64,000 nucleotides of DNA from a virus (taxonomy: Duplodnaviria > Caudoviricetes): IMG/VR virus record IMGVR_UViG_3300046167_000801. One strand, 5' to 3'. Shown here in pieces: positions 1 to 64,000 of this stretch. Within the stretch, counting starts at the first letter, position 1. Every line of letters begins with the position of its first letter. The translations under genes and the position numbers were made by a program. The notes beneath the pieces were generated by a model. That model saw nothing but the letters and a program-made list of their open reading frames with translations. It was not told where the DNA came from and did no database searches.

Positions 1-1
1 T

Positions 2-715
2 AGGAAGGTATGGGTACCACCAGCACCATCTGATGCAGGGTCCTCTATAGGTTCTGTAATTAATTATTATATTAACAACGGGACAAATGTTGAGATACCC
101 AATACCCCGTTTTTGGGTCCATCGTACACCGTAAATTCAAAATCCAAGAAACAGTTGGGTGATAGGAAGACCATGTATCTTAGTAATAAAAATTTATATA
201 GAATAGTTGCCAAACAAATAAGAAAGGGTAAAGTCGTCGGTTGGTTTAGGAATGAAATAGAATTTGGTGCAAGAGCATTGGGGAATAGATCAATTTTAGC
301 CGACCCTACAAACCCTAAAATGAAGGATAGAATAAATAAAATGGTAAAAAGGAGGGAAGGATTTAGACCTTTTGCACCTATGGTAACTAAAGAAAGACAA
401 CATGAATATTTTATAATGAATGACGATTTGAGATATATGAATCAAGTTGTTGAGGTTCGTGACCGATATAGGGATGTTCTTGTCTCCACAACCCATGTTG
501 ACGGTACCGCACGAGTACAAACAGTTTATCATGATAATGACATACATAATCTTTTAAGGGAATTCGAGTTTTTAACGTCACACCCTGTACTGTTAAACAC
601 ATCATTCAACATTAAAGATAAGACAATGGTCTTAACCCCTAAAGACGCATTAGATACTTTTGACTCAACAGACATTGATGTATTAGTCTTAAATAATATC
701 GTAATTTTTAAATAA
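2..715 (+). CDS. Carbamoyltransferase, NodU/CmcH family, C-terminal part (5'-truncated by the window edge)
   Basis: Frame is open from position 2 (RKVWVPPAPSDAGSSIG). Motifs VVGWF..EFGARALGNRSILADP, KRREGFRPFAP, THVDGTARVQTV, VLLNTSFN. The track start at 113 is an internal TTG. Confidence 0.92.
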   Translation, partial: RKVWVPPAPSDAGSSIGSVINYYINNGTNVEIPNTPFLGPSYTVNSKSKKQLGDRKTMYLSNKNLYRIVAKQIRKGKVVGWFRNEIEFGARALGNRSILADPTNPKMKDRINKMVKRREGFRPFAPMVTKERQHEYFIMNDDLRYMNQVVEVRDRYRDVLVSTTHVDGTARVQTVYHDNDIHNLLREFEFLTSHPVLLNTSFNIKDKTMVLTPKDALDTFDSTDIDVLVLNNIVIFK

Positions 716-834
716 TGTTTAGAAAAATAATTAGATGGTTTAAGGACCGAAAAGAAAAGAAAAAAAGAGAGTTAAGATATAAGGAAAAAATAGAGAGGTT
801 AAAAAAACAAGACCCATTTACCTATAAGCATTAG
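715..834 (+). CDS. Small basic phage protein (39 aa, ends KKQDPFTYKH)
   Basis: Read by hand. TAATG overlap with the upstream stop and fills the gap exactly. Confidence 0.6.
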   Translation: MFRKIIRWFKDRKEKKKRELRYKEKIERLKKQDPFTYKH

Positions 835-835
835 T

Positions 836-2104
836 ATGAAAGTAATTCACACATACATAGACAAACAAAACTTAATATGGAAAGAGTTATTATACACTCA
901 ATATTTAAGTGCCATTTTAGCCAAAAAACATTATGGAAGTATAAGTTTCTACGGTGATGAAATTTCATGTAAACAAATAAAAGATATTGGCATACCTTAC
1001 GATGAGATAAATCATGACATACTCGTCAAAGGAGATACGGACACGTGGAGTATTCCAAAAATAAAGGTATATGAATCAATAAAAGAACCTTTTCTTCATA
1101 TTGATACCGACACATTACTCTTTAATAAAATATTATTGGATAGATATGATAGTGACTATATTTTTAGTCACAGGGATATGTTTATTGATGGTAAGGGTGA
1201 GACACTCAAGAACCTTTTTATTTATTGGTTTTGTAATTTGGATGAAAAGGAGATGGATCAAAATAAATACCCTTTTAGATCCTTAGTGAAAGACAGTAAC
1301 AATAAGATACCTAAAATAATTTTAGAAAAAACGTCAAAAGATATGGATTACCCCCATGTCGATAGAACTTACAGTAAATTGTTCTTCGATTTGATGGAAA
1401 ATATGAGTGATAAGGTCTTTGATGAAGTTCACTTTGAATCTATACCAAACATGAACATTACGTACGTAAGAAACCATGAAACCTTTGGTAAAGTATGTAG
1501 GGAAACCCTAAATCATTATTATTCAAATAAAAAAAGGATAGACGATGAGGTTTACGGTTCTTGTTATATAGAACAACTAATGTTACACACAAATTTAAGA
1601 TTGCATGATAAAAAATATAAAAAATCAAGTAAGAAAGGGAACAATTTCGTATTTGATGATATACCCTTATCAATCGTAGACGCTCACAATAACGTACCTG
1701 ATATTAATAGTGTAAAGTTTCCATTTAAACTAAAAGTAAACAATAATGATCATTTTAAATTTGATTGTTGCGACCGCGTGATAATATCCCCTCTATCTAA
1801 AACCAAAAAAAAACCTGATGACTCCTATGAATTAATTATTAATGATATTGATGACATTAAAAATTATTTTGATCATGAGTTTAATGGTTTTTTTCATACC
1901 ACATATATGAAATGGTATGATATTATACAAGTTATCATAATTGACAAACTAAGAAAGGAGATCGGAGATGACGAGATAAGGAGAATACATGACTATTTTA
2001 GAAAACATTACCCTTCAAGAGGATTACCAACTACTTCCAACGGAGAAAGACTCTACACAAGACTTACCGGGTTTAAATTTCATGGAACCACATCATTAAT
2101 TTAG
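836..2104 (+). CDS. Nucleotide-diphospho-sugar transferase-like protein (DUF6734-like, GT-A fold)
   Basis: N-terminal SAILAKKHYG..FYGD, WSIPKIKVY..IKEPFLHIDTD (DxD motif), later IPNMNI and CYIEQ motifs. Confidence 0.6.
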   Translation: MKVIHTYIDKQNLIWKELLYTQYLSAILAKKHYGSISFYGDEISCKQIKDIGIPYDEINHDILVKGDTDTWSIPKIKVYESIKEPFLHIDTDTLLFNKILLDRYDSDYIFSHRDMFIDGKGETLKNLFIYWFCNLDEKEMDQNKYPFRSLVKDSNNKIPKIILEKTSKDMDYPHVDRTYSKLFFDLMENMSDKVFDEVHFESIPNMNITYVRNHETFGKVCRETLNHYYSNKKRIDDEVYGSCYIEQLMLHTNLRLHDKKYKKSSKKGNNFVFDDIPLSIVDAHNNVPDINSVKFPFKLKVNNNDHFKFDCCDRVIISPLSKTKKKPDDSYELIINDIDDIKNYFDHEFNGFFHTTYMKWYDIIQVIIIDKLRKEIGDDEIRRIHDYFRKHYPSRGLPTTSNGERLYTRLTGFKFHGTTSLI

Positions 2105-2195
2105 AAAAAATATATTTAGTCCTTATAAATCTCATCAAAACCAAATTACTATTGAATTATAAAGTATTTATCTAATAAGAAAAACGTTTTTATAG

Positions 2196-5100
2196 ATGAA
2201 TATATTTGATCCACACATTACAGGATCCCTATCCGTTTCCGCATCTGCAGAAATACAAGGGGATTTAACAGTACAAGGAACTATCTATGGTACTGCACAG
2301 ATTGACGGAAGTGTTGATAATGCAATAAGTGCATCACACGCCGCCTCCTACTTACTCACATCAAGTTTTAATGATTATAAAAATACCGCAGCTACTACTG
2401 GAAGTAATATATTCATTGGGGATCAAACAATTAGTGGATCGTTGTTACCTCAAGGAACACTTACTCATGATTTGGGTAGCGACACTAAAAGATGGAATGA
2501 TATATATTTAGCGGGAAGTACTATCGATTTGGGTGGTACAAAAATAACTAAGAATAGTGATGGTGATGTACAACTTCACGATAGTGGTAATACTTTAAAA
2601 AGATTAATTGCATCTGAAATTGAGTTAGGTCACGGATCGAACAAGAAAGTTCTTAAAGTAAATAATGGTCGTTTAAAGTTAATGGCCACTAACGACAGTG
2701 ATGAAGAGTTAGCCCAATTATCGGGTTCGTTCACTGGTTCTTTTAGAGGAGATGGTAGTGGTTTAATTAATGTTCCCGCAAGTGGGGTTACGGGTCTAAG
2801 TTTAGATCGGATTGCAAGTACAACAGCAACCGCGTCGATATCCTCAGACAGTTTGATAACTAATGTTTCAATTATACCTAGTATCACAAATACAATTGAT
2901 TTAGGTGCACCCGACAAGGAGTGGAGAGATTTATATCTTTCATCAGGGTCATTATATATAAATGGACAACAAGTACTTTCAACTACAGGTACTGAATTAA
3001 GAGTCACTACAGATAGTGGTGAATCAATAAAAATATTAGAAACGGGTTCTGATACTATCACACTACAAACAGTTGATGGTGATATTACATTAAGTTCTTC
3101 AGGAACGGGTAATATAGAATTAGATGCACCTATACAAATAACGGCGGGTAATAAAATAATATCTTCAGACGGAAACTCAATTGTTTTTGGTAATGGATTG
3201 ATTATTACTGGTAGTATTGGATTAACAGGTACTGTCGATGGGGTTGATGTGGCATCACTAAAAACAGATGTAGACGCTATTTTAGATTCTTCTGAAGCCG
3301 ATAAAGATTCGTTTGCTGAAATCGTAGGATTAATCAATAGCGTTGATACTGCGAATGACCAAGCATTTGCGGCACATTATACCGCAAGTAATAATAGACT
3401 TAGTTCATTAGAAACAACTAGTGGTTCACATGATGGGAGATTAAGTTCATTAGAAACAACGAGTGGTTCACACTCATCTAAATTAAACTCTTTAGAATTA
3501 GCGTCAGGTTCTATAATTGAAAGGTTAGGGGAGATAGAGTTTATTACGGGATCACATGACGGTAGGTTAGATGGATTAGAAACATTTACGGGTAGTGTGG
3601 ATGGTACTATAAGGTCTGACTTTAATAGTTATACCTCATCCAACGACTCAACTAATACAAATCAAAATAGTAGATTAGGTAGTTTAGAAACCAAAAGTGG
3701 TTCTTTAAATACCGATATTAAATCAAAACTAAATACGGAAAATGTTGTTTCAGGTTCTGAGTTTGTTTTAAATTCAACCTCACCAATAACACAATATGTT
3801 GATGTTACCGTAACTGCAAGTGGTGGTGTATATTATATAGATGGTGTAGAACAACAAATTGTCTCATTAGCGAAAGGACTAGTTTATAGGTTTGATGTGT
3901 CAGACTCTTCAAATGCAGGACATCCATTTAGATTCTCAACGACAGATAACAATCAATACACAGATGGTGTAACTGTAAATGGTACTGAAGGTAGATCAGG
4001 GGCATACGTTCAAATTATTGTAAATCAAGACACACCACAAACACTATTATACTATTGTACCAATCATAATGGTATGGGTAATAAAGTTTTCGTCGGTGGA
4101 GCTGGTGACACAGACTCAATTACAGAAGGATCAACTAACCTTTACTATACGGATGCTAGAGTTAAATCCAAATTAAATACGGAAACTGTTATTAGTGGTT
4201 CTGAACAAGTTGATATAACAAATACTACAAATTATAATTTAGTTACCAATAGAATTGGTTCTTTAGAATCATTCACTGCGAGTATTGATGATACATATGC
4301 GAGTGATACTGATGTAACAACTCTTAGGAATGATTTAAATACCTATACATCATCTAATGATTCTACGAATACAAATCAAAATAGTAGATTAGGTAGTTTA
4401 GAAACCAAAAGTGGTTCACACGATGGTAGATTAGATAGTATAGAATCATTCACAAGTAGTATTGATGATACTTACGCAACTGATACTGATGTAACAACTC
4501 TTAGGAATGATTTAAATACCTATACATCATCCAACGATTCAACCAATACATCACAAAATAATAGATTAGGTTCATTAGAAACCAAAACAGGTAGTTTAGA
4601 TAGCGATATAACTGATCTAAGGGGTGATTTAAATACCTACACGTCTTCAAACGAAACAGATAAACAAAACTTAAGTGGTAGGGTAGATTCTTTAGAGACT
4701 AAAACTGGGAGTTTAACAACCGATATAAATACTTTAGATGGTAGGGTTGATTCCATAGAGTCATTTACCGCAAGTATTGATGATACTTATGCTACTGACA
4801 CAGATGTAACTAACCTAACCAACAGAGTTGGTAGTTTAGAAACCAAAAGTGGTTCATTAGAAACTACGAATACTACTCAGAATAATAGATTAGGGTCACT
4901 TGAAACAACTTCAGGTTCTCATGACGGAAGGTTAGATTCATTAGAAACCAAGACAGGTAGTTTAGATACCACCAATACCAATCAAGACGGTAGATTAGAT
5001 TCAATAGAATCATTCACTGCGAGTATTGATGATACATATGCGAGTGATACAGATGTTACTACATTAAGAAATGATTTAAATACTTATACCTCATCTAACA

Positions 5101-8100
5101 ACACAACCAACCAAAACCAAGATATTAGATTAACTAGTTTAGAAACTGAAAGTGGTAGTGTTAGAAGTGATTTTAATACCTACACATCATCTAACGATTC
5201 GACCAATACATCACAAAATAATAGATTAAGTTCTTTAGAAACTAAGACTGGTAGTTTAGATGGTAATATTACAGGTTTAGATGGTAGGTTAGATACAATA
5301 GAAGGTGGTTTAGAATTTACAGGTTCTAACGTAACTATCAAAGGTGATCTTTTAGTTAAGGGAACAGAAACAAGAGTGGATTCAACAACTGTTGAGATCG
5401 GTGATAATATCATATCTTTAAATGGTAGTGGGGCACAAAATGCGGGTATAGAGGTTAGAGACAACACTTCTCCTGATTTATTATCGGGTTCATTATTATG
5501 GGACGGACAAAACAACTATTGGAAGGGTGGTCAAAAAGGATCTGAAGAAAGATTATTAGATAATACCGATTTAACCACTTTAGATAGTAGATTAGATGGT
5601 ATCGAGGCAGAAACAGGAAGTTATCTTACAGACTACAACAATGAATACACAACAGGTGCTACATTTAATAGTGGTAACGGTGTAATTACATTTAAAAGAA
5701 ATGATGGTGACACATTTACTGTTGATATAGACGGTAGATTTTTAGACACAAGGGCACAAGTACATAGTGAATTATATAGTACAAATGGTGACGCTAATGA
5801 TTATACAGAATTTGGTATATATAGAAATTACGCGTCTAACGGACCTATCAGTGGTCACAACACAATATTACATGTATCTCAAACAGACGGTAATTATGGT
5901 TTCCAATTAGGGGGATCAACAATAGTTAATGGTGACGGATTATACTTTAGAAATTTTGCGGGTACTGACTCAATAACGGGATCAACGTGGTATCACATCG
6001 CAACAAGAGATTGGGTTGATGATCAAAATTTCCTAACAGACTATAATGATGAATATACGACAGGTGCCACTTTTAATACTAGTGACGGTGTAATTACATT
6101 CAAAAGAAATGATGGGGATACGTTTACCGTAGACATTGACGGAAGATTCCTAACAAGTTATTCTGAGACAGACACCTTAGATAGTGTAACTACAAGAGGG
6201 AATATTACAACAAACGACATAACTGTTGGTAATATAACTGCAGGACCCACTCTCGAATTGGGGGGTAATTTTAGTATACAAGGTACTGACGGAACTTACT
6301 ACCAAAGAATAAAAACTATTGACACTTCATCAACAAGTGCGAATACTTTTAGTTTTGATGTTAAATTAGGAGCGAGTGCGAATTGGAAATCATTATTAAT
6401 ACTTAACCAAAACGATACCGCTACTTTTTCAGGAGAAGTTATTGCTACTTCATTCACTAAAAGTGGGGGTACATCATCACAATTCTTAAAGGCGGATGGT
6501 AGTGTAGATTCAAATACATATTTAACACAGCACCCACCAATTGCATCACCAGCGTCTTCTAACAATAGTGGAAGAACATATATCCAAGATATACTATTAG
6601 ACGGTAATGGACACGTAACAGGACTAACTACGGCCACTGAAACTGTCGTCAATACAGACACAAATGATATTGACTATGTGAGTTCCGCAACATTCAATAC
6701 GGGTACAGGTGTAATAACAGGTACTGGTGTGGGTAATGCCGGATTTACTGTTGATATTGATGGTAGGTACGTTGAGTTAGGTGGAGGTACGATGACGGGT
6801 GGTTTAATTACAACAAATTTACAAGTTCATGGAGGTTCCTCACAAATAGTTTTAAAAGACACAACGGACGATGACGACCATTCTATATTATTTAGAAATA
6901 ACGCCGACGGTGACGATTACAAGATAACAACCAAAGACTTTACGTCAGCCGCTACGGGAGACGGATTCTACCTTGGTTCAACGGGGGGTGACAACGTTGC
7001 ATTAGTAACAAACAACACAACCGCATTAAATATCGACACTTCTCAGAATTCGGTCTTTTCAGGGAACGTTACTGCATCTTCATTTATTAAAAGTGGGGGT
7101 ACTTCATCTCAATTCTTGAAAGCGGACGGTAGTGTTGATAGTAATACCTATTTAACACAACACCCGAATATATCTGCAGCATCTTCATCTAATAATAGTG
7201 GTCGAACTTACATACAAGACATATTACTTGATAGTAATGGTCATGTTACAGGTTTAACAACTGCAAGTGAGACTGTAACTAATACAGACGAATTTACAAC
7301 AGGTGCAACATTCAATACAGGTAACGGTATTATCACATTCACAAGAAATGACGGAGATACTTATACTGTAGATATTGATGGTAGGTATTTAACGTCATTC
7401 ACAGAAACCGATCCAATATTTACGGCTCATGCCGCTTACAATATCACATCGACTCAAATAACTAATTGGGATACCGCATATGGATGGGGTGACCATGCAG
7501 ATGAAAATTACCTAACACAACACCCTAATGTAAATGCGGCAAGTAGTTCTAACAACAGTGGTAGAACATATATACAAGATATTTTATTAGATGGTAATGG
7601 TCATGTTACAGGTATAACCACATCATCAGAAACTGTGGTCAATACCGATGAATATACGACAGGTTCTACTTTTAATAGTGGTACGGGTATCATTACATTC
7701 ACAAGAAATGATGGTGACACTTATACTGTTGATATATCTGCAACATTATCGGAAGTTACTGTAACGGGTGGTACATATGATGGTTCAAGTCAAACATTAA
7801 CATTGACAAAATCAGATGGCGACACGGTAGATGTTACGGGTTTTGCGTTGGATACTGACGTAAACTACTATCTAACAGGTGCAACATTCAATACAGGTAC
7901 AGGTGTAATCACTTATAAAGTTAAGGGTGCATCCGATGTTACTGTTGATATTGATGGAAGATACTTACCACTTAGTGGGGGTACTATTTCAAGTAATAAC
8001 ACATATACTTTAAAGTTAGAAAACTCAAGTAATGGGTTAGGTACGGGAATTGAATTTAGTGATAACCCAGGGGCTGGTACACAAAGAGCATATATAACAC

Positions 8101-11100
8101 ATTACCATGGTGACGGTTCTAGTTATGGTTCTGGTGCGTCTATAGTGTTATCAACAAATCAACCCACAATGACAATACTTGCCGATGGTAAGTTAATGTA
8201 CAAAGAAGGTATATACTCCAAACCGGCGACAGGTACAGGTGCGGGTACAAGAAAAGATCAAAATTGGGATACCGCTTATGGGTGGGGAGACCACAGTACT
8301 GTTGGATATCTAACTGGTTTTACTGAAACCTATACCGAACATGAGAATATAAGTGCGGCTTCCTCCTCTAATAATAGTGGAAGGACATACATTCAAGATA
8401 TATTAGTTGATAGTAATGGTCATATAACTGGTATCACTACCGCAACAGAAACTGTTACTAATACAGACACAATCGATTATATTAATTCAGCGACATTCAA
8501 TACAGGTACAGGTGTAATAACAGGTACTGGTGTGGGTAACGCAGGATTCACTGTAGATATTGATGGTAGATTTGTAAAATTAGGTGGAGACACCATGACA
8601 GGTACTCTTGACGTACACGTTCCTGATGCAGGTACAATATTAAGTTCAGGTAATTCATCTGCAACAGGTACACCTGACCAATTCTTCATTAAACACGTTA
8701 ATGGTGGTGTTGCAATTGGGAACCTTAGAGGTGATATAAACTTCACAAGCGGTAACTTAAAGAATGACGGTAATCTCATATGGGATGCCGGTGATTTCAC
8801 ATCAACCAACATAAGTAATTGGGACACCGCATATGGATGGGGTGATCACAGCACTGTAGGATACCTAACAGGATATACCGATACAAATGATATCGATTAT
8901 GTTAATTCAGCAACATTTAATACAGGTACAGGTGTCGTAACATTATCGGGTGTTGGAAATGCGGGTGCAACTGTTGACCTTGATGGTAGATACCTATTAG
9001 ATACAACAGACACATTTACGGGAGCACTTACAATTGCCGGTGATATAAGAGGTAATGGTCAACAACTAATATTAAACGCAGGTGAGTCCTACGCATATGC
9101 AACAGGACAGACAAACGAATATGTTTATATCAATGCAGAACAAGGTCTTGAGGTTAATTCAGAAACAGGTAATTGGACAGTAAACGGATGGTCAGATAGA
9201 AAAACAGCATTACTTAGAGGGGATTTACTTAGGTTAGATGGGGAAGACCTCACCAAAACTAATATCCAAAACTTCAAAACCGCATATGGATGGGGTGACC
9301 ATTCCACTGAAGGGTACGTGAAAAATGACGAGTATACAACAGGTGCCACATTTAATAGTGGTAATGGTATAATCACATTTACAAGAAATGATGGTGACAC
9401 ATATACGGTTGATGTAGACAATAGATATCTACAATTGTCGGGAGGATCGTTATCGGGTAATCTTAATATGACAGGTACTAACCCAATGATAAAGTTTGTT
9501 CCGACAGGAACTAATGATGGTGCGGGTATTAGATTTAACTACACCAATAATGATGGTGAAATGGAGTTTTGGACTTCTGATGATTATAGTGAACCATTTG
9601 TTTGGAGAGCATACGATGTAGGTTTAGATGGGACTGGAAACTATCAAGAGTGGATGAAACTCTACCAAAAGAAACTTTATATTGACGGTGAGGAATTAAG
9701 TAAAACAAACATACAGAACTTTAAAACCGCATATGCATGGGGTGACCATTCAATAGCGGGATACTCGGAAGTTGATTATTACACTACAGGTGCCACTTTT
9801 AATAATGGTTCAGGTACCCTTGAATTCACAAGAAATGATGGAAACACTTACAGTGTAAGTTTATCATCGGCCCTAGTAGACGTTACTGTAACGAGTGGTA
9901 CATATAACAGTAGTAATCAGATACTAACCTTAACCAAATCAAACGGAAGTACCGTAGATATTTCAGGGTTTGCGGTTGATACAGATGTTAACTGGTATAC
10001 GACAAGTGCATCATTCAATACGAGTAACGGTATTATAACAGGGACACACCATGGAGGTACATGGACTGTCGATATTGATGGTAGGTATGGTTTAAAATCA
10101 CTTTCAGAAAATAAAACATATACAAGTGGTGGTAATGCTGTTGGTTCCTATTTAGGTGGACACTACTCAGGTGGTGGTACAGAAAAACCAAATTCAGCAA
10201 CGTTTGGATCAGGAAAACTGAAGATAGCGATGCTATCAAACACTAACCTTGGATTCGGGGGATCTTGGAATGATGTACTTTGGATTAGTGCATATAATGG
10301 TAGTGATGTAAAAGGGTCACACGCATTGGTGTTCGACAAGTACAGTACAAATGTTTACGTCTCTGACCAATCATACGACTCGGCGTCATGGGGTACTGGA
10401 TACCAATTATGGCACACCGGACACTTCCAACAAAGCAGTATTAATAATTGGAATACCGCATATGGATGGGGAGACCACTCAGCGGCAGGATATGCATCAG
10501 GTGACTTCCTATTAAAATCTGGTGGAACTATGAGTGGTGCCATTAACATGAACGGTAGTGGTATTGATATGGTTAATGGTTCGATAAGTAATGTTAACCA
10601 TATTACAATTGCAGACCCAGGACCAACAGAAGGTATTGAATGGTTAGGTGGTAATGGGTTTAGAATTGTTGAATCACCAAACGACTTAACAACAAACAGT
10701 GGTGGTAATTTACAATTCGTTAAATCAAGTACAAGAATATTAACTTTAGGATCAAATGGTCAGTCAGAATTTACTGATAAGTTAACTCTAACATCTTCTA
10801 CTTCAGGATCAACAATATTTGATATCCAAGGTACAAGTGGCCAGTTATTCTCAATCACTGATGATTTGACGGGTGATCTATTCGCGGTTTCAGATTCATC
10901 AGGTGTACCAATCCTAAATGTTAATGCGAATGGTGCGGTAACACTCGACCCACTTGGTTCTTTATATGTTGGAAATAATAAAGTAATTAATGGTAGTGGT
11001 AATATTGAGTTTGATGGACCTGTAACCACATCCAACCAAGGTAGAGGTATCTATTGGACAGGTTATGATAAAGAAGGTACCACAGATTTCTCAGATACCG

Positions 11101-12527
11101 CACATATATTACACACAAGTAATAGTGGTGGATTGGCAGGTTCTGTCATTGAGATTAAATCACATAACGATGCAACTGATGGTGTTAACTTTGTGGTTAA
11201 TGGTAACAGTGCGGTTAGAATCAATGGTAACATTGTGGTTCACGCAGGTAACTATACTTCATACCAACAACACCCAACGATTACCGCGGCTAATTCTTCA
11301 GATAACTCGGGTAGAACATATATACAAGACATCTTATTAGATGGTAACGGACACGTTACGGGTGTTACAACAGCAACAGAGACAGTTACCGATAGTGGAA
11401 ATGATAATGATATAGATTACATAAGTGGAGCTACGTTTGATGATACTACAGGTGTAATTACAGGCACAGGAACAGGTAATGCTGGATTTACTGTCGATAT
11501 TGATGGTAGGTATTTAACTACTGAAACTTATACAGCACACGATAATATTACTGCGGCCACATCTTCTAACAATAGTGGTAGAACGTATGTTCAAGACATT
11601 TTAGTAGATGGTAACGGACACGTTACGGGTATAACTACGGCTACAGAAACAGTCACCGATAGTGGAAATGATAATTACTATGTTGATGGATTAAGTTTCG
11701 ATACTGGTAATGGTGTTCTTACGGCGAGTGTGAATGGGGCAACTAATCAGACAGTCGATTTAGACGGTAGGTATTTAGGAACAGGAGACAAGGCGGCAGA
11801 TTCTGATTTACTTGATGGTTTAGACCTTCATACGGGACGTAACAATGAGGCAAATAAAGTAGTACGTACAGATGCAAACGGTTATATCCAAGCTGGTTGG
11901 ATTAATACAACATCGGGAGCGAACGGTGCTTCAGATACCATAAGTAGAATTTACGCGTCGGGAGATGGTTATATTAGATATTATAGTAAGGCCGACTTCA
12001 TTAGTCAATTAGGTTTAATTACTACAGGTAATATTGGTTCACAATCTGTAAATTATGCAACAACGGCAGGATCGGCGGATATGATTGATGGTGTTGCATT
12101 TAGAAACACAAATTCAACTGGAGGGATTGATGCGGACTCCTTAAATAGTGCGGGTATCACATACTACACAGGTGGTGTGACAAACTTCTCAGGTAACGCA
12201 ACTGACGGAGCTCTTTACTCACAAATATATAGTTCATCATGGCAACATCAAATTGCGGGTGACTATAGAAGTGGACGAATTGCGGTTAGAGGTAAAAATA
12301 ATAATACTTGGCAATCTTGGAAAAAGATACCGGCGGTTAATGTTTCTACATTCAGTAATGTGGGTACCGTTACTTTTACCCATGGTTTAGGAACCGACAA
12401 CGTGATTGTACAGGTATATGATAGTAATGGTGATTTATTTTTCCCTTCGGCAATAAATTCTTTAAATGGGGTGGTTGTGGTTAAATTTGAAACAAATAGA
12501 TCAGGAAGAGTAGTCGTAACAGGATAA
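2196..12527 (+). CDS. Giant tail fibre / receptor-binding protein (3443 aa)
   Basis: GSL(S/T)V beta-repeats at the N-terminus, a coiled-coil stalk of RL(G/S/D)SLE repeats, a small cupredoxin-like module (HPFRFS...YYCTNHNGMG), many TVDIDGR(Y/F), NSGRTYIQDIL and AYGWGDH repeats, and C-terminal HGLGT..V.VQVYD. Confidence 0.88.
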   Translation: MNIFDPHITGSLSVSASAEIQGDLTVQGTIYGTAQIDGSVDNAISASHAASYLLTSSFNDYKNTAATTGSNIFIGDQTISGSLLPQGTLTHDLGSDTKRWNDIYLAGSTIDLGGTKITKNSDGDVQLHDSGNTLKRLIASEIELGHGSNKKVLKVNNGRLKLMATNDSDEELAQLSGSFTGSFRGDGSGLINVPASGVTGLSLDRIASTTATASISSDSLITNVSIIPSITNTIDLGAPDKEWRDLYLSSGSLYINGQQVLSTTGTELRVTTDSGESIKILETGSDTITLQTVDGDITLSSSGTGNIELDAPIQITAGNKIISSDGNSIVFGNGLIITGSIGLTGTVDGVDVASLKTDVDAILDSSEADKDSFAEIVGLINSVDTANDQAFAAHYTASNNRLSSLETTSGSHDGRLSSLETTSGSHSSKLNSLELASGSIIERLGEIEFITGSHDGRLDGLETFTGSVDGTIRSDFNSYTSSNDSTNTNQNSRLGSLETKSGSLNTDIKSKLNTENVVSGSEFVLNSTSPITQYVDVTVTASGGVYYIDGVEQQIVSLAKGLVYRFDVSDSSNAGHPFRFSTTDNNQYTDGVTVNGTEGRSGAYVQIIVNQDTPQTLLYYCTNHNGMGNKVFVGGAGDTDSITEGSTNLYYTDARVKSKLNTETVISGSEQVDITNTTNYNLVTNRIGSLESFTASIDDTYASDTDVTTLRNDLNTYTSSNDSTNTNQNSRLGSLETKSGSHDGRLDSIESFTSSIDDTYATDTDVTTLRNDLNTYTSSNDSTNTSQNNRLGSLETKTGSLDSDITDLRGDLNTYTSSNETDKQNLSGRVDSLETKTGSLTTDINTLDGRVDSIESFTASIDDTYATDTDVTNLTNRVGSLETKSGSLETTNTTQNNRLGSLETTSGSHDGRLDSLETKTGSLDTTNTNQDGRLDSIESFTASIDDTYASDTDVTTLRNDLNTYTSSNNTTNQNQDIRLTSLETESGSVRSDFNTYTSSNDSTNTSQNNRLSSLETKTGSLDGNITGLDGRLDTIEGGLEFTGSNVTIKGDLLVKGTETRVDSTTVEIGDNIISLNGSGAQNAGIEVRDNTSPDLLSGSLLWDGQNNYWKGGQKGSEERLLDNTDLTTLDSRLDGIEAETGSYLTDYNNEYTTGATFNSGNGVITFKRNDGDTFTVDIDGRFLDTRAQVHSELYSTNGDANDYTEFGIYRNYASNGPISGHNTILHVSQTDGNYGFQLGGSTIVNGDGLYFRNFAGTDSITGSTWYHIATRDWVDDQNFLTDYNDEYTTGATFNTSDGVITFKRNDGDTFTVDIDGRFLTSYSETDTLDSVTTRGNITTNDITVGNITAGPTLELGGNFSIQGTDGTYYQRIKTIDTSSTSANTFSFDVKLGASANWKSLLILNQNDTATFSGEVIATSFTKSGGTSSQFLKADGSVDSNTYLTQHPPIASPASSNNSGRTYIQDILLDGNGHVTGLTTATETVVNTDTNDIDYVSSATFNTGTGVITGTGVGNAGFTVDIDGRYVELGGGTMTGGLITTNLQVHGGSSQIVLKDTTDDDDHSILFRNNADGDDYKITTKDFTSAATGDGFYLGSTGGDNVALVTNNTTALNIDTSQNSVFSGNVTASSFIKSGGTSSQFLKADGSVDSNTYLTQHPNISAASSSNNSGRTYIQDILLDSNGHVTGLTTASETVTNTDEFTTGATFNTGNGIITFTRNDGDTYTVDIDGRYLTSFTETDPIFTAHAAYNITSTQITNWDTAYGWGDHADENYLTQHPNVNAASSSNNSGRTYIQDILLDGNGHVTGITTSSETVVNTDEYTTGSTFNSGTGIITFTRNDGDTYTVDISATLSEVTVTGGTYDGSSQTLTLTKSDGDTVDVTGFALDTDVNYYLTGATFNTGTGVITYKVKGASDVTVDIDGRYLPLSGGTISSNNTYTLKLENSSNGLGTGIEFSDNPGAGTQRAYITHYHGDGSSYGSGASIVLSTNQPTMTILADGKLMYKEGIYSKPATGTGAGTRKDQNWDTAYGWGDHSTVGYLTGFTETYTEHENISAASSSNNSGRTYIQDILVDSNGHITGITTATETVTNTDTIDYINSATFNTGTGVITGTGVGNAGFTVDIDGRFVKLGGDTMTGTLDVHVPDAGTILSSGNSSATGTPDQFFIKHVNGGVAIGNLRGDINFTSGNLKNDGNLIWDAGDFTSTNISNWDTAYGWGDHSTVGYLTGYTDTNDIDYVNSATFNTGTGVVTLSGVGNAGATVDLDGRYLLDTTDTFTGALTIAGDIRGNGQQLILNAGESYAYATGQTNEYVYINAEQGLEVNSETGNWTVNGWSDRKTALLRGDLLRLDGEDLTKTNIQNFKTAYGWGDHSTEGYVKNDEYTTGATFNSGNGIITFTRNDGDTYTVDVDNRYLQLSGGSLSGNLNMTGTNPMIKFVPTGTNDGAGIRFNYTNNDGEMEFWTSDDYSEPFVWRAYDVGLDGTGNYQEWMKLYQKKLYIDGEELSKTNIQNFKTAYAWGDHSIAGYSEVDYYTTGATFNNGSGTLEFTRNDGNTYSVSLSSALVDVTVTSGTYNSSNQILTLTKSNGSTVDISGFAVDTDVNWYTTSASFNTSNGIITGTHHGGTWTVDIDGRYGLKSLSENKTYTSGGNAVGSYLGGHYSGGGTEKPNSATFGSGKLKIAMLSNTNLGFGGSWNDVLWISAYNGSDVKGSHALVFDKYSTNVYVSDQSYDSASWGTGYQLWHTGHFQQSSINNWNTAYGWGDHSAAGYASGDFLLKSGGTMSGAINMNGSGIDMVNGSISNVNHITIADPGPTEGIEWLGGNGFRIVESPNDLTTNSGGNLQFVKSSTRILTLGSNGQSEFTDKLTLTSSTSGSTIFDIQGTSGQLFSITDDLTGDLFAVSDSSGVPILNVNANGAVTLDPLGSLYVGNNKVINGSGNIEFDGPVTTSNQGRGIYWTGYDKEGTTDFSDTAHILHTSNSGGLAGSVIEIKSHNDATDGVNFVVNGNSAVRINGNIVVHAGNYTSYQQHPTITAANSSDNSGRTYIQDILLDGNGHVTGVTTATETVTDSGNDNDIDYISGATFDDTTGVITGTGTGNAGFTVDIDGRYLTTETYTAHDNITAATSSNNSGRTYVQDILVDGNGHVTGITTATETVTDSGNDNYYVDGLSFDTGNGVLTASVNGATNQTVDLDGRYLGTGDKAADSDLLDGLDLHTGRNNEANKVVRTDANGYIQAGWINTTSGANGASDTISRIYASGDGYIRYYSKADFISQLGLITTGNIGSQSVNYATTAGSADMIDGVAFRNTNSTGGIDADSLNSAGITYYTGGVTNFSGNATDGALYSQIYSSSWQHQIAGDYRSGRIAVRGKNNNTWQSWKKIPAVNVSTFSNVGTVTFTHGLGTDNVIVQVYDSNGDLFFPSAINSLNGVVVVKFETNRSGRVVVTG
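3390..5310 (+). repeat. Intragenic coiled-coil repeat array in the tail fibre, with exact DNA duplications
   Basis: 50-nt identity between 3654-3703 and 4368-4417. Further near-identical blocks encode SFT(A/S)SIDDTYA(S/T)DTDVT four times. Confidence 0.85.
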
Positions 12528-12538
12528 AAAAGAGTTAA

Positions 12539-13678
12539 ATGATTAGAGAAAACGTAATAGTTAGTGGTTCACTTGACGTGAGTGGACAATTTATCATACC
12601 AAGAGGTAGTAGAGGGGAAAGACCTACTTCACCTGAGATAGGTTCTATGTACTTAGAAGAATCTACAAGTGGTAGTTTCGTTGTTACATACACTGGTTCA
12701 TCTAATTATGATGATGGTTGGGAACCAGTGGGTTCGCAAGATACTGACAGAACAGGATTCAAATACAGACAAATAATAAACTATTCATATTTGGCAGGTG
12801 GATATAAGTCAGGTTCACCTTGGAAGAATGTACATAAAACAATTAACGCAACCGACCAAACATCTCACTTAGGTGAGTTATTAGATTACCCTGCAAACTA
12901 TACCTCAGGGGCGTGTAGTAAAACTAAATTATTTCTTTGGTCAACAAATACGGATGGTGCTCATAAAGGCGCAACTAACATACACTCAACACATACATCA
13001 GGTATTGATATGGTGAATGAAACAACATACACCCACCAATCTAAATGGGATTTATTAAATGCGAGAGATGATTGTGGTACCCTATTTAAAGAAACGGAGT
13101 TTGCGTATGTTTTTGGTGGATCTGTAGCAACAGTTGAGAAATTCAATTTAACAAATGAGACAATGTATACCACTTATTATCCTGGTGGTTCACCATATGT
13201 AACAACAACTTCATCTATTACAAGTACTTTAGGTTCATCAGGATTCTCTGATGAAAATTATGGTTACGGTTACGGTTCTGAAAGTGGAAACAAATGTCAC
13301 TTTGCTACTGATGTGTTCGAGACAAGGGCATCCTCATGGGCGTCTAGTGGACAACAGAAAGGGATTAGTTCTAAGGTTGGTAAAGGGTATTGTGGAAATG
13401 AAGGTACATATAATGGGGGTTATAATTTGAGAAGATGGGATGTCTTTACTGAAACCAATATAGGTAATGTACCTAAACCCCACCAAAATTGTGGTGAAGA
13501 AAACTTCACATTAGGACAAGACCATCAATACATGTTAGCAACATACGATGGTACAGGTCAAACAAATACAAGTTGGAAATTCTCATATACGACAGATACG
13601 GGTACGGTAAATCCTGCAGGGTTAGCACCAGGTGTTAACGCAGGTGCATCATCAGGACATTGTGGTTGGAGAAATTAA
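12539..13678 (+). CDS. Beta-propeller/kelch-like virion-associated protein, paralog 1
   Basis: YLAGGYK.SPWKNVHK, VEKFNLTNE, NCGEENF, C-terminal SSGHCGWRN. Directly follows the tail fibre. Confidence 0.6.
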   Translation: MIRENVIVSGSLDVSGQFIIPRGSRGERPTSPEIGSMYLEESTSGSFVVTYTGSSNYDDGWEPVGSQDTDRTGFKYRQIINYSYLAGGYKSGSPWKNVHKTINATDQTSHLGELLDYPANYTSGACSKTKLFLWSTNTDGAHKGATNIHSTHTSGIDMVNETTYTHQSKWDLLNARDDCGTLFKETEFAYVFGGSVATVEKFNLTNETMYTTYYPGGSPYVTTTSSITSTLGSSGFSDENYGYGYGSESGNKCHFATDVFETRASSWASSGQQKGISSKVGKGYCGNEGTYNGGYNLRRWDVFTETNIGNVPKPHQNCGEENFTLGQDHQYMLATYDGTGQTNTSWKFSYTTDTGTVNPAGLAPGVNAGASSGHCGWRN

Positions 13679-13690
13679 CTATTTATAGAT

Positions 13691-14809
13691 ATGATATTTG
13701 AAAATTTAGAAATTAGTGGGTCGTTAAGAGGTCAGGGAATAACAAGACCACCCTCAGGTGCAAAGGCGGATAGACCTTCCTCACCTGAAAAAGGATCTAT
13801 GTTCTTAGAAATGACGACATCGGGTAGTTTCGACAATAGTTTTCTAATGGTTTACACGGGTAATGGAAATGATTCTGGTTGGGAGAGAATTGCGAATCAA
13901 AGTAATTTTGGTAAAACCAGTTTTAGGTTCAATCAAATTATTAACTACTCTTATTTGGCGGGAGGGTATAAATCCTCATCACCTTGGAAGAATGTACATA
14001 AGACGGTAAACTCTACAGATCAAACATCACACTTGGGTGAATTGTTAGATTATCCTGCATCATATACTTCAGGTGCGTGTAGTAGAACTATTTTCTACGT
14101 ATGGTCTGTTAATAATGATGGTGCATGGAAGAGTGCGAGTAATGTACATGGTACATATACATCTGCGATTAATATGGTAACCGATACTAATTATACACAC
14201 ACCGCTGAGATGGATACTAATATAGCAAGAAGTGATTTAGGTACGATGCATAAGGAAACAGAAATGGCATATCTTTTTAGTGGGGGTAGTGCCACTGTTG
14301 AGTTATTTAATTTAACCACAGAATCCTTACATACGGCATATACACTATCAACAATAAACGGTAGTGATGGTGGTTCGGCATTTTCGGATGAACTATATGG
14401 TTATGGTTGGACTTCAAGTGGAGGTGTCAAATTAAACTTTTCAACGGAAACTTTTGCAACATCCCCTCATTGGTCAAACCATTCACAACAAAAAGGTATC
14501 TCATCTAAAGTTGGTAAAGGTTATGCCGGTAATGAAGGTTCATATAGTGGTGGTTATAACTTAAGGAGATGGAGTAATCAAACAGACACCAATATAGGTA
14601 ATGTTGTCAAACCCGATGGTAACTGTGGTGAAGAGAATTTTACTATGGGTCAAGATTGGCAATACATGTTAGGTAATTATAATGGTCTCCAAAACAATAA
14701 TTCATGGAAATTTACATACGCAACTGATACGGGTACAACAAGTGTAAGTGGGTTAAATCCCGCAGTAAACGCTGGTACTTCATCAGGTCATTGTGGTTGG
14801 AGAGAATAA
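13691..14809 (+). CDS. Beta-propeller/kelch-like virion-associated protein, paralog 2
   Basis: Same motif set as paralog 1, ends SSGHCGWRE. Confidence 0.6.
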   Translation: MIFENLEISGSLRGQGITRPPSGAKADRPSSPEKGSMFLEMTTSGSFDNSFLMVYTGNGNDSGWERIANQSNFGKTSFRFNQIINYSYLAGGYKSSSPWKNVHKTVNSTDQTSHLGELLDYPASYTSGACSRTIFYVWSVNNDGAWKSASNVHGTYTSAINMVTDTNYTHTAEMDTNIARSDLGTMHKETEMAYLFSGGSATVELFNLTTESLHTAYTLSTINGSDGGSAFSDELYGYGWTSSGGVKLNFSTETFATSPHWSNHSQQKGISSKVGKGYAGNEGSYSGGYNLRRWSNQTDTNIGNVVKPDGNCGEENFTMGQDWQYMLGNYNGLQNNNSWKFTYATDTGTTSVSGLNPAVNAGTSSGHCGWRE

Positions 14810-14821
14810 AATTTTAAGAAT

Positions 14822-15937
14822 ATGATATACGAAAATATGTCCGTTAGTGGTTCACTTAAAGTGGACAGAGTTACTGCAAGACCACCGAAAGGTGTTAAGT
14901 CACAGAGACCATCGAACCCATTATCTGGTTCTTTATTCTTGGAAGAATCATCAGAACACACAAGTTATTTAATGGTTTATACGGGTGTGTCTAATGTGGA
15001 TGAGGGTTGGGAAAGAATTTCAGCACAACAAAACGAAGGAACTAATTTTAAGTACAGACAAATAATTAATTATTCTTACATCGCCGGTGGATATAAATCC
15101 TCATCACCTTGGAAGAACGTACATAAGGCAACCAACGCAACTGATCAAACAACCCACATTGGTGAGTTATTGGACTATCCCGCAAACTACACATCAGGAG
15201 CGTGTAATCTTAGAATATTTTTTATGTGGTCTGTAAATACGGATAGTGCACATAAAGGACCAACGTCTCTACATAGTAACACAACTTCTGCGGTCAACAT
15301 GTTTACCGACACTAACTACGCCCACCAATCTAACCATGACTTACAATATAGTAGGTCCGATTGTGGAACCATGTGGAAAGAACATGAGTTTGCTTGGATT
15401 TTTGCGGGTAACAGAACAGAGGTAGATAAATTTAATTTAACTAATGAAACGACAATAACAAACTATGGGGTAACCTCGATAAGTAGTAGTGGTGGAGCGA
15501 GTTCTTTTTGTAATGAAACCCATGGATATGGATGGAGTACAAGTAGTATAAAAATGGAATTCTCTACGGAGACTATATCAAGTTCATCAAGTTCATGGTC
15601 AGCACACGGACAACAAAAAGGTATTCCATCTAAAGTTGGTAAGGGTTATGCCGGTAATGAGGGATCTTACCAAGGTGGTTACAATTTGAGAAGATGGGAT
15701 ACATCTACAGATACGAATATTGGTAATGTTGCAAAATTAAGATCGAATTGTGGGGAAGAGAATTTCGCTATGGGCCAAGATTGGCAATACATGTTAGGTT
15801 GTTACGGTAGTTCTTTACAGAATAACGATAGTTGGAAAATGTACTATCAAACAGATACGGGAGTTTTAAATCCCGCGGGTCTTCCACCGGCAGTAAACGC
15901 TGGTACTTCATCAGGTCATTGTGGTTGGAGAGAATAG
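14822..15937 (+). CDS. Beta-propeller/kelch-like virion-associated protein, paralog 3
   Basis: Same motif set, ends SSGHCGWRE. Confidence 0.6.
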   Translation: MIYENMSVSGSLKVDRVTARPPKGVKSQRPSNPLSGSLFLEESSEHTSYLMVYTGVSNVDEGWERISAQQNEGTNFKYRQIINYSYIAGGYKSSSPWKNVHKATNATDQTTHIGELLDYPANYTSGACNLRIFFMWSVNTDSAHKGPTSLHSNTTSAVNMFTDTNYAHQSNHDLQYSRSDCGTMWKEHEFAWIFAGNRTEVDKFNLTNETTITNYGVTSISSSGGASSFCNETHGYGWSTSSIKMEFSTETISSSSSSWSAHGQQKGIPSKVGKGYAGNEGSYQGGYNLRRWDTSTDTNIGNVAKLRSNCGEENFAMGQDWQYMLGCYGSSLQNNDSWKMYYQTDTGVLNPAGLPPAVNAGTSSGHCGWRE

Positions 15938-15995
15938 TAATAAACACTTTATTTAATTGTTTTTTATACTTATATTATAGTAAAATTTTTATTAT

Positions 15996-16760
15996 ATGAA
16001 AGAAGAGTATAAATATGAAAAAACCAACAACCTAAAAGATGGTTTAGATACTAAGTTAATTGAAGTTGCGGAACAAGTTTCATTCGCACTACCAAGGTAC
16101 AAGGCAGAAAATTTTGTTGGGGGTGCACAAATAACACCTTATGCGAAACTAAAACAATGGTTACTTGAACTTAGAGGTAGAGAAGACGCCGTAGAACATT
16201 TAGAATATACCGTTAAAAAACAGGATTTGGAAATACAAATCCAAGAGGAGAGTAAAGAATTTTTAACAGACCCTAAAAGAAAACAGTTGGTAGATCTCAC
16301 AATTTCAGATATGAAAATAGATCTTAGAAAATTTAAAAGAAATCTTAAAGATGCTTACATAGAGAGACAAGGTTTTATTGATTTAATAAAAGATTTCTTA
16401 GATACTGACGATGCTAAACTACCTGATGGTAGTGATTTAATTGATGTAATCGGTAATAAAGAATTAGAAGATAAATTTGAACATGAGTATTGGACTGTTA
16501 GGATGGCAAAACAAGCAATGTTAGATATGATTTCATATGGTAGGATCGGTACAGGTAACTTGGATTCTATTTTAATGATGTCCGCAGAACAACAAAAACA
16601 AGTTTTATCTCTCGCTTCTTCTTACACAGTATTTATAGATAAGAACATTAATCAATTAATGGCAAACGCAACTACAAATAGTTTCTCAATAGAAGAGTCA
16701 TTGAGAAAACAATTAAAGTTGGGGGAGGCAGATAAACCTGATACTGAAAAACTTTTATAA
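15996..16760 (+). CDS. Conserved helical phage protein of the fibre module
   Basis: Long ORF with QITPYAKLKQWLLEL and a coiled-coil segment. TAATG overlap with the next gene. Confidence 0.6.
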   Translation: MKEEYKYEKTNNLKDGLDTKLIEVAEQVSFALPRYKAENFVGGAQITPYAKLKQWLLELRGREDAVEHLEYTVKKQDLEIQIQEESKEFLTDPKRKQLVDLTISDMKIDLRKFKRNLKDAYIERQGFIDLIKDFLDTDDAKLPDGSDLIDVIGNKELEDKFEHEYWTVRMAKQAMLDMISYGRIGTGNLDSILMMSAEQQKQVLSLASSYTVFIDKNINQLMANATTNSFSIEESLRKQLKLGEADKPDTEKLL

Positions 16761-17500
16761 TGAGACATATTATTTTTAAAATAACCGGAAACATACCTGG
16801 ATACATACGAGTTGTTGGGTCCTACATGAATTACTATTATGGGCGTATTGATGACATCTATGACGATATGAGGTTGGAGTTAGATAAACTAAATGCATCG
16901 GTAATTACTGAAGAAGAAGGTAAGGGTTTCATTTTCGCTGACATATACAAAGATTATATTAGTATTAGAACTAATTCATCGCTGATGGATGAGGTTCCGG
17001 TCTTAGCCGAATCTTCAGAAACTGATGAAGAAAAAGTTAAGTATACACTTACTCAGGAAGATAGGGATTTAGGTGTTGTTTTTAATAAAGTGGTTTTATT
17101 AAAAGTTATTTCAGATAGATTTTATACGAGACATAAAGATTTAATGGTTGATGCATCTAACTTAGAAAAGGATACTTGGGAAGAACAAAAAAGAGAGGCG
17201 TTTGCATATCAATTAGATAATTCGTATTCAACACCCGTTATTGACATACTTTCATCTGGTAGAGGTATTGATAAACAAGTTTTGGTTGATAAAATAATAT
17301 CTAACGTAACATCTTATAATACAAAATTAGCAACTTTATTACTTGAACAACAATTATTAGAACAAAGAGTAAAAGATTGTGTCACTTTGGCGGATTGTCA
17401 CAGACTCAAACACGAGAAGTTTGGTATCTCCTTAAGTAAACAACAAAGAGAAGAGGAAGGAATTGAGAGCACCCCATTGACACTGAAGATGGATTTCTAA
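16760..17500 (+). CDS. Tail-fibre assembly/chaperone-like protein
   Basis: LEKDTWEEQKREA..Y....TPVIDILSSGRGIDKQVLVDKI resembles the E.TW..Q..EA / TP.L..IA..RG motif of phage fibre-assembly proteins. Confidence 0.5.
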   Translation: MRHIIFKITGNIPGYIRVVGSYMNYYYGRIDDIYDDMRLELDKLNASVITEEEGKGFIFADIYKDYISIRTNSSLMDEVPVLAESSETDEEKVKYTLTQEDRDLGVVFNKVVLLKVISDRFYTRHKDLMVDASNLEKDTWEEQKREAFAYQLDNSYSTPVIDILSSGRGIDKQVLVDKIISNVTSYNTKLATLLLEQQLLEQRVKDCVTLADCHRLKHEKFGISLSKQQREEEGIESTPLTLKMDF

Positions 17501-17510
17501 AAAAAACTAA

Positions 17511-18509
17511 ATGAATTTAGCAATAAATGGTACATGTGCTAAAGGTTGTTCTTTCTGTTTCACAAAAGAAGATGCGAGACTAAAACATACTCTTGGTGAG
17601 ATGTCAATAGAAAAAGTAGGTGAACTACTTGATCATTTTGATATTGAAGGATCTAGAGAGGAGGTTACAATACTTGGAGGGGAACCCACACAACATTCAA
17701 ATTTTATGGGTCTGATGGATTATATAATCTCAAGAGGTTATAAGGTTAATCTTGTCAGTAATTTACTATTTGGTAAAAGAACCTTAGATTATATAACAAA
17801 CAACATAAAACATATTAGGTGGATATTACCTAATGGTGCTGAGTTGGATGAAAAAAATAGGTTAAATCTATTTAAGAAAAACTACTTATCACTTTACTCA
17901 ACCTATGCAAACACATGGGGATTTGAGGACAATTCAAGATTATTTATTGCAATAACACTTTCGTCCGATTGGAAGGAAAGAAAAATGTTTGAATACATTA
18001 AGTGGTTATATCATGCTTTGGATGGTAAATTAAATGCAATAAGGTTAGGTTTAGATTTAACAGGTACTTACCTAATTAACAATAAAGAAATGGGTAAAGA
18101 AGTTACTAAGATATTAAAGTTTGGACTTTACAATAATATTCAAGTGACCTCTGATTGTCAAGTACCACCGTGTTTGTGGGAGGGGGGAAACAAACAATCA
18201 ATTATGGAGAACTCTTTAGGGTTCGCGACTTTCAAAATACCAGGTTACGATAAAATTTGTGGTTTCATGCCTTTAGATATATTCCCTGATGGATCCTCAA
18301 TACACTGTTACCCATTACAAGATAAAGTTAAGATAGATAATGTATTGAAAATATCGGGAGAAAACAATATATTATCATTGAGGGATAAGTTCGATGATTT
18401 ATATCGAGAAAACCATAAAGATTATAGTATACCACAAGATTGTTTAGATTGTGTTTTTTATAAAACAGAATGTAATGGTATTTGTGGAGGTTGTTTAGAA
18501 AATGAGTAA
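17511..18509 (+). CDS. Radical SAM enzyme with SPASM/twitch-like C-terminus
   Basis: CAKGCSFC (CxxxCxxC), ILGGEPTQH, CGFMPLDIFPDG...HCYP, CLDC-x5-CNGICGGC. Confidence 0.92.
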   Translation: MNLAINGTCAKGCSFCFTKEDARLKHTLGEMSIEKVGELLDHFDIEGSREEVTILGGEPTQHSNFMGLMDYIISRGYKVNLVSNLLFGKRTLDYITNNIKHIRWILPNGAELDEKNRLNLFKKNYLSLYSTYANTWGFEDNSRLFIAITLSSDWKERKMFEYIKWLYHALDGKLNAIRLGLDLTGTYLINNKEMGKEVTKILKFGLYNNIQVTSDCQVPPCLWEGGNKQSIMENSLGFATFKIPGYDKICGFMPLDIFPDGSSIHCYPLQDKVKIDNVLKISGENNILSLRDKFDDLYRENHKDYSIPQDCLDCVFYKTECNGICGGCLENE

Positions 18510-19542
18510 AATATTCTCAATACCATTAAATCCTATGTTAAGTGAACAGGCGTTCACACATGTATTCTATCCATTTCTACAAAAGAATAAGGATTGGATA
18601 TATGATATATACTTTACCTGTAGAATACCCCCTTTTACTCAGGATGCTATGGGGTCTGTTATAAATGAAGACGATAGATATTCAGTTTTTGATAATGCGT
18701 TGATGATACAGGAGACTTTAGGTATAAAAATTAGTGCTACATTCAATAATTTTAACGTGTCTCCCAAATATGAAAATTATAAATTATTTATTGAAAACTT
18801 AAAACCACTTTATGATAAAGGTTTAAGGTCCATGACGATACCTCACGGTCATTGGGTGGCTATGGGTTTAAAGGACCATTTTCCTGAGATGCATATTAAA
18901 AATACCATACTCAGGAAGGTTAATACCGCACAAGATTTTTGGTACTCCGCCGAACAAGGGTTTGACTACATTAATGTTGATAGAATATTGATGAGGGATA
19001 TGGAGGAACTAAAGAACATTAGAAGAGCACAACTCATGTTTCAACAAAAACATGGTAGATACGTTGAGATTGCGTTATTAACAAATGAAGGTTGTTTAGG
19101 TAGATGTCCCGTTATGGATGAACACTACTCATATAATAACTTAAGAAAACCTAACGAATTACCGTATTTTCACCATGAGATATCAAAAGTCACATGTGAA
19201 CATAAATGGGAAAACGAAATCGGTGCGTTCTTCTTTAAAACTGCAACCATACCACCATTTAAAAAAGAATTTGATGAATACCTAAATCATATCGATATCT
19301 ATAAAATGCATGGTAGGGATAGTTTTGATAGATTAAATGAAACTATGGAAATAGTGGAATCTTATTCACAAGGTAAGGACATCTTATCAAAATCCTCAGA
19401 AATATATTTAGATGGTGTCCCTCATGAAGAGTTAAGGGGTTGGAGAAATAAGATCAAGAAATGTAAATTTCAATGTTGGGATTGTAATTATTGTGATATT
19501 GTCTCTGAACACAAAAAAAAGAAATTAAATGGATCTAATTAA
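18502..19542 (+). CDS. U32 peptidase-family protein (Fe-S, TrhP/RlhA/UbiUV-related superfamily)
   Basis: LLTNEGCLGRCP, DIYKMHGR and C-terminal CKFQCWDCNYC. Overlaps the radical SAM gene. Confidence 0.75.
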   Translation: MSKIFSIPLNPMLSEQAFTHVFYPFLQKNKDWIYDIYFTCRIPPFTQDAMGSVINEDDRYSVFDNALMIQETLGIKISATFNNFNVSPKYENYKLFIENLKPLYDKGLRSMTIPHGHWVAMGLKDHFPEMHIKNTILRKVNTAQDFWYSAEQGFDYINVDRILMRDMEELKNIRRAQLMFQQKHGRYVEIALLTNEGCLGRCPVMDEHYSYNNLRKPNELPYFHHEISKVTCEHKWENEIGAFFFKTATIPPFKKEFDEYLNHIDIYKMHGRDSFDRLNETMEIVESYSQGKDILSKSSEIYLDGVPHEELRGWRNKIKKCKFQCWDCNYCDIVSEHKKKKLNGSN

Positions 19543-20194
19543 ACACATTGATGAATCCATTGAGTGGGGGAATAGAGAGGTTTCTAAACTTAACCAAGAC
19601 GTACTCAACATTCACGGTATCACTAGTAACAAAGTTAGATGTTTCTTAAATAACCTATGTTCAATAGGTGGGACTTATTTGGAGATAGGTGTCTTCAGAG
19701 GAGCAACTTTTTGTTCATCAATCTACAATAATGATAATCTTCACAGTATAGGTATTGATAATTTTGCATCACCCAACCTTATGCCGATGGGTGTGAGTCA
19801 GAAATTAGCAACATATTTAAAACAAGGTATTGACACCCCACCACAAGAAGATTTTTTAAATAATGTTAAGAGGTTTGGAAAAACTGAACAGATTGACGTT
19901 TATAAAACAGACTATACCACATTTGATTACACCCAACTACCTAAGTTAGATATTATATTTTATGACGGGGATACTAAATTCCATGATCAGTATGTTACAC
20001 TTAAAAAATTAATCCCCCAATTCTCAGACAAAACAATACTCATAATGGATGATTGGAATTGGAACAGTGGTGCGTTAGATCGAGTGATACACGAGGAAAA
20101 ACTATTTGTGACCCATCAAAGAGAAATTTATACAAGTGGTGAGGATATGTCAGATTTTTGGAATGGATTGGGTATTTTTTTATTTGAAAGGTAG
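19529..20194 (+). CDS. Class I SAM-dependent methyltransferase (Methyltransf_24-like)
   Basis: YLEIGVFRGAT, IDNF, IIFYDGD, LIMDDWNW. Confidence 0.85.
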   Translation: MDLIKHIDESIEWGNREVSKLNQDVLNIHGITSNKVRCFLNNLCSIGGTYLEIGVFRGATFCSSIYNNDNLHSIGIDNFASPNLMPMGVSQKLATYLKQGIDTPPQEDFLNNVKRFGKTEQIDVYKTDYTTFDYTQLPKLDIIFYDGDTKFHDQYVTLKKLIPQFSDKTILIMDDWNWNSGALDRVIHEEKLFVTHQREIYTSGEDMSDFWNGLGIFLFER

Positions 20195-20245
20195 TTGACT
20201 ATTGTCTAAATTTTATTTATATTTTATCTAAATAAAAACATATAC

Positions 20246-21103
20246 ATGCAAAAATTAATATTATCAATATTGTTAGTGTTAGGAACACATCAATTATCGG
20301 CACAATACTCGGGACGAGCACTTAGTAATGGTCAACAAGACAGTACACAAGTTAAAAAATTAAACGAGGTTGTAGTTACAGCCAAAAAGTATAGTCAATT
20401 CGAATTAGTGGGTGAGAATAACCAACCCGCTTGGACATTAGTAAGAAAATTTCCATCAACCAGAACTTATATTATGGTCCCTAAGGGTACTGTGATGTAT
20501 GAAAAATGGTTCGATATGAGAACACCAAGAGGTGGTGACCCAACAGAAGTTAGAATGAGAGATGAGATTGCATTTGGTCTAGCTAATAGATTAGAGTTGG
20601 ATCTATATATTCACACAGTTTATAAATCTGATGGGTATGAATCTTCATACGGTTTCAGAGGGTTTTCGTGGGAGATAAGATACGCACTTGCCGAATGGGG
20701 TAAGATATGGGGTAATCCAACTTTGTACTTTGAACACAAATTATTGGATGGTAAATACCAAGGTATAGAACCAAAACTACTTTTAGGTGATCGTATTGGT
20801 AAAAGAGGAATATGGGGCGTAAACTTAATTTATGAGGCGTATACTGCACCAACACGAGAAGACCAAAAAAGAGAGTACGCTTATACCGCATCTTATGGTC
20901 AGGTAATAAATGATGATTTAACGATAGGTCTGTCTAACATGTTTAGACATAACGATGTAGATGGTTCAAATGAATGGTATGTTGGACCCGCACTACAATA
21001 TAGATTTAACGGTAATGCATATGTAAACTTTGAATTACTGCCAGGTCTTAATGAAGATGCGAAGAAGTTTAGAAATACCATTATTTTTGGATGGAGATTC
21101 TAA
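20246..21103 (+). CDS. Outer-membrane beta-barrel protein with signal peptide
   Basis: Sec-type signal (MQKLILSILLVLGTHQLSA), alternating aromatic beta-strands, C-terminal FGWRF. Confidence 0.7.
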   Translation: MQKLILSILLVLGTHQLSAQYSGRALSNGQQDSTQVKKLNEVVVTAKKYSQFELVGENNQPAWTLVRKFPSTRTYIMVPKGTVMYEKWFDMRTPRGGDPTEVRMRDEIAFGLANRLELDLYIHTVYKSDGYESSYGFRGFSWEIRYALAEWGKIWGNPTLYFEHKLLDGKYQGIEPKLLLGDRIGKRGIWGVNLIYEAYTAPTREDQKREYAYTASYGQVINDDLTIGLSNMFRHNDVDGSNEWYVGPALQYRFNGNAYVNFELLPGLNEDAKKFRNTIIFGWRF

Positions 21104-22104
21104 TTAAAAACCAAGACTTCCTACTTTACTTAGGATTCATTATGGTCATAACGGGAATCCTAAAAGAAAAGGGATACCTTACTGACGTATTTAGTCTTTT
21201 ACTAAAGACAGTGAAATCAAAGAAAATAGTTTTATTTCTAATTTCACTATTTGGTGGGGTTTTACCGATACCTGGTAGGGTTGCGGTTTCTGCGGGAATA
21301 CTCGATACAATTGCCCCAAAAGATAAGAGGGGTAGGGAGAATTATGGTATCATAGATTACCTATCAACACACCACTATTACATATGGTCACCTTTAGAGA
21401 AAACGGTAATCATACCTATGGCGATATTAGGTGTAACTTATGGAGAACTAATCAATATATTGTATCCACTTTTAATTATATCTTTATTAGTTATATGTGG
21501 TTTTATATATAAATTTGAAGACGGTAATATAGAAATACCAAAAATCCATAAGATCAATTATAAGAACGTTTATCTTATATTCTTACCGTTCATACTAACA
21601 TTGGTATTATCGGGTCTTACGGATCGTTATTTACCTTTATTTTGTGGTTTTACTCTGTACTTAGTCAGTTACTCTAACTCGTGGGGTAAATTACTTAAAC
21701 ACGTCAATTGGAAATTGGTAATTAGTGTAGGGGTTGTGATTGTATTTTCTAATTTCATATCTCAATACAATGAACAAATAAAAACATATTTAGAGGGGGT
21801 TACCACAACTTATAATATTTTTTTGGTTGGAGGTTTATGTTTCTTGAGTTCGTTCTTATTGGGGTCATCAGGTAAATACGCGGGAATAGTTTCAATAGTC
21901 AGCTCAATAGTGGGTATTGAATATTTTCTTTTCTTATTTACAATGTGTTACTCAGGTTATTTATTATCTCCAACACATAAGTGTGTTTACATAGGACAAC
22001 AATATTTTGGTACTCCCATAAAAAAATATATCTCATCCATTTCGGTATGGACAATAATTATGATAGTCTACAGTGTTTTAGACTTGACTTTTAAATTAAA
22101 ATAA
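21091..22104 (+). CDS. Multi-pass inner-membrane permease (ion-transporter superfamily, ArsB/CitM-like)
   Basis: About 10 hydrophobic segments. GGVLPIPGRVAVSAG, SSFLLGSSGKYAG and GYLLSPTHKC. Confidence 0.7.
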   Translation: MEILIKNQDFLLYLGFIMVITGILKEKGYLTDVFSLLLKTVKSKKIVLFLISLFGGVLPIPGRVAVSAGILDTIAPKDKRGRENYGIIDYLSTHHYYIWSPLEKTVIIPMAILGVTYGELINILYPLLIISLLVICGFIYKFEDGNIEIPKIHKINYKNVYLIFLPFILTLVLSGLTDRYLPLFCGFTLYLVSYSNSWGKLLKHVNWKLVISVGVVIVFSNFISQYNEQIKTYLEGVTTTYNIFLVGGLCFLSSFLLGSSGKYAGIVSIVSSIVGIEYFLFLFTMCYSGYLLSPTHKCVYIGQQYFGTPIKKYISSISVWTIIMIVYSVLDLTFKLK

Positions 22105-22129
22105 ACTATATTTCTAAAAAAATAACATT

Positions 22130-22573
22130 ATGTCAACAAAGTTAACAATCGATCAAATCTTACAATTAGATGCAGAAATAAACGGATATACCAATCCTCA
22201 AAATGGTGAAGTTATCTATGAAGGTTTTGCATCACAACCATTATCAATTCTTTTAAAATACGAACTCAGAGAATTGTCTGATAAATTAAAAGAAGAAAGA
22301 ACTAAGGTTGATGAATTAAGAAACGAACTAATTGAAAAATTTGGTGAAAAAACTGAAGAGGGTGGTATACAAATTACTCCTACAGTAGAACAAAAAAAGG
22401 GAAAGAAAACAGAAACGGTTAAAAATCCTAAGTATGTAGAATTCTTGAATGAATATAATAAGTTACTATCTAAGGAGATAGAGTTGGATCATCCTGTAAT
22501 CACTAAAGAAGATCTTAAAGATGCGGGTAAAACCAAAGACCAATATAACATCCTATTTAATTTGGTAGGATAA
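22130..22573 (+). CDS. Hypothetical phage protein (helical)
   Basis: Long ORF in good start context, no family recognised. Confidence 0.6.
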   Translation: MSTKLTIDQILQLDAEINGYTNPQNGEVIYEGFASQPLSILLKYELRELSDKLKEERTKVDELRNELIEKFGEKTEEGGIQITPTVEQKKGKKTETVKNPKYVEFLNEYNKLLSKEIELDHPVITKEDLKDAGKTKDQYNILFNLVG

Positions 22574-22574
22574 A

Positions 22575-23675
22575 TTAAACTTTTCTTTTAATCACAATTT
22601 TCAAATTTCCGATTTGATATTCCCCTACATCGTAGTGTGGAATTGATAATCGGATTTTGTTTATTACATGAAGATCTTCTTCGTTCATTGGTTCGGTCTC
22701 GATTATCGTAACATCCACCATATCAGTTAATAGAAATTTAGATCTTAAATCGTAGTTGGTATTAGGTTGTTCGTTTGCAATATATTCAGTGGGTGTGGTA
22801 CCCCCTAAATACAATTTATCAAAATAAGGTTCCAACTTATATAGGTGTCTATCACTCCTCAATTTAATACCCATATTAAAAGTGGGGTAATTAAAAATTT
22901 CGTCCTCCCAATAATACAGTTCATTAAAAGTGGGTATGGTAATCCCCCATTTACGTATAAAGTTACGTATGTTTCTGTGTTCACTTAATTTACTTTCTTC
23001 GGACCTTAATACTCTACTGGTTTTAGAAACAAAATGATATACTACGGCACATTCAGTTGTTTTAAGTAGGTAACCCTTTAATTTGGCTCTAATAATGAAA
23101 TCATCATCTTCACAGAAAAAAGGGTCAAAAGTAAAACCATCGAATAAACCAACATCAATAAATGTTTTCTTATAACCCGACATAAAAAATGTGGCCCCAT
23201 TAACTAATTCCTTTCTTTCCTTAACTTTGTCAACGTATTGATCAAACAAGTGGTAATTAAAATCATTAAACCCTCTACCCAATTCTAATATAACTTTACC
23301 AGGTCTCTTATGTCCCTTAAAAATAGGGGGTTCAATAGTGGTATATGTGATGAGAGACTTTTCATCAATTAGTTCTGATAAATTCTCTAAAAAATTCTTA
23401 CCGATCACCATATCATTATGAATCAAAACCAATTTATCAGTATCAACTAACTTGATCGCCGAATTATAATTGTCTGAGAAAGTTAATTGATCGTCATCAT
23501 GTATGTAGGAAAGGTTATCATCATCCAAAGACTGTAACCAATCTAATGTACCATCCGTAGACCCACCACTACTAATAACCATAGGGGCATCAGGGTATAT
23601 ATCCCTAATCCTTTTATGTGTATTCTTAGTATAATCTAAGTTATTAAAAACGGCAAGTACTAAAGAGATATCCAT
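22575..23675 (-). CDS. Glycosyltransferase family 2
   Basis: ISLVLAVFNN, SSGGSTDGT, LIHNDM, FCEDDDF. Confidence 0.85.
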   Translation of the reverse strand: MDISLVLAVFNNLDYTKNTHKRIRDIYPDAPMVISSGGSTDGTLDWLQSLDDDNLSYIHDDDQLTFSDNYNSAIKLVDTDKLVLIHNDMVIGKNFLENLSELIDEKSLITYTTIEPPIFKGHKRPGKVILELGRGFNDFNYHLFDQYVDKVKERKELVNGATFFMSGYKKTFIDVGLFDGFTFDPFFCEDDDFIIRAKLKGYLLKTTECAVVYHFVSKTSRVLRSEESKLSEHRNIRNFIRKWGITIPTFNELYYWEDEIFNYPTFNMGIKLRSDRHLYKLEPYFDKLYLGGTTPTEYIANEQPNTNYDLRSKFLLTDMVDVTIIETEPMNEEDLHVINKIRLSIPHYDVGEYQIGNLKIVIKRKV

Positions 23676-24277
23676 TACTTATTGGTGTTATCGAATATTG
23701 AAATGAATAGTCGTTCGAAGATCCACGGACCTAATACTTTATTGACACATAATTCATTAGCCCTTTTATAAAACTCCACACTTCTCATTCTGATAGTGTC
23801 TCTACTAACCGCAAATATTGCACCGGCGGTAAATGGATATAGTTCAAGAGGTGGATTTTCAAATAGTTCTACCCAAACACCATTTATGTCCATACCTCCG
23901 TGATGGGGAGTCCCGTTTGGTCTCGAATGTAAAACTCTTTTAAAGGGTCCATCACTAAAAAATAGTAACTCATTAGGTTTTTCAAAAACCACTGATTTGG
24001 TAATATTTGGAAACTCTTTTAAAACCTCTTTGTAATTTCTAACGTGATCAAATGGGTGTCCTTGAGTAAAGAATACCCACTCACCTAAATTATCATAATT
24101 TTTTATTATGTGGGTTAGATAGGTGTTACCTTCTCGACCAACGTTAGGTAAATTAATTGAACCTTCGATAGGTTCCCCTTTATTATATAAGAAAATTCTA
24201 TAATCAGAAAACTCTGATAACCAAGATATGTCTTCTCTATATCTACTTACTATTAAATCACCTTTGTAGTTCATCAT
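23675..24277 (-). CDS. DUF3431-like protein (GT-A-like)
   Basis: IVSRYREDISWL, LPNVGREGNTYLTHII.NYD.L, FTQGHPFDH, FERL. Confidence 0.75.
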   Translation of the reverse strand: MMNYKGDLIVSRYREDISWLSEFSDYRIFLYNKGEPIEGSINLPNVGREGNTYLTHIIKNYDNLGEWVFFTQGHPFDHVRNYKEVLKEFPNITKSVVFEKPNELLFFSDGPFKRVLHSRPNGTPHHGGMDINGVWVELFENPPLELYPFTAGAIFAVSRDTIRMRSVEFYKRANELCVNKVLGPWIFERLFISIFDNTNK

Positions 24278-24887
24278 AATAGTTATTTTGTTTTTCTTGT
24301 TTCTTAATATCTTTATGATGTATTAGTGAAAATGTTTCGTCCTCAGGTAAGTTGGTGTACGTGTTATAGTTTACTAACCTTTCATGTACCTTACCATACC
24401 ATCTTATCCTACCCTCTCTTTTCCATATTCTTGTTTGTGCGTCAGGAAAATTAACCCATCCTTTTGAGTTTACATTCCATCCCCACTTCTTAATGTGCTC
24501 TTCCGTCAAACCCTCAACAGTGTTTACTCTTGAAATTAAGAATACTTCGTTTTTAGGGTTGGCCTCAAGTATCGTTGGTAGGTAATTAATTAAATTTGTA
24601 TGAGGCATTTCATCTGCATCGATTTGAAAAATATAATCACCGTTACAGTAATCTGAAAGTTCATTCTTCCACTCACCAAAATGACCTTCAAAGAAACCTC
24701 TCCACATTTGGAAGTTAGGTAACTTATTATGTTTAATTAACCATTCAGCAATCTCCTCAGAACCATTTTTATGATCGTACAAAATGACTATCTCATCTTT
24801 AGGTCTTTTAATTCTAAGTAGAAATTCAACCAATCGTTTTATTTCCTCGAATTCATTACAGACAGTTATAGCATAACTAATTTTCAT
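24258..24887 (-). CDS. Glycosyltransferase family 2
   Basis: ISYAITVCNE, IFQIDADE, FPD.Q.RI, W.GKVHE. Confidence 0.85.
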   Translation of the reverse strand: MKISYAITVCNEFEEIKRLVEFLLRIKRPKDEIVILYDHKNGSEEIAEWLIKHNKLPNFQMWRGFFEGHFGEWKNELSDYCNGDYIFQIDADEMPHTNLINYLPTILEANPKNEVFLISRVNTVEGLTEEHIKKWGWNVNSKGWVNFPDAQTRIWKREGRIRWYGKVHERLVNYNTYTNLPEDETFSLIHHKDIKKQEKQNNYYDELQR

Positions 24888-25736
24888 CTATAAGGTTTTT
24901 ATATAGTCTTCCAATCTATCTTTAGGTGACCAACCTAATTTATTTAAAGTATCGTCATTCTCTCTTTTAGTGGATCTATAATTACCTGGTTGATCAGGTA
25001 TATTAATTTTTGGGTGATCACCAAACCTTTCAGTAAACATATTGTAAACTTGATTTATTGAGTAATTCATACCTGTTCCTAATTCCCATGCATCTTCATG
25101 TTTTTCATTTCCTGTACCCACTTTATAAAGTGCGTCAACGATGTCAATAACATGAGTGAAATCTCTTCTTTGTTCCCCATCACCAACTATCGTAATAGGT
25201 TCCCCTTTTGATACTTGGTGTCTCCATATACCTATCACTGCAGCCCATGTACCATCCACCAATTCGTTAGGACCATACACGTTATAAAATCTACAGATCT
25301 CGAAGTCACAACCATAAGCGGTTCTGTACATTTTGAATATATCTTCACCTGTTCTCTTATAAGTTGCGTACGGAGATGTTTGAGGGTTGCACCATCTTGA
25401 GGAGGAACCCGCATAAACCACTTTAATATTGTTTTCCTTAGCCCAATCAGCAACATACTGACAACCACCAGCATTAACTCTAAATGTTTCAGTAGGGTCA
25501 TCAAACGAGGGTTGTATTCTTGACAACGCAGCTAAATGATAACATATATCAAAATTACCACCTATCGAATTGATTTGTTCGATGTCATTGTAATGGTAAT
25601 CACACCCATCTATTTCGTATTCTTTTAATCCCGTAGATAGGTCATCAATTGAGGACACTTCGTGACCCTCATCCATTAATCTACTGATTAAATTGGAACC
25701 AATAAACCCGTTCCCTCCTGTTACTAAAATTTTCAT
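24888..25736 (-). CDS. NAD-dependent epimerase/dehydratase (extended SDR)
   Basis: ILVTGGNGFIGS, YATYK (YxxxK), RFYNVYGP, GDGEQRRDFTHV. Confidence 0.92.
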   Translation of the reverse strand: MKILVTGGNGFIGSNLISRLMDEGHEVSSIDDLSTGLKEYEIDGCDYHYNDIEQINSIGGNFDICYHLAALSRIQPSFDDPTETFRVNAGGCQYVADWAKENNIKVVYAGSSSRWCNPQTSPYATYKRTGEDIFKMYRTAYGCDFEICRFYNVYGPNELVDGTWAAVIGIWRHQVSKGEPITIVGDGEQRRDFTHVIDIVDALYKVGTGNEKHEDAWELGTGMNYSINQVYNMFTERFGDHPKINIPDQPGNYRSTKRENDDTLNKLGWSPKDRLEDYIKTL

Positions 25737-25740
25737 ACTA

Positions 25741-27003
25741 TTAATCTATTTTTTTTAATTCAGGTAAAACCAATTTAGTTTTCTTTGGTTTAACCTCGTT
25801 TATTATTACTGTTTTTAAAATTTCTTCAAATCTAATTGTTGTGGACTCTAATGAGAAGTTTTCATTATTTTCATCTCTGAGTATTTTAGATTTATCTAAA
25901 AATTCATCGTACTTCTCTTCTACTATTTTAAAGACCTCAACAACCTCATTGTAATTACACGTAAACCATTTTGACTCTTTAAGTATAAAATCATCGGCAG
26001 CACTCTCATGTACTTTAGTTAATTTACCTCCTAACATTATTGCCTTATCCATCGGTAAGAAATCCTTATGTCCTGACCAGTTAGATGCAATAATTGGTTT
26101 ACCCGTCATGGAAAATTCTAATAGGGGTCTACCAAAACCCTCACCCTTTGTTAGTGTTACCATAGATTTTACTTTGGGGTGATTATACAAATCATTCATC
26201 TCATCATCAGTTAGTTGACCAAATAATAGATATACGTTAGGTGGGTTACTGTAGGTTGATGTAATTCTTTGTATTTTTTTTCTCATAACTTCCCTTTGTT
26301 TAATAGAGAAGTTAGCACTAGACGTCTTTAAAATCAATCCTGGTGCGTCTTCCACATCATTGAATGATTCACAAAAACATTTAATTAACATACCCACATC
26401 TTTTCTATCTTGACCGAGATCACCCTTCAACCAATGACCAACAAACAAATAATTAAAATCGTTTTCTAATTCTAATTTTAAGTTGGATTCTTTTTCATAG
26501 TATATTGAAGTGTCCACACCTTCATGAAGAACGTCTAAATCTACGTTTACTTTATGTTGAGATATTAATTTACCTGTGACCTTATCTGTTTCATTATAAA
26601 CTGTTTGTAATAACACATCTCTCGAAAACGTCGATGTGGTTATAACTTTATCCATCCTATTTATCCCATCTATCCACTCCTTAGGTGCTGCGGTGGTCTC
26701 TATCCCTGCGGTTATACCAATATTGTACTTACCTTTTCTTTGAAATTCATTAGGTACGGTGACTTGAACATATATGTCAGGATGAAAATCTAAACTATCT
26801 ATTATGTTCTCTTCGATCCAAGAATGAAATAGATTAACTTCAGGTTCTAATGCGGTCATAGGGGTCTTTCCCCAATTACAACTATCAATGTAGATATCGA
26901 ATTTATCCATATCATATAAGGACTTCAATAAATCTCTTGAATGTGAACCGTAACCACTTAAAGTTTTGACTGGTCCTCTAAATAATAGTTTCTGTTTAAT
27001 CAT
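25741..27003 (-). CDS. Glycosyltransferase family 4 (GT-B)
   Basis: SGYGSHSR, FVGHW....RKDVG.L, KGEGFGRPLLE, ASNWSGH.DF. Confidence 0.85.
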   Translation of the reverse strand: MIKQKLLFRGPVKTLSGYGSHSRDLLKSLYDMDKFDIYIDSCNWGKTPMTALEPEVNLFHSWIEENIIDSLDFHPDIYVQVTVPNEFQRKGKYNIGITAGIETTAAPKEWIDGINRMDKVITTSTFSRDVLLQTVYNETDKVTGKLISQHKVNVDLDVLHEGVDTSIYYEKESNLKLELENDFNYLFVGHWLKGDLGQDRKDVGMLIKCFCESFNDVEDAPGLILKTSSANFSIKQREVMRKKIQRITSTYSNPPNVYLLFGQLTDDEMNDLYNHPKVKSMVTLTKGEGFGRPLLEFSMTGKPIIASNWSGHKDFLPMDKAIMLGGKLTKVHESAADDFILKESKWFTCNYNEVVEVFKIVEEKYDEFLDKSKILRDENNENFSLESTTIRFEEILKTVIINEVKPKKTKLVLPELKKID

Positions 27004-27009
27004 GTTGAT

Positions 27010-27246
27010 TTAATCTTCGGTTTGTTTATTTATAAACTCTTGAGGAAAATATTTCGTTAAGGTTGATAATTTATCATCAGCATCAACCAACATTGATAAC
27101 GCCTCCTCTGCGTTTTTATAGAAGTCACCTGTTGAGTGATCCCCAATACCTGATCCTTTGTTACCTAAAAGATCTAAAGTTAATAACGCTTTTGATTTTT
27201 CTGCCAAGGCGTTAGTTCTTAGCATATCGATTAATTTAGTGTTCAT
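27010..27246 (-). CDS. Conserved small phage protein
   Basis: ORF inside the GT operon with motif GIGDHS. Confidence 0.6.
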   Translation of the reverse strand: MNTKLIDMLRTNALAEKSKALLTLDLLGNKGSGIGDHSTGDFYKNAEEALSMLVDADDKLSTLTKYFPQEFINKQTED

Positions 27247-27248
27247 AG

Positions 27249-28625
27249 TTATGTTATTTTAAATAATTCAAAATTTTTCTTAGGTGTGAATTTAGTTAAG
27301 GCGTTCTCCATACCTTTAATTAATGATTCACACATAGTTTTAGTTGAAAAGTTCTTTATCATGTATTTTCTACCTACAAGACCTCTTCTTTTTCTTTCCT
27401 CTCTACCTAAATCGTACATCTTCTGTATTGATGAAACAACATCATAATGATTTATCCTATCATCAAATATGTAAGGTGTATTAATTGACCCGTTAAGAGT
27501 TGTAGATGCGGGCCACACAGGACTAACCCACTCACCGTGAGTAACTTTATCTTCCCATTTTTTAGGATCATGAAGTGTACCTATATCAATGTAATCACCT
27601 GCAGTTAGTGGTTTACCATCTAATTTAAAACCACATTGATCTTGTAATCCACCAGTGACGTTTACTATTATTGGGGTACCCGACATTACAGACTCTGCGG
27701 TGGTTAGACCAAAACCTTCATTGTTAGCAATGTTTATTGTACAATCTACTGTGTTGTATATTCTATTTAATTTATCCTGATCGAATTTATCGTTGGTGAA
27801 TTTAACATCATACTTAGGACATAATTCATTGACGACAGCAACCAAGTCAGTACCGTTTTTATCTATTGACCTTGTATGCATCAGGAGTAAACACTTACTC
27901 GCATCCTCTTCTGAAAGAGTATCACAAAATGTTTTGTATGAATAAATTACATCAGATGGTTGTTTACGTTTGATGTTTCTGTTATTAAAGAATAATATGA
28001 AATCATAGTCTTTGTCACCATGAATAAATTTTTTCATCTCATCATCAACCTCTACGGGTTTGAATGTGTCTGGATTTATACCGTGAGGTACGTAACTTAC
28101 CTGCCACTTTTTCAATGGGTTGTGAGTACTTTCCCTTTTAGACATACCAACTCTATTAACAATTCCATAGGTTTGTTTGGAGATACACCCCAACCAATCA
28201 CAAGATTCATAGTAATCTCTATTGTAATAAGGATCTGGTAAATCGTCCCATATATGATAAAAGAAAATTGGTACTTGTTGTCTTATTTCATGTTCGTTAT
28301 CGTACAACCATTGCCAGTAATGTGGGTCAGTAAAATGTAATATTGCGTCAGGTTTCTCTATAGAGATTAATTCTCTTAACCTTTCGATATTACCATAACC
28401 ATTAGATGGGTATATTTTTACATTTGCATCTTTGACACCAGTTTTATTTCTAACATCATTATTAAGATCTACAATCTTACCGAATTCAGGGTGTTTTATT
28501 GCCGCACCTAATTGAACCCAATCAAATTTATCGACTGTACCGATAACCATCTCTTTTGACATGGTCGCCACACCTGAAGTCATTCTCATGTCGTCAGATA
28601 AAAGTAAAATCTTTTTCTTACTCAT
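27249..28625 (-). CDS. Glycosyltransferase family 4 (GT-B)
   Basis: SGVATM, NNRNIKRKQ, NEGFGL..AE..M.GTPII..TGGL.DQ. Confidence 0.88.
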   Translation of the reverse strand: MSKKKILLLSDDMRMTSGVATMSKEMVIGTVDKFDWVQLGAAIKHPEFGKIVDLNNDVRNKTGVKDANVKIYPSNGYGNIERLRELISIEKPDAILHFTDPHYWQWLYDNEHEIRQQVPIFFYHIWDDLPDPYYNRDYYESCDWLGCISKQTYGIVNRVGMSKRESTHNPLKKWQVSYVPHGINPDTFKPVEVDDEMKKFIHGDKDYDFILFFNNRNIKRKQPSDVIYSYKTFCDTLSEEDASKCLLLMHTRSIDKNGTDLVAVVNELCPKYDVKFTNDKFDQDKLNRIYNTVDCTINIANNEGFGLTTAESVMSGTPIIVNVTGGLQDQCGFKLDGKPLTAGDYIDIGTLHDPKKWEDKVTHGEWVSPVWPASTTLNGSINTPYIFDDRINHYDVVSSIQKMYDLGREERKRRGLVGRKYMIKNFSTKTMCESLIKGMENALTKFTPKKNFELFKIT

Positions 28626-28628
28626 AAA

Positions 28629-28832
28629 TTAAAATCTTGAACCACTAACGGCTAAAACATTATGACTATCAATTAGACCTCTAAATTCTTCATTGGTGTT
28701 ATATAAATCTAAAGAACGATTTACCAATTTTTGAAAGTTAAGTCCATCAGTCTCTATCGTCTTGATTCTGAATTGTTTGTAAGTGTTTTCTATAACGTTA
28801 ACAGTAGTTAACTTTGTCTTTGCTTTACTCAT
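28629..28832 (-). CDS. Small protein, possibly ribbon-helix-helix DNA-binding
   Basis: LTTVNV strand followed by two helices (FQKLVNRSLDLY). Sits at the head of the GT operon. Confidence 0.45.
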   Translation of the reverse strand: MSKAKTKLTTVNVIENTYKQFRIKTIETDGLNFQKLVNRSLDLYNTNEEFRGLIDSHNVLAVSGSRF

Positions 28833-28867
28833 ACTTGTATATATTTCTATATATATAGTTTATATCA

Positions 28868-28901
28868 AAAAAATACCACTGCAGAATAATACTGTGGTAT
28901 T
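28868..28901 (-). terminator. Intrinsic terminator for minus-strand transcription
   Basis: AATACCAC/GTGGTATT stem preceded on + by an A-run (U-tract on -). Lies downstream of the 28931-29053 ORF. Confidence 0.5.
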
Positions 28902-28930
28902 AATTAGATTCATAAATCCACGTACGTGGA

Positions 28931-29053
28931 CTACGAATTTTTCTTTGCCTCTTCTACCTTTACTATTACAGGACTGTTCGGTTCCTGTTGAATAATTTTA
29001 GTTGTCTGACTGGTTGTCTGTTGTGTTTTCTTTTTTTTACATCCACATCCCAT
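28931..29053 (-). CDS. Small MGCGCKK-type protein (40 aa)
   Basis: Read by hand: MGCGCKKKKTQQTTSQTTKIIQQEPNSPVIVKVEEAKKNS. Confidence 0.6.
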   Translation of the reverse strand: MGCGCKKKKTQQTTSQTTKIIQQEPNSPVIVKVEEAKKNS

Positions 29054-29241
29054 AATATAAAGTGTTTTATAATAATTATTTGGTTTATTAAAAAGTATCA
29101 CTACTTCTTGTATAGTATAAATATTTTAAAATGATTTATCAATAGTTAACTCAAATAAAAAATCCCACTTATTTTCTTTAGGGGGGGTTTCTTTTCTAAT
29201 TTATTTTATGTATATTTTATTATAATCAAACTCAGAATAGA

Positions 29242-29934
29242 ATGGAAGAAGTACAAAAAGATTTTAAAATGGTAAAGAGTGTTTACAACTCTAACTTTGA
29301 AACCATAACCAACATAATGCATCTCTACGGTATTGAGAAGTTTGATTTAGATTGTACTTACTCTAAAGGTAATTTTTGGAAGGGGTTACCAGACCCCACA
29401 CATAAGACGGATTTAATTCCACATTATGAACATGTCATTCAGTCGGATTCTGAGAATCTTCCATTTGAAAATGAATCAATGAGTGCGATTATGTACGATC
29501 CCCCATTTATTATTGTTGGTAGTGGTAAGGGTTATAAAAAGAATGGACCAAATAGTTCTATTATAGCAAAAAGATTCGAAGGTTATGGAACATATAATGA
29601 CCTAAAAGAAAATTATTACAATACACTTAAAGAGTTGTATAGACTCACTAAGAAAGGTGGTTTTGTGGTTATGAAATGTCAAGATACGGTTTCTGGTGGT
29701 AAACAACATTTCAGTCACGTCATGGTAATGAATATGGCATATTCTTTAGGGTTTTACCCAAGAGATATGTTCGTATTGACATCCAACGTTAGAGTAAATG
29801 CATTTAACGGAACTAAGTGGAAGAAACAGCACCACGCCAGAAAATATCACTCTTATTTTTGGGTTTTTGAAAAACGTAAACCTAGAGTACCTTACGAGTT
29901 TAGTAATTTAGATTCACACGATCACCAACTTTAA
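29242..29934 (+). CDS. Amino-type (N6A/N4C) DNA methyltransferase
   Basis: LDCTYSKGNFW, LPFENES, MYDPPF, ELYRL.K.GG..V.KCQD, HARKYHSYFWVF. Confidence 0.82.
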   Translation: MEEVQKDFKMVKSVYNSNFETITNIMHLYGIEKFDLDCTYSKGNFWKGLPDPTHKTDLIPHYEHVIQSDSENLPFENESMSAIMYDPPFIIVGSGKGYKKNGPNSSIIAKRFEGYGTYNDLKENYYNTLKELYRLTKKGGFVVMKCQDTVSGGKQHFSHVMVMNMAYSLGFYPRDMFVLTSNVRVNAFNGTKWKKQHHARKYHSYFWVFEKRKPRVPYEFSNLDSHDHQL

Positions 29935-30235
29935 GATTATTACAAGTACCTGAAGGGAATTCTACTACATGATCCCCTATACCTGTATATCTCTTATCAC
30001 ATTCTAAATCACATGGTTGGCAATCTAAGTGTATATTCGTTATTACATTTTTATTGACAAATATAATGTCCAAAGGAATTAGACATTTGTGCATCCAGAA
30101 ACTGTGGTACCCCTTACCCATATCAAAAACCATACAACCCTTTAGTTCTTTACGACCCATCATACCCTGTTTTATTTGGTCGGGGGTTGTCATGTATTCT
30201 GCGTAAAATACTTGACCATCAATTATTACTGCCAT
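29900..30235 (-). CDS. DUF192 family protein
   Basis: QIKQGMMGR, GCMVF, FWMHKCLIPLDIIF, VVEFPSG, LKVGDRV. Confidence 0.85.
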   Translation of the reverse strand: MAVIIDGQVFYAEYMTTPDQIKQGMMGRKELKGCMVFDMGKGYHSFWMHKCLIPLDIIFVNKNVITNIHLDCQPCDLECDKRYTGIGDHVVEFPSGTCNNLKVGDRVNLNY

Positions 30236-30282
30236 ATCTATAATTAGTTGATATTTAAATTTAAATTACGTATATTTTAAAC

Positions 30283-30633
30283 ATGACAAAGTACAACGAC
30301 TTAATTCTCGGAATAGTATATTTTTTAATAGGACATATTATGGTGTTCTACCAATTAAACGGTCAGTTCATTTGGAAGAGTTTCAAAGAGAATGAGGTGG
30401 TTGTTGCTGCAACAGGTATAATTATATCTTTTTTCTTTATATGGGGTACTAAGTACACTGTGGACGCGATGGACGGATTACTATGGCCCGCTAGATTTAT
30501 TGGTTTCAGTATTGGTATGTTACAATATGCAATATTTGTAAACATCTATTTTAAAGAAGGTATAGATTTAAAAACGATCATTAGTTTAGGACTATGTTTC
30601 GTTCTAATTTCAATTCAAGTGTTGTGGAAATGA
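30283..30633 (+). CDS. Small 4-TM membrane protein
   Basis: Four hydrophobic segments. Confidence 0.65.
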   Translation: MTKYNDLILGIVYFLIGHIMVFYQLNGQFIWKSFKENEVVVAATGIIISFFFIWGTKYTVDAMDGLLWPARFIGFSIGMLQYAIFVNIYFKEGIDLKTIISLGLCFVLISIQVLWK

Positions 30634-31205
30634 AAAAACATTTAATAGTAATAGGACATCCCGATAAAAAATCATTTTGTTACAATGGTATTTTCAAAAC
30701 TATCGTAAGAGAGTTAACCAGATATAAAGAAGAGTTTGAGATTATTGATTTATATGATGATAAATTACATCGTGATAGAACCGAGTTAATCAAGGGATAT
30801 AAAAAATTAGTTAAGTGGTCAACTCACATCTATTTTGTTTCACCTGTTTGGTGGTTTAGACTTACCCCTAAAACTGAGACATTCTTCGATGAGGTACTCA
30901 CACCAGGTTTTGCATATAAGTTCATACCATTGTTTGGTAAGTATGCTTACCCAAAACCATTTCTTAGTGATAAGAAAGTTAGGACCTATATAACACATGG
31001 TGCACCGATGTTACCTGTTGTTACTTTATATCTTAATTCAGTTAAGTTAAGATTAGTAATGGGGGTTTACACGTTTGTGTTTGGATGGAAATTGAGTAGG
31101 TGGAGAAAAACAAAACAATTTTGGTCAGTACCATTTGTAGATGCGAAGAAACGAGCAAAATATTTACGAGTGGTAAAAAATGATATTAGGAAAGATTTAA
31201 AGTGA
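30630..31205 (+). CDS. Flavodoxin-like fold NAD(P)H dehydrogenase (quinone), MdaB/KefF-like
   Basis: VIGHPDKKSF, PVWWFRLTP..ETFFDEVLTPGFAY, ITHGAP. Start moved to the ATG overlapping the upstream stop. Confidence 0.85.
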   Translation: MKKHLIVIGHPDKKSFCYNGIFKTIVRELTRYKEEFEIIDLYDDKLHRDRTELIKGYKKLVKWSTHIYFVSPVWWFRLTPKTETFFDEVLTPGFAYKFIPLFGKYAYPKPFLSDKKVRTYITHGAPMLPVVTLYLNSVKLRLVMGVYTFVFGWKLSRWRKTKQFWSVPFVDAKKRAKYLRVVKNDIRKDLK

Positions 31206-31432
31206 AGATAGAAGACTTAGATAGGATTATAGAAATGGCATGGGAAGATAGGACCCCCTTTGAAGCTATAGAATTCCAATTCGGTATTAAAGAGAATGAG
31301 GTTCGTAAGATAATGAGAACTCATATGAAAGAGTCATCATTTAAGATGTGGAGAGAACGTGTAAAAGGTAGAAAAACTAAACATAGTAAAACATCAGAAT
31401 CAAATAGATTTAAATCTAAAAATCAGAAATAG
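31202..31432 (+). CDS. TIGR03643 / DUF2805 family protein
   Basis: DRIIEMAWEDRTPFEAI..QFG..E.EV..IMR..MK.SSF..WR.RV.GRKTKH. Confidence 0.9.
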   Translation: MKIEDLDRIIEMAWEDRTPFEAIEFQFGIKENEVRKIMRTHMKESSFKMWRERVKGRKTKHSKTSESNRFKSKNQK

Positions 31433-31449
31433 TTGAACGATAACCTTTA

Positions 31450-31980
31450 ATGGTAGATGTAGATAAAATAGTACAATACAGAATGGTCGATGGGGACCTA
31501 ACGTCACGTAAGACTCCGTCATATTATTCTCTTCAATATGTTGATGTAAATAATTACAAAACGTTTATTGATGACATCACTAAAGTATCTAACTTAATTA
31601 TAAAACAAATACCTGATTGGGATGATGCTCCTACGGTAGAAACAGTCATTAAAAGGTTTGAATCAAAATCGTATACTTATTTATTTTATTATAAAGATAA
31701 GTGTATTGGGTGGAATTGGGGTAACCCTAATTTTACATATAATTGGATTGATGTTGATCAAGAATTAGAAGATGATGAAACTTACTTAGGTGGGTGTTTT
31801 GTCAATTTAGATAAGAAAGACAGACCTAATAACGCTGGTTATATAATGTGTTATATGTTTTTCGAGGAGGAGAGTAGAAGAGGTTTTAAATCTATGTACG
31901 GTGTTACCGACGATTGGAACAGAAGAGCGTCGTTATTGTATTATCGATTAGGTTGGAAAACGTACAATTTTATAAAATAA
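31450..31980 (+). CDS. GNAT-fold acetyltransferase
   Basis: YLGGCFV and WNRRASLLYYRLGW resemble GNAT motifs A and B. Confidence 0.6.
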   Translation: MVDVDKIVQYRMVDGDLTSRKTPSYYSLQYVDVNNYKTFIDDITKVSNLIIKQIPDWDDAPTVETVIKRFESKSYTYLFYYKDKCIGWNWGNPNFTYNWIDVDQELEDDETYLGGCFVNLDKKDRPNNAGYIMCYMFFEEESRRGFKSMYGVTDDWNRRASLLYYRLGWKTYNFIK

Positions 31981-31986
31981 TTAATT

Positions 31987-33009
31987 ATGAATAAGTTAGA
32001 TGCACAGTACCAAGGATTATTGGATGATATATTAAATTTCGGAGTAAAGAAGAATGATCGTACAGGGACAGGTACATTATCTGTGTTTGGTAGACAGATA
32101 AGACATAACATGAACGATGGTTTCCCTCTACTAACAACTAAAAAAATGGCGGTCAAATCCGTAATGACTGAATTAAAATGGTTTTTAAAAGGAGATACTA
32201 ATATCAAATACTTAGTGGACAATGGTTGTAAAATTTGGAATGGTGATGCATATAAAAATTACTTAAACATTTACAACTATAATTTTAAAGATGACGATAC
32301 TATTGAACCCCTCACTATAGAGGAGTTCATGGAGGATTTCAATGAAGATCAAGAATTTAGAGATCAATGGGGTGAGTTAGGTCCTATCTACGGAAAACAA
32401 TGGAGACATTGGTTTGGATATGATAGTAATGTTAACCCATATTATGTAGATCAAATCTCAAATTTAATTAATGAACTTAAAGTTAATCCTGATAGTAGAA
32501 GATTGATGGTGTCGGCATGGAATGTTGGAGAGTTAAGTCAAATGGTTTTACCTCCCTGTCATTATGGTTTCCAAGTGTATACCAGAGAATTAAATTTAGA
32601 TGAAAGAATTGACTACCACAATAGAGGTTCTATAAACAAATCTTCAGATTATTTTAGTGAACATATGGATGCGATGGGGGTACCAAATAGATCCATATCC
32701 TTATCTTGGAATCAGAGATCTGTTGATACGTTTTTAGGTTTACCATTCAACATAGCATCTTATGGGATGTTACTACATCTAATTGCTAAAGAAGTAAATA
32801 TGGTACCCGAAGACCTTATAGGTAATTTAGGTGACACCCACTTATATTTGAATCATGTGGAACAGGCGGAAGAACAATTAAGTAGAGAACCTAAACCCCA
32901 CCTACCAAAATTGAAATTACTTAGTTCCGATATTATGAACGGTGATTTTGACTATGAGTTATTACATTATCATTCACACCCACCAATAAAAGCACCACTA
33001 AGTAATTAA
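31987..33009 (+). CDS. thyA: Thymidylate synthase
   Basis: DRTGTGT, FPLLTTKK, ELKWFL.G, LGPIYGKQWR, LPPCH, QRSVD.FLGLPFNIASY, H.YLNH. Confidence 0.97.
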   Translation: MNKLDAQYQGLLDDILNFGVKKNDRTGTGTLSVFGRQIRHNMNDGFPLLTTKKMAVKSVMTELKWFLKGDTNIKYLVDNGCKIWNGDAYKNYLNIYNYNFKDDDTIEPLTIEEFMEDFNEDQEFRDQWGELGPIYGKQWRHWFGYDSNVNPYYVDQISNLINELKVNPDSRRLMVSAWNVGELSQMVLPPCHYGFQVYTRELNLDERIDYHNRGSINKSSDYFSEHMDAMGVPNRSISLSWNQRSVDTFLGLPFNIASYGMLLHLIAKEVNMVPEDLIGNLGDTHLYLNHVEQAEEQLSREPKPHLPKLKLLSSDIMNGDFDYELLHYHSHPPIKAPLSN

Positions 33010-33402
33010 ATGCAATTAATAACAACACACCCAATAAAGAAATCAGATTTAGGTTTTCACGCTAACTTGTTTGGTGGTAAACTACTAGCATGGTTAGACG
33101 CTGCTGGTGCTGCATATGCAATGGAGATATGTGACACACCAAGAATGGTTACTGTCATGATTGATAAATGTATATTCAAAAAACCAGCTAAGGAAGGACA
33201 ACTAATTAAGATTTATGGAAATGTAGTTCATGTTGGTAACACGTCAATTACGTTTTATTTAGAGGCGAGAGCCCATAATGTGTACTCAGGTAATCAAACG
33301 GTTATATTACAAACTAACATAAGATTTGTAAGGATAGATGAAAATGGGGACTCCGTTCCATTATCTGACAAAATCAAAAACAAATATGGAACAAAAGAAT
33401 AA
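33010..33402 (+). CDS. Acyl-CoA thioesterase (hotdog fold, YciA-like)
   Basis: LFGGKLLAWLDAAGA, VTV.ID...F.KP...G, VG.TSI, FVRIDENG. Confidence 0.88.
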   Translation: MQLITTHPIKKSDLGFHANLFGGKLLAWLDAAGAAYAMEICDTPRMVTVMIDKCIFKKPAKEGQLIKIYGNVVHVGNTSITFYLEARAHNVYSGNQTVILQTNIRFVRIDENGDSVPLSDKIKNKYGTKE

Positions 33403-33685
33403 TTATAATTTTCGTTTAGACATATTAAGAAGAAAGATTGATGTTTTGGATGATGCGTTGTATGGTTGTATTAAAAAAAGATTTAACGATACTAACCTCA
33501 TAGGTAAGTTAAAAAGAGAATACCACATTACGGATATGTGTGAGAAGCGTAAAGAAGAAATTTACGGAAGACTTGAAACTAAATGTAATGATGATGGTTT
33601 ACCACCACAATTACTTAAAGACATATACAACCTAATATTTGAGTACTCAATAAAAGACCAAAAAAGAATAATTGGTGAGAAGTAA
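33386..33685 (+). CDS. Chorismate mutase (AroQ / CM_2)
   Basis: LDILRRKIDVLDDAL...KKR....IGKLK...KRKEEI...GL....IY..IF..S..DQ. Start moved to the internal ATG. Confidence 0.78.
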   Translation: MEQKNNYNFRLDILRRKIDVLDDALYGCIKKRFNDTNLIGKLKREYHITDMCEKRKEEIYGRLETKCNDDGLPPQLLKDIYNLIFEYSIKDQKRIIGEK

Positions 33686-33908
33686 CGTTATTGATTTACA
33701 TGGACTAAACAGGACGGAAGCGTTCATTCTTGTCGAAGATGAGTTATTAATTAGATCTAATAGTGGGACATTCAGTCTAACAATAATCACAGGTAATAGT
33801 AAACCCATGAGAGATGGGGTTATCCGTATATGTGAAACACACGGTTTTAGTTACGTGGTACCATCACACAATATGGGTGAAATAATAGTTAACTATTTTT
33901 CGTTTTAA
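33672..33908 (+). CDS. Stand-alone Smr/MutS2-C domain protein
   Basis: IDLHGL..EA, LTIITG.S, NMGEIIV. Confidence 0.8.
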   Translation: MVRSNVIDLHGLNRTEAFILVEDELLIRSNSGTFSLTIITGNSKPMRDGVIRICETHGFSYVVPSHNMGEIIVNYFSF

Positions 33909-33912
33909 AACC

Positions 33913-34116
33913 CTACAGAACTCCTCTTTTTATAAGTTCTTTCTTAATTATATTCTTTTTTTTGTTATATGAGGGAGATTCGTACAGTTTTTTTAATTCT
34001 TCAGTAGAAGTATTGGAAGTAGTATGGTGCTTGTAGTACCACTTACTGTTCATTATTTTACCTTTAGAATCTCTCATGTATTCTTTAGAAGAAGGTTTAA
34101 TTTTATTTGATGCCAT
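33913..34116 (-). CDS. Small basic phage protein
   Basis: Likely ATG at 34116 (MASNKIKP), with two upstream TATTTAT motifs. Confidence 0.55.
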   Translation of the reverse strand: MASNKIKPSSKEYMRDSKGKIMNSKWYYKHHTTSNTSTEELKKLYESPSYNKKKNIIKKELIKRGVL

Positions 34117-34201
34117 AATTTTATAAATATTATTATAAATACCTATATAAATTACTAAAATAACACTACACAATTATTTTTTTTTCACCTAAATTATTGG
34201 T

Positions 34202-35632
34202 GTGGAAAAGGTTTTCAATTACAAACAAAACAAGAAAACAGATAAAGGTAAATGTCAGGAGAAATGTTCTATTGATATATATCATTACGATGATGTATTG
34301 ATGGTAGAACTCTTTTACCTTTTTACCTATATGAGGTTCAACGAAAACAATGAAACCGAGTTCGAGTTAAGAAGACGAGTTGAGACAGAACATAAACTAA
34401 CGATTGATTTAAAAACCTCTGACTTCCATGTGTTCTCACAAACAACAAATAAAGGTTTTTTAGGGGATAAGAAATCCTCCAATGGAAGGACCTCCAAGAA
34501 TAAGTTTTCACAGTTGGAGGATATAACAAGTGTTGGTTTTTTCGGGGGTTCTAAAAAAGGGTCAAGTTGGGGTAGTCGGTACAAAAAGAAGACTGAAGAG
34601 GCGTGGGAACTAATAAGGAAAATAATCCAACCTAGAATAAAAGATGAGTACCTTTCAAAAAAGGGGTACAATAAAGTTGAGATAGATCCTTTATACGACC
34701 TTATAGTTGATTTTCACTTAGACAAAAAGAACATCAAAGGTCACGATTTGATTTACATAGATATACAAGAGGATTATCCTAAACAAAAGTATTTAAAAAC
34801 CAATGATCGTAAGTTTGTACCTGCGGTATTAGAACAATACGGTATTAAAAACAGACAATTTATTAGTTCCATAAATAATGATAGTGAAGGGATGCCCATT
34901 ATAATCAAAACACTTAATTATTTTAGTAAATTATTTGGTGACAACTACATTGATTATATGAATAGGATAGATTGGCATTTACATTGTTATAAGGCACCCC
35001 CCAACAGGAAAGTACACCCACTTAAAAATGAAACAGAGAAAAGGAACATGGTTAAGTTGATACAAAGATGGGAAGAGGAGGGGTTAAGATTAAATACTGA
35101 TCTTACATCTGATGGTACTTTGATTATGTCTTTATTTCGTTTGTTTGAATTAAGAAACAAGATTGAAAAGAGAGGTATTGAATTGAAATTTACCGCAACA
35201 AAGGATTCTGAATTAGATACGTTATTTGAAGAATGGGAATCCTTAAGAAAATATTTACAGAAGGGGTACAGAGTTAGATACCTTTTTCCCGATGAATTTG
35301 TGAAACATGTTGAACAACCAATAAAGATCGGAGATGTAACCTACCAACCAAAATTACTATCTAAAGAAGAAGAGTTTAAAGTGGAGGGTCATATAATGAA
35401 AAATTGTATGGGTAATCAGTTTGTTCACGGTGTCGCGTCGATATTTATATCTTTAAGGAAGGGTAAAAGATGGGTAGATGTACAGTATCGTAAAGGTAAA
35501 AAAACCATGTGTTACGGTAAGGCAAATTCCCCCACTCCTTCTGATTTTAAAAGTGCAATAAACACACTCAACAAACGTATGAAAATTTATGATCAAGTTA
35601 AGTGGACTAAAGAGAAATATGATTTGTTATAA
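34202..35632 (+). CDS. PcfJ-like domain protein
   Basis: L....EFKVEGHIMKNCMG....SIFISLR. Collinear paralog of 61263-62873. Confidence 0.75.
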   Translation: MEKVFNYKQNKKTDKGKCQEKCSIDIYHYDDVLMVELFYLFTYMRFNENNETEFELRRRVETEHKLTIDLKTSDFHVFSQTTNKGFLGDKKSSNGRTSKNKFSQLEDITSVGFFGGSKKGSSWGSRYKKKTEEAWELIRKIIQPRIKDEYLSKKGYNKVEIDPLYDLIVDFHLDKKNIKGHDLIYIDIQEDYPKQKYLKTNDRKFVPAVLEQYGIKNRQFISSINNDSEGMPIIIKTLNYFSKLFGDNYIDYMNRIDWHLHCYKAPPNRKVHPLKNETEKRNMVKLIQRWEEEGLRLNTDLTSDGTLIMSLFRLFELRNKIEKRGIELKFTATKDSELDTLFEEWESLRKYLQKGYRVRYLFPDEFVKHVEQPIKIGDVTYQPKLLSKEEEFKVEGHIMKNCMGNQFVHGVASIFISLRKGKRWVDVQYRKGKKTMCYGKANSPTPSDFKSAINTLNKRMKIYDQVKWTKEKYDLL

Positions 35633-35659
35633 ATTTTTATTTTTCGTATATTTTATAAT

Positions 35660-35989
35660 ATGGTAGACGTAACAGAAATAGCAATAGAAAAAATAGTGGG
35701 TCTAATGATGGATGAAGGTATAACCCCCGACACTCACAATCTCAGGGTTGGTGTAAGTGGTGGAGGTTGTAGTGGATTACAATACGAAATGGACTTTGAT
35801 GATAAAATAAATGAGGGTGATAGTGTCTTTGAAGTGGACGCAATAAAGGTGGTTGTTAATAAACCTTCACTACTTTATTTAGCGGGAACAGTGTTAGATT
35901 TCCAAGGTGGTTTAAACGGTAAAGGGTTTGAATGGATCAACCCAAACGCATCAAGAACCTGTGGATGTGGGGAAAGTTTTAGTTTGTAA
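35660..35989 (+). CDS. iscA: Fe-S cluster assembly A-type carrier (IscA/SufA/HesB)
   Basis: LRVGVSGGGCSGLQY, SLLYL.GT.LDF, NPNASRTCGCGESFS. Confidence 0.95.
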   Translation: MVDVTEIAIEKIVGLMMDEGITPDTHNLRVGVSGGGCSGLQYEMDFDDKINEGDSVFEVDAIKVVVNKPSLLYLAGTVLDFQGGLNGKGFEWINPNASRTCGCGESFSL

Positions 35990-36032
35990 GGTTTAAACTA
36001 ATAAATAAAGTATTTATATATAAAACGATCTA

Positions 36033-37610
36033 ATGGAAGAATTAAGTAAAAAAGATATTTTGACTCTTATTGGTGAGAATCTAACCACTATAAGACGACC
36101 TGGGTATAAAGGTTTTGACGAATCTAAGGAGTTAGACGAAATGCCGTTAAGGCCAGACCAACTCCCAAAGAAAGAAATTGAACCAGGTAAACCCACAAAA
36201 AAATCTAAAAAAATTGTTTTAACTTTAGATAATGGTGAGGAGATGACATTTAGTACATCACAATCAGTTATAAAAGTTGATGGAGAAAATAAGAACACTG
36301 TTAAGGTAACACAAATACAACCTGGTGATGTTATTGTTGACGACAACAGAAGTGAACAAACCGTCTCTAGTGTGGATCAAAAGGAAGTAATTGCACCTTG
36401 GACAGCAATGTTCGAAACAGACAATGACGGTAAACCGATTGAACATGTTGGTTGGTATAGATATGAAAACGGAGAGGTCACCCCAATTATTTTTACTTGT
36501 GAATGGGACGAACTGACAGAAAAACACCCTGATTTAGTACCTAAACTAAAAGAGAAATTTGGTAAGGTTAAGTTAAAAGAGGAGAACTGTCCATCATATA
36601 AACCAAGAGGTAGAGATATAGGGGGTGTAAAACCTATCCCTGGCGATGATGGGGAAGAGGTCACTTTTGATAATGCGGATCAAGTACCTGATGCAACAGG
36701 GACTAAAACTACATATACTAGGGAGAAGATAAATAGAACATTTAATTCTATCTTAAAAGATGAGTTAGTGGATGATGAAGATTTCGTAACTACATTAAAA
36801 AGAATAAGTTTACCTGAAATAGTTATCCTTAACCCAAAACACAGAAATAAATACAGTGAAGTAAACGATAAAGAGATTACATTTCAGTCACATAACATAA
36901 ATTTATATAAAACACAGGAAGAGTTCCAAAATACCACAAGGAAAACGGTTATGAGGGGTAGAACACCTGAGTATTTTGAAAGTGATGAGTACAATCCAAA
37001 AAAATCCAATAGTTTAAGAAGACAATACAATTCAGGATATTCTAATTGGTCCAAAACACGTTTTACTCAACAAGGTGCTGGATACGGTAAAACACCTGTA
37101 TTCAAATTAGATAGAGGTGATTTCCCAAATGAAGAAGATTTTTCAGTAATGGTATCATCTGATTTAGAAATAAAAGGTATTGCTCAGGGTGAAGGTGAGA
37201 TGACATCTGGATATAGATGGGAATTAGTCTATACCGTTGAATACGCAAAGAAATTACCTACTGATAGAGTAGCAAGAAAAATATTCAAGGATGAGGATGT
37301 ATCAATAAATCTTTTTGTTGATGTTGATTTAAGTGAAGAAAAGGATTTTGATGGTAAAGTAGATAAAGAACAAGACGGTAAAATTGTTGGTGGGGACACA
37401 GGAGATAATCACCCATTAACAGATGTTAACATTGTCCAAGGACTAAAAGAAATTTTAGATAACTTCAAGAAAGAAATGAGTGGTAAGAAACAATTCCAAT
37501 TGGCAGCTAAAAGGGCTCAAATGACAAGACAGGATGTGGATACTGCAGATATGAGGTTAAATGAAGAAGAAATAAAAGACATCATAAAGAAAACAATAAA
37601 CAAGAAGTAA
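36033..37610 (+). CDS. Large acidic phage protein, probable virion/internal protein, with a Hint-like fragment
   Basis: Upstream TATTTAT. Contains LTLDNGEEMTFST...QIQPGDVI and C-terminal RLNEEEIKDIIKK. Confidence 0.6.
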   Translation: MEELSKKDILTLIGENLTTIRRPGYKGFDESKELDEMPLRPDQLPKKEIEPGKPTKKSKKIVLTLDNGEEMTFSTSQSVIKVDGENKNTVKVTQIQPGDVIVDDNRSEQTVSSVDQKEVIAPWTAMFETDNDGKPIEHVGWYRYENGEVTPIIFTCEWDELTEKHPDLVPKLKEKFGKVKLKEENCPSYKPRGRDIGGVKPIPGDDGEEVTFDNADQVPDATGTKTTYTREKINRTFNSILKDELVDDEDFVTTLKRISLPEIVILNPKHRNKYSEVNDKEITFQSHNINLYKTQEEFQNTTRKTVMRGRTPEYFESDEYNPKKSNSLRRQYNSGYSNWSKTRFTQQGAGYGKTPVFKLDRGDFPNEEDFSVMVSSDLEIKGIAQGEGEMTSGYRWELVYTVEYAKKLPTDRVARKIFKDEDVSINLFVDVDLSEEKDFDGKVDKEQDGKIVGGDTGDNHPLTDVNIVQGLKEILDNFKKEMSGKKQFQLAAKRAQMTRQDVDTADMRLNEEEIKDIIKKTINKK

Positions 37611-37724
37611 TATTGGTTTCGGTTCTATTCAAATCTATTAGGGGATACAATTTAAATTGTGTCCCTTTTTTTTATTCTTGATATATTAAAAAAATATTCT
37701 TATATTAATAACAAAACATTAAGT

Positions 37725-37934
37725 ATGGTAAGTTTATTAAGACAAGAATGGTTATCCGATCCAAAACTTAAAAAATGGGATTCTGTGGGATGTACCGTAG
37801 AAGAAAATTGTACTTGTAAAACGGATAAATATCATGTAGAATTGTGGGAACAAGATTCATGTGTTAGAGGTAGAATAGACACCGTTGTTTGTACTAAATG
37901 TGACACCATTAAATCATTTAATATTGTAAGATGA
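37725..37934 (+). CDS. Small Cys-rich protein (Zn-ribbon-like)
   Basis: CTC...CTKC. Start moved to the ATG after the AT-rich promoter-like region. Confidence 0.55.
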   Translation: MVSLLRQEWLSDPKLKKWDSVGCTVEENCTCKTDKYHVELWEQDSCVRGRIDTVVCTKCDTIKSFNIVR

Positions 37935-38050
37935 TTAATAGTTATGTTGATTCCACTTGGAACTGTGGTTGTGGTGCATTAAATGCCGGTTACAGAGAGA
38001 CGTGCGGTGCGTGTGGGAAACCTAAACCCACACCTAAAATTATCTATTAA
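37931..38050 (+). CDS. RanBP2-like zinc-finger microprotein (39 aa)
   Basis: Read by hand: WNCGCGALNAGYRETCGACGKPKP. ATGA overlap with the upstream gene. Confidence 0.65.
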   Translation: MINSYVDSTWNCGCGALNAGYRETCGACGKPKPTPKIIY

Positions 38051-38074
38051 AATTTTAAACAGATATTTATTGTT

Positions 38075-38350
38075 ATGAGGATTGATTTTAAAAAGATACT
38101 TGAGGCATATAAAGTAAAAATTAGCCCAACCATAGAACAAAAAGATCTGGCACTAAAAAGATTAGAAATTTGTAAAGGATGTGAATTTCTTAAGGGTAGT
38201 GTTGAGGATAATTTTTGTAGTTGTGGTGTTTGTGGTTGTTTTATACATGGTAAGATATTTACTAATAAAGGGGATGAGTGTCCAAAAGGTAAATGGAGTG
38301 AAATAGACCGAGGACACTTTAAAACAAAAGTTAAAAACACATTAATATGA
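38075..38350 (+). CDS. Cys-rich Zn-binding protein (DUF6171-like)
   Basis: RLEICKGC...CGVCGC...K......CPKGKW. Its stop overlaps the next start. Confidence 0.7.
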   Translation: MRIDFKKILEAYKVKISPTIEQKDLALKRLEICKGCEFLKGSVEDNFCSCGVCGCFIHGKIFTNKGDECPKGKWSEIDRGHFKTKVKNTLI

Positions 38351-40395
38351 GAGCAGTTTTGGTAGGTAATGATTACCTTAAAGATAATAACGGTAATTTT
38401 AAACACTTAGAAAGTAACACTTCTGTTTTACCTTCATTTGCAAGATCCGAAGACTACTTCAACAAGTCTGTATTTGATCAGTTTCTTTTAGATAATAACA
38501 TAACAAGTATTGTCATTATAGACGCTTTAGGTCCTACCTTATTACAAGATGGGTTAGACAAACAACATGACGGTAATTCTTCCCATCAAAAGATTAGTCA
38601 TATGTTATCTAATGTATATGGTGAAACTCACAATGTTAGTTTTATCAGTCAAAATCAAGATGGATCTTTACCATTGATCGAGGATGCGGATGATAAACTA
38701 ATCTTAAGAATTGCATATGACGACAATGCTTTAGTTGATGAATCATACTGTAAAGATAATTTTGGGTTTCTAAAATTGATATCTGACAGTAATCCCAACT
38801 CATTACCTAATGTATTTTTTAATGATGGGAATGAGATTAGTGTAGATACCATAGGTACGACGATAACAGACAATGGTAACCACCCTAACTTTATTATTAA
38901 GGAAAGGTATCCTACGACCAACTATAAAAATTACCCTAAAGTATATAGAATTAATAGTGTTGAGGAATTAAACACACTTAAAAACGGATTAAATAGTAAT
39001 GAATTACTTCAGGAATATATTTGTAACACTAACGATTTAATTGACGGTAAATTAAAAACGTACAGACATATTACAATACTATACGGAAGTGACCTGTCAG
39101 TTTTAAATCCGTTCGACGTATTCTGTCATTCTAATAGGTTACCAATAACAGATGCTGTGGATTACGATGGTACAACAAATGAACTATCTCCATGGGAGAG
39201 ACCTAAGTACTTACAAAAAACAGGGTCAACGGCAGCTTCGAAACTTTATACTGGATCTGAAAACGATAATGTTAAAAAAAGTGATGGTTCGTTAGTTAAA
39301 CTAAAAGATCTTAAAGTAGGTGATAACCTCTCAAGTGTGATATTATCGGGATTAGGACCTGATGACGAATCCCATGTTAATTTTTCTTCGAATATAGATG
39401 ATTTAAATAGTAGCAATATAATATATTCACCCGTATTTGATGGCCCATTTGGGGGTATGTCTTATACCAAAGAAGAAGGTTATGATCCAACATATAATAA
39501 CCCAACTACATCTAACGAATGGGGTGGTTTTGCAAATACCAATACTGAATTGTCAAATGTTACCTTTCAAGAGGGTGGTAAATTAACATTTAATGCATCC
39601 TGTGAAGGGTCAATTGATGTTAAATTCATATTTGAGAATAACCCATATAATCATAACGGAAATGGTGATGATGATACGTTACCTAGATATAATACTGATT
39701 TAATTACAGTTAGTGGTGAGGGTGGTAAATATTCTATTGAGATCCCATCTCAAGGTTCAAACACTTTTAGTTCTTTTGTATTAAAAGTTATTACTCAGGA
39801 TTCAAATATTAAAATTACCAATTTTAAAATTATTACCTACGTAAGTGGACTCACCGATACTTCAGTTAGTACTGATAGTATTATTTCCGAAGAGTCGGGA
39901 TTTTTTGAACACATTATAACCTTAAGTGGGGGTAAAACATATAACTTTTTAGGTAGAAGTCAAATCCTATCATCAGGACCAAACGATGAGTTGTATCGAT
40001 TCATGATTGCGGATAATTTATTGGTTGGGTGTAAAGTAATAACAAGAGAATTGAGTGGGGGGAACCTTATTCCCGAAACGATAGTTTCTATGGGTTATAG
40101 GTACGTCCATGAAGTTGCATATAGTATAGATGTCGAAGAGGTAGATTACTATTTCAGAACAGATAGTTCTGAAACCCCTACACAAAGTGTTATTCATCAC
40201 AATAAAGAACAGATTGGGTGTATGTGTTATCATAAAGAATTTGAATGGACCAATTGTAGTTGCAATAGTCCATGTGTTTATGCCATGGGTGAATGTATGG
40301 AGGATGGTGCGTTCATAGATTGTTGTGGTTCACAACCAATGTGTTATGGAGGTTCATATTCATCGGGTCCTTGTGGTGATATAGGTAAAGAATAA
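38347..40395 (+). CDS. Circularly permuted ATP-grasp ligase fused to a Hint domain (with insert) and a C-terminal Cys-rich peptide
   Basis: G7-N-D9...E22-S-N24-T at the extreme N-terminus; IIKERYP and LLQEYI; Hint N-block V.K.DG....L.VGD; C-block AYSIDVEEVD.YF...VIHHN; then 63 aa with 10 Cys. Confidence 0.65.
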   Translation: MRAVLVGNDYLKDNNGNFKHLESNTSVLPSFARSEDYFNKSVFDQFLLDNNITSIVIIDALGPTLLQDGLDKQHDGNSSHQKISHMLSNVYGETHNVSFISQNQDGSLPLIEDADDKLILRIAYDDNALVDESYCKDNFGFLKLISDSNPNSLPNVFFNDGNEISVDTIGTTITDNGNHPNFIIKERYPTTNYKNYPKVYRINSVEELNTLKNGLNSNELLQEYICNTNDLIDGKLKTYRHITILYGSDLSVLNPFDVFCHSNRLPITDAVDYDGTTNELSPWERPKYLQKTGSTAASKLYTGSENDNVKKSDGSLVKLKDLKVGDNLSSVILSGLGPDDESHVNFSSNIDDLNSSNIIYSPVFDGPFGGMSYTKEEGYDPTYNNPTTSNEWGGFANTNTELSNVTFQEGGKLTFNASCEGSIDVKFIFENNPYNHNGNGDDDTLPRYNTDLITVSGEGGKYSIEIPSQGSNTFSSFVLKVITQDSNIKITNFKIITYVSGLTDTSVSTDSIISEESGFFEHIITLSGGKTYNFLGRSQILSSGPNDELYRFMIADNLLVGCKVITRELSGGNLIPETIVSMGYRYVHEVAYSIDVEEVDYYFRTDSSETPTQSVIHHNKEQIGCMCYHKEFEWTNCSCNSPCVYAMGECMEDGAFIDCCGSQPMCYGGSYSSGPCGDIGKE

Positions 40396-40413
40396 ATTAA
40401 AAACTAAGTTATT

Positions 40414-40557
40414 ATGTCAGAAGTAAATAAAAATACCCTTTATAACGATAAAAATCAAATTAGGCCAATTATTGATAAATCCTCTACGGAAGATAAAACA
40501 AGTATTGAGAACCTAACTAATAGTTTTGTTCAACTAATAAAGGACAAACACCTTTAG
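40414..40557 (+). CDS. Small protein (47 aa)
   Basis: Read by hand: MSEVNKNTLY...KDKHL. Follows the ATP-grasp gene. Confidence 0.5.
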   Translation: MSEVNKNTLYNDKNQIRPIIDKSSTEDKTSIENLTNSFVQLIKDKHL

Positions 40558-40595
40558 TATTTGATTTATTAAAATATTATTCGTATATTATTTAT

Positions 40596-40847
40596 ATGAG
40601 TAATATTGAAAAAATACATGACCAATTCCCCGAACTTGAAGTTCTTCAGGCAGATGGGTTCGATGATGCAATTGTTGGTTTAGAACCACTAAGTGGTAAA
40701 TTAATCTATGACATCTCTAAAATGATAGACGTACTTTTGGAAGAAGGTTTATCTCATGAAGATGCAATAGAGTACCTAGATTTTAATGTACTTAACGCAT
40801 ATGTGGGTGAAAATACACCACTCTACATACACACCATAGAGGAATAA
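40596..40847 (+). CDS. Conserved small phage protein
   Basis: ADGFDDAIVG, IYD..KMI, AIEYLDFN..AYVGE.TP. Confidence 0.75.
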   Translation: MSNIEKIHDQFPELEVLQADGFDDAIVGLEPLSGKLIYDISKMIDVLLEEGLSHEDAIEYLDFNVLNAYVGENTPLYIHTIEE

Positions 40848-41047
40848 TGGTATTCATAAGTCAAACATACAAGAAGGCAATTAAAGTTATTGATAGTTGT
40901 GAAAATGAAGAACAACTAAAGGGGGCATCAAATTATGTGACCCTATTTAAGAATTACTTTGAAAAATTGGGATCTGACGACCAACTAATAGAAATTTATT
41001 ATTCAGAACTTAAAAATAAAATACTAACTAGATTAGATGAAAATTAA
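40847..41047 (+). CDS. Hypothetical protein
   Basis: Translationally coupled on both sides. Confidence 0.6.
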   Translation: MVFISQTYKKAIKVIDSCENEEQLKGASNYVTLFKNYFEKLGSDDQLIEIYYSELKNKILTRLDEN

Positions 41048-41579
41048 AAGTACTGACATAAAAGACTGTTACATAATAGAGTCTGATAAATATGTAGATA
41101 ATAGGGGACACTTCCAAGTACCCTTTAATGTCGGTGAATTTAACCAAAAGACGGGAATCACGTTTAAGTTCATCCAAGAGAACGAGTCATTTTCGGAAAA
41201 AAATGTTATTAGAGGATTACATTTTCAAAAACCCCCATTCGAACAATCTAAGTTGGTTAGGTGTATTTATGGTGGTGTAACTGATGTTATATTAGACATT
41301 AGAAAAGACTCCCCAACGTATGGGAGGGTGGTAAAGGTAGAGTTAAAAGGGGGTGATTTACAATCTGTTTTTGTACCTAAAGGTTGTGCACATGGGTTCT
41401 CCACACAATCAAGAGCGGTTTTTAATTATAAAGTTGACAATGTCTATTCTAAAGATAGTGAGGGTGGTGTGATATATAATGACCCCGAGTTAAATATAGA
41501 TTGGAATGTGGGTAAAAAACCTAAAATATCTGACAAGGATTTATTACTACCCTTTTTCAAAGATTTAGATATTTATTAG
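41037..41579 (+). CDS. rfbC: dTDP-4-dehydrorhamnose 3,5-epimerase
   Basis: DNRGHF, FIQENES.S.KNVIRGLHFQ, QSKLVRC..G, D.R..SPTYG, VPKGCAHGF, YKVDN.Y, ISDKD. Confidence 0.95.
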   Translation: MKIKSTDIKDCYIIESDKYVDNRGHFQVPFNVGEFNQKTGITFKFIQENESFSEKNVIRGLHFQKPPFEQSKLVRCIYGGVTDVILDIRKDSPTYGRVVKVELKGGDLQSVFVPKGCAHGFSTQSRAVFNYKVDNVYSKDSEGGVIYNDPELNIDWNVGKKPKISDKDLLLPFFKDLDIY

Positions 41580-41591
41580 TAAACAATTATT

Positions 41592-41861
41592 ATGTCAAAA
41601 GTCATTAAATTAAAACAAGAGGATCTTGAGAAGTTAGTTCAGGATGTAATTAACGAACAAGAAGAGTGGAAAGGTTCCACTGATCCTGAGATAATGCAAA
41701 TGGGACAACAAGGACCTGAGGAAATGGGGGACGAACCAGAAAGTGTGGAAAGTGACGAAGATGGTGTTCCACTTAAATTAGGTAAAGACGATAAAGGTAA
41801 TTATTTTGTCTTTAAAGACGACGGATCGGAATCACCAACAGTATTCAAAATAAATAAGTAA
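41592..41861 (+). CDS. Small acidic protein with a K.IKL..EDL..LV..VINEQ leader (probable head-internal protein)
   Basis: N-terminal motif plus upstream TATTTAT. Confidence 0.6.
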   Translation: MSKVIKLKQEDLEKLVQDVINEQEEWKGSTDPEIMQMGQQGPEEMGDEPESVESDEDGVPLKLGKDDKGNYFVFKDDGSESPTVFKINK

Positions 41862-41864
41862 TAT

Positions 41865-41885
41865 AAACCCCACACAGTGGGGTTT
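41865..41885 (+). terminator. Intrinsic terminator
   Basis: AAACCCCAC-ACA-GTGGGGTTT hairpin immediately after the stop. Confidence 0.8.
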
Positions 41886-41913
41886 CTTATTTAAAATCAA
41901 ACTATTTATCAAT

Positions 41914-42753
41914 ATGAAGTTATCTTCTCTTTATGAGGAATTGAGCACTAGAAAAGTTCAAGCAATACTAAAACGTAATCCTGATTTTTTCCAAAACAGA
42001 GTTAGGTTTGTTTTGGGTGCAAATAATGGTGTGTTTGATTTTGAGATACATATAAGTCCTGAAGATATTGGTGACTATGTTGGTGGTGACTACAACATAC
42101 GTAGTTACACAACTAAAGATAATAGAAAAGTCGACATTGGACTTTTTGAGACCATATTAGATGGTGATATTTGGGATATTTATGAAAACTACCATTACGA
42201 TGGGGATTGGGAGTCAGTTTTAGATTATTATTTAAGTCCCGAAAATGAAGAGAAAATTAAAGATATTATCAATAAACTAATTAAGAGAGAAGGTAAGGAA
42301 ATAGAGGACCATGAGGGAGAGTCTTTACAGGACTTAATTGAACAGTACGACACTGAAGACCACATTAAAGGTATTCTAAGAGAATGTTTGAGTAGTGCGC
42401 AGGCTGACGATTATGTTAATTACCTAAAAGACCAATTAAGAGAATGTTTGATGGAATATGGGGATATAAAAAGTTTTGACCATGAAGGGGTTACACTTAA
42501 AATAAAATTCTCAACAATGATGGATATGTTAGGTCAAGATATTGATGATGTAGACGTAATAGATAAAATGGACGAAGATTGTGGTTACGACCCTAAATGT
42601 TATTTCGAGGAAATGTTTTATAAAAACACTTACGACTCACCTAAGTTTAGTCCTGATGATAGATATCAAGGTGATGCTAGTAACGAGAACGTTAATGATA
42701 TGATTAACGATAGATTGGGAGAGGTTGAGTATGATTATAAATTAGAGGGATGA
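41914..42753 (+). CDS. Highly acidic phage protein
   Basis: 279 aa, D/E-rich, upstream TATTTAT, ATGA-coupled to the next gene. Confidence 0.65.
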   Translation: MKLSSLYEELSTRKVQAILKRNPDFFQNRVRFVLGANNGVFDFEIHISPEDIGDYVGGDYNIRSYTTKDNRKVDIGLFETILDGDIWDIYENYHYDGDWESVLDYYLSPENEEKIKDIINKLIKREGKEIEDHEGESLQDLIEQYDTEDHIKGILRECLSSAQADDYVNYLKDQLRECLMEYGDIKSFDHEGVTLKIKFSTMMDMLGQDIDDVDVIDKMDEDCGYDPKCYFEEMFYKNTYDSPKFSPDDRYQGDASNENVNDMINDRLGEVEYDYKLEG

Positions 42754-44573
42754 AGTTAATAGAAACAATTTACGAACTTATTCTTGAGGCGAGACCAAAA
42801 GAAATATACAAAAAATACTATTCAGATATAGAATGGAATGTGTTTCTTAACATAATAAGTTTAGACCCCAAAACAAAACTTAAACAAATACCAGAAGACT
42901 ACGAAATACTAAAGATTGGTAAGTACGCTAAGTTACTTATTAAAATGTTTAAATCGAATAAACTAAAACCAGAGGATTATCCAAAGGCAAAAGAGTATCT
43001 TACGTTAGTCTACAAACATCAAGTACCTGTCGATGTGAACAAAGTAAAAGAATTAGGTGACCTATATACCCTCGTGGAGAAATACTATGTTAAGGATGGG
43101 GACCGTAATTACTTTGATGTGGTTAATACTTTAACTGATTCTGATCATAAACTATTAATGAGTGGTGAGAAATGGATCATATACACCCCAACAACTGAGA
43201 AAGGTGCCGCTTACTTAGGTCACGGAACACAATGGTGTACTGCATGGGGACCATATTCGACGAATGACCAATATAAAGGTCGTAGTAACCACTTCTCACA
43301 ACATAATAACAAAGGAAGTCTATATGTTATTGTGAAAAGGGACGAACCAACACAGAAATTTCAGTTCCATTTTGAAACTAAACAATTTATGAATCCCGCG
43401 GATAGAGGAATTTCCACTTCAGATTTCTTTAACAAACATAGGGAAGTTACAAAATACTTCTTCCCATCATTGTTTGATGACACACCAGTCGACAGTACTG
43501 AATTAGACAGAATGGATTTCTTAGGTTATGTGGATGTGGCCACATTAACTGAAAAAGAGATTGGGGACACCGACAATAAGTTGGTAGAAATACTAATTAA
43601 TAACAATGGTGACGAACTTATTGAAAAACTAAATGAGGGGTCATTTATTAACGACGGTAATGTATTAGATGTGTCGTCGGACCAACGAGACAATAATAGA
43701 ATAATATTTACACTTAGTGAGATAGGTGATGACGTTGAAACGACAAAATATGCGTTAGATGGGTATAAGTCCGCTTCAGGTCATTATTCAGATCACGGGG
43801 AATACCTTAGGAGTGACATAACAGATACTGACGAAGATCAGCAAAAAGAAATATTAACACCAATACTCGAAGCATTCTACGATAAAAATTATATCCCTTA
43901 TGCAAACAGTCGTGATGAATTTATTAAGAAAATAAGTTTTACGTATTTTGATGAACTTATTAATGATCTTGCGGATGAATACTCTCAATTAAATGAAGAG
44001 GGTGTTAGGTCTGCAAATGAAGTTAAAGAGAATGAGATAACGAAATATATAGACATTGATGAAGATCGTAATAGTCATGACATATACATACCGGTAATGA
44101 GGTTAGCTCTGTTTATATCCAAAGAAAATATTACACAAATAACCGATTGTGAGAGTTTATTTGATGCATATGTTGATAGTAAAGATCTTAACTATGAGTA
44201 CGAGAACCCAATGTGGGAAATTCCATTAGAACAAGTATCACTTAAAGATATGGAAACCCATATCGAGGGTTACTCATCTAAATTAGAAGAAGAATTTGAA
44301 TCACATCCCGAATGTGAAAAATCAAGAAACGAGTTACAAGAAATACTAAATAAGTATTTTAAAAAATATGGTGGTTATAATACAATATACCGTTTTAATA
44401 ACGAACATGTACAGGTAACAATACAAGATAAATTCGATTGTGAAAAGAATGGTGTACCTGTAGAGGTTATAATCGAAGAGAAAGGTGAACAAAAAAGAGA
44501 ACGATACACAGGTACTATCTCAATTGAGAAAGTGAAAGAATACATTTCCATGGAACCCCTTATGGAAGAATAA
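42750..44573 (+). CDS. Phage protein with a PcfJ-related W..YTP....A..LG.GTQWCTA domain
   Basis: KWIIYTPTTEKGAAYLGHGTQWCTA...F......GSLYVI...KFQFHFE..QFMN..D. Leader MKLIETIYELILEA. Confidence 0.65.
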   Translation: MKLIETIYELILEARPKEIYKKYYSDIEWNVFLNIISLDPKTKLKQIPEDYEILKIGKYAKLLIKMFKSNKLKPEDYPKAKEYLTLVYKHQVPVDVNKVKELGDLYTLVEKYYVKDGDRNYFDVVNTLTDSDHKLLMSGEKWIIYTPTTEKGAAYLGHGTQWCTAWGPYSTNDQYKGRSNHFSQHNNKGSLYVIVKRDEPTQKFQFHFETKQFMNPADRGISTSDFFNKHREVTKYFFPSLFDDTPVDSTELDRMDFLGYVDVATLTEKEIGDTDNKLVEILINNNGDELIEKLNEGSFINDGNVLDVSSDQRDNNRIIFTLSEIGDDVETTKYALDGYKSASGHYSDHGEYLRSDITDTDEDQQKEILTPILEAFYDKNYIPYANSRDEFIKKISFTYFDELINDLADEYSQLNEEGVRSANEVKENEITKYIDIDEDRNSHDIYIPVMRLALFISKENITQITDCESLFDAYVDSKDLNYEYENPMWEIPLEQVSLKDMETHIEGYSSKLEEEFESHPECEKSRNELQEILNKYFKKYGGYNTIYRFNNEHVQVTIQDKFDCEKNGVPVEVIIEEKGEQKRERYTGTISIEKVKEYISMEPLMEE

Positions 44574-44606
44574 TTAGTATATTCTAAAAATATTCTTAGA
44601 ATTTAG

Positions 44607-44636
44607 TTGTATATAATAAAATAATTATTATCTTTG
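44607..44636 (+). promoter_or_regulatory. Bacteroidota-type sigma70 promoter
   Basis: TTG-N19-TATCTTTG upstream of 44664. Confidence 0.75.
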
Positions 44637-44663
44637 TCAGTATAAAGGTAAAAATTATATATC

Positions 44664-44951
44664 ATGACAATTAAAGAAATTCAATTCGAACCCCACCAAG
44701 TAGGTGGATTCAAATCCAAAACTAACATTAAAGATAATATAGATATCTCCATTGTATGTGGTCAGTTTTTCTACTGTTCACCGAGAGCTAACCTATCACA
44801 TCCACTTGAATACGATTCTTATGAGATTGCCATTTTTAGAGATGGTGAGTTCACAAGGGAATTCTATGACGAGTTTCATGATGATGATGTAGTCGGATAT
44901 ATAAGTGAAGATGAAATTACAAGTTTAATTAATAAAATAAAAAAATCATGA
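44664..44951 (+). CDS. Hypothetical protein
   Basis: ORF directly downstream of a promoter. ISIVCG.F.YCSPR, YEIAIF. Confidence 0.65.
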   Translation: MTIKEIQFEPHQVGGFKSKTNIKDNIDISIVCGQFFYCSPRANLSHPLEYDSYEIAIFRDGEFTREFYDEFHDDDVVGYISEDEITSLINKIKKS

Positions 44952-45058
44952 TACCAAAATTCGAAGATTTAAATCCAAAACTACAAGGGTTCGTAATAGG
45001 TGTGGGAGTTACACTACTTACGGTTTTTACTACGGGAATATACTTAACACATTTTTAA
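44948..45058 (+). CDS. Small single-TM protein (36 aa)
   Basis: Read by hand. ATGA overlap with the upstream gene. Confidence 0.5.
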   Translation: MIPKFEDLNPKLQGFVIGVGVTLLTVFTTGIYLTHF

Positions 45059-45059
45059 A

Positions 45060-45545
45060 ATGACATTATTTAATAATCTTAGATACAAAATATTCTGTGA
45101 TATGGATGGTGTTCTTGTCGATTTCGAGAAGGGTTACTTAGAACTCACAGGTTTAGATATATCAGGTCAGTGGCACACCACACCTGAATTTTGGAACCCC
45201 ATAAATGAAAAAGGTCAAGAGTTTTGGGACAATTTAGAATGGATGAAGGACGGTAAAAAATTATGGTCCTATATTGAAGAATACTATCCCGTACTATTGT
45301 CCTCCCCATCTCGTAACGGATACGGATCTAGAAAAGGTAAAAACTCTTGGGTTAATAGAGAGTTACCGGGAGTACCACTTCTATTGGAGTACTCAAACAA
45401 TAAAAAGAAGTATGCGGGTGAAGACTGTATATTAATTGATGATAGGGATTCTAATATAGAACAGTGGATATCTAATGGTGGTATAGGTATTTTACATAAA
45501 GATTTTGATACTACCGTAATTGAATTAGAAAAATTAGGATTATGA
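45060..45545 (+). CDS. HAD-family 5'(3')-nucleotidase-like protein
   Basis: IFCDMDGVLVDF, LSSP, ILIDDR..NI.QW...GG.GILH. Confidence 0.85.
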   Translation: MTLFNNLRYKIFCDMDGVLVDFEKGYLELTGLDISGQWHTTPEFWNPINEKGQEFWDNLEWMKDGKKLWSYIEEYYPVLLSSPSRNGYGSRKGKNSWVNRELPGVPLLLEYSNNKKKYAGEDCILIDDRDSNIEQWISNGGIGILHKDFDTTVIELEKLGL

Positions 45546-46003
45546 TTAATAACACAAATAGTTTTCAAACAAATTTAAATGGATCGTCAGTCGATAAACC
45601 ATCACAATGGATAAAAATACATTGGTTTGTATTGGCCATAGGTGTAACATATTTCTCACCAGAATTTGGTTTAATCCCTTTGGTAATATGGTTATACCAT
45701 GTAGTTGACCTATACTTTTGGTCATGGACATATACCTCAGATTCCGTTATTGAGAGAAGGGGTATATTAAACGTGAATACAGAAGAGATACAATACTTTA
45801 GAATAAAAGACGTTCAATTGTATGAACCATTTCTATATAGGTTAGTCGGGTTGTCTAAAATCATTTTAATCACCTCAGACGAAACAAAACCAATTATAGT
45901 ACTCAATGGTATCGAAGATGGAAAAGGTAAGCGAGAGATGTTTAAAACGTTCGCCCTGAAGTCGAGAAGGTCTGAAGGTATACGTGAATTTGATATTAGA
46001 TAA
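45542..46003 (+). CDS. Membrane protein with a bacterial PH domain (bPH_2)
   Basis: Two TM segments, then YT.T...VIE.RGIL....EEI.Y.RIKDV.L...RL.GL..I...TSD. Confidence 0.8.
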   Translation: MINNTNSFQTNLNGSSVDKPSQWIKIHWFVLAIGVTYFSPEFGLIPLVIWLYHVVDLYFWSWTYTSDSVIERRGILNVNTEEIQYFRIKDVQLYEPFLYRLVGLSKIILITSDETKPIIVLNGIEDGKGKREMFKTFALKSRRSEGIREFDIR

Positions 46004-46022
46004 AAAATTATGTATATTTATT

Positions 46023-46226
46023 ATGAAACAGGTATTAACCATGATTTATTTAAGTTCGGTTGACTCGTACTATGATCAACAAACAGGTCTTGTTTATGTA
46101 TGTAAATCAAAATCATGTAGGGACACCAATGAAGGTATAATACTAAAAGAGATGAAGGAGCAATGGTGGGAAAGTCTCACATCTTCAGATCTATCAAGGA
46201 TCCACTCAAATGGGGGTTTGTATTAA
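46023..46226 (+). CDS. Hypothetical protein
   Basis: Start moved to the internal ATG. Confidence 0.5.
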   Translation: MKQVLTMIYLSSVDSYYDQQTGLVYVCKSKSCRDTNEGIILKEMKEQWWESLTSSDLSRIHSNGGLY

Positions 46227-46610
46227 ATGAAATTTGCACTTATAGCACACGATAACAAAAAGGCGGACATGGTCGCATTTGTGTCAAAAAGATTACCATT
46301 TTTTAATAGGGAAGATGTAGATATAGTAACTACGGGAACAACAGGTAAACACTGTAAACATGCCGGTATTAAGAATTTAGAGACAGTAAATTCAGGACCA
46401 CTTGGTGGAGACGCTGAGATTGCCACTAAAGTCGTTAATGGTGAAATAACGGGTGTCATATTTATGAGAGACCCTTTAGATAAACATCCACATGATGTTG
46501 ATATCAGTATGTTGATGAGGTTATGTGATGTTCACAATGTCCCACTCGCAACAAACTACAAAACTGCGAGTATCCTTATTAAGTGGTTTAAGATGAACAA
46601 CGTAAAATAA
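46227..46610 (+). CDS. mgsA: Methylglyoxal synthase
   Basis: ALIAHDNKK, TGTTG, SGPLGGDAEI, F.RDPL..HPHDVDI..L.RLCDVHNVPLATN. Confidence 0.95.
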   Translation: MKFALIAHDNKKADMVAFVSKRLPFFNREDVDIVTTGTTGKHCKHAGIKNLETVNSGPLGGDAEIATKVVNGEITGVIFMRDPLDKHPHDVDISMLMRLCDVHNVPLATNYKTASILIKWFKMNNVK

Positions 46611-46744
46611 TTATATGTTTGAGTACCTCTTCAATTTGTTTTTGGGTGGAAGTTTTTTCCTAATCATTATATTCTTGATTAAGAGTATTAAGAGTGATAA
46701 GAAAAAATAATCACTAGTATATATTAAAAATTTTTAGTATTTTG

Positions 46745-46774
46745 TTTGTATATTCAAAAATATTGTTATCTTTG
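46745..46774 (+). promoter_or_regulatory. Bacteroidota-type promoter
   Basis: TTTG-N18-TATCTTTG. Confidence 0.75.
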
Positions 46775-46798
46775 TATAAGAATAAAAAATTAAATATT

Positions 46799-47077
46799 AT
46801 GAAAAAGTTAATTGTAATGATGGTGTTAGGGGTATGTTTTACCTCTTGTGTTGAAACTAAAGAAGTACCTAAATGTCAAAGTACTGAGGTTGTGTCTGTG
46901 GAAGACCCGAACAAAGAACGGTTTGAACTTATGGATAGAAATGATGGTGTACAATACTTCCGGTTTAAGGATAAATACTATACTGAAACTCAACTCGATT
47001 CAATCATGGAGGTTGTACATAAAAAGATCACTGAGGAAATGATTGAAGAATTGGATTCTACTGCCTCTTCGCAGTAA
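46799..47077 (+). CDS. Lipoprotein
   Basis: MKKLIVMMVLGVCFTS-C lipobox. Confidence 0.7.
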   Translation: MKKLIVMMVLGVCFTSCVETKEVPKCQSTEVVSVEDPNKERFELMDRNDGVQYFRFKDKYYTETQLDSIMEVVHKKITEEMIEELDSTASSQ

Positions 47078-48515
47078 TTGGATTACCACATAGATCCGTT
47101 TCCAATAGAGTTACCTCTTTCAAACTACCTCTAGTAACTGATACTGATGGGTATCCCCTATACTTAGGTTTACTCTCACCGTCTTTAGTTATCTTAACGA
47201 AGGGAACATCACTGTGGGACCCATTATTGTAATAATGTGAGTATGGTCCTGATCGTGATACTAAAGGTACCATACTTAAAATTATTTTATTATCTTTTAT
47301 TTTACCCTGATCGAATATCTCCTTAGCTTTGGCGGTGTCTATGGTAAATGTTTGAGTTCTTTTACCTCCAAATTTCTTATCGGAAGTTCTACCAGGTAGA
47401 GTTGTTAATTTTTGGTGTAACGCTTTAACGGTCTTATTTTTTTGATCCTTATCAAATTTGAACGGTTTACCAACAGACCTTTTTAATATATTCATATCAT
47501 ACTTTGAGAAAGGGGTCGTCCCCTTACGGTCTTCGATCATTTTATTTAACATTTCTTTAGTAAAAACAGTTTCATCGTTGTAAGTTACCTTAAGTGGATT
47601 GTTCTTTTTATAAAATGATTCCACGTATGCTTTATAGGAGGGTACATCACCTCTAGTTGTTAAATCCCCTATTCGTTTACCATCAAATACATACTCTTTA
47701 TAAGAGGTTTCAGGGTTGGATTTTCTAAAGTTAACATATTTTCTACGTTCCGCATTTATCATCTTAGTGTACATCTTGTCATTATGTGTTTTCATCAATT
47801 TCTTAACCCCAAGCATAGAATCAGTTAAAACTATATTTTTTGTAAAACCTGAAGTATCGTACTTACCATTATTTAGATTTGCAATACCTAAGGATACTCC
47901 ATTCATTTTCAATTCAAATAACGCCTCATCACATTGGTGACCTGTTGTACCTATGTAACCTATCATAACTTCTAACCCAATTAGACACTCACTCTGACTT
48001 GTTGCGGTTACTTTTAACCTAACAAATTGTTCTTTCTTATATTTTGGATCCTTAGGATTATCTTTACCTCTTACATACGGTGTAGCACCTACTATTGTTT
48101 TAGGTTTTGGAATTTCAGGGTATGTAAATGACATTCCCCCATTTTCTAATTTTTTAAAGAAAGTATTTAAATAATTAACCAATGACTCACCTCTCCTCGA
48201 AGAAAGGTGACCTGGTTTTACCGGCTTACCCCCATCTTCATTATCTGCGTTTGTTACCTTAGATTCACCCGCTTCAACCTGAATACTTAATTTAGTTTGA
48301 GGGTTTTTAACTAAGAAATTTTGAATAACCTTCATTTGGTTATTTAAGTTTAGGATCTGGTTACTTGTCAGTTTCCAATAACCCGCTCTCCAAACAGAAT
48401 TAAAATTAACCGTTTCTGTTTTTGTTTCAGGATTAAACCCAACGGATTGTTCATTAATTGTTTTATAGTCACTAATTAATTTTTTAACCTGACTTTCAGA
48501 AAGATGTATTTTCAT
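47058..48515 (-). CDS. Protein with an OmpA-C-like domain and an L.ESQ....INEQ leader
   Basis: IQVEAGES.VTN...LSSRRGESLVNYL...GATPY...EQFVRL. Upstream TATTTAT on the - strand. Confidence 0.55.
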   Translation of the reverse strand: MKIHLSESQVKKLISDYKTINEQSVGFNPETKTETVNFNSVWRAGYWKLTSNQILNLNNQMKVIQNFLVKNPQTKLSIQVEAGESKVTNADNEDGGKPVKPGHLSSRRGESLVNYLNTFFKKLENGGMSFTYPEIPKPKTIVGATPYVRGKDNPKDPKYKKEQFVRLKVTATSQSECLIGLEVMIGYIGTTGHQCDEALFELKMNGVSLGIANLNNGKYDTSGFTKNIVLTDSMLGVKKLMKTHNDKMYTKMINAERRKYVNFRKSNPETSYKEYVFDGKRIGDLTTRGDVPSYKAYVESFYKKNNPLKVTYNDETVFTKEMLNKMIEDRKGTTPFSKYDMNILKRSVGKPFKFDKDQKNKTVKALHQKLTTLPGRTSDKKFGGKRTQTFTIDTAKAKEIFDQGKIKDNKIILSMVPLVSRSGPYSHYYNNGSHSDVPFVKITKDGESKPKYRGYPSVSVTRGSLKEVTLLETDLCGNPITAKRQ

Positions 48516-48563
48516 AATATTACGATATTACTATAAATATCATAAAAAATATAAAATATTTAT

Positions 48564-48594
48564 TTTGATATATCAACTAGTATTATTATATTTG
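48564..48594 (+). promoter_or_regulatory. Bacteroidota-type promoter
   Basis: TTTG-N19-TATATTTG. Confidence 0.75.
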
Positions 48595-48619
48595 TACCCT
48601 AAACCTTAAAAAAGTTATT

Positions 48620-49879
48620 ATGAAAACATATAATATTAGATTATTAATTTTATCAGTTCTTTTTATTATCCTTTCATGTCAAAAAGAAGAATTATTATTG
48701 GAGGATGAGATAGTAATTGAGGACACCATACAACCCACAGTATTTGAAGGTGGTGAATACTTAACAGTACCTGAGTATCTAACAACCCCAATAAGTGGTT
48801 CGGAGTTAATCATACCTACTATCATAATAAATTACATACCATCTAATGATGGTACTACCATCACAAATGAGTTCGCCGAATTAGAGGCGGTAAGAGATTG
48901 GGGTAATAATGTGATTTATGGTTTGAGTGTTGAGTCAGTTTTGAACTATTTCAAGGGTAGTGATATTAGACAAAAATGGTCTATGGAGGAAGGTTCAAGG
49001 TACCATGGACAAGAAGATAATACCTCAACACCATACTTAGGTTTTGATGTAATTGAATATATTAATATATATGAAATGGATTTCAATGAACAAGGTCAAA
49101 TTGATTATTTTAAGTTATTTGATAAGTTGGACATCAAAACTAAAGTTGAGGATTTGGGGGTAAAAGAAATATGGTTTAATCACTTCCCTGATGGTTATAG
49201 TATACCTGAAAGTAACATGAGTAGTCCACATAAAATATTCACACATAACGGATCGTTAACTAGTGATGTATCAAATAGTTACCGTAATGATGATGATTTA
49301 CCCATATATAATAAAACATACGTAGTTTACGGACAAACGGGTTGGTATTCAAACAATCTACATAATAGGGGTCACCAAATCGAAGCCCAATTAAGTATAT
49401 GGGAAACTTATAGGAACAATTACGATTTATCTTATTTGTTTTATCAGAAGTTTGGGGGTTATCCTGAAGGAGAACCACAACCTTATTATAGAGGTGGTAG
49501 GGTTGGTTTGGTACACTATCCACCCAATGCGGATGGTGATTACCATTACGATAGTGATGTTCCTGTTGAGAGTGATATATTGGATTGGATACCTAATGGG
49601 GGTGGATCTACTAAAACAATTAGTAAAAGTGATTGGGCATACCCAAGAACGATGGAAATACCCACACCTACTATTAATGACCACGATAGGTTCGGTTCTT
49701 ACGGAGGTAGTTATGAGGTTGGTAATGACCCCCACGGTGGTTGGTTAATATATTGGATGCAGTCCATACCATCTACTAATAATGACATACCATACGGGGA
49801 TCACACAATAACAAATTGGTGGGATATCATCTATAAATGGGATGAAACAATAGTAAATAATCACAATTTATTCGAATAA
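48620..49879 (+). CDS. Lipoprotein, possible zinc metallopeptidase
   Basis: LFIILS-C lipobox and HNRGHQIE (HxxxH..E). Confidence 0.55.
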   Translation: MKTYNIRLLILSVLFIILSCQKEELLLEDEIVIEDTIQPTVFEGGEYLTVPEYLTTPISGSELIIPTIIINYIPSNDGTTITNEFAELEAVRDWGNNVIYGLSVESVLNYFKGSDIRQKWSMEEGSRYHGQEDNTSTPYLGFDVIEYINIYEMDFNEQGQIDYFKLFDKLDIKTKVEDLGVKEIWFNHFPDGYSIPESNMSSPHKIFTHNGSLTSDVSNSYRNDDDLPIYNKTYVVYGQTGWYSNNLHNRGHQIEAQLSIWETYRNNYDLSYLFYQKFGGYPEGEPQPYYRGGRVGLVHYPPNADGDYHYDSDVPVESDILDWIPNGGGSTKTISKSDWAYPRTMEIPTPTINDHDRFGSYGGSYEVGNDPHGGWLIYWMQSIPSTNNDIPYGDHTITNWWDIIYKWDETIVNNHNLFE

Positions 49880-49911
49880 TTTGTATATTCTAAAAAACAT
49901 TAGTATATTTG
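49880..49911 (+). promoter_or_regulatory. Bacteroidota-type promoter
   Basis: TTTG-N20-TATATTTG. Confidence 0.75.
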
Positions 49912-49932
49912 TTTAAATAAAAAAAGTAAAAG

Positions 49933-50487
49933 ATGAAAACATTAGTAATTCACCCTAACGACAGAAGTACGTGGTTTTTAGAGAATGTTTATAAGAACAT
50001 AGAAAACCTGACACTGGTTACGGGTAATGTAAGTAGAAATGAAGTGAAATCAATGATAAGAGATCACGATCGTGTTATGATGATGGGTCATGGGTCACCT
50101 GGAGGATTATTCAGTGTAGGTCAATTCCCTTCACAATCCAATAATGGATATATTATTGATAGTGAAATGGTTGAACTTTTAAAGGAGAAAGATAACTCTA
50201 TTTTTATATGGTGTAATGCCGATCAATTCGTGGAAAGACACAACCTTAAAGGTTTTTATACGGGTATGTTTATTAGTGAGGTGGGTGAAGCGATGTATTG
50301 TGGATTACCCAAAACCAGACAACCCGAGGTAGATGAGTCTAACTTCTCCTTCGTCGATATTATGGGTGAGTGTATTGATCACGATCCAAAAACAATTCAT
50401 TTCATCGCCACGGAAAGATATGGTAAGTTAACGGATCATAATCCCGTCGCTAAGTATAATCACGAACGTTTATATGTAAATCAATAA
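49933..50487 (+). CDS. Conserved phage protein (alpha/beta, possibly caspase/C25-like fold)
   Basis: LVIHP.D.ST.FL, MMGHGSP.GL, IWCNAD.F. The His-Gly and Cys pair is only suggestive. Confidence 0.5.
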   Translation: MKTLVIHPNDRSTWFLENVYKNIENLTLVTGNVSRNEVKSMIRDHDRVMMMGHGSPGGLFSVGQFPSQSNNGYIIDSEMVELLKEKDNSIFIWCNADQFVERHNLKGFYTGMFISEVGEAMYCGLPKTRQPEVDESNFSFVDIMGECIDHDPKTIHFIATERYGKLTDHNPVAKYNHERLYVNQ

Positions 50488-50490
50488 GTT

Positions 50491-50595
50491 ATGGTATCAG
50501 AATGTTGTGGGGCATCCCCATGGTTAGGAAATGAGGATTTAGGTAGGTGTGGTGACTGTAAAGAATGGTGTGAATTTATAGAGGAGGAGGAATAG
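50491..50595 (+). CDS. Cys-rich microprotein (34 aa)
   Basis: Read by hand: MVSECCGASPWLGNEDLGRCGDCKEWCEF. Confidence 0.6.
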   Translation: MVSECCGASPWLGNEDLGRCGDCKEWCEFIEEEE

Positions 50596-50597
50596 TT

Positions 50598-51128
50598 ATG
50601 GAGTGGTATTTAGAAACTGATATGTTGATTGCCTACTTAGTCGTGGGTGTCTCCACTATATTATTATTATTACGTAATCGATACGAATATAATCCGAAAC
50701 TTAGAGATATGGAAGATCCTCACATTATGGATGCCATAGATAATTTTGGGACAATGATGAGTAATATCTACTCATTACCACCAGTTAAAATAGTAATTGA
50801 AGACCTAAGTAATGAAAGTGCGGTCTACGTTGATGGTCCTATTGAAGCATGTTTTATGCCTAAAGACAAAAATGGATCAAGAATAATTATTGACTTAGAG
50901 AGATTAAAAAGTGATGGTTGGGACCTAAGTACCTTATGTTCTGTTGTAATTCATGAGTATACCCATTACTATGACTGTTCCCTTTTCGATGATTACAAAG
51001 ATTGGTTAAAGGATTATGAATCCAATCCATGGCACTACGAATTACGTTCCAAACAATCTGAAAAAGATTACACAAAAACACTTATGAAAGAGTATTGTGC
51101 ACCTACTGAACAAACTAATAGTTTGTAA
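50598..51128 (+). CDS. Membrane-anchored zincin (HEXXH) protein
   Basis: N-terminal TM segment and VIHEYTHYYD. Confidence 0.6.
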   Translation: MEWYLETDMLIAYLVVGVSTILLLLRNRYEYNPKLRDMEDPHIMDAIDNFGTMMSNIYSLPPVKIVIEDLSNESAVYVDGPIEACFMPKDKNGSRIIIDLERLKSDGWDLSTLCSVVIHEYTHYYDCSLFDDYKDWLKDYESNPWHYELRSKQSEKDYTKTLMKEYCAPTEQTNSL

Positions 51129-51149
51129 ACTCACTAAAAAATAAACTAT

Positions 51150-51776
51150 ATGGCAAAGTATAAATTAGAAATGTATGGATGGGAAGTTGAGTCAACAGGA
51201 CATTCAATTACAGATGAACAGGTCAAATCTATTGAAGATTTAATTAAAACTAAGGGTGTTGATGAACTATGGGAAGTTCGTTTCGACCTTGAAGATGAGG
51301 GGATAATTGAGGATCTTTATAATCCTGATTTATGGCACGTATCAAGAGCATCAGATAATGGTGGGTTATGGTTTGTTGTAAACGATGAGAATGGTAAAGA
51401 GGTCTTGACTTTCAATGGTGAGGACATGAATGATTTTTACGAAGTATTAGGTGATGATGCCGATGACGTACCATATGAAGGGTACTTAGCAATACCTGGT
51501 GAAGGTGATAAATCAAAGGTGGAAAACATATTTGTAACCTTTGACGAAAATAAAGGTGGTGTAGCTGAGTTTGAACCTTTTGAATCAGACACAGTACCAA
51601 CTGCGAAAGATTTCTGTTATCAAAGTGGTGACATTGGAACACCTGAAGGTGATTGGGATTTTGTCTCTAAAGTATTTTTTAGGGGTAAAGAGTTAGATGT
51701 TTATGATCACTTAGATAATCGTGGTAAATCGTCCACAGTCGAAATTTACCGTAAAAACAAACCCACAATTTCATAA
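51150..51776 (+). CDS. Acidic hypothetical protein
   Basis: Long ORF, no family recognised. Confidence 0.6.
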   Translation: MAKYKLEMYGWEVESTGHSITDEQVKSIEDLIKTKGVDELWEVRFDLEDEGIIEDLYNPDLWHVSRASDNGGLWFVVNDENGKEVLTFNGEDMNDFYEVLGDDADDVPYEGYLAIPGEGDKSKVENIFVTFDENKGGVAEFEPFESDTVPTAKDFCYQSGDIGTPEGDWDFVSKVFFRGKELDVYDHLDNRGKSSTVEIYRKNKPTIS

Positions 51777-51825
51777 ACGGTTGATTAATTCAAATTATTT
51801 ATCTATATTTTAAAAAAAGTATAGT

Positions 51826-52074
51826 ATGGATAGTAATGAATTTGTAATATGGTTAAGAGGTTTCGTTGAAGCTTCAGGTACAGAATTAAGTGTCACTCAA
51901 CTAAGTACCGTAAAAAATAAATTAGAAACCGTAACTGAGGTTGAATGTGGTTATAGTAATCCATTAATACCTCCAACTTATTCTCCACCTACCATTTCAC
52001 CAAACACCCCTTTTGACACACCAGACAAAATATGGTGTTCCACAAATACAGGGGGAGTTGATTTTAACCAATAG
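51826..52074 (+). CDS. Hypothetical protein (F.IWL.GF leader, Pro-rich tail)
   Basis: MDSNEFVIWLRGFVE is a recurrent phage N-terminus. Confidence 0.6.
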   Translation: MDSNEFVIWLRGFVEASGTELSVTQLSTVKNKLETVTEVECGYSNPLIPPTYSPPTISPNTPFDTPDKIWCSTNTGGVDFNQ

Positions 52075-52088
52075 AAAATTTAAATTAT

Positions 52089-53057
52089 ATGATTAGAACC
52101 GCAGAATGTGTATCCCCAATGCACCCAGATAAGATGTGTGACAGAATTTCGGACACATTATTAGACCTACATTTAGAACAAGACCCTAACTCACGATGTG
52201 CAATTGAAACTTGTGGTGGTATGGGAGAAGTTTACATTACAGGAGAAGTTACTTCAAATGCGGTAGTAACAAGAGAAAATATTGTAAAGGTGGTTCATGA
52301 TGTAACTACCGATAACACAATTAATGTTATTATTAATATCAATCAACAATCATCGGAGATTGCTCAAGGAGTTGATATTGGTGGTGCAGGTGACCAAGGA
52401 ATTATGATTGGTTATGCTTGTAGAGATAACGATCAAAAATTACCACAGGAATATTTCTTAGCACGTGAATTAAACAAACTTGTATTCGAATTCTTTCCAT
52501 ATGATGGAAAAACTCAAGTTACAATGAATGGTAACTCACTTAGAGTTGTATGTTCATTTCAAAACGCACCTCAACACAAATTAGAAGAGTTATGTGTTTT
52601 ATTTTTTGAAGAAAATTATCCAATGTATAGGATAGAGTCACTTCATTGTAATCCTGCGGGTGATTGGAACATTGGTGGGTTTACCGCTGATGCGGGTTTA
52701 ACGGGAAGAAAACTAGCAGTGGATAACTACGGACCACGAATACCTATTGGTGGTGGTGCGTTTAGTGGTAAGGACGCAACTAAGGTTGATAGATCCGCAG
52801 CATATATGGGAAGAAGAATTGCAGTGGATATTTTAGAACAAAGACCAGAGGTAAAAGAAGTTATGGTTCAACTTGCGTATGCAATTGGATATGACCAACC
52901 ACTCCAAGCAACTGCAATCGTTGATGGGAAACATGAATTTATCAAAGGATATGATTTATCACCTAAAGGTATAATTGATTTCTTAGAATTAAGAAGACCG
53001 ATATATAAAGATACCGCGTCATTTGGACACATGGGATGTGATTTTACGTGGAAATAG
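52089..53057 (+). CDS. metK: S-adenosylmethionine synthetase
   Basis: TAECVS..HPDKMCD.ISD, GAGDQGIM.GYA, DGKTQVT, GG..ADAGLTGRKL.VDNYG, GGGAFSGKD.TKVDRSAAY. Confidence 0.97.
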   Translation: MIRTAECVSPMHPDKMCDRISDTLLDLHLEQDPNSRCAIETCGGMGEVYITGEVTSNAVVTRENIVKVVHDVTTDNTINVIININQQSSEIAQGVDIGGAGDQGIMIGYACRDNDQKLPQEYFLARELNKLVFEFFPYDGKTQVTMNGNSLRVVCSFQNAPQHKLEELCVLFFEENYPMYRIESLHCNPAGDWNIGGFTADAGLTGRKLAVDNYGPRIPIGGGAFSGKDATKVDRSAAYMGRRIAVDILEQRPEVKEVMVQLAYAIGYDQPLQATAIVDGKHEFIKGYDLSPKGIIDFLELRRPIYKDTASFGHMGCDFTWK

Positions 53058-53088
53058 TTGATTATTAAAATTATTTGCGGTATATTTG
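53058..53088 (+). promoter_or_regulatory. Bacteroidota-type promoter
   Basis: TTG-N20-TATATTTG upstream of the Hc1-like gene. Confidence 0.75.
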
Positions 53089-53118
53089 TAATATCATAAA
53101 AATTAAATATTTAAAAAC

Positions 53119-53286
53119 ATGAGTAAGAAAGCAGAAATTTTCGAACAGATTCAAGAACACTTTATTGCGTTCACGGAGAATCACAATTCAACAACCAAGG
53201 CGGGAGCGACAAGAGCTCGTAAACACATTGGTGAAGTTAAAAAGTTAGTTACTGATTATAGAAAAGCGTCAGTTTCCGAATCTTAA
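53119..53286 (+). CDS. Histone H1-like nucleoid protein (Hc1 family, 55 aa)
   Basis: Read by hand: ...KAGATRARKHIGEVKKLVTDYRKASVSES, matching the KAAG.RARK....L.K....FRK.S pattern. Confidence 0.8.
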   Translation: MSKKAEIFEQIQEHFIAFTENHNSTTKAGATRARKHIGEVKKLVTDYRKASVSES

Positions 53287-53314
53287 TATCGTATATCGAG
53301 ATACACGATAATAG

Positions 53315-53345
53315 AAAACCCCCACAGAAATGTGGGGGTTTTTTT
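53315..53345. terminator. Bidirectional intrinsic terminator
   Basis: AAAACCCCCAC-AGAAAT-GTGGGGGTTTT between convergent genes. Confidence 0.88.
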
Positions 53346-53368
53346 ATTTATACTAAGTAATGTGCCAA

Positions 53369-53770
53369 TTAGAATTTATTACCTTGTCGTAATTCGTCTA
53401 TGTCCTCTTGAATTTCCTTTAGATCTTTAGGTAACATTAAATCTAAACCAGATTTAATTGACTTCTCCATAATACCATCAACAAAAATAAGTAATGTGGG
53501 TGCCATTCTGATCCTATATTTCTTCTTCGCTTTAGGTGCTGACTCTATATTACATCTAAAGTAAGTCACTCCCTTTAAGGATTTCCATTCTTTAAATGAA
53601 TTTGTTTTGTTAAAGTCTGCCCAAAATTCCACTACAGTTATTGTTACATCATCATCCCCAAATGGGTGACGTTGACTTACCTCAGATTCAAAGTTTAAAT
53701 CACTAACCCATTGTTGTGAATATAACTGTGTAGATATCAATAGAGATAATAATATGATTATACCTTTCAT
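53369..53770 (-). CDS. Secreted thioredoxin-fold protein lacking CxxC
   Basis: Signal peptide, VVEFWADFN, YRIRMAPTLLIF.DG. Confidence 0.7.
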   Translation of the reverse strand: MKGIIILLSLLISTQLYSQQWVSDLNFESEVSQRHPFGDDDVTITVVEFWADFNKTNSFKEWKSLKGVTYFRCNIESAPKAKKKYRIRMAPTLLIFVDGIMEKSIKSGLDLMLPKDLKEIQEDIDELRQGNKF

Positions 53771-53771
53771 T

Positions 53772-54056
53772 TTAGTTTTGTTTTTGTAACTCATATAATC
53801 TCCCATCAATCTTCTCCAACTCTTTTAATATGGACTCTACATCTTCTTGAGTATCCATAATAGTTTGTCTAATCAGTTCATCCTTAAGATCATACTCTGT
53901 TCTAGTTATGTTTGGTTTAGGTAATTCCTTAGCTTCATTAATGTCGGACTGTAAGGTAAACCACATACCCACAACGGTCGCAACAAAAAATAAAATAATA
54001 CCTATTGTTTTTAAATCTAATGTAATTTTCGTCTCTTCACTTAATTGTTTACTCAT
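53772..54056 (-). CDS. Single-TM coiled-coil protein
   Basis: One TM segment followed by EYDLKDELIRQTI. Confidence 0.65.
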   Translation of the reverse strand: MSKQLSEETKITLDLKTIGIILFFVATVVGMWFTLQSDINEAKELPKPNITRTEYDLKDELIRQTIMDTQEDVESILKELEKIDGRLYELQKQN

Positions 54057-54063
54057 TGTTATA

Positions 54064-55293
54064 TTATCTAAATGTGTAGTTTAATCCGAATGTGCTATAG
54101 AAAAATTCCGAATCCCACATCCTTGTATATTCTCCTTCAACAAACAAACCTAACTTTCTACCAACTTTCCAACCTATGTTGGCTCCGAATTGGAAGTCAT
54201 CCCATTGTTTGAATTGTGCGTCTTGAACTAGACCACCTTTACCCCAATTATCTCTATTACCATAATTAAAATCATCATCACCCATTACATAAGTGTGAAA
54301 TGGTAAGAGGTAATTACCGTAGACGTGTGCCCAAAATTTTGGTGTATAATGATAGAAATCAAAACCAACAACAGGTGAAACCAAACCAAATTGTCCTATT
54401 TCATCCCACGCACCATTATTAAAATCGTTAATTAAGTCCCTGAAAACACCATCTCTAAACTCCAAATCTGAATCGGCAACTCTATCACCATTCTCATTTA
54501 ACCAAAACCAATCACTTCTTTCAACTTCTTCACCAGTAACTGGATCTATATAAGTTTCAGTATAAAATTGATCGGTGTATCCATTATTGTAACCAAGAGT
54601 GTACCAAGGGTTTAATGGGTTACCATCTGCATCTTCCTCATTAACCCAAATTTCAAAAGGGTTATATCCGTAAGCCCTGTCATGAGTTCTGAAGATTGCA
54701 CCTCCAGATAAAGAGAACTTTTTACCTATAGGTAGTCTTAATCTCGCTTCCGCTGATTGGTATTCGAAATCAAACGCCCCCTGTTTTCTACTTTCTAATT
54801 TTAATATGTGGTGTTTACCTGTATGTCTTATAAAATATCTACTATTGGTCCATACGTCACCTCTGTTACGTTCTTTTTCCCAATGGAATAGATATTCAAA
54901 TCCCTTAACTGCTGATGTAGGTGCGGACAACGCTATTTGTCTTTCTCTATCAGCATTACCTGTCCAAAAGTTACCGGGTTTTCTTTCGTAATCAAATCTC
55001 GCTAATTTTCTAATACCGAAACCGATTCTATAATCAAATGGGTTATAATCCGTACCATCCACCACTTGTGGAATACTATATATACTACCATTATCGTTTG
55101 TTCTTACAAAATATTCTTTTCTTGCTGGTTCATACGAGTTACGAATATCACCCGCACCATAGATTGTCCCATACTTTAAAAAATCATTGTAAAATTCCTT
55201 AATAAAAGAGTCTTTTTTCTCTTTTTTACTTTCTTGTGCAAGCGAAGGTACCGCCCATAAAATGCACATTAATAAAACCATTATGTTTTTCAT
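54064..55293 (-). CDS. Secreted / outer-membrane beta-barrel-like protein
   Basis: Signal peptide, aromatic-rich strands, C-terminal FGLNYTFR. Confidence 0.65.
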   Translation of the reverse strand: MKNIMVLLMCILWAVPSLAQESKKEKKDSFIKEFYNDFLKYGTIYGAGDIRNSYEPARKEYFVRTNDNGSIYSIPQVVDGTDYNPFDYRIGFGIRKLARFDYERKPGNFWTGNADRERQIALSAPTSAVKGFEYLFHWEKERNRGDVWTNSRYFIRHTGKHHILKLESRKQGAFDFEYQSAEARLRLPIGKKFSLSGGAIFRTHDRAYGYNPFEIWVNEEDADGNPLNPWYTLGYNNGYTDQFYTETYIDPVTGEEVERSDWFWLNENGDRVADSDLEFRDGVFRDLINDFNNGAWDEIGQFGLVSPVVGFDFYHYTPKFWAHVYGNYLLPFHTYVMGDDDFNYGNRDNWGKGGLVQDAQFKQWDDFQFGANIGWKVGRKLGLFVEGEYTRMWDSEFFYSTFGLNYTFR

Positions 55294-55344
55294 CTCTAAA
55301 TAAAGTGTTTTTTAGTCATTATTTTTACTTTAATAATAAATATC

Positions 55345-55376
55345 TTGCGTTTATTAAAAAAATATTATTATATTTG
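55345..55376 (+). promoter_or_regulatory. Bacteroidota-type promoter
   Basis: TTG-N21-TATATTTG. Confidence 0.7.
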
Positions 55377-55391
55377 TATAAATATTTTTTT

Positions 55392-55556
55392 ATGAGCTAC
55401 CAAGAAATAATTAAAAACTTAACACAGATAAAGGGTCTGTGTGATGATGATTGTCCAAGAATGGCGTCAGAAAGGATAAACTGGTTGATAAATGATATCA
55501 AAAAATACAAGGAAAAAGTATCTCTTTGGGATAGATTAACCTCATCTAATAAATAA
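55392..55556 (+). CDS. Hypothetical protein (54 aa)
   Basis: ATG directly after the promoter. Confidence 0.6.
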   Translation: MSYQEIIKNLTQIKGLCDDDCPRMASERINWLINDIKKYKEKVSLWDRLTSSNK

Positions 55557-55669
55557 AAAATGAAAAAAAGGTCTTCTTATAGTATCCTATTCACGATATT
55601 TTTATTTCTTTATATACTCTCAAGAGTTATCAGATACATTGTAAACAATTAATAAATTAATATAAAATT

Positions 55670-55849
55670 ATGAAAAAAGTCAAAGATTTTATGATGGTGT
55701 GGTATCCCGTGGTATTTGCATTCATATGTTTACTCTACTCAGTAGGGTTGGGTTTACTTGGTAGAACCGAGGAGGCACAGTATTCGGCACATTGGCCGGG
55801 AACAATTTTATTATTTGCATTAGTAATCAGACAAAGAAGAAACTCATGA
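55670..55849 (+). CDS. Small membrane protein (59 aa)
   Basis: Read by hand: YSVGLGLLG..EEAQYSAHWPGTILLF. Confidence 0.6.
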   Translation: MKKVKDFMMVWYPVVFAFICLLYSVGLGLLGRTEEAQYSAHWPGTILLFALVIRQRRNS

Positions 55850-56085
55850 GTGTAGCAATGTTTGTAATTGGGTTTGTGATATTCTCAGCGTATGTATATT
55901 TTCTGATTTGGAATATATACTATGGATCCAAAAAACAAAGAGAAGAAAATTATCCTAATATCCCCGATGTTATGGATATGGATGGGATGGGGAACTTTAG
56001 TAGATTCCCAACTGACGATATCAAAATAGAAGAACGTAAATTAAAAAGAAAAAAATATGAAACTTTACGACGTACCAAGAAATAG
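55846..56085 (+). CDS. Small single-TM protein with a DMDGMGNFSRFP motif
   Basis: ATGA overlap with the upstream ORF. Confidence 0.6.
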   Translation: MSVAMFVIGFVIFSAYVYFLIWNIYYGSKKQREENYPNIPDVMDMDGMGNFSRFPTDDIKIEERKLKRKKYETLRRTKK

Positions 56086-56257
56086 TAGAATTAAAGTGAT
56101 CAGTGATGTTAAGGTTCCACCCGCAGCACCACATATCGAGGAACAGGAAGAACTTAATTTCAGATCCATAGATGGAATGTATAGTTATTGTACACGAGAC
56201 AATGGTGAGGTGGTTCATTTGGTTGCTTGGGCGGATGTTGAAGTCATAAATAAGTAA
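56057..56257 (+). CDS. Hypothetical protein
   Basis: Overlaps the upstream gene. DGMYSYC...G..VHL..W..V. Confidence 0.6.
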   Translation: MKLYDVPRNSRIKVISDVKVPPAAPHIEEQEELNFRSIDGMYSYCTRDNGEVVHLVAWADVEVINK

Positions 56258-56277
56258 ATTAAACTATTTATAGTATT

Positions 56278-56448
56278 ATGATAGAATTTTTTAGACATAT
56301 ATTTGGATTTTGTGGTGAACACTTTCACCCAAATGTATGGACCGCAATGGCATCGGCCCCGATCATTGCAACAACAGTACACTACATAAAATGTAAGTGT
56401 GGTGGTTGGTTCTTTCATAAGAAGAGTTGTGATGAGAAAAATAATTAA
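56278..56448 (+). CDS. Small His/Cys-rich protein (56 aa)
   Basis: Read by hand: MIEFFRHIFGFCGEHFHP.... Upstream TATTTAT. Confidence 0.55.
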   Translation: MIEFFRHIFGFCGEHFHPNVWTAMASAPIIATTVHYIKCKCGGWFFHKKSCDEKNN

Positions 56449-56644
56449 AATATCCCTGTTATTCTTATTGGTATTGAGTTTTACTTCTTGTGCATGTTAT
56501 CATTGTCCAAGAGTATACAAAGATCGTAGTGTCCCAACCGGCATACATGTACCCCTCAAAAAGAATACAAAACAAAACAAGTACGGACCAAAAAAACCGT
56601 ATTATGGTAAACCTGAAAAAAGAACCAGGTTAAGACCTTGGTAA
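56432..56644 (+). CDS. Small lipoprotein
   Basis: MRKIIKISLLFLLVLSFTS-C lipobox. Confidence 0.55.
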   Translation: MRKIIKISLLFLLVLSFTSCACYHCPRVYKDRSVPTGIHVPLKKNTKQNKYGPKKPYYGKPEKRTRLRPW

Positions 56645-56746
56645 TTACCTAAACTATTTAATCTTAGACCCCTAAAACTTGACTTTTCCGTTGTTTTTAG
56701 TTATATTTTTGTATACTTATATTAATACAATAATAATATCTAAAAA

Positions 56747-57016
56747 TTGAGAAATAAATTGTTCGACAACTTCGATACACCTTCCGAATTTTATAATTTT
56801 GATGATGAATTTAGACAAAGTTTAGACAACTCGTACGATATATTTACGGGTAGAAGGACTTATGTTGAAATCATTTGCAATTCTGAAAAACCTCACTTCT
56901 TTTTCTTTGAACCTACTGAGACACCTTCTAAAGAGGATATCGAGGATCTTATATACATATATGAAGACTATGAGGAATACGAAAGATGTGGAGAACTAAT
57001 GAATTTAATAAAATAG
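56747..57016 (+). CDS. Acidic protein with a UVR-like C-terminal motif
   Basis: YEDYEEYERCGEL. Confidence 0.55.
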   Translation: MRNKLFDNFDTPSEFYNFDDEFRQSLDNSYDIFTGRRTYVEIICNSEKPHFFFFEPTETPSKEDIEDLIYIYEDYEEYERCGELMNLIK

Positions 57017-57020
57017 TTAA

Positions 57021-57212
57021 TTGAAAGATAAGATAATAGATAAATTAGTTACTGGTATCCTAATCGTATTAGTTATTTTAATTGTTGGGGACTATATGAT
57101 CGCCTATAGCGAGAATAGACCAATAAACGAAAAAATAATTGATTTAATCCACATAACCATCGCAGGTTTAATTGGAATTATAGGTACTTATTATGGTATG
57201 AAAAACAAATAA
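57021..57212 (+). CDS. 2-TM small membrane protein (holin-like topology)
   Basis: Two TM segments, ending GLIGIIGTYYG. Confidence 0.55.
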   Translation: MKDKIIDKLVTGILIVLVILIVGDYMIAYSENRPINEKIIDLIHITIAGLIGIIGTYYGMKNK

Positions 57213-57213
57213 A

Positions 57214-57369
57214 ATGAGATCACAATTCCTACAAAAATTAATAGAAAAGTTTCCGAATGATTATCAGTTAGGTCAGGCAATTAGAAAGTATCACCGATTG
57301 AGGTCAGGGGGAAAAATAAAACCAGAATGTGAGAAGATTGTATTAAGATCAACCTTCGACGATAACTAA
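57214..57369 (+). CDS. Small protein (51 aa, FPNDYQLGQAIRK)
   Basis: Read by hand. Confidence 0.6.
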   Translation: MRSQFLQKLIEKFPNDYQLGQAIRKYHRLRSGGKIKPECEKIVLRSTFDDN

Positions 57370-57377
57370 GTAAAAAA

Positions 57378-57521
57378 ATGAGTCACGAACAACAAACTAA
57401 TGGAACTCCTCAACTACAAGGAGAAAGAAACTCTTTCAATCAGAAAGTAGGTTCTTATAGTATATTGGGTAGAACTAAGAAAGTTCTATGGTCTAATAGA
57501 CGTAGGTGGAGAAACATATAG
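57378..57521 (+). CDS. Small protein (47 aa)
   Basis: Read by hand: MSHEQQTNGTPQLQ...RRRWRNI. Confidence 0.55.
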   Translation: MSHEQQTNGTPQLQGERNSFNQKVGSYSILGRTKKVLWSNRRRWRNI

Positions 57522-57609
57522 AAATGTCAAATGTCTCCTTTACTAATAGAGGGACATGGTTAGTACTCTTGAGTACATAATATTAGGATTAAATACATTT
57601 AAATATAAT

Positions 57610-58401
57610 ATGGGAAATTGGTTTAAAAAGGCGGGAAAAACTATTAAAAAGTCTGCCGATAAGGCCGCAGATAAGGTTAAGGATACAACCAACACCGTTG
57701 CGAAAGAAACTACTAATGCGGCGAACACCGTTGCGAAAGAAACTACTAAGGTAGCTAACACAGTTGCCAAAACAACTACAAATATTTATACTGACTCTAA
57801 AAAGGCAGTGGTGAAAACAACTAACGTAGTTGCTAAAAACACTGAAGAGGCTGCGAAACAAGGATTGGATGTTGCATCTGATACTTGGAAGGAAGGAAGT
57901 TCACAAGTAATTGAGTTTTCAAAAGATGGGTTAGAGGCAATCGAGGACGCTGCGGAGGCGACAGTCGATTGGTTAGATGAGAATGCATGTTACATCGGAT
58001 TAAATATGGCATTAACAACAGGTTGTGTTGCGTACTTCACACCTAAACCGGCACCTGCAGATCCAGGTACTGTGACATCAACTACTATTAGTGCAACCAT
58101 GTTGGGTGCGATCGCGTCAGTTGGTCAGAAAGTTGCGATAATGGTGGTCTCCAAAGAGGTTGGTAAACTTTTGGCGGATGGTATATTTTTAATACCTGGT
58201 GTGAAAGGAAAATGTGATAAGGAATTATTGACAAGAGTTCTCACTAATGTGATTGCTAAGTCGAATCCTATATATACCACAGCCGCGTTATCAACACCAG
58301 CAGGGGTTGGTTTGTTTGTTGGGTCAGTAGTTTCACCGATAGTGGCAACACTAATTTGTGAGGGAGTGGTACCAAATGGGTTCTCTAAATTAGACGATTA
58401 A
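57610..58401 (+). CDS. Protein with N-terminal 11-mer amphipathic repeats and a hydrophobic C-terminal domain
   Basis: (T/A)NTVAK(E/T)TT repeats with 33-nt period. Gly/Ala-rich hydrophobic helices after residue ~130. Confidence 0.7.
   Translation: MGNWFKKAGKTIKKSADKAADKVKDTTNTVAKETTNAANTVAKETTKVANTVAKTTTNIYTDSKKAVVKTTNVVAKNTEEAAKQGLDVASDTWKEGSSQVIEFSKDGLEAIEDAAEATVDWLDENACYIGLNMALTTGCVAYFTPKPAPADPGTVTSTTISATMLGAIASVGQKVAIMVVSKEVGKLLADGIFLIPGVKGKCDKELLTRVLTNVIAKSNPIYTTAALSTPAGVGLFVGSVVSPIVATLICEGVVPNGFSKLDD
57691..57780 (+). repeat. 33-bp tandem repeat, 3 copies
   Basis: AACACCGTTGCGAAAGAAACTACTA is identical at 57691 and 57724, with a degenerate copy at 57757. Confidence 0.9.
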
Positions 58402-58430
58402 AAAAAAATATAAATATTTTTATTATTTTA

Positions 58431-58461
58431 TTGATTTAATAAAAAATGTTTTATATATTTG
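58431..58461 (+). promoter_or_regulatory. Bacteroidota-type promoter driving the non-coding region
   Basis: TTG-N20-TATATTTG. Confidence 0.8.
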
Positions 58462-58466
58462 TACCA

Positions 58467-58935
58467 ACAAAAGGGATAGGTTGAACAAAACGATACCGAT
58501 TGACCCCTAACGTTCTTTAAAATATTGAAAAGAGGCAGGATTAAGATTGATCATCAATATCCTGAGTGTATGGGAGAATAAATCTTTGTGAAAGGGGATT
58601 AATCCACACTGACAGTAGACACGTTCTACTATTTTTGCTGAGGTTCGCAAGACTGATGTAAAGATATCTTGACAAAGAAGAAGTGGTAGACATTACACAA
58701 GCTAAACAGCTTACTTTCAAACTCATTGTGAGACGGTCGAAAGATCAAACTCATCTTGTGACTGAATAACCCTTCTGTTCGGGGGTAAGGTAAACTATAA
58801 GGGGTTGTACCCGCATCGTAGGATTAACACTCCGAAAATGAATCAATGTAAAAATTGGTATAGTTGTATGAGTATAAAACACGACAGAATGATCTTCCTT
58901 GGATAGCATACCGAGGTATACATCCTCTTTTTTAT
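58467..58935 (+). ncRNA. Candidate large structured ncRNA (family unassigned)
   Basis: No + strand ORF between promoter and terminator. boxA-like CGTTCTTTAAAA at 58511, closing helix 58528-35/58924-31, and many hairpins including GNRA loops. Confidence 0.65.
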
Positions 58936-58938
58936 AAT

Positions 58939-58972
58939 AAACCCTTTTCCGGTAACGGTTAAGGGTTTTTTT
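58939..58972 (+). terminator. Intrinsic terminator
   Basis: AAACCCTT..CCG-GTAA-CGG..AAGGGTTT followed by a T-run. Confidence 0.85.
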
Positions 58973-59004
58973 ATGCAATAATATTAAAGAATTTCAATTA
59001 TAAT

Positions 59005-59035
59005 TTTGTATATCCTAAAAAATATACTATATTTG
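59005..59035 (+). promoter_or_regulatory. Bacteroidota-type promoter
   Basis: TTTG-N19-TATATTTG. Confidence 0.75.
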
Positions 59036-59049
59036 GTGAAATTAAAAGT

Positions 59050-59241
59050 ATGAAAATTTTTGCAGTAAAAAACGGTATAAGATATTTCAGAGAACGATTA
59101 GAGTCTACAGACAATAAAGACAGAAAGGTCTACTATAGAAACGAAATTTATAGGTTGGAAGAAAAACTGTATAATTTACAATTTAAAGAAGAAGAAAAAC
59201 ATTATGGTGAAATTATTCAGGAACGAGAAGGGTCAGATTAA
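59050..59241 (+). CDS. Hypothetical helical protein
   Basis: ORF directly after a promoter. Confidence 0.55.
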   Translation: MKIFAVKNGIRYFRERLESTDNKDRKVYYRNEIYRLEEKLYNLQFKEEEKHYGEIIQEREGSD

Positions 59242-59395
59242 ATTATTAGAAGGTCAGGTAGAACTTGTGGGTTCAGACGGTAAAAAGATACGACACCACC
59301 CAACTAAATTCTCAATATGTGGGTGCGGAAAAAGTAAAACAATATTATGTGATGGTTCACACAAACCAAAAGAAGATGAAAGTAAAGAAAATTGA
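59204..59395 (+). CDS. CDGSH-type iron-sulfur domain protein
   Basis: FSICGCGKSKTILCDGSH. Confidence 0.88.
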   Translation: MVKLFRNEKGQIKLLEGQVELVGSDGKKIRHHPTKFSICGCGKSKTILCDGSHKPKEDESKEN

Positions 59396-59657
59396 TACAC
59401 CATTAGAGGTTGTTTCCAAAGAAGTACAACGATGGATAGACAAAACAGAAGATGAGAACGCAAAGTTTCCTCTTCATGCGGTCTTAGAAATAATTAAAAC
59501 CTTATCTGTGGAAGAAGAAAAGTTTGCGGGTAAAATGTACGACTATGGTGCAAGTGGTCGATATGGATATACCACAGGTAGAAAGTTTTATAAATCTGAA
59601 TTTTTGGGTCATGGGAAAGAAGAAAACAACAAAATTGAAGAGTTGGGAGTTCGTTAA
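59376..59657 (+). CDS. Hypothetical protein
   Basis: Start moved to the internal ATG (MKVKKIDTP). Confidence 0.55.
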   Translation: MKVKKIDTPLEVVSKEVQRWIDKTEDENAKFPLHAVLEIIKTLSVEEEKFAGKMYDYGASGRYGYTTGRKFYKSEFLGHGKEENNKIEELGVR

Positions 59658-59796
59658 AGATAAAAAACACTCTTTAACGACATTAAGTGAATGGGATGAT
59701 CCCTCACAATTTTATTACCAATTTGATGGATATATGTACTATCCCGCAGTTTCTAAACATGATCTGGATATGTTGTATAGGTCCCCAAACACATGA
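59611..59796 (+). CDS. Hypothetical protein
   Basis: Start moved to the internal ATG (MGKKKTT). Confidence 0.5.
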   Translation: MGKKKTTKLKSWEFVKDKKHSLTTLSEWDDPSQFYYQFDGYMYYPAVSKHDLDMLYRSPNT

Positions 59797-60071
59797 CTTT
59801 ACATCATCAATTATTTTACTTAAGTTAAGGTAAGAATCTTAAATTGTATAAATTATGAATCACTGGTTAAATGAGGGGAGACAAATCCTTGATGAAAAAC
59901 AAATAGATCAATATAATAAAATAGAGAGAAGACCTACATTGGGTTGTTTGATCGTAGTTGGAGGGACGATCATGTTTTGGTCATTTGTTTATTGGGTTTA
60001 TCTATTATTCACCACATAATTTGATTTATTATAAAATTTTATTTATATTTTAATAACAACACCAAAGAGAG

Positions 60072-60395
60072 ATGAGAAAATGGTATAGAAATTTGGATTC
60101 CGTAGGTTTATTATTAACAATAATGTTATTGTTTTTCATTATAGTGTATTCGGGAATACAATTTAATCAGGGAGAACCTGAGATAGTTGTAAAAGAACGT
60201 CAGATCTTTAAAACCGACACAATTTATATAGAGCAACTAATAAACTTAGATAGGTTAGATAGTATAGAAGAGATATTATACTACGAAGTCATCGAGGACC
60301 AACTTTATCTATATACAAAGAAAGACTCTATTAGGGATGAGATTGAAAGATGGAACTACATAAGAAGTTTAGATCCTGAAGGGTGGGAACAATGA
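60072..60395 (+). CDS. Single-TM protein
   Basis: N-terminal TM segment. Confidence 0.6.
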   Translation: MRKWYRNLDSVGLLLTIMLLFFIIVYSGIQFNQGEPEIVVKERQIFKTDTIYIEQLINLDRLDSIEEILYYEVIEDQLYLYTKKDSIRDEIERWNYIRSLDPEGWEQ

Positions 60396-60505
60396 GTGAA
60401 AAGGTACCTTACGAACCAAAATGTAAGAAATGTGGTAAGATATTACCATTGGGTTTAGGTTTAACAGTAGTTTGTATAGAATGTATAATAAAAAGACCAA
60501 AATAA
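60392..60505 (+). CDS. CxxC...CxxC microprotein (37 aa)
   Basis: Read by hand: CKKCG...CIEC. ATGA overlap. Confidence 0.55.
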   Translation: MSEKVPYEPKCKKCGKILPLGLGLTVVCIECIIKRPK

Positions 60506-60679
60506 ATTAATGAACTATGGCAAAATTTAAATTCACAACAAAGAGCGGTACTCATGTTTCCGCATGTGAAACTAACACCGAAGAGAAAGCGTGGTTATGG
60601 ATCTCTAAAGTTAAAGACCTAACCCTAAAACAATCGAAAGATTTGTATAATATTAAAAAATTAGATTAAATAAAAACAA

Positions 60680-61054
60680 ATGAGTGAAAAAATTTACGTC
60701 CGTAAAGTAGAGACTTGGACAATCTCATCTGCAAGTACACCTATTGAGATTAACGTAGACGCATTAAGAAAGTGTGTACCACCATATGAAGGTGATTCAG
60801 AACAAGAATTGGTAAACTATCTACAAAACGAAGTGTGGAATGAATACGAATTCTATGAGAATGAAACTAATAAAGAAGTTTATGGTGAGGATGCCGTATA
60901 TGATTTATGTATGGAAGAAGCTTATGTTGAAAATGAGTTCTTCGATTCTCGTACTAAGGGATGTGATGAATCTATTCAAGTGGGTGTACCAAATGAGGAG
61001 TGGACAAAACAAGGTGGTTTCCAACCATTAGCATATGGAGAAAACGAATATTAA
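60680..61054 (+). CDS. Acidic hypothetical protein
   Basis: Long ORF in good start context. Confidence 0.6.
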   Translation: MSEKIYVRKVETWTISSASTPIEINVDALRKCVPPYEGDSEQELVNYLQNEVWNEYEFYENETNKEVYGEDAVYDLCMEEAYVENEFFDSRTKGCDESIQVGVPNEEWTKQGGFQPLAYGENEY

Positions 61055-61059
61055 TATAT

Positions 61060-61242
61060 ATGGACAAAGGACAATTATACCAACAGTTTCTATCTGAGTA
61101 CACCAGATTAGAAAATCAGATAGGTCAGATTAAAATGAACAAGTTTGAATTAAATGTGGAGGATCAAAAGAAGGTGGACCTATTAGAAAGAAAGAAAACC
61201 TACATTATGGGTAGAGTAGAAGAATTACAAAGAAATATTTAA
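61060..61242 (+). CDS. Small coiled-coil protein
   Basis: Start moved to the internal ATG. Confidence 0.55.
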   Translation: MDKGQLYQQFLSEYTRLENQIGQIKMNKFELNVEDQKKVDLLERKKTYIMGRVEELQRNI

Positions 61243-61262
61243 CTAATAACCCGTGGTAATCA

Positions 61263-62873
61263 ATGGAACTTGTACAGAAATTTAATCAAGTAACTAAACA
61301 ACAAAGTGGAGATAAGGGACAGGTTGGTGTAGAGGAGATCATTACGGATCAGGATGAGATCAAAAAATTATATGGAGATAAGAATTACCGTATAGTAAGC
61401 GAGACTTTAGAGAGAAAGTTAAGTATAAAAGATAATGTACTAATTCTCAAGAAGAGTCTCTTTATAAAAACACGTAGAGAGGGTAAACTATACTTCTCAA
61501 AGAAATTAGAAGTTAGGTATCTAAAAATAGACTTCAACACCGGTAATTTTCTAACTCTATATAGTTTCGGTGGGATTAAAAGGAAGAGACAACTAATCAT
61601 AAGAAGAAATTGTTTTGATAGGTTAGAACCGTTCTTTAATTTCGACAAGGGATACAGTGATTTTTGGGATTCAGGTGTATTCAAAAATATACCGTACGGT
61701 GATAGATTGTTTAGAATCCATAACGCAACCCTACAAAAACCAATTACCGATTTTCTAATGAGGAAATATTCATCCTCATGGTCAGGTAAAGATATTACGG
61801 GTCTATTCTCCCGTATTTTCATAGAAATAAAAGGAATAAAGGTACCAAATAATGATATTGACAGACTTATCACATGTTTTTATCCTACACAGAAATTCTT
61901 AAAGAAAAATAATAATAAGTTAGTCCAATCTGCATTGGATTATATGGGTATGAACGAAAGTTACACTGTAAAATTAGTTCACAAATACCCTGAATTGGAC
62001 TATAGGTTATTGAAAACTCTTCACCACATGTTAGGTGGATCAAAATATCTAAGTAATGTAGATCCAAGGTTTTTCACGGACATAAAAGATTTTGTGGATC
62101 AGGGGGTAATAGTAAGTGACCCCAATATAAATAAATTCAGTTTACGAGTATTGGCGGAAAACCTAAAACAACTACCCGAGTTGTCTAATAAGGAAAAGGG
62201 TAACTTAGTCAAAGTTATAAATGATGTGGTTGATAATGAAACTATGTCAAAAATTGGTTTACCGTGGCATATGTTTATGGATCACCTCAACATGATAGGA
62301 AAGATACGTCCTTATGATTCAAATGTGGGTTTACATTCAACAACATTCAGGACATTCAATATAGAACATACCGAACTTGCAAATCAAGTAAGTAAAATAG
62401 ATAAAGGATTCGTTATTTCATATAAGTTTAATCCTCAGATGGTTAAAGATATAGAAACACCTTTAGGTCTTAATGGTGAGTATGTACCATACATACTTAA
62501 AGATGAGTTTGAATACACTGAAGAGGGTAAGTATATGAAACATTGTGTGGGAACTTATTACGATAAGGACAAATCAATTATTGTCTCCCTAAGAAATAAA
62601 AGTGAGTTCACTGCCGGTGGAAGAAATGAAAGATGGACAATGGAATTTGACACAAGGAGTGGTTACCTGATTCAATGTAAGGGTAAACAAAATATCCAGG
62701 CACCACCACATATAATGGACATGGTAAAAAATGACCTTTTAAAGAAAACAATTACGTGGTCAAGTTCCAATAAGTTGAAGTCTATGAAGAAAGTGGTGAT
62801 TCCATTGAAAATAAACGGTAAGGAGATAGATGTATCAAATCGTATTATACATGATATGGATTTACCATTTTAA
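61263..62873 (+). CDS. PcfJ-like domain protein
   Basis: EYTEEGKYMKHCVGTY...SIIVSLR...RWTMEF...QCKGKQN. Confidence 0.78.
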   Translation: MELVQKFNQVTKQQSGDKGQVGVEEIITDQDEIKKLYGDKNYRIVSETLERKLSIKDNVLILKKSLFIKTRREGKLYFSKKLEVRYLKIDFNTGNFLTLYSFGGIKRKRQLIIRRNCFDRLEPFFNFDKGYSDFWDSGVFKNIPYGDRLFRIHNATLQKPITDFLMRKYSSSWSGKDITGLFSRIFIEIKGIKVPNNDIDRLITCFYPTQKFLKKNNNKLVQSALDYMGMNESYTVKLVHKYPELDYRLLKTLHHMLGGSKYLSNVDPRFFTDIKDFVDQGVIVSDPNINKFSLRVLAENLKQLPELSNKEKGNLVKVINDVVDNETMSKIGLPWHMFMDHLNMIGKIRPYDSNVGLHSTTFRTFNIEHTELANQVSKIDKGFVISYKFNPQMVKDIETPLGLNGEYVPYILKDEFEYTEEGKYMKHCVGTYYDKDKSIIVSLRNKSEFTAGGRNERWTMEFDTRSGYLIQCKGKQNIQAPPHIMDMVKNDLLKKTITWSSSNKLKSMKKVVIPLKINGKEIDVSNRIIHDMDLPF

Positions 62874-62882
62874 AATAATGAT

Positions 62883-63068
62883 ATGAGTAAAGATGAAATT
62901 AAAGATTTAGAGTTTGATGTGGACAGCATCGATTCTTTGGAGGTAATTAGAGTTACCGATAAAAGTGAGTACCAGCTCGTTTTCAAATTAGAAAAGGGGG
63001 AACACTACCAAGACATAGAGTTTGGTGTGGGTGAAGATGGTAAGTCACTAAGAATATTTGTTAAATAA
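62883..63068 (+). CDS. Small acidic protein
   Basis: ORF in operon context. Confidence 0.55.
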   Translation: MSKDEIKDLEFDVDSIDSLEVIRVTDKSEYQLVFKLEKGEHYQDIEFGVGEDGKSLRIFVK

Positions 63069-63069
63069 T

Positions 63070-63378
63070 ATGGGAAAAGTTAAAGATCATTTAAAAAAGT
63101 ACATAGGTTATTACTTCTTGGTAATGGCCGCTTGGTTAATTTACGAAGGAGAAGGATTAGGGTGGTTCCTTATATTGGTAACCTTCCTAAAGGCACCACC
63201 ATTTGACTGGATCGGTAGATTAGAGTCATGGGGTGGGGAACTATCTTATAAATGGGGGATGAAACTAAGAAGGTGGAAAGAACAACAGGTTAAACCGATC
63301 AGAATATTAGTCACGATAATCTGTATCATTATAATCATATTAATTTTTTGGTTCGCACCTGAATGTGAACTGTGTTAA
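63070..63378 (+). CDS. Small membrane protein
   Basis: Three hydrophobic segments, ending PECELC. Confidence 0.6.
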   Translation: MGKVKDHLKKYIGYYFLVMAAWLIYEGEGLGWFLILVTFLKAPPFDWIGRLESWGGELSYKWGMKLRRWKEQQVKPIRILVTIICIIIIILIFWFAPECELC

Positions 63379-63432
63379 TCCCCCGAAGGGGTCCGTTTCG
63401 GTCTGAGGCGGTCGTTCGGGTAAAACGAGGGA
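63379..63432 (+). other. GC-rich intergenic element of three adjacent hairpins
   Basis: CCCC/GGGG, CCGTTTC/GAGGCGG and TCGTT/AACGA stems in an otherwise AT-rich genome. Confidence 0.5.
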
Positions 63433-63439
63433 GTAAATT

Positions 63440-63694
63440 ATGATAAAAGACATATATACGTACGAAGAAAACATGCATCTTATGGATCATCTGATCAATG
63501 AGTTAATGATTGTAAGGACCACACAGGAAATCGAGGGGTTCGATAAGGCAATTATGATAACGTTCCTAACTATGTTCCCATCAGTATCTGAAAAGGGGGA
63601 TATTATAGAGAGAATGTTTAATGATTATTGTGATGACTATACGGTAAAAGAATGGTATGAGAGTCTATTCAAAGTAAAAATAACAAAGAGATGA
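63440..63694 (+). CDS. Hypothetical protein
   Basis: ORF in good start context. Confidence 0.55.
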   Translation: MIKDIYTYEENMHLMDHLINELMIVRTTQEIEGFDKAIMITFLTMFPSVSEKGDIIERMFNDYCDDYTVKEWYESLFKVKITKR

Positions 63695-63870
63695 TGAGTC
63701 AAAAAATGTTAATGGATAACATCAACAGAGATGATGTATGGGATAGTGCAAAACACGATTATGCCTCGATTCTATTAGAGACTTATGATTCAGAAGATAC
63801 AAGGAAGTTCCTATGGGATAAATTCAAAACCACGGGGGATTATTACTATTGTTCAATACTAAAAGGATAA
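63691..63870 (+). CDS. Hypothetical protein (59 aa)
   Basis: Read by hand. ATGA overlap. Confidence 0.5.
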   Translation: MMSQKMLMDNINRDDVWDSAKHDYASILLETYDSEDTRKFLWDKFKTTGDYYYCSILKG

Positions 63871-63873
63871 AAT

Positions 63874-64000
63874 ATGTTCGGATTATTCAAAAGGAAGAGT
63901 AAAAAAGAAAAGTTAAGAGAGAAGTATACGTCTTTACTAAAGGAGGCGTTTCATCTATCAAAGATAAACAGGTCTCAAAGTGATAAGAAGTATGCTGAAG
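63874..64000 (+). CDS. Lacal_2735-like small protein (3'-truncated)
   Basis: MFGLFKRKSKKEKLREKY..LLKEAFHLSK.NR..SDKKYAE matches this Flavobacteriaceae family pattern. Confidence 0.75.
   Translation, partial: MFGLFKRKSKKEKLREKYTSLLKEAFHLSKINRSQSDKKYAE

Follow-up and report, generated by a model that had tools for sequence, protein, structure and literature searches.

An uncultured jumbo phage encodes a 682-amino-acid protein in which a circularly permuted ATP-grasp carboxylate-amine ligase domain is fused, through a Hint domain, to a variable Cys-rich tail. The fusion gene (positions 38347 to 40395 of the window, which is the whole stretch of 64,000 nucleotides analyzed; all features below lie on the forward strand) belongs to a conserved phage module of three genes and specifies its large polypeptide. 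The fusion protein probably generates a small disulfide peptide and sets it free, and the explanation that we prefer, with moderate confidence, is that cleavage after Asn619 separates a variable disulfide payload from the ligase-Hint body. The architecture is real, previously undescribed, and assembled from known parts.

The uninterrupted frame (P0001) was modeled with AF2 at a pLDDT of 77.5. A sequence-only reading of this DNA had singled out four features, namely, the order of the ligase motifs, a Hint N-block, a Hint C-block, and a Cys-rich tail, all of which were found where it had placed them; segment-wise structure prediction and comparison, a check that it had proposed, recovered both a permuted ATP-grasp fold and a Hint fold. 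Its interpretation as a whole is partly supported. The models, Z scores of up to 16.6, and more than 300 relatives of the same layout place the features of the fusion far beyond chance. We collected 109 homologs, and the wider family comprises 342 representative clusters at 50% identity and 307 IMG/VR contigs; its more than 300 viral members keep the layout and are without annotation throughout. Comparison of the whole protein with Pfam, PHROGs, and PDB sequences gave no usable match. The Pfam ATP-grasp and Hint models did not match the 682-aa protein, and hmmscan at E values of up to 10 returned only a spurious CycT2 hit. A match to 1ohf p70 (E, 0.015) fell inside the beta-sandwich insert described below and was treated as noise. 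The fusion gene found no match by tblastn and megablast in 50,697 deposited phage genomes, nothing comparable is described in the literature retrieved on DUF6171 or on ATP-grasp, Hint, and jumbo phage, and the ligase-Hint-Cys layout was not found in the papers or family libraries searched.

The ligase domain occupies residues 1 to 296 (38347 to 39234) and was modeled on its own at a pLDDT of 87.4. Its metal-binding motif, G7-x-D9...D13..G16....L21-E22-x-N24-T25, falls at residues 7 to 25 and is followed much later by IIK (residues 183 to 185; 38893 to 38901) and LLQEYI (residues 220 to 225; 39004 to 39021), an order that the earlier reading had recognized. Residues D9, E22, N24, T25, K185, E223, and R240 are invariant among 39 to 41 divergent homologs; in the same alignment, Q222 is kept in at least 90% of sequences. 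As read from the alignment, the Mg triad D9/E22/N24 precedes the ATP-binding K185, the Q222-E223 hinge, and R240, with the roles of the Lys and the QE pair being putative. The structural matches of the domain (VIA) include YgiC (7uka; Z, 9.3 over model residues 1 to 290), GspS (2io7; Z, 8.0), 3n6x (Z, 8.0), and eukaryotic glutathione synthetases (Z, 8.1 to 8.5), and ATP-grasp enzymes account for all of the approximately 40 top VIA matches and 49 of the 50 top Foldseek matches (E values down to 1.1e-6). Permuted enzymes align with model residues 1 to 290, whereas RimK, LysX, Ddl, TTLL, and PurK align only from residues 48 to 54. Since the permuted enzymes align from residue 1 and the canonical ATP-grasps only from about residue 52, we place residues 1 to 296 in the permuted class, and the best matches consistently come from the permuted clade (GspS, YgiC, and eukaryotic glutathione synthetase), in agreement with the circular permutation called at the outset.

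At the sequence level, matches to known ATP-grasps (biotin carboxylase and YgiC) fall solely on D9/E22/N24. The profile of the domain found only biotin carboxylase residues 285 to 310 (the EMN motif; E, 2.5) among PDB sequences, and its comparison with Escherichia coli Gss alone by hhalign was not significant. Comparison with a YgiC/Gss profile, which is shallow in that the YgiC homologs retrieved are all at least 77% identical, reached a probability of 0.5 and an E value of 0.13 over the motif region only. In that region D9/E22/N24 pair with D102/E115/N117 of YgiC, an offset of 93 that matches the structural range (residues 1 to 290 against 94 to 378). The Mg residues and the putative ATP residues of the ligase are intact, and by fold and conservation the domain is a minimal carboxylate-amine ligase of this permuted class.

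The Hint domain (residues 302 to 619) matches hedgehog and mini-inteins; it aligns with 1at0 at a Z score of 16.6 and an rmsd of 2.3 Å over 143 of 145 residues, and about 45 intein and bacterial intein-like (BIL) entries match it at Z scores of 12 to 16.6. By structural alignment, its N-terminal part (residues 302 to 352; 39250 to 39402) carries a block A-like DGS...GD and its C-terminal part (residues 503 to 619; 39853 to 40203) carries D595-V-E597..D600 and the terminal H618-N619 (40198 to 40203). Thr302 (nucleotide 39250) aligns structurally with the first residue of the Mtu RecA mini-intein and with hedgehog Cys258, and Asn619 aligns with the terminal Asn of inteins, with an exact register end to end, as expected from the N-block with Thr at position 1 that had been placed at about 39250 and the C-block that had been ended at 40203. 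Position 302 is variable across the family (Thr in 14 members, His in 12, Lys in 6, Asn in 6, Asp in 1, and Ser in 1). In the homolog alignment, E597, D600, and N619 never vary and H618 is kept in at least 90% of sequences; the first Hint domain (Hint1) ends in His-Asn in 171 of 191 members within the top 12 categories of ending, with Ser-Asn, Asn-Asn, or Asp-Asn taking its place in a few members. The residue at +1 is Lys620 here and is Cys, Ser, or Thr in only 11 of 170 family members, consistent with the proposal of a His-Asn Hint without a +1 nucleophile. No conserved His that could serve as the block-B His was found among the invariant or near-invariant columns of residues 503 to 560. The N-terminal catalytic apparatus thus appears to be lost, as there is no conserved nucleophile at position 1 and the block-B Thr..His seems to be missing from the alignment. 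With no conserved nucleophile at position 1, a His-Asn that hardly varies, and only an occasional Cys, Ser, or Thr at +1, the sole plausible reaction is C-terminal cleavage. BIL domains that lack a +1 nucleophile mostly cleave, with Asn cyclization as the C-terminal step (PMC4031507), and C-terminal autocleavage after Asn619 can reasonably be inferred.

The 63-aa tail (residues 620 to 682; 40204 to 40392) begins with Lys at the predicted scissile bond N619|K620, contains 10 Cys, and ends in GKE, just as it had been delimited from the sequence. AF2 modeled it at low confidence (pLDDT, 24 to 62), and an Atlas look-up with the tail gave no match at or above 0.8. Payloads across the family are 20 to 95 aa long, small, and rich in Trp, Tyr, and Gly. 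Of 152 distinct payloads, 146 have an even number of Cys (p, 6e-36), which points to disulfides. Between the protein and its relative P0002, the tail is 62% identical while the other segments are 95 to 100% identical. Tail dS is 0.57 versus 0.03 to 0.12 elsewhere, and tail dN/dS is 0.47 to 0.92 versus about 0.15 to 0.23 elsewhere and 0.13 to 0.23 in the ligase. When close relatives are compared, the tail, suspected earlier of being variable, indeed shows the greatest divergence of all segments and raised values of dN, dS, and dN/dS, and it evolves and recombines faster than all segments except an insert in a Hint loop.

This insert (residues 353 to 502; 39403 to 39852), which was not among the features listed in the sequence-only reading, was recognized by structure comparison and Foldseek as a CBM29/CBM22-like beta-sandwich. 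It matches CBM29 (1w8t) with a Z score of 11.3 and an rmsd of 2.9 Å over 125 of 142 residues (model residues 354 to 500), Foldseek gave an E value of 5.8e-5, and the folds that match the insert include CBM29/22 and gingipain adhesin folds. The modeled fold is a CBM29/22/11-like beta-jelly-roll, and sugar binding is suggested by likeness only. The insert is limited to the closest 25 or so relatives and is missing in short homologs; its dS of 0.8 to 0.96, versus 0.03 to 0.16 in the flanks, identifies it as a second recombination hot spot beside the tail. Lineages exchange payload and insert in the manner of host-range modules, which suggests a role in conflict between phage and host or between phage and competitor.

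The fusion gene is flanked by two conserved partners. Upstream lies a gene for a DUF6171-like 91-aa protein (38075 to 38350) with six conserved Cys (CxxC...CxxCxC...CP), whose stop codon overlaps the ligase start (ATGA). The protein matches Pfam DUF6171 weakly (E, 1.2e-4, below the cutoff) and phrog_13558 with an E value of 7.9e-9. Its homologs adjoin the ligase gene in all 6 loci checked by hand, and 77 of 80 IMG/VR loci have a DUF6171-like gene on the strand of the ligase gene, no more than 4 kb away. Downstream, a 47-aa protein (MSEVNKN...IKDKHL; 40414 to 40557) is the predicted small subunit of the ligase domain, on the grounds of its conserved position and complex prediction. Relatives have a conserved open reading frame 2 to 48 nucleotides downstream of the fusion gene, and a gene for 25 to 49 aa follows directly in almost all of 46 non-HMM loci viewed (L068 lists none). 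Complex prediction of the 47-mer, the sole partner scored, with the fusion protein gave an ipSAE of 0.78 against 0.41 for the best control; 58 of 80 solved complexes reached the mark used, compared with 2 of 110 mismatched pairs. The partner has a pLDDT of at least 63, and the runs share at least 63% of contacts. The predicted contacts involve ligase residues 8 to 23, 129 to 152, and 232 to 290 and Hint residues 520 to 586, and the 47-mer is predicted to pack on the back face of the ligase sheet. With these two partners, the earlier idea of a one-gene system is not sustained. The neighborhoods of relatives also contain genes for 2OG oxygenases, SET proteins, and kinase-like enzymes.

In the explanation that we prefer, Asn619 would cyclize to a succinimide, like intein step 3 and BIL domains, which would cut N619|K620 and free the 63-aa peptide. 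The ten Cys of this peptide would form five disulfides, and the peptide would act as a variable, conflict-type payload, while the ligase and Hint would remain one chain. For the ligase we propose, with low confidence, that it joins a carboxylate to a tail amine, either the alpha-amine bared by cleavage or the Lys usually present near the C terminus. Several forms among the relatives bear on this scheme. In 29 of them (P0089, P0092, P0096, and P0102 are examples), a self-cleaving Peptidase_S74 domain with its SD...K motif comes after the same Cys module, and the junction coincides with the natural C terminus of the plain tails; the protein of the window has no such domain. Peptidase_S74 usually marks trimeric fibers, and its presence in relatives is equally compatible with a structural tip that stays attached and with a peptide that is released. 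Distant relatives carry extra canonical Hint domains, which match PF07591 and in some members are all that follows Hint1. Some of these domains are 71% identical between relatives whose ligases are 30% identical; they look horizontally exchanged and may be mobile or selfish inserts, and we give them little weight as proof of two-sided payload excision. Six further relatives have only 5 to 7 residues after His-Asn. The ligase motifs are intact in both the short-tail and the extra-Hint forms, and no separately encoded Cys-rich peptide was found at the payload-less loci. The core function thus does not need the Cys payload, and modification of the Cys peptide need not be the purpose of the ligase.

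This last point weighs against a RiPP-like maturation in cis, which comes close to the interpretation proposed at first and which we regard as doubtful. Here, the fused ligase would modify its own tail before or after release by Hint, capping the new N-terminal amine, acylating the C-terminal Lys, or closing the peptide head to tail via an acyl-phosphate. Consistent with it, the ligase and Hint1 are always fused in the family by a linker of about 5 to 10 residues, and the best matches, YgiC and GspS, join peptide C-terminal carboxylates to amines (YgiC is named peptide--spermidine ligase in RefSeq). A Lys occurs within the last 4 residues of 91 of 122 tails (75%), in which Lys makes up 2.9% of residues, and it is kept even in short and Hint-ending tails. 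However, a C-terminal Lys is also present in 23 of 52 (44%) ordinary open reading frames of the window; the enrichment is modest, and we do not take this Lys as a striking signature of the tails. Both the residue after the near-terminal Lys and the residue at +1 vary among tails, and graspetide-type ligases are the poorer structural matches.

A related scheme, with the substrate built into the enzyme, seems to us rather unlikely. The tail would serve as a scaffold whose amine is modified by the ATP-grasp and its 47-aa subunit, perhaps together with the 2OG oxygenases, SET proteins, and kinase-like enzymes of the neighborhood, and Asn cyclization by Hint would release the product. This product could be an N-acylated or backbone-cyclized five-disulfide peptide, and in payload-less relatives ending in His-Asn-Lys it could be a modified lysine. 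If true, the family would represent a new way of making processed peptides or small products.

It is unlikely that the Hint is uncleaved in vivo, or regulated, and that the CBM-like insert and the Cys knob stay on as variable binding modules that direct the ligase to a glycan or protein of the host envelope for amidation. The insert and the tail are the two recombining modules, like receptor-binding parts; the likeness of the insert to CBM29/22 and gingipain adhesin folds, the sugar-nucleotide and glycosyltransferase genes near the fusion gene in the window and in relatives, and the extracellular, fiber-like setting suggested by the S74 domains would all suit such a targeted enzyme. Yet the near-invariant His-Asn is hard to reconcile with a Hint that never cleaves, the fusion protein has no signal peptide, and an ATP-dependent enzyme is inoperable outside the cell, while the paired Cys suggest an oxidizing compartment.

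Still less probable is a disulfide peptide that lysis sets free to act as a toxin against bacteria or grazers, with the DUF6171-like protein as an immunity or folding partner and a functionally separate ligase. A Hint ahead of a hypervariable, cassette-like exchanged C-terminal module follows the logic of PT-HINT polymorphic toxins, the extra Hints of relatives match the PT-HINT family, the peptides have the size, composition, and even Cys count noted above, and the partner gene is closely linked. However, neither the protein nor the tail matched a toxin family, the fusion protein has no secretion or trafficking domain, the partner is conserved at 35 to 43% identity without immunity-like covariation, and the obligatory fusion to a ligase would be unexplained. 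A virion structural protein, with the N-domain as a dead anchor and Hint and S74 as maturation modules of a fiber or decoration protein, is very improbable: although the N terminus is conserved and the C terminus variable, S74 occurs in relatives, and BFVD matches via the beta-sandwich and Hint parts include tail and fiber proteins, D9, E22, N24, K185, E223, and R240 stay invariant across sequences just 30 to 45% identical, the gene sits among nucleotide-metabolism and modification genes outside the fiber block at 2 to 16 kb of the window, and no PHROG structural family matched.

If cleavage occurs, the preferred explanation describes a widespread phage route to small disulfide-rich peptides without a separate protease. 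The hundreds of natural variants of a Hint that keeps only the Asn-cyclization half-reaction would amount to a ready set of C-terminal self-cleaving tags, and the ligase-Hint pair could offer peptide modification a new design that combines enzyme and substrate. Few ligases of its class are as small as the phage permuted ATP-grasp, which seems to rely on a 47-residue subunit supplied in trans; this bears on how GspS- and glutathione synthetase-type ligases are built.

Among known systems, graspetides and microviridins share the tie of an ATP-grasp enzyme to a ribosomal peptide, but their ligases belong to a different ATP-grasp clade and match weakly (MdnC, 5ig9, Z, 3.7; 7mgv, Z, 4.7), aligning only from residues 52 to 54 or so, compared with residue 1 for the GspS/YgiC/glutathione synthetase class; the graspetide-like logic suggested at first is not supported. 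No leader-core precursor gene was seen at the loci, where the peptide is instead fused to the enzyme through Hint. PT-HINT (PF07591) polymorphic toxins share an autoproteolytic Hint directly before a hypervariable, exchangeable C-terminal module, but Hint1 of the window has no PF07591 match and is accompanied by no trafficking domain, recognizable toxin, or immunity gene. The S74 domain of relatives recalls the intramolecular Peptidase_S74 chaperone of endosialidase and tail-fiber C termini; the protein of the window stops 2 residues after the Lys, at a point beyond which the S74-type relatives continue.

The ligase is closest to the GspS family (Gss, 2io7; YgiC/YjfC, 7uka and 7uk6; trypanothione synthetase), with which it shares the permuted topology and a Mg-binding D...ExN ahead of the Lys and the QE hinge, at Z scores of 8.0 to 9.3 from residue 1. 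It differs in lacking the stretch of approximately 93 residues found ahead of the motif in YgiC, in having Gly7 in place of the invariant R100 of YgiC (two residues before the Asp), in its fusion to Hint, and in its apparent need for a separate 47-aa subunit; the phage protein has no Pfam match to PF03738 (GSP_synth). The best Foldseek matches (E, 1e-6 to 1e-4) are to the eukaryotic glutathione synthetase group (1m0w, 2hgs, and 5oeu) and the fungal E-64 ligase Cp1B (9cjn), an amide-bond ATP-grasp ligase (PMC12568646). These have the same permuted order, but TM-scores are 0.27 to 0.44, identity is 10 to 14%, and the phage domain has 296 residues against 450 to 480. The bacterial circularly permuted ATP-grasps (Pfam CP_ATPgrasp_1/2; 3n6x; AFDB clusters so named) share the fold class and the permutation without a Pfam match. 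Their usual partners are reportedly alpha-E and transglutaminase proteins, which are absent from the phage loci viewed.

Inteins have a conserved Cys, Ser, or Thr at position 1 and at +1, and the phage Hint has neither as a conserved feature. A-type BIL domains (Clostridium thermocellum 2lwy; Tetrahymena BUBL BIL2, 6y75 and 6tmm) match the Hint at Z scores of 15.4 to 16.1 and have in common with it a C-terminal His-Asn without a +1 nucleophile. Their first residue is Cys, and they make an N-terminal thioester, which in BIL2 is converted to a Lys isopeptide without ATP (PMC8616854). The phage Hint has Thr, His, Lys, or Asn at position 1, so that, unlike in BILs, only the Asn step can run; it also has a CBM-like domain inserted and an ATP-dependent ligase fused upstream. 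It resembles the C-terminal half-reaction of a BIL rather than a typical member of that group.

The open reading frame at 38347-40395 (+) is open throughout and encodes a 682-aa protein (P0001), in which the motifs named by the sequence-only reading were found where it had placed them. The ATP-grasp metal motif claimed at residues 7 to 25 is present as G7..D9...D13..G16....L21-E22-x-N24-T25 and is followed, in the proposed order, by IIK (residues 183 to 185) and LLQEYI (residues 220 to 225). The Hint domain (Hint1) begins with Thr (T302, nt 39250) and ends with H618-N619 (last nucleotide, 40203), and the remaining 63-aa tail contains 10 Cys and starts with Lys. P0001 has no match in Pfam (E up to 10), PHROGs, or PDB sequences; since these curated libraries are blank, the case is built on homologs and structure.

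A word-indexed search found 109 relatives, every one an unnamed metagenomic protein, while a full profile search with the N-terminal domain (residues 1 to 296) gave 342 clusters at 50% identity, in all of which this domain begins at residue 1. Relatives are encoded on 307 viral contigs in IMG/VR; contigs with a relative extend up to 245 to 337 kb, which makes the carriers large phages. No match to P0001 was found among 50,697 deposited phage genomes (tblastn and megablast). The ligase-Hint-Cys peptide architecture is real and widespread, and it is undescribed in the literature that could be searched. The window has a GC content of 32 to 39% and encodes a thymidylate synthase, an N6/N4 methylase, glycosyltransferases, a radical SAM gene, and a 3443-aa ORF. 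Directly 3' of the thymidylate synthase gene (31987-33009), the genes for a 4HBT thioesterase (PF03061, E 3.9e-17) and a type II chorismate mutase (PF01817, E 4.6e-12) overlap each other at 33010-33685 (+), which completes a metabolic trio unusual for a phage. The 3443-aa ORF is followed at 12539-15937 (+) by three paralogous ~370-aa proteins, the first matching phrog_1417, whose C-termini all read SGHCGWR(N/E).

The model of the N-terminal domain (pLDDT 87.4, pTM 0.83) supports the proposed circularly permuted ATP-grasp ligase. The significant Foldseek matches are eukaryotic glutathione synthetases, E. coli Gss, YgiC/YjfC, and two Methylobacillus permuted ATP-grasp entries (E 1e-6 to 3e-3). 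In the VIA exhaustive search, YgiC (Z 9.3, rmsd 4.1 Å, 204 residues aligned), 3k1t (Z 8.6), GS-like 5oeu (Z 8.5), 3n6x (Z 8.0), and Gss (Z 8.0) all cover model residues 1 to 290, whereas the canonical ATP-grasps TTLL, LysX/ArgX, RimK, bacterial GshB, PurK, Ddl, and MdnC (Z 3.7 to 6.5) align no earlier than residues 48 to 54; these values are middling by VIA's own caution, and the match list is homogeneous. This split matches the prediction of a circular permutation, in that the first two strands of P0001 correspond to those that close the chain in canonical ATP-grasps. Sequence-level signals are confined to the metal motif, where biotin carboxylase residues 285 to 310 align with profile positions 9 to 34 (E 2.5) and YgiC residues 100 to 122 with P0001 residues 7 to 29 (E 0.13, not significant). 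The latter alignment pairs D9/E22/N24 with the invariant D102/E115/N117 of YgiC, and its offset of 93 is that of the structural alignment (1-290 to 94-378). By sequence the domain falls outside PF03738 (Pfam search, E up to 10). Nine residues (D9, E22, N24, T25, R121, D125, K185, E223, and R240) are invariant among homologs only 32 to 47% identical, and on this basis the ligase is taken to be an active enzyme.

The Hint fold is supported by the model of the whole protein (pLDDT 77.5), in which residues 302 to 621 align with residues 258 to 402 of hedgehog 1at0 (VIA Z 16.6, rmsd 2.3 Å, 143/145 residues) and residues 302 to 619 with residues 1 to 440 of the Mtu RecA mini-intein (Z 16.4); about 45 intein and BIL entries match at Z 12 to 16. 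This register puts Thr302 at the catalytic-Cys position and Asn619 at the terminal-Asn position. The family column at position 302 is varied (T14, H12, K6, N6, D1, S1), and in the family sequence alignment the invariant and near-invariant columns of 503 to 560 include no His that would mark block B. E597, D600, and N619 are invariant in Hint1 and H618 nearly so, with His-Asn ending the domain in 171 of 191 sequences (counted over the top 12 categories). Asn is followed by Tyr, Ala, Lys, or Pro, and by Cys, Ser, or Thr in just 11/170, in agreement with the proposed lack of a +1 nucleophile. Hint1 is thereby predicted to retain the Asn-cyclisation half-reaction alone. In established intein and BIL chemistry, Asn cyclisation breaks the peptide bond that follows Asn, with or without a +1 nucleophile (PMC4031507), and we infer by analogy that P0001 would be cleaved after Asn619.

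A Cys-rich segment follows His-Asn in 150 of 253 full-length family members, and in 29 members it precedes a Peptidase_S74-type domain. Among 152 distinct payloads, 146 have an even number of Cys (6, 8, 10, 12, and so on; p 6e-36), and two of the six exceptions are parsing misses; the pattern is more consistent with all Cys being paired in disulfides than with zinc sites. The tail is variable, a possibility raised by the sequence-only reading, with 62 to 76% identity to the nearest relatives versus 94 to 100% for the ligase and Hint. A beta-sandwich at residues 353 to 502, which interrupts the Hint fold after its first ~50 residues, shows 68% identity in another lineage. Both dS and dN are raised precisely in the tail and this insert: dS is 0.57 in the tail versus 0.03 to 0.12 in other segments at one relative's locus (L016) and 0.8 to 0.96 in the insert versus 0.03 to 0.16 at four others (L012 to L015), while dN/dS is 0.47 to 0.92 in the tail and 0.13 to 0.23 in the ligase. 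Judged by codon analysis, the tail and insert are cassettes swapped by recombination, under constraint that is weaker or diversifying. The insert resembles CBM29, CBM22, CBM11, and gingipain adhesin domains (Z 11.3) and is restricted to the closest ~25 relatives. Its region (residues 344 to 512) is 30% identical (E 9e-14) to residues 118 to 299 of P0110, a bacterial protein of 1128 aa that combines FN3 and di-haem oxidoreductase domains, which hints at acquisition from a cellular secreted protein.

The best-supported reading is that Hint1 would self-cleave C-terminally at N619|K620; the peptide set free would be variable and hold five disulfides, and the remaining ligase-Hint body would act together with two small partners. 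A RiPP-like reading, with the ligase modifying its own peptide in cis, fares less well. A near-terminal Lys occurs in 75% of the tails, yet also in 44% of ordinary ORFs of the window. The ligase motifs are kept in relatives with a near-zero tail (six members have just 5 to 7 residues beyond His-Asn) or with extra Hint domains only. These are complete genes within their contigs, with a small ORF downstream, and a separate Cys-rich gene is absent from the loci examined. About 22 members carry one to three such Hint domains after the His-Asn of Hint1; these are canonical, starting with CFxAGT, ending with NGILVHN, and matching Pfam Intein_splicing, PT-HINT, and Hint. Some are 71% identical while their host genes are 30% identical, so they may be mobile and were dropped as proof of payload excision. 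In P0267, a distant relative, a 36-aa segment with 8 Cys separates the second canonical Hint domain from the third and does not directly follow Hint1, so Cys-rich segments can occupy the space between any two Hint units.

The proposal of a one-gene system did not hold, as two small neighbours are linked to the ligase gene. Upstream, a 91-aa, six-Cys DUF6171-like gene (38075-38350, +) has a stop overlapping the ligase start (ATGA), and its homologs adjoin the ligase gene, on either side, in 6/6 checked loci and 77/80 IMG/VR loci. Downstream, where the window has a 47-aa gene (40414-40557, +), an ORF of 25 to 49 aa lies 2 to 48 nt from the ligase gene in 47/80 loci by HMM, and almost all remaining loci have divergent ORFs in the equivalent position. 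A 525-aa gene is followed at 37640-37667 (+) by a strong hairpin resembling a terminator, with 12 pairs and a T-run behind them, and the DUF6171-like, ligase, and 47-mer genes probably begin a new transcription unit. About 2.4 kb 5' of the DUF6171-like gene is a gene for a HesB/IscA-type Fe-S cluster carrier of 109 aa (PF01521, E 1.3e-14; 35660-35989, +); radical SAM genes are present in this phage as well. Just downstream of the cassette are a dTDP-4-dehydrorhamnose 3,5-epimerase (PF00908, E 9e-58; 41037-41579, +) and a 5'-3' deoxyribonucleotidase (phrog_2643; 45060-45545, +). The relatives' cassette lies within a recurring block (L094:851-6030; flanks of L007, L008, and L009) of an APS-kinase/Zeta-like P-loop protein, a ~120- to 125-aa protein, DUF2061, radical SAM genes, up to three 2OG-Fe(II) oxygenases (PF13640), PhyH, and a SET-domain protein, which resembles an enzyme cluster for the modification of proteins or peptides; most of these genes are missing beside the ligase gene in the window itself.

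Binding of the 47-mer to the ligase domain is supported by a three-chain prediction with an ipSAE of 0.78 versus 0.41 for the best control, a mark attained by 58/80 solved complexes and 2/110 mismatches; the pLDDT of the partner did not fall below 63, and the runs had at least 63% of their contacts in common. The predicted contacts (residues 8, 10, 12, 17-18, 20, 23, 129-152, and 232-290, plus Hint 520-586) lie on the sheet face opposite D9/E22/N24. In this model, the 47-mer looks like a small structural subunit and not a substrate, and perhaps stands in for an N-terminal region that is present in YgiC but missing from P0001.

Follow-up and report, generated by a model that had tools for sequence, protein, structure and literature searches.

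Because it lies in 5' UTRs, the manA motif was put forward as a candidate riboswitch (Weinberg et al. 2010, PMC2864571), and it has remained an orphan candidate since 2010. A cryo-EM preprint reported that manA RNAs, which have a single core, form RNA-only rings and cages based on pentamers in vitro through loop-loop contacts (the canonical decamers are two stacked pentamer rings, and a 60-mer cage was also seen; Ren et al. 2026, 10.64898/2026.07.01.735769). ROOL (RF03087) and GOLLD (RF01998) are large, highly structured RNAs, often phage-borne and tRNA-adjacent, that also form RNA-only multimers and cages (Kretsch et al. 2025, PMC12286853). Leaders of rRNA operons (rrn) carry boxB and boxA and form a leader-trailer helix (PMC5725501, PMC10250234, PMC4807359) with the BoxA consensus GYTCTTTAANA (PMC5725501), and a BoxA also heads the untranslated RNA of the suhB leader, where it presumably acts against Rho-dependent termination (PMC5725501).

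Here we analysed a window of 64 kb (the whole stretch of 64,000 nt, IMG/VR record IMGVR_UViG_3300046167_000801), which belongs to an uncultivated marine phage, probably one with a Flavobacteriaceae host. In our best explanation, positions 58431-58979 on the + strand are a self-contained gene for a stable structured phage RNA of ~435 nt, and we put the probability of this explanation as a whole at about 0.6. The structure, family relationship, abundance and gene anatomy of the RNA are established by the observations below. It is an enlarged manA relative that has no entry in the Rfam catalogue, so that the type is already known and the variant is new.

Gene anatomy and expression

The gene and its downstream boundary comprise the following elements outside the folded body:

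58431-58461 (+): Bacteroidota-type promoter, -33 TTG(ATT) at 58431-36 and -7 box TATATTTG at 58454-61
58472-58508 (+): leader hairpin in a boxB-like position, weak in the window copy
58512-58522 (+): BoxA GTTCTTTAAAA, followed by ATATTG
58939-58979 (+): intrinsic terminator, two-part stem, GUAA loop, then a U run
59005-59035 (+): separate promoter of the next gene, TTTG at 59005-08 and TATATTTG at 59028-35, with ATG at 59050

Nearly all the features that a first-pass annotation had listed from the letters alone were found in their places. The promoter (TTGATT at 58431-36, TATATT(TG) at 58454-61) is kept, identical or near-identical, in the homologs of clade 1 (the 23 homologs form two clades, see below), and its TAnnTTTG box also heads Flavobacteriaceae rrn operons; from the sequence we infer a primary start at ~58466-68. 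The 5' hairpin proposed at 58473-58506 held up only in part, as the window copy (-6.8 kcal/mol) folds no better than shuffled sequence (z = 0.08), while most homologs have a short hairpin of different sequence at this site. The boxA-like element is a perfect consensus match at 58512-22 and the sole one in the 64-kb window; chance alone would yield a match in about half of such windows, and the weight therefore rests on its position and on its conservation, GTTCTT being kept in at least 22 of the 23 homologs and in both clades. The predicted terminator at 58939-72 folds, and its stem covaries among the clade-1 homologs; a simple scan missed it in its bipartite form.

Flavobacteriaceae rrn leaders, and one spacer, have (A/G)GTTCNTT(G/C)A at the corresponding site; one Flavobacteriaceae rrn spacer is identical at 17 of 19 positions over GTTCTTT.A.ATATTGAAA. 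A GTTC-type box followed the promoter in seven of eight sampled Flavobacteriaceae genomes with leaders of at least 250 nt (five with GTTC(N)TT(G/C)A, two with less strict forms), and the box lay 46-70 nt downstream of TAnnTTTG in the three leaders measured for both positions (58 nt downstream in the window). The order of promoter, hairpin and BoxA is thus that of Flavobacteriaceae rrn operons, as the rrn-like leader of the first-pass annotation implied, with the hairpin weak in the window copy. Moreover, the BoxA stands in both cases immediately 5' of a long-range helix that awaits a distant 3' partner. The product here, however, is a phage RNA of 0.4 kb and not rRNA, and no boxC was identified at this locus. 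Since the leader is built like the rrn leader of the host family, it is reasonable to infer, by analogy, that the RNA uses the Nus antitermination machinery. BoxA protection of non-coding CRISPR array transcripts was reportedly described by Stringer et al. in 2020; there and in the suhB leader the BoxA likewise heads an untranslated RNA, which here is a structured RNA gene of a phage in a Bacteroidota context.

In three metatranscriptomes of different studies, the RNA had depths of 1,127, 1,083 and 54 over stretches from 58498 to 58916, 58926 or 58942, and the flanking genes had 0-12, as judged from contigs, which give neither strand nor true ends and whose lack over a flanking stretch is no proof of absence. 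Thus, the RNA accumulates in the environment as a discrete species far above the neighbouring mRNAs (about 100-fold), which favours a stand-alone RNA product over a leader. The contigs begin at 58498 in all three metatranscriptomes, within the 3' arm of the leader hairpin; this point coincides with a branch of the assembly graph and is only a hint. The accumulating species would run from ~58498 to ~58916-58942 (~420-445 nt). An ORF search bore out that no sense ORF reaches 60 aa at this locus. Together with the covariation described below, these depths support the stable, large, stand-alone phage RNA that had been proposed.

Homologs and conserved fold

We collected 23 distinct full-length homologs, which fall into two deep clades. 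The curated model of the folded body contains the following elements:

58528-58535 (+): P1, 5' strand of the outer closing helix, with 58924-58931; 96% canonical, compensatory at 2-3 positions
58536-58564 (+): P2/P2b hairpin, invariant palindromic loop UGAUCA at 58548-53; compensatory at 6 of 8 pair positions
58566-58570 (+): P3, 5' strand GUGUA of the inner closing helix, with 58917-58921; 100% canonical (n=23)
58572-58685 (+): core A, the 5' domain; covariation, no Rfam match
58573-75/58603-05 (+): core A, P4a GGA/UCC
58576-81 (+): core A, GAAUAA
58582-99 (+): core A, P4 hairpin, then UAA
58607-10/58682-85 (+): core A, P5a, closing a three-hairpin junction
58615-29 (+): core A, P5
58630-66 (+): core A, P6
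58667-78 (+): core A, P7 with GACA loop
58699-58712 (+): P8, variable hairpin, 3-5 bp in clade 1 and 7-11 bp in clade 2
58721-58726 (+): P16, 5' strand ACUCAU, long-range with 58868-58873 (AUGAGU), enclosing core B
58728-58754 (+): P9/P9b hairpin, GUGAG...CUCAU enclosing GGUC-GAAA-GAUC; compensatory at 4 of 5 positions
58755-58916 (+): core B, manA-like; RF01745 match and covariation
58761-63/58789-91 (+): core B, P10 ACU/GGU, pairs in 23/23
58764-69 (+): core B, GAAUAA
58770-85 (+): core B, P10b, then UAA
58793-99/58859-65 (+): core B, P11, closing a three-hairpin junction; 4 compensatory positions
58801-12 (+): core B, P12 with loop GUUGU
58814-40 (+): core B, P13 with loop UUAAC; P13/P13b with 2 compensatory positions
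58843-58 (+): core B, P14; 5 compensatory positions
58897-916 (+): core B, P15
58917-58931 (+): 3' strands of P3 (58917-21) and P1 (58924-31)

The model has 18 helices with 90 pairs, with helix registers aligned by hand across the clades; 97.6% of the cells (pairs by sequences) were canonical and 49 positions compensatory, against 40-46% and 1-4 positions in controls with the partner column shifted, a contrast that is inflated because the helices were defined from the same 23 sequences. RNAalifold agreed (69 pairs, 35 compensatory), each clade folded independently gave the same architecture, and many invariant G-U pairs fix the + strand. The folding energy of the single sequence was unremarkable (z = -1.75), so that the evidence for structure is the covariation. 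Loop sequences were invariant while the stems covaried.

Among the stems named in the first-pass annotation, CAGGA/TCCTG, GTAGA/TCTAC, GTGAG/CTCAT and CCTTGG/CCGAGG covary, and the closing helix 58528-35/58924-31 is real, with compensatory changes. CCCT/GGGG (P10b) is always paired and shows no covariation because its pairs never vary; TC-GCAA-GA is the tip of a covarying 9-bp helix, specific to clade 1; and AAGCT/AGCTT is weakly kept in clade 1 and replaced by a hairpin of 7-11 bp in clade 2. P3 is mostly invariant with one compensatory change. The four inner pairs of P16 form in 23/23 homologs, with U-A replaced by G-C in clade 2 and C-G by U-A in locus L149. Two other pairings were rejected: a local GUGU/ACAC helix, suggested by the folding of clade 1 on its own, gave way to the long-range P3 because clade 2 is unable to form it, and GAUC at 58743-46 was dropped as a distant partner of the P2b arm because loci L098 and L149 favour the local hairpin.

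The upstream 281-aa gene was found in 31 IMG/VR loci, and the RNA in only two near-identical ones of these; a search of the remaining loci with Rfam gave no match. In relatives of the phage the RNA cassette is absent or placed elsewhere, in keeping with a stand-alone gene. Phage records of INPHARED matched neither the RNA nor the surrounding 14 kb at the DNA level, nor the 536-aa neighbour at the protein level. Searches with short exact patterns of the 5' half of the RNA gave mostly chance matches, one of them (L076) in DNA polymerase coding sequence.

Comparison with manA and a probable second core

At the gathering score, Rfam had no match in the whole window. At relaxed E, cmscan returned a match to manA (RF01745) at 58742-58926 with 47.3 bits (E 6.4e-11), which lies below the gathering score of 55.2, and otherwise chance-level matches only. 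Clade 1 scored 45-48 bits, clade 2 27-29 bits and canonical manA loci 124-133 bits. We consider on these grounds that the 3' half of the RNA is a divergent manA core, sub-threshold but a clear relative. GOLLD, ROOL, RNase P, tmRNA, introns and 6S gave no match at E <= 10 (58300-59100), and ARAGORN found 0 tRNA or tmRNA genes in the window, in line with the lack of tmRNA, RNase P, intron and tRNA hallmarks reported by the first-pass annotation. Of its two suggestions on class, a GOLLD/ROOL relative therefore fails in the Rfam search and a wholly new class does not apply, since the 3' half relates to manA (E 6e-11). ROOL and GOLLD, from which this RNA differs in its smaller size and manA-type architecture, would be apt functional analogues if it assembles as manA reportedly does.

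The locus shares with manA the UGACUGAAUAA-hairpin-GGGUAAGGU module, which an AC/GU helix closes (here 58758-58791; at least 22 of the 23 homologs keep GTGACTGAATAACCC and GGGGGTAA), a closing helix round three hairpins (P11 over P12, P13 and P14, aligned to the junction of the model) and a terminal hairpin with a UA-rich loop. Two further common elements were misaligned by the Rfam model, namely a 5' hairpin (here P2), the loop of which is often UGAUCA (18/41 canonical manA loci have GATC there, and 10 of these have TGATCA), and a strand directly after it that pairs with the 3' end. P3 is the counterpart of this "pseudoknot?" helix, with a different sequence (GUGUA/UAYAC here, GGGAG/CUCCC in canonical manA). 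The marine phage habitat is also common to both, often with an own promoter (16/41 canonical loci) or a position directly after a tRNA (8/41), and some members of the present family also directly follow tRNAs.

The differences are considerable. The folded body has ~405 nt, compared with ~190 nt in manA, and thus lacks the compact size of that class; the outer helix P1 is additional, and ~190 nt comprising a second manA-like core, P8 and P9 are inserted between closing helix and core. The local penultimate hairpin of manA, which lies between the junction and the last hairpin, is replaced by the long-range P16 (58721-26/58868-73), and P14 lacks the ACCA loop partner of GUGGUG. Moreover, the RNA occurs in phages of Bacteroidota, whereas manA is known from phages of cyanobacteria or from Photobacterium, and it has the BoxA leader that cyanophage manA RNAs lack.

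The GAAUAA...UAA module is found in both cores, each time in the same structural setting. A covariance model of core A had manA cores as its best non-self matches (E 0.0086, 0.038 and 0.087, the last showing the full topology); in the reverse test, a core B model, the automatic structure of which was poor, failed to detect core A (3.0 bits, E 2.4). These scores are marginal, and we regard the 5' half as probably a second, diverged manA-like core. The architecture would then be two manA-type cores in series, each made up of a helix of 3 bp, an internal loop (GAAUAA/UAA) that carries a hairpin, and a junction of three hairpins, embraced by P1, P3 and the UGAUCA-loop hairpin. The locus adds to manA a much larger natural variant, which Rfam thresholds missed, and widens manA-type RNAs to a different phage-host group.

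Possible functions of the RNA

It is unlikely that the RNA is a cis-acting riboswitch or leader whose folded domain senses a metabolite and thereby governs the small genes downstream, through read-through of the terminator at 58939-72 or, in clade 2, through translation. Such a role would agree with the original proposal for manA and with the P1-type closing helix beside a terminator, typical of transcriptional riboswitches. Further, in clade 2 an ORF begins 25-40 nt past P1 with no terminator between, an arrangement of the kind behind the cataloguing of manA as a cis-regulator. However, the terminator starts 7 nt beyond P1 without overlap, no antiterminator pairing is conserved, and the terminator sequence varies freely among homologs and is missing in clade 2. 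RNA depth drops from ~1,100 to 0 just beyond the RNA, and the next gene has its own promoter (59005-59035), which makes the downstream genes independent of read-through. These genes differ between the clades with no common function, and Pfam and PHROGs assigned no function to the ORFs that follow the RNA in clade 1 or in clade 2. The position of some family members and canonical manA RNAs directly behind tRNAs, and a BoxA leader ahead of a terminator-based switch, which makes little sense, also argue against this explanation.

It is still less probable that the RNA is a decoy for host factors, with its BoxA titrating NusB/S10 or its body holding some other host RNA-binding protein, and would so lower rRNA synthesis in the host or divert its transcription machinery. 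The abundant species starts at ~58498 and thus retains the BoxA (58512-22), which is conserved in both clades, and expression is very high; yet BoxA titration needs no covarying double-core fold of 400 nt, and cyanophage manA RNAs do without a BoxA, so that the element looks more like an aid to transcription in a particular host than like the payload.

We see only a slim chance for a role in catalysis or processing (for instance as a self-cleaving ribozyme, a tRNA-related one or the RNA subunit of a phage ribonucleoprotein, as opposed to an RNA-only assembly). A discrete 5' end at 58498 in three runs, invariant junction nucleotides and the location of clade 2 and many manA RNAs within tRNA clusters speak for such a role, but no known ribozyme, RNase P, intron or tmRNA model matched, the 58498 end lies in the variable leader outside the conserved core, and no conserved partner protein gene is adjacent to the RNA. 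Small proteins, sense or antisense, with incidental structure (the window copy has antisense ORFs of 61 and 75 aa) are counted as already refuted, because each of the five ORFs tested is interrupted by 1-7 stops or frameshifts in all homologs except near-identical ones, substitutions fall in compensating pairs without third-position excess, and on neither strand is a small ORF kept in homologs, the short antisense ORFs named by the first-pass annotation included.

By analogy, the RNA likely functions as a particle or scaffold that assembles itself and is produced in bulk in the course of infection, and not as a cis-acting switch; this mode is favoured because manA RNAs are reported to self-assemble and because invariant loops cap covarying stems. 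Transcription would begin at the Bacteroidota-type promoter and end at the intrinsic terminator, and the nascent leader, with hairpin and BoxA as a copy of the host rRNA operon leader, would recruit NusB/NusE and partners. The Nus-bound polymerase would become resistant to Rho on the untranslated RNA, and the complex would keep the 5' strand of the closing helix close to the exit channel while the ~400 nt up to its partner strand are transcribed. Such a copy of an rrn leader with a perfect BoxA would explain both the escape of a long untranslated RNA from Rho and helix formation over a 400-nt range. The transcript would then be processed and oligomerise.

More speculatively, the RNA could be a covalently linked "double protomer" of the manA cage fold, at least five chains of which would close into an RNA-only particle in infected Flavobacteria, bulk-made through the hijacked host rRNA antitermination and folding complex that the mimicked rrn leader engages. 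The particle envisaged would be equivalent to the two stacked pentamer rings of manA decamers, or larger. If this were true, it would be the first natural RNA cage with evidence of expression in situ and a defined route of biogenesis. To our knowledge, assembly of manA in vitro has so far had no link to biology, and the locus makes experiments on the part of cage-forming RNAs in infection concrete. The loop contacts count against assembly of the manA kind, as the L5-L7' complementarity of canonical manA (UGGU/ACCA) is not kept here and the equivalent loops are not obviously complementary; the P12 loop GUUGU has a better pairing partner in the P13 loop (UUAAC) than in the P14 loop.

Anatomy and expression of the RNA gene

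The RNA gene occupies a non-coding stretch between a 281-aa gene and a run of small genes, and its elements and helices (P1-P16), all on the + strand, are listed below together with the neighbouring genes, with core A denoting the 5' domain and core B the manA-like 3' core.

57556-58401, 281-aa gene, upstream neighbour
58402-59049, non-coding stretch
58431-36 and 58454-61, promoter, TTGATT and TATATT(TG)
58512-22, BoxA element GTTCTTTAAAA
58528-35/58924-31, P1, outer closing helix, AAAAGAGG opposite CCTCTTTT
58536-64, P2/P2b hairpin with the invariant palindromic loop UGAUCA
58566-70/58917-21, P3, second long-range helix
58576-58581, GAAUAA of the core A module, followed by the P4 hairpin and UAA, all three within P4a (GGA/UCC)
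58607-10/58682-85, P5a, closing the three-hairpin junction of core A, made up of P5, P6 (9 bp, covariation at 7 positions) and P7 (loop GACA)
3' of core A, P8, variable
58721-26/58868-73, P16, long-range helix enclosing P9 and core B
58764-58769, GAAUAA of the core B module, followed by the P10b hairpin and UAA, all three within P10 (ACU/GGU)
Within core B, P11, closing the junction of P12 (loop GUUGU), P13 (loop UUAAC) and P14
58897-916, P15, 5' of the 3' strands of P3 and P1
58939-79, terminator, a GC-rich two-part hairpin and U run
59050, start of the first small gene

The promoter, boxA-like element, closing pair and terminator described in the first-pass annotation were all present in their places, and, as it had claimed, no sense ORF of at least 60 aa was found in 58402-59049. 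Its central observation, a large stand-alone phage non-coding RNA, was confirmed by covariation among 23 homologs and by RNA depth, and its interpretation was partly supported. We conclude that the RNA is real, abundant, stand-alone and phage-encoded, carries an rrn-like BoxA leader, and represents a large, uncatalogued and probably double-core variant of the manA family (Rfam RF01745) in Bacteroidota phages.

The stretch was present in 14 marine or seawater DNA runs and six metatranscriptome runs, and four of the RNA runs (X15-X18) were compared over 57000-60500. Contigs covered the RNA at a depth of 1,127 in X15 (58498-58916), 1,083 in X18 (58498-58926) and 54 in X16 (58498-58942), whereas the flanking genes had a depth of 0-12 in all runs, except for 57351-57584 in X15 (34-39). 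A 100-fold step between adjacent kilobases is beyond DNA carry-over; therefore, the RNA is made and accumulates. The contigs of X15, X16 and X18 share their start at 58498, low-depth upstream contigs stop at 58527, exactly 30 nt (k-1) past it, and 58498-58527 is an assembly-graph branch where depth leaps from 12-47 to about 1,100. These positions hint, and only hint because contigs prove neither ends nor strand, that processing inside the leader hairpin gives the RNA a dominant 5' end at 58498, with BoxA staying on it. In X17, an oligo-dT library, a contig of depth 12.6 passes the terminator and reaches 59007. RNA-library contigs had sequencing-adaptor sequence immediately 5' of 58480 (X18, depth 47) and immediately 3' of 58916 (X15, depth 1,127), so many inserts end there, and both positions may be additional sites of processing or of reverse-transcription stops.

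Homologs and covariation

Single-sequence folding energy was unremarkable (z = -1.75 on the + strand, -2.69 on the - strand); therefore, the case for an RNA must rest on homolog comparison. No sequence similar to the RNA was found in public phage records. Metagenome contigs, scanned once with a conserved-core pattern, gave 89 loci, 32 of which align across the entire RNA, and removal of duplicates left 23 full-length sequences in two deep clades: clade 1 (n = 15, including the window), with its own promoter and terminator, and clade 2 (n = 8), very different in sequence and without the terminator.

The window and its 87% relative alone gave 107 predicted pairs, 12 with double compensatory changes and none broken, and RNAalifold on 24 sequences gave 69 pairs, 35 of them compensatory. 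The clades folded separately yielded the same architecture. With helix registers set clade by clade and pairs counted by script, the curated model had 18 helices and 90 pairs, with 1,988 of 2,037 cells canonical (97.6%) and compensatory double changes at 49 positions, compared with 40-46% canonical cells and 1-4 compensatory positions when the 3' partner was shifted by 1-3 columns, a contrast that is somewhat inflated because the helices were defined from these same sequences. The amount of covariation leaves little doubt that this is a structured RNA. The promoter, the terminator and invariant G-U pairs, which read from the opposite strand would be A-C, fix its strand as +. Five small ORFs from the two strands were tested for conservation, among them the short antisense ORFs whose conservation would have spoken for a protein, and outside the near-identical homologs each of them is interrupted in every sequence by stops or frameshifts.

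Blocks kept in at least 22 of the 23 sequences (GTTCTT, TGATCA, TGAGTGT, GAATAA, GACA twice, CATT, GTGACTGAATAACCC, GGGGGTAA, GTTGT, GTATG and TTTT) are mostly loops and junctions and the stems vary, as would be expected for sites of tertiary or quaternary contact. GAAUAA is invariant at both of its positions and stands in the same setting (3-bp helix, GAAUAA, hairpin, UAA, helix return), and the hexamer may be a recurring tertiary motif.

A probable double-core relative of manA

At curated thresholds Rfam 15 found no family in the whole window, and ARAGORN found neither tRNA nor tmRNA there. In permissive mode over 58300-59100, manA matched 58742-58926 (+) with 47.3 bits (E 6.4e-11) along the full model length, a score below the gathering score of 55.2. 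With this match the RNA is not the wholly new class that had been offered as one reading, and the other, a GOLLD or ROOL relative, fails since both families were absent from the same search, as were RNase P, introns and 6S, with all others no better than chance. The manA model scored 124-133 bits on canonical (single-core) manA in the fetched loci, 45-48 on clade 1 and 27-29 on clade 2.

The 5' half (58528-58740) matched no Rfam family. Core A has its own copy of the GAAUAA...UAA module, in an equivalent structural context, and likewise of the closed three-hairpin junction. A covariance model of core B, whose automatic structure was poor, did not detect core A; the core A model had a good automatic structure (25 pairs), and its best non-self match in the window was core B (58754-58854, 8.3 bits, E 0.038). 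In other loci its best matches fell on manA cores (L166, 18.6 bits, E 0.0086; L038, 13.9 bits), and on that of L155 (14.5 bits, E 0.087) the entire module-plus-junction topology was aligned. Individual scores are marginal, and it is because the matches are consistently placed on manA cores that we consider a diverged internal duplication probable, at roughly two in three.

Core B retains the signature module and three-hairpin junction of manA. The canonical first-hairpin loop has GATC in 18 of 41 loci and UGAUCA, as in P2 here, in 10, and P3 corresponds to the canonical helix between the 3' end and the segment that follows this hairpin. The present RNA differs in its extra outer helix P1, in about 190 nt inserted 5' of the core, and in P16, which takes the place of the canonical penultimate hairpin.

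Position is the one point in favor of a riboswitch. Against it, P1 and the terminator do not overlap, there is no conserved alternative pairing, a promoter of its own serves the next gene, RNA depth collapses past the RNA, and the two clades have unrelated downstream genes. Among the 41 distinct canonical manA loci (L032-L055, L077-L165), 16 have a TTGACA/TATAAT-like promoter of their own within 110 nt, eight have a tRNA directly 5', and three have a BoxA-like box, which suggests that in general manA RNAs are products of stand-alone genes rather than parts of 5' UTRs. BoxA-like boxes occur in some canonical copies from non-cyanobacterial contexts (L134, GGTTCTTTAACAA; L166); cyanophage copies follow plain promoters or stand directly after tRNAs.

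In vitro, manA RNAs are reported to assemble into octamers and decamers built on pentamers and into a 60-subunit cage, through kissing loops L5-L7', L8-L9' and L3-L8' and a GNRA-receptor contact (July 2026 preprint, 10.64898/2026.07.01.735769). With loops that are invariant above covarying stems, two GACA elements of the GNRA type and one palindromic loop, the present RNA is suited to such contacts. However, the canonical UGGU/ACCA complementarity is lost and GUUGU better fits the P13 loop UUAAC, so that we infer only tentatively a similar assembly here.

The BoxA leader and the movable cassette

GTTCTTTAAAA is the only window match to the BoxA consensus GYTCTTTAANA, which was derived for gamma-proteobacteria (PMC5725501), and it is a perfect one, of a kind expected by chance in 64 kb about half the time. 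What counts is its place 5 nt 5' of P1 and the conservation of GTTCTT in both clades, whether a promoter, gene end or tRNA lies upstream. The leader was also compared with Flavobacteriaceae rrn leaders, which have a TAnnTTTG promoter, then a hairpin, then (A/G)GTTC(N)TT(G/C)A (AGTTCTTTGA, AGTTCATTGA, AGTTCCTTGA, AGTTCTTCAA), 46-70 nt past the promoter versus 58 nt in the window; the phage leader GTTCTTTAAAATATTGAAA is identical at 17 of 19 positions to one 16S-23S spacer, GTTCTTTGACATATTGAAA. This layout and identity indicate that the head of the gene is a copy of the host group's rrn leader. By analogy with the rrn antitermination complex (PMC4807359, PMC10250234), such a leader would shield the long untranslated RNA from Rho and would keep the 5' strand of the closing helix tethered to the polymerase until the strand that pairs with it has been transcribed.

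Of 31 IMG/VR loci retrieved via the upstream gene, just two have the RNA, on near-identical contigs that share 87% identity with the window. In closer and more distant relatives a 201-211-aa ORF replaces it directly 3' of the 281-aa gene (L003-L012, ~3830-4480 in locus coordinates), and in L098 about 9 kb separate the RNA cassette from that gene; the RNA gene is thus an accessory cassette, a movable unit. It is also present on a 248-kb Flavobacteriaceae MAG contig (L171), collinear with the window over 51.4-61.7 kb at 73-91% identity, which is either a prophage or a large phage genome that was placed in the bin of its host. This contig is a clue to the host, the others being only the promoter type and BoxA similarity. 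In clade 2 the neighbourhood is fixed: an Hc1 histone-like gene (59 aa, Pfam PF07432) or tRNA-Thr, the RNA, an unknown 101-125-aa ORF, tRNA-Ala(UGC) and tRNA-Gly(GCC) (L091:5890-5964, L157:4237-4390, L148:3952-4105, L142:5577-5729 and other clade-2 loci). In L091 the BoxA-like box begins exactly at the 3' end of tRNA-Thr.

As for the window's neighbouring genes, the 281-aa protein had weak coiled-coil-type matches only (tape-measure PHROGs, ATP synthase B chain), and its C-terminal two thirds are 80-92% conserved in many marine phage contigs. Two overlapping ORFs of 63 aa each lie just 3' of the RNA gene; the one at 59204-59395, which has a CDGSH iron-sulfur zinc-finger domain (Pfam PF09360, E 8e-9), begins within the end of the other.
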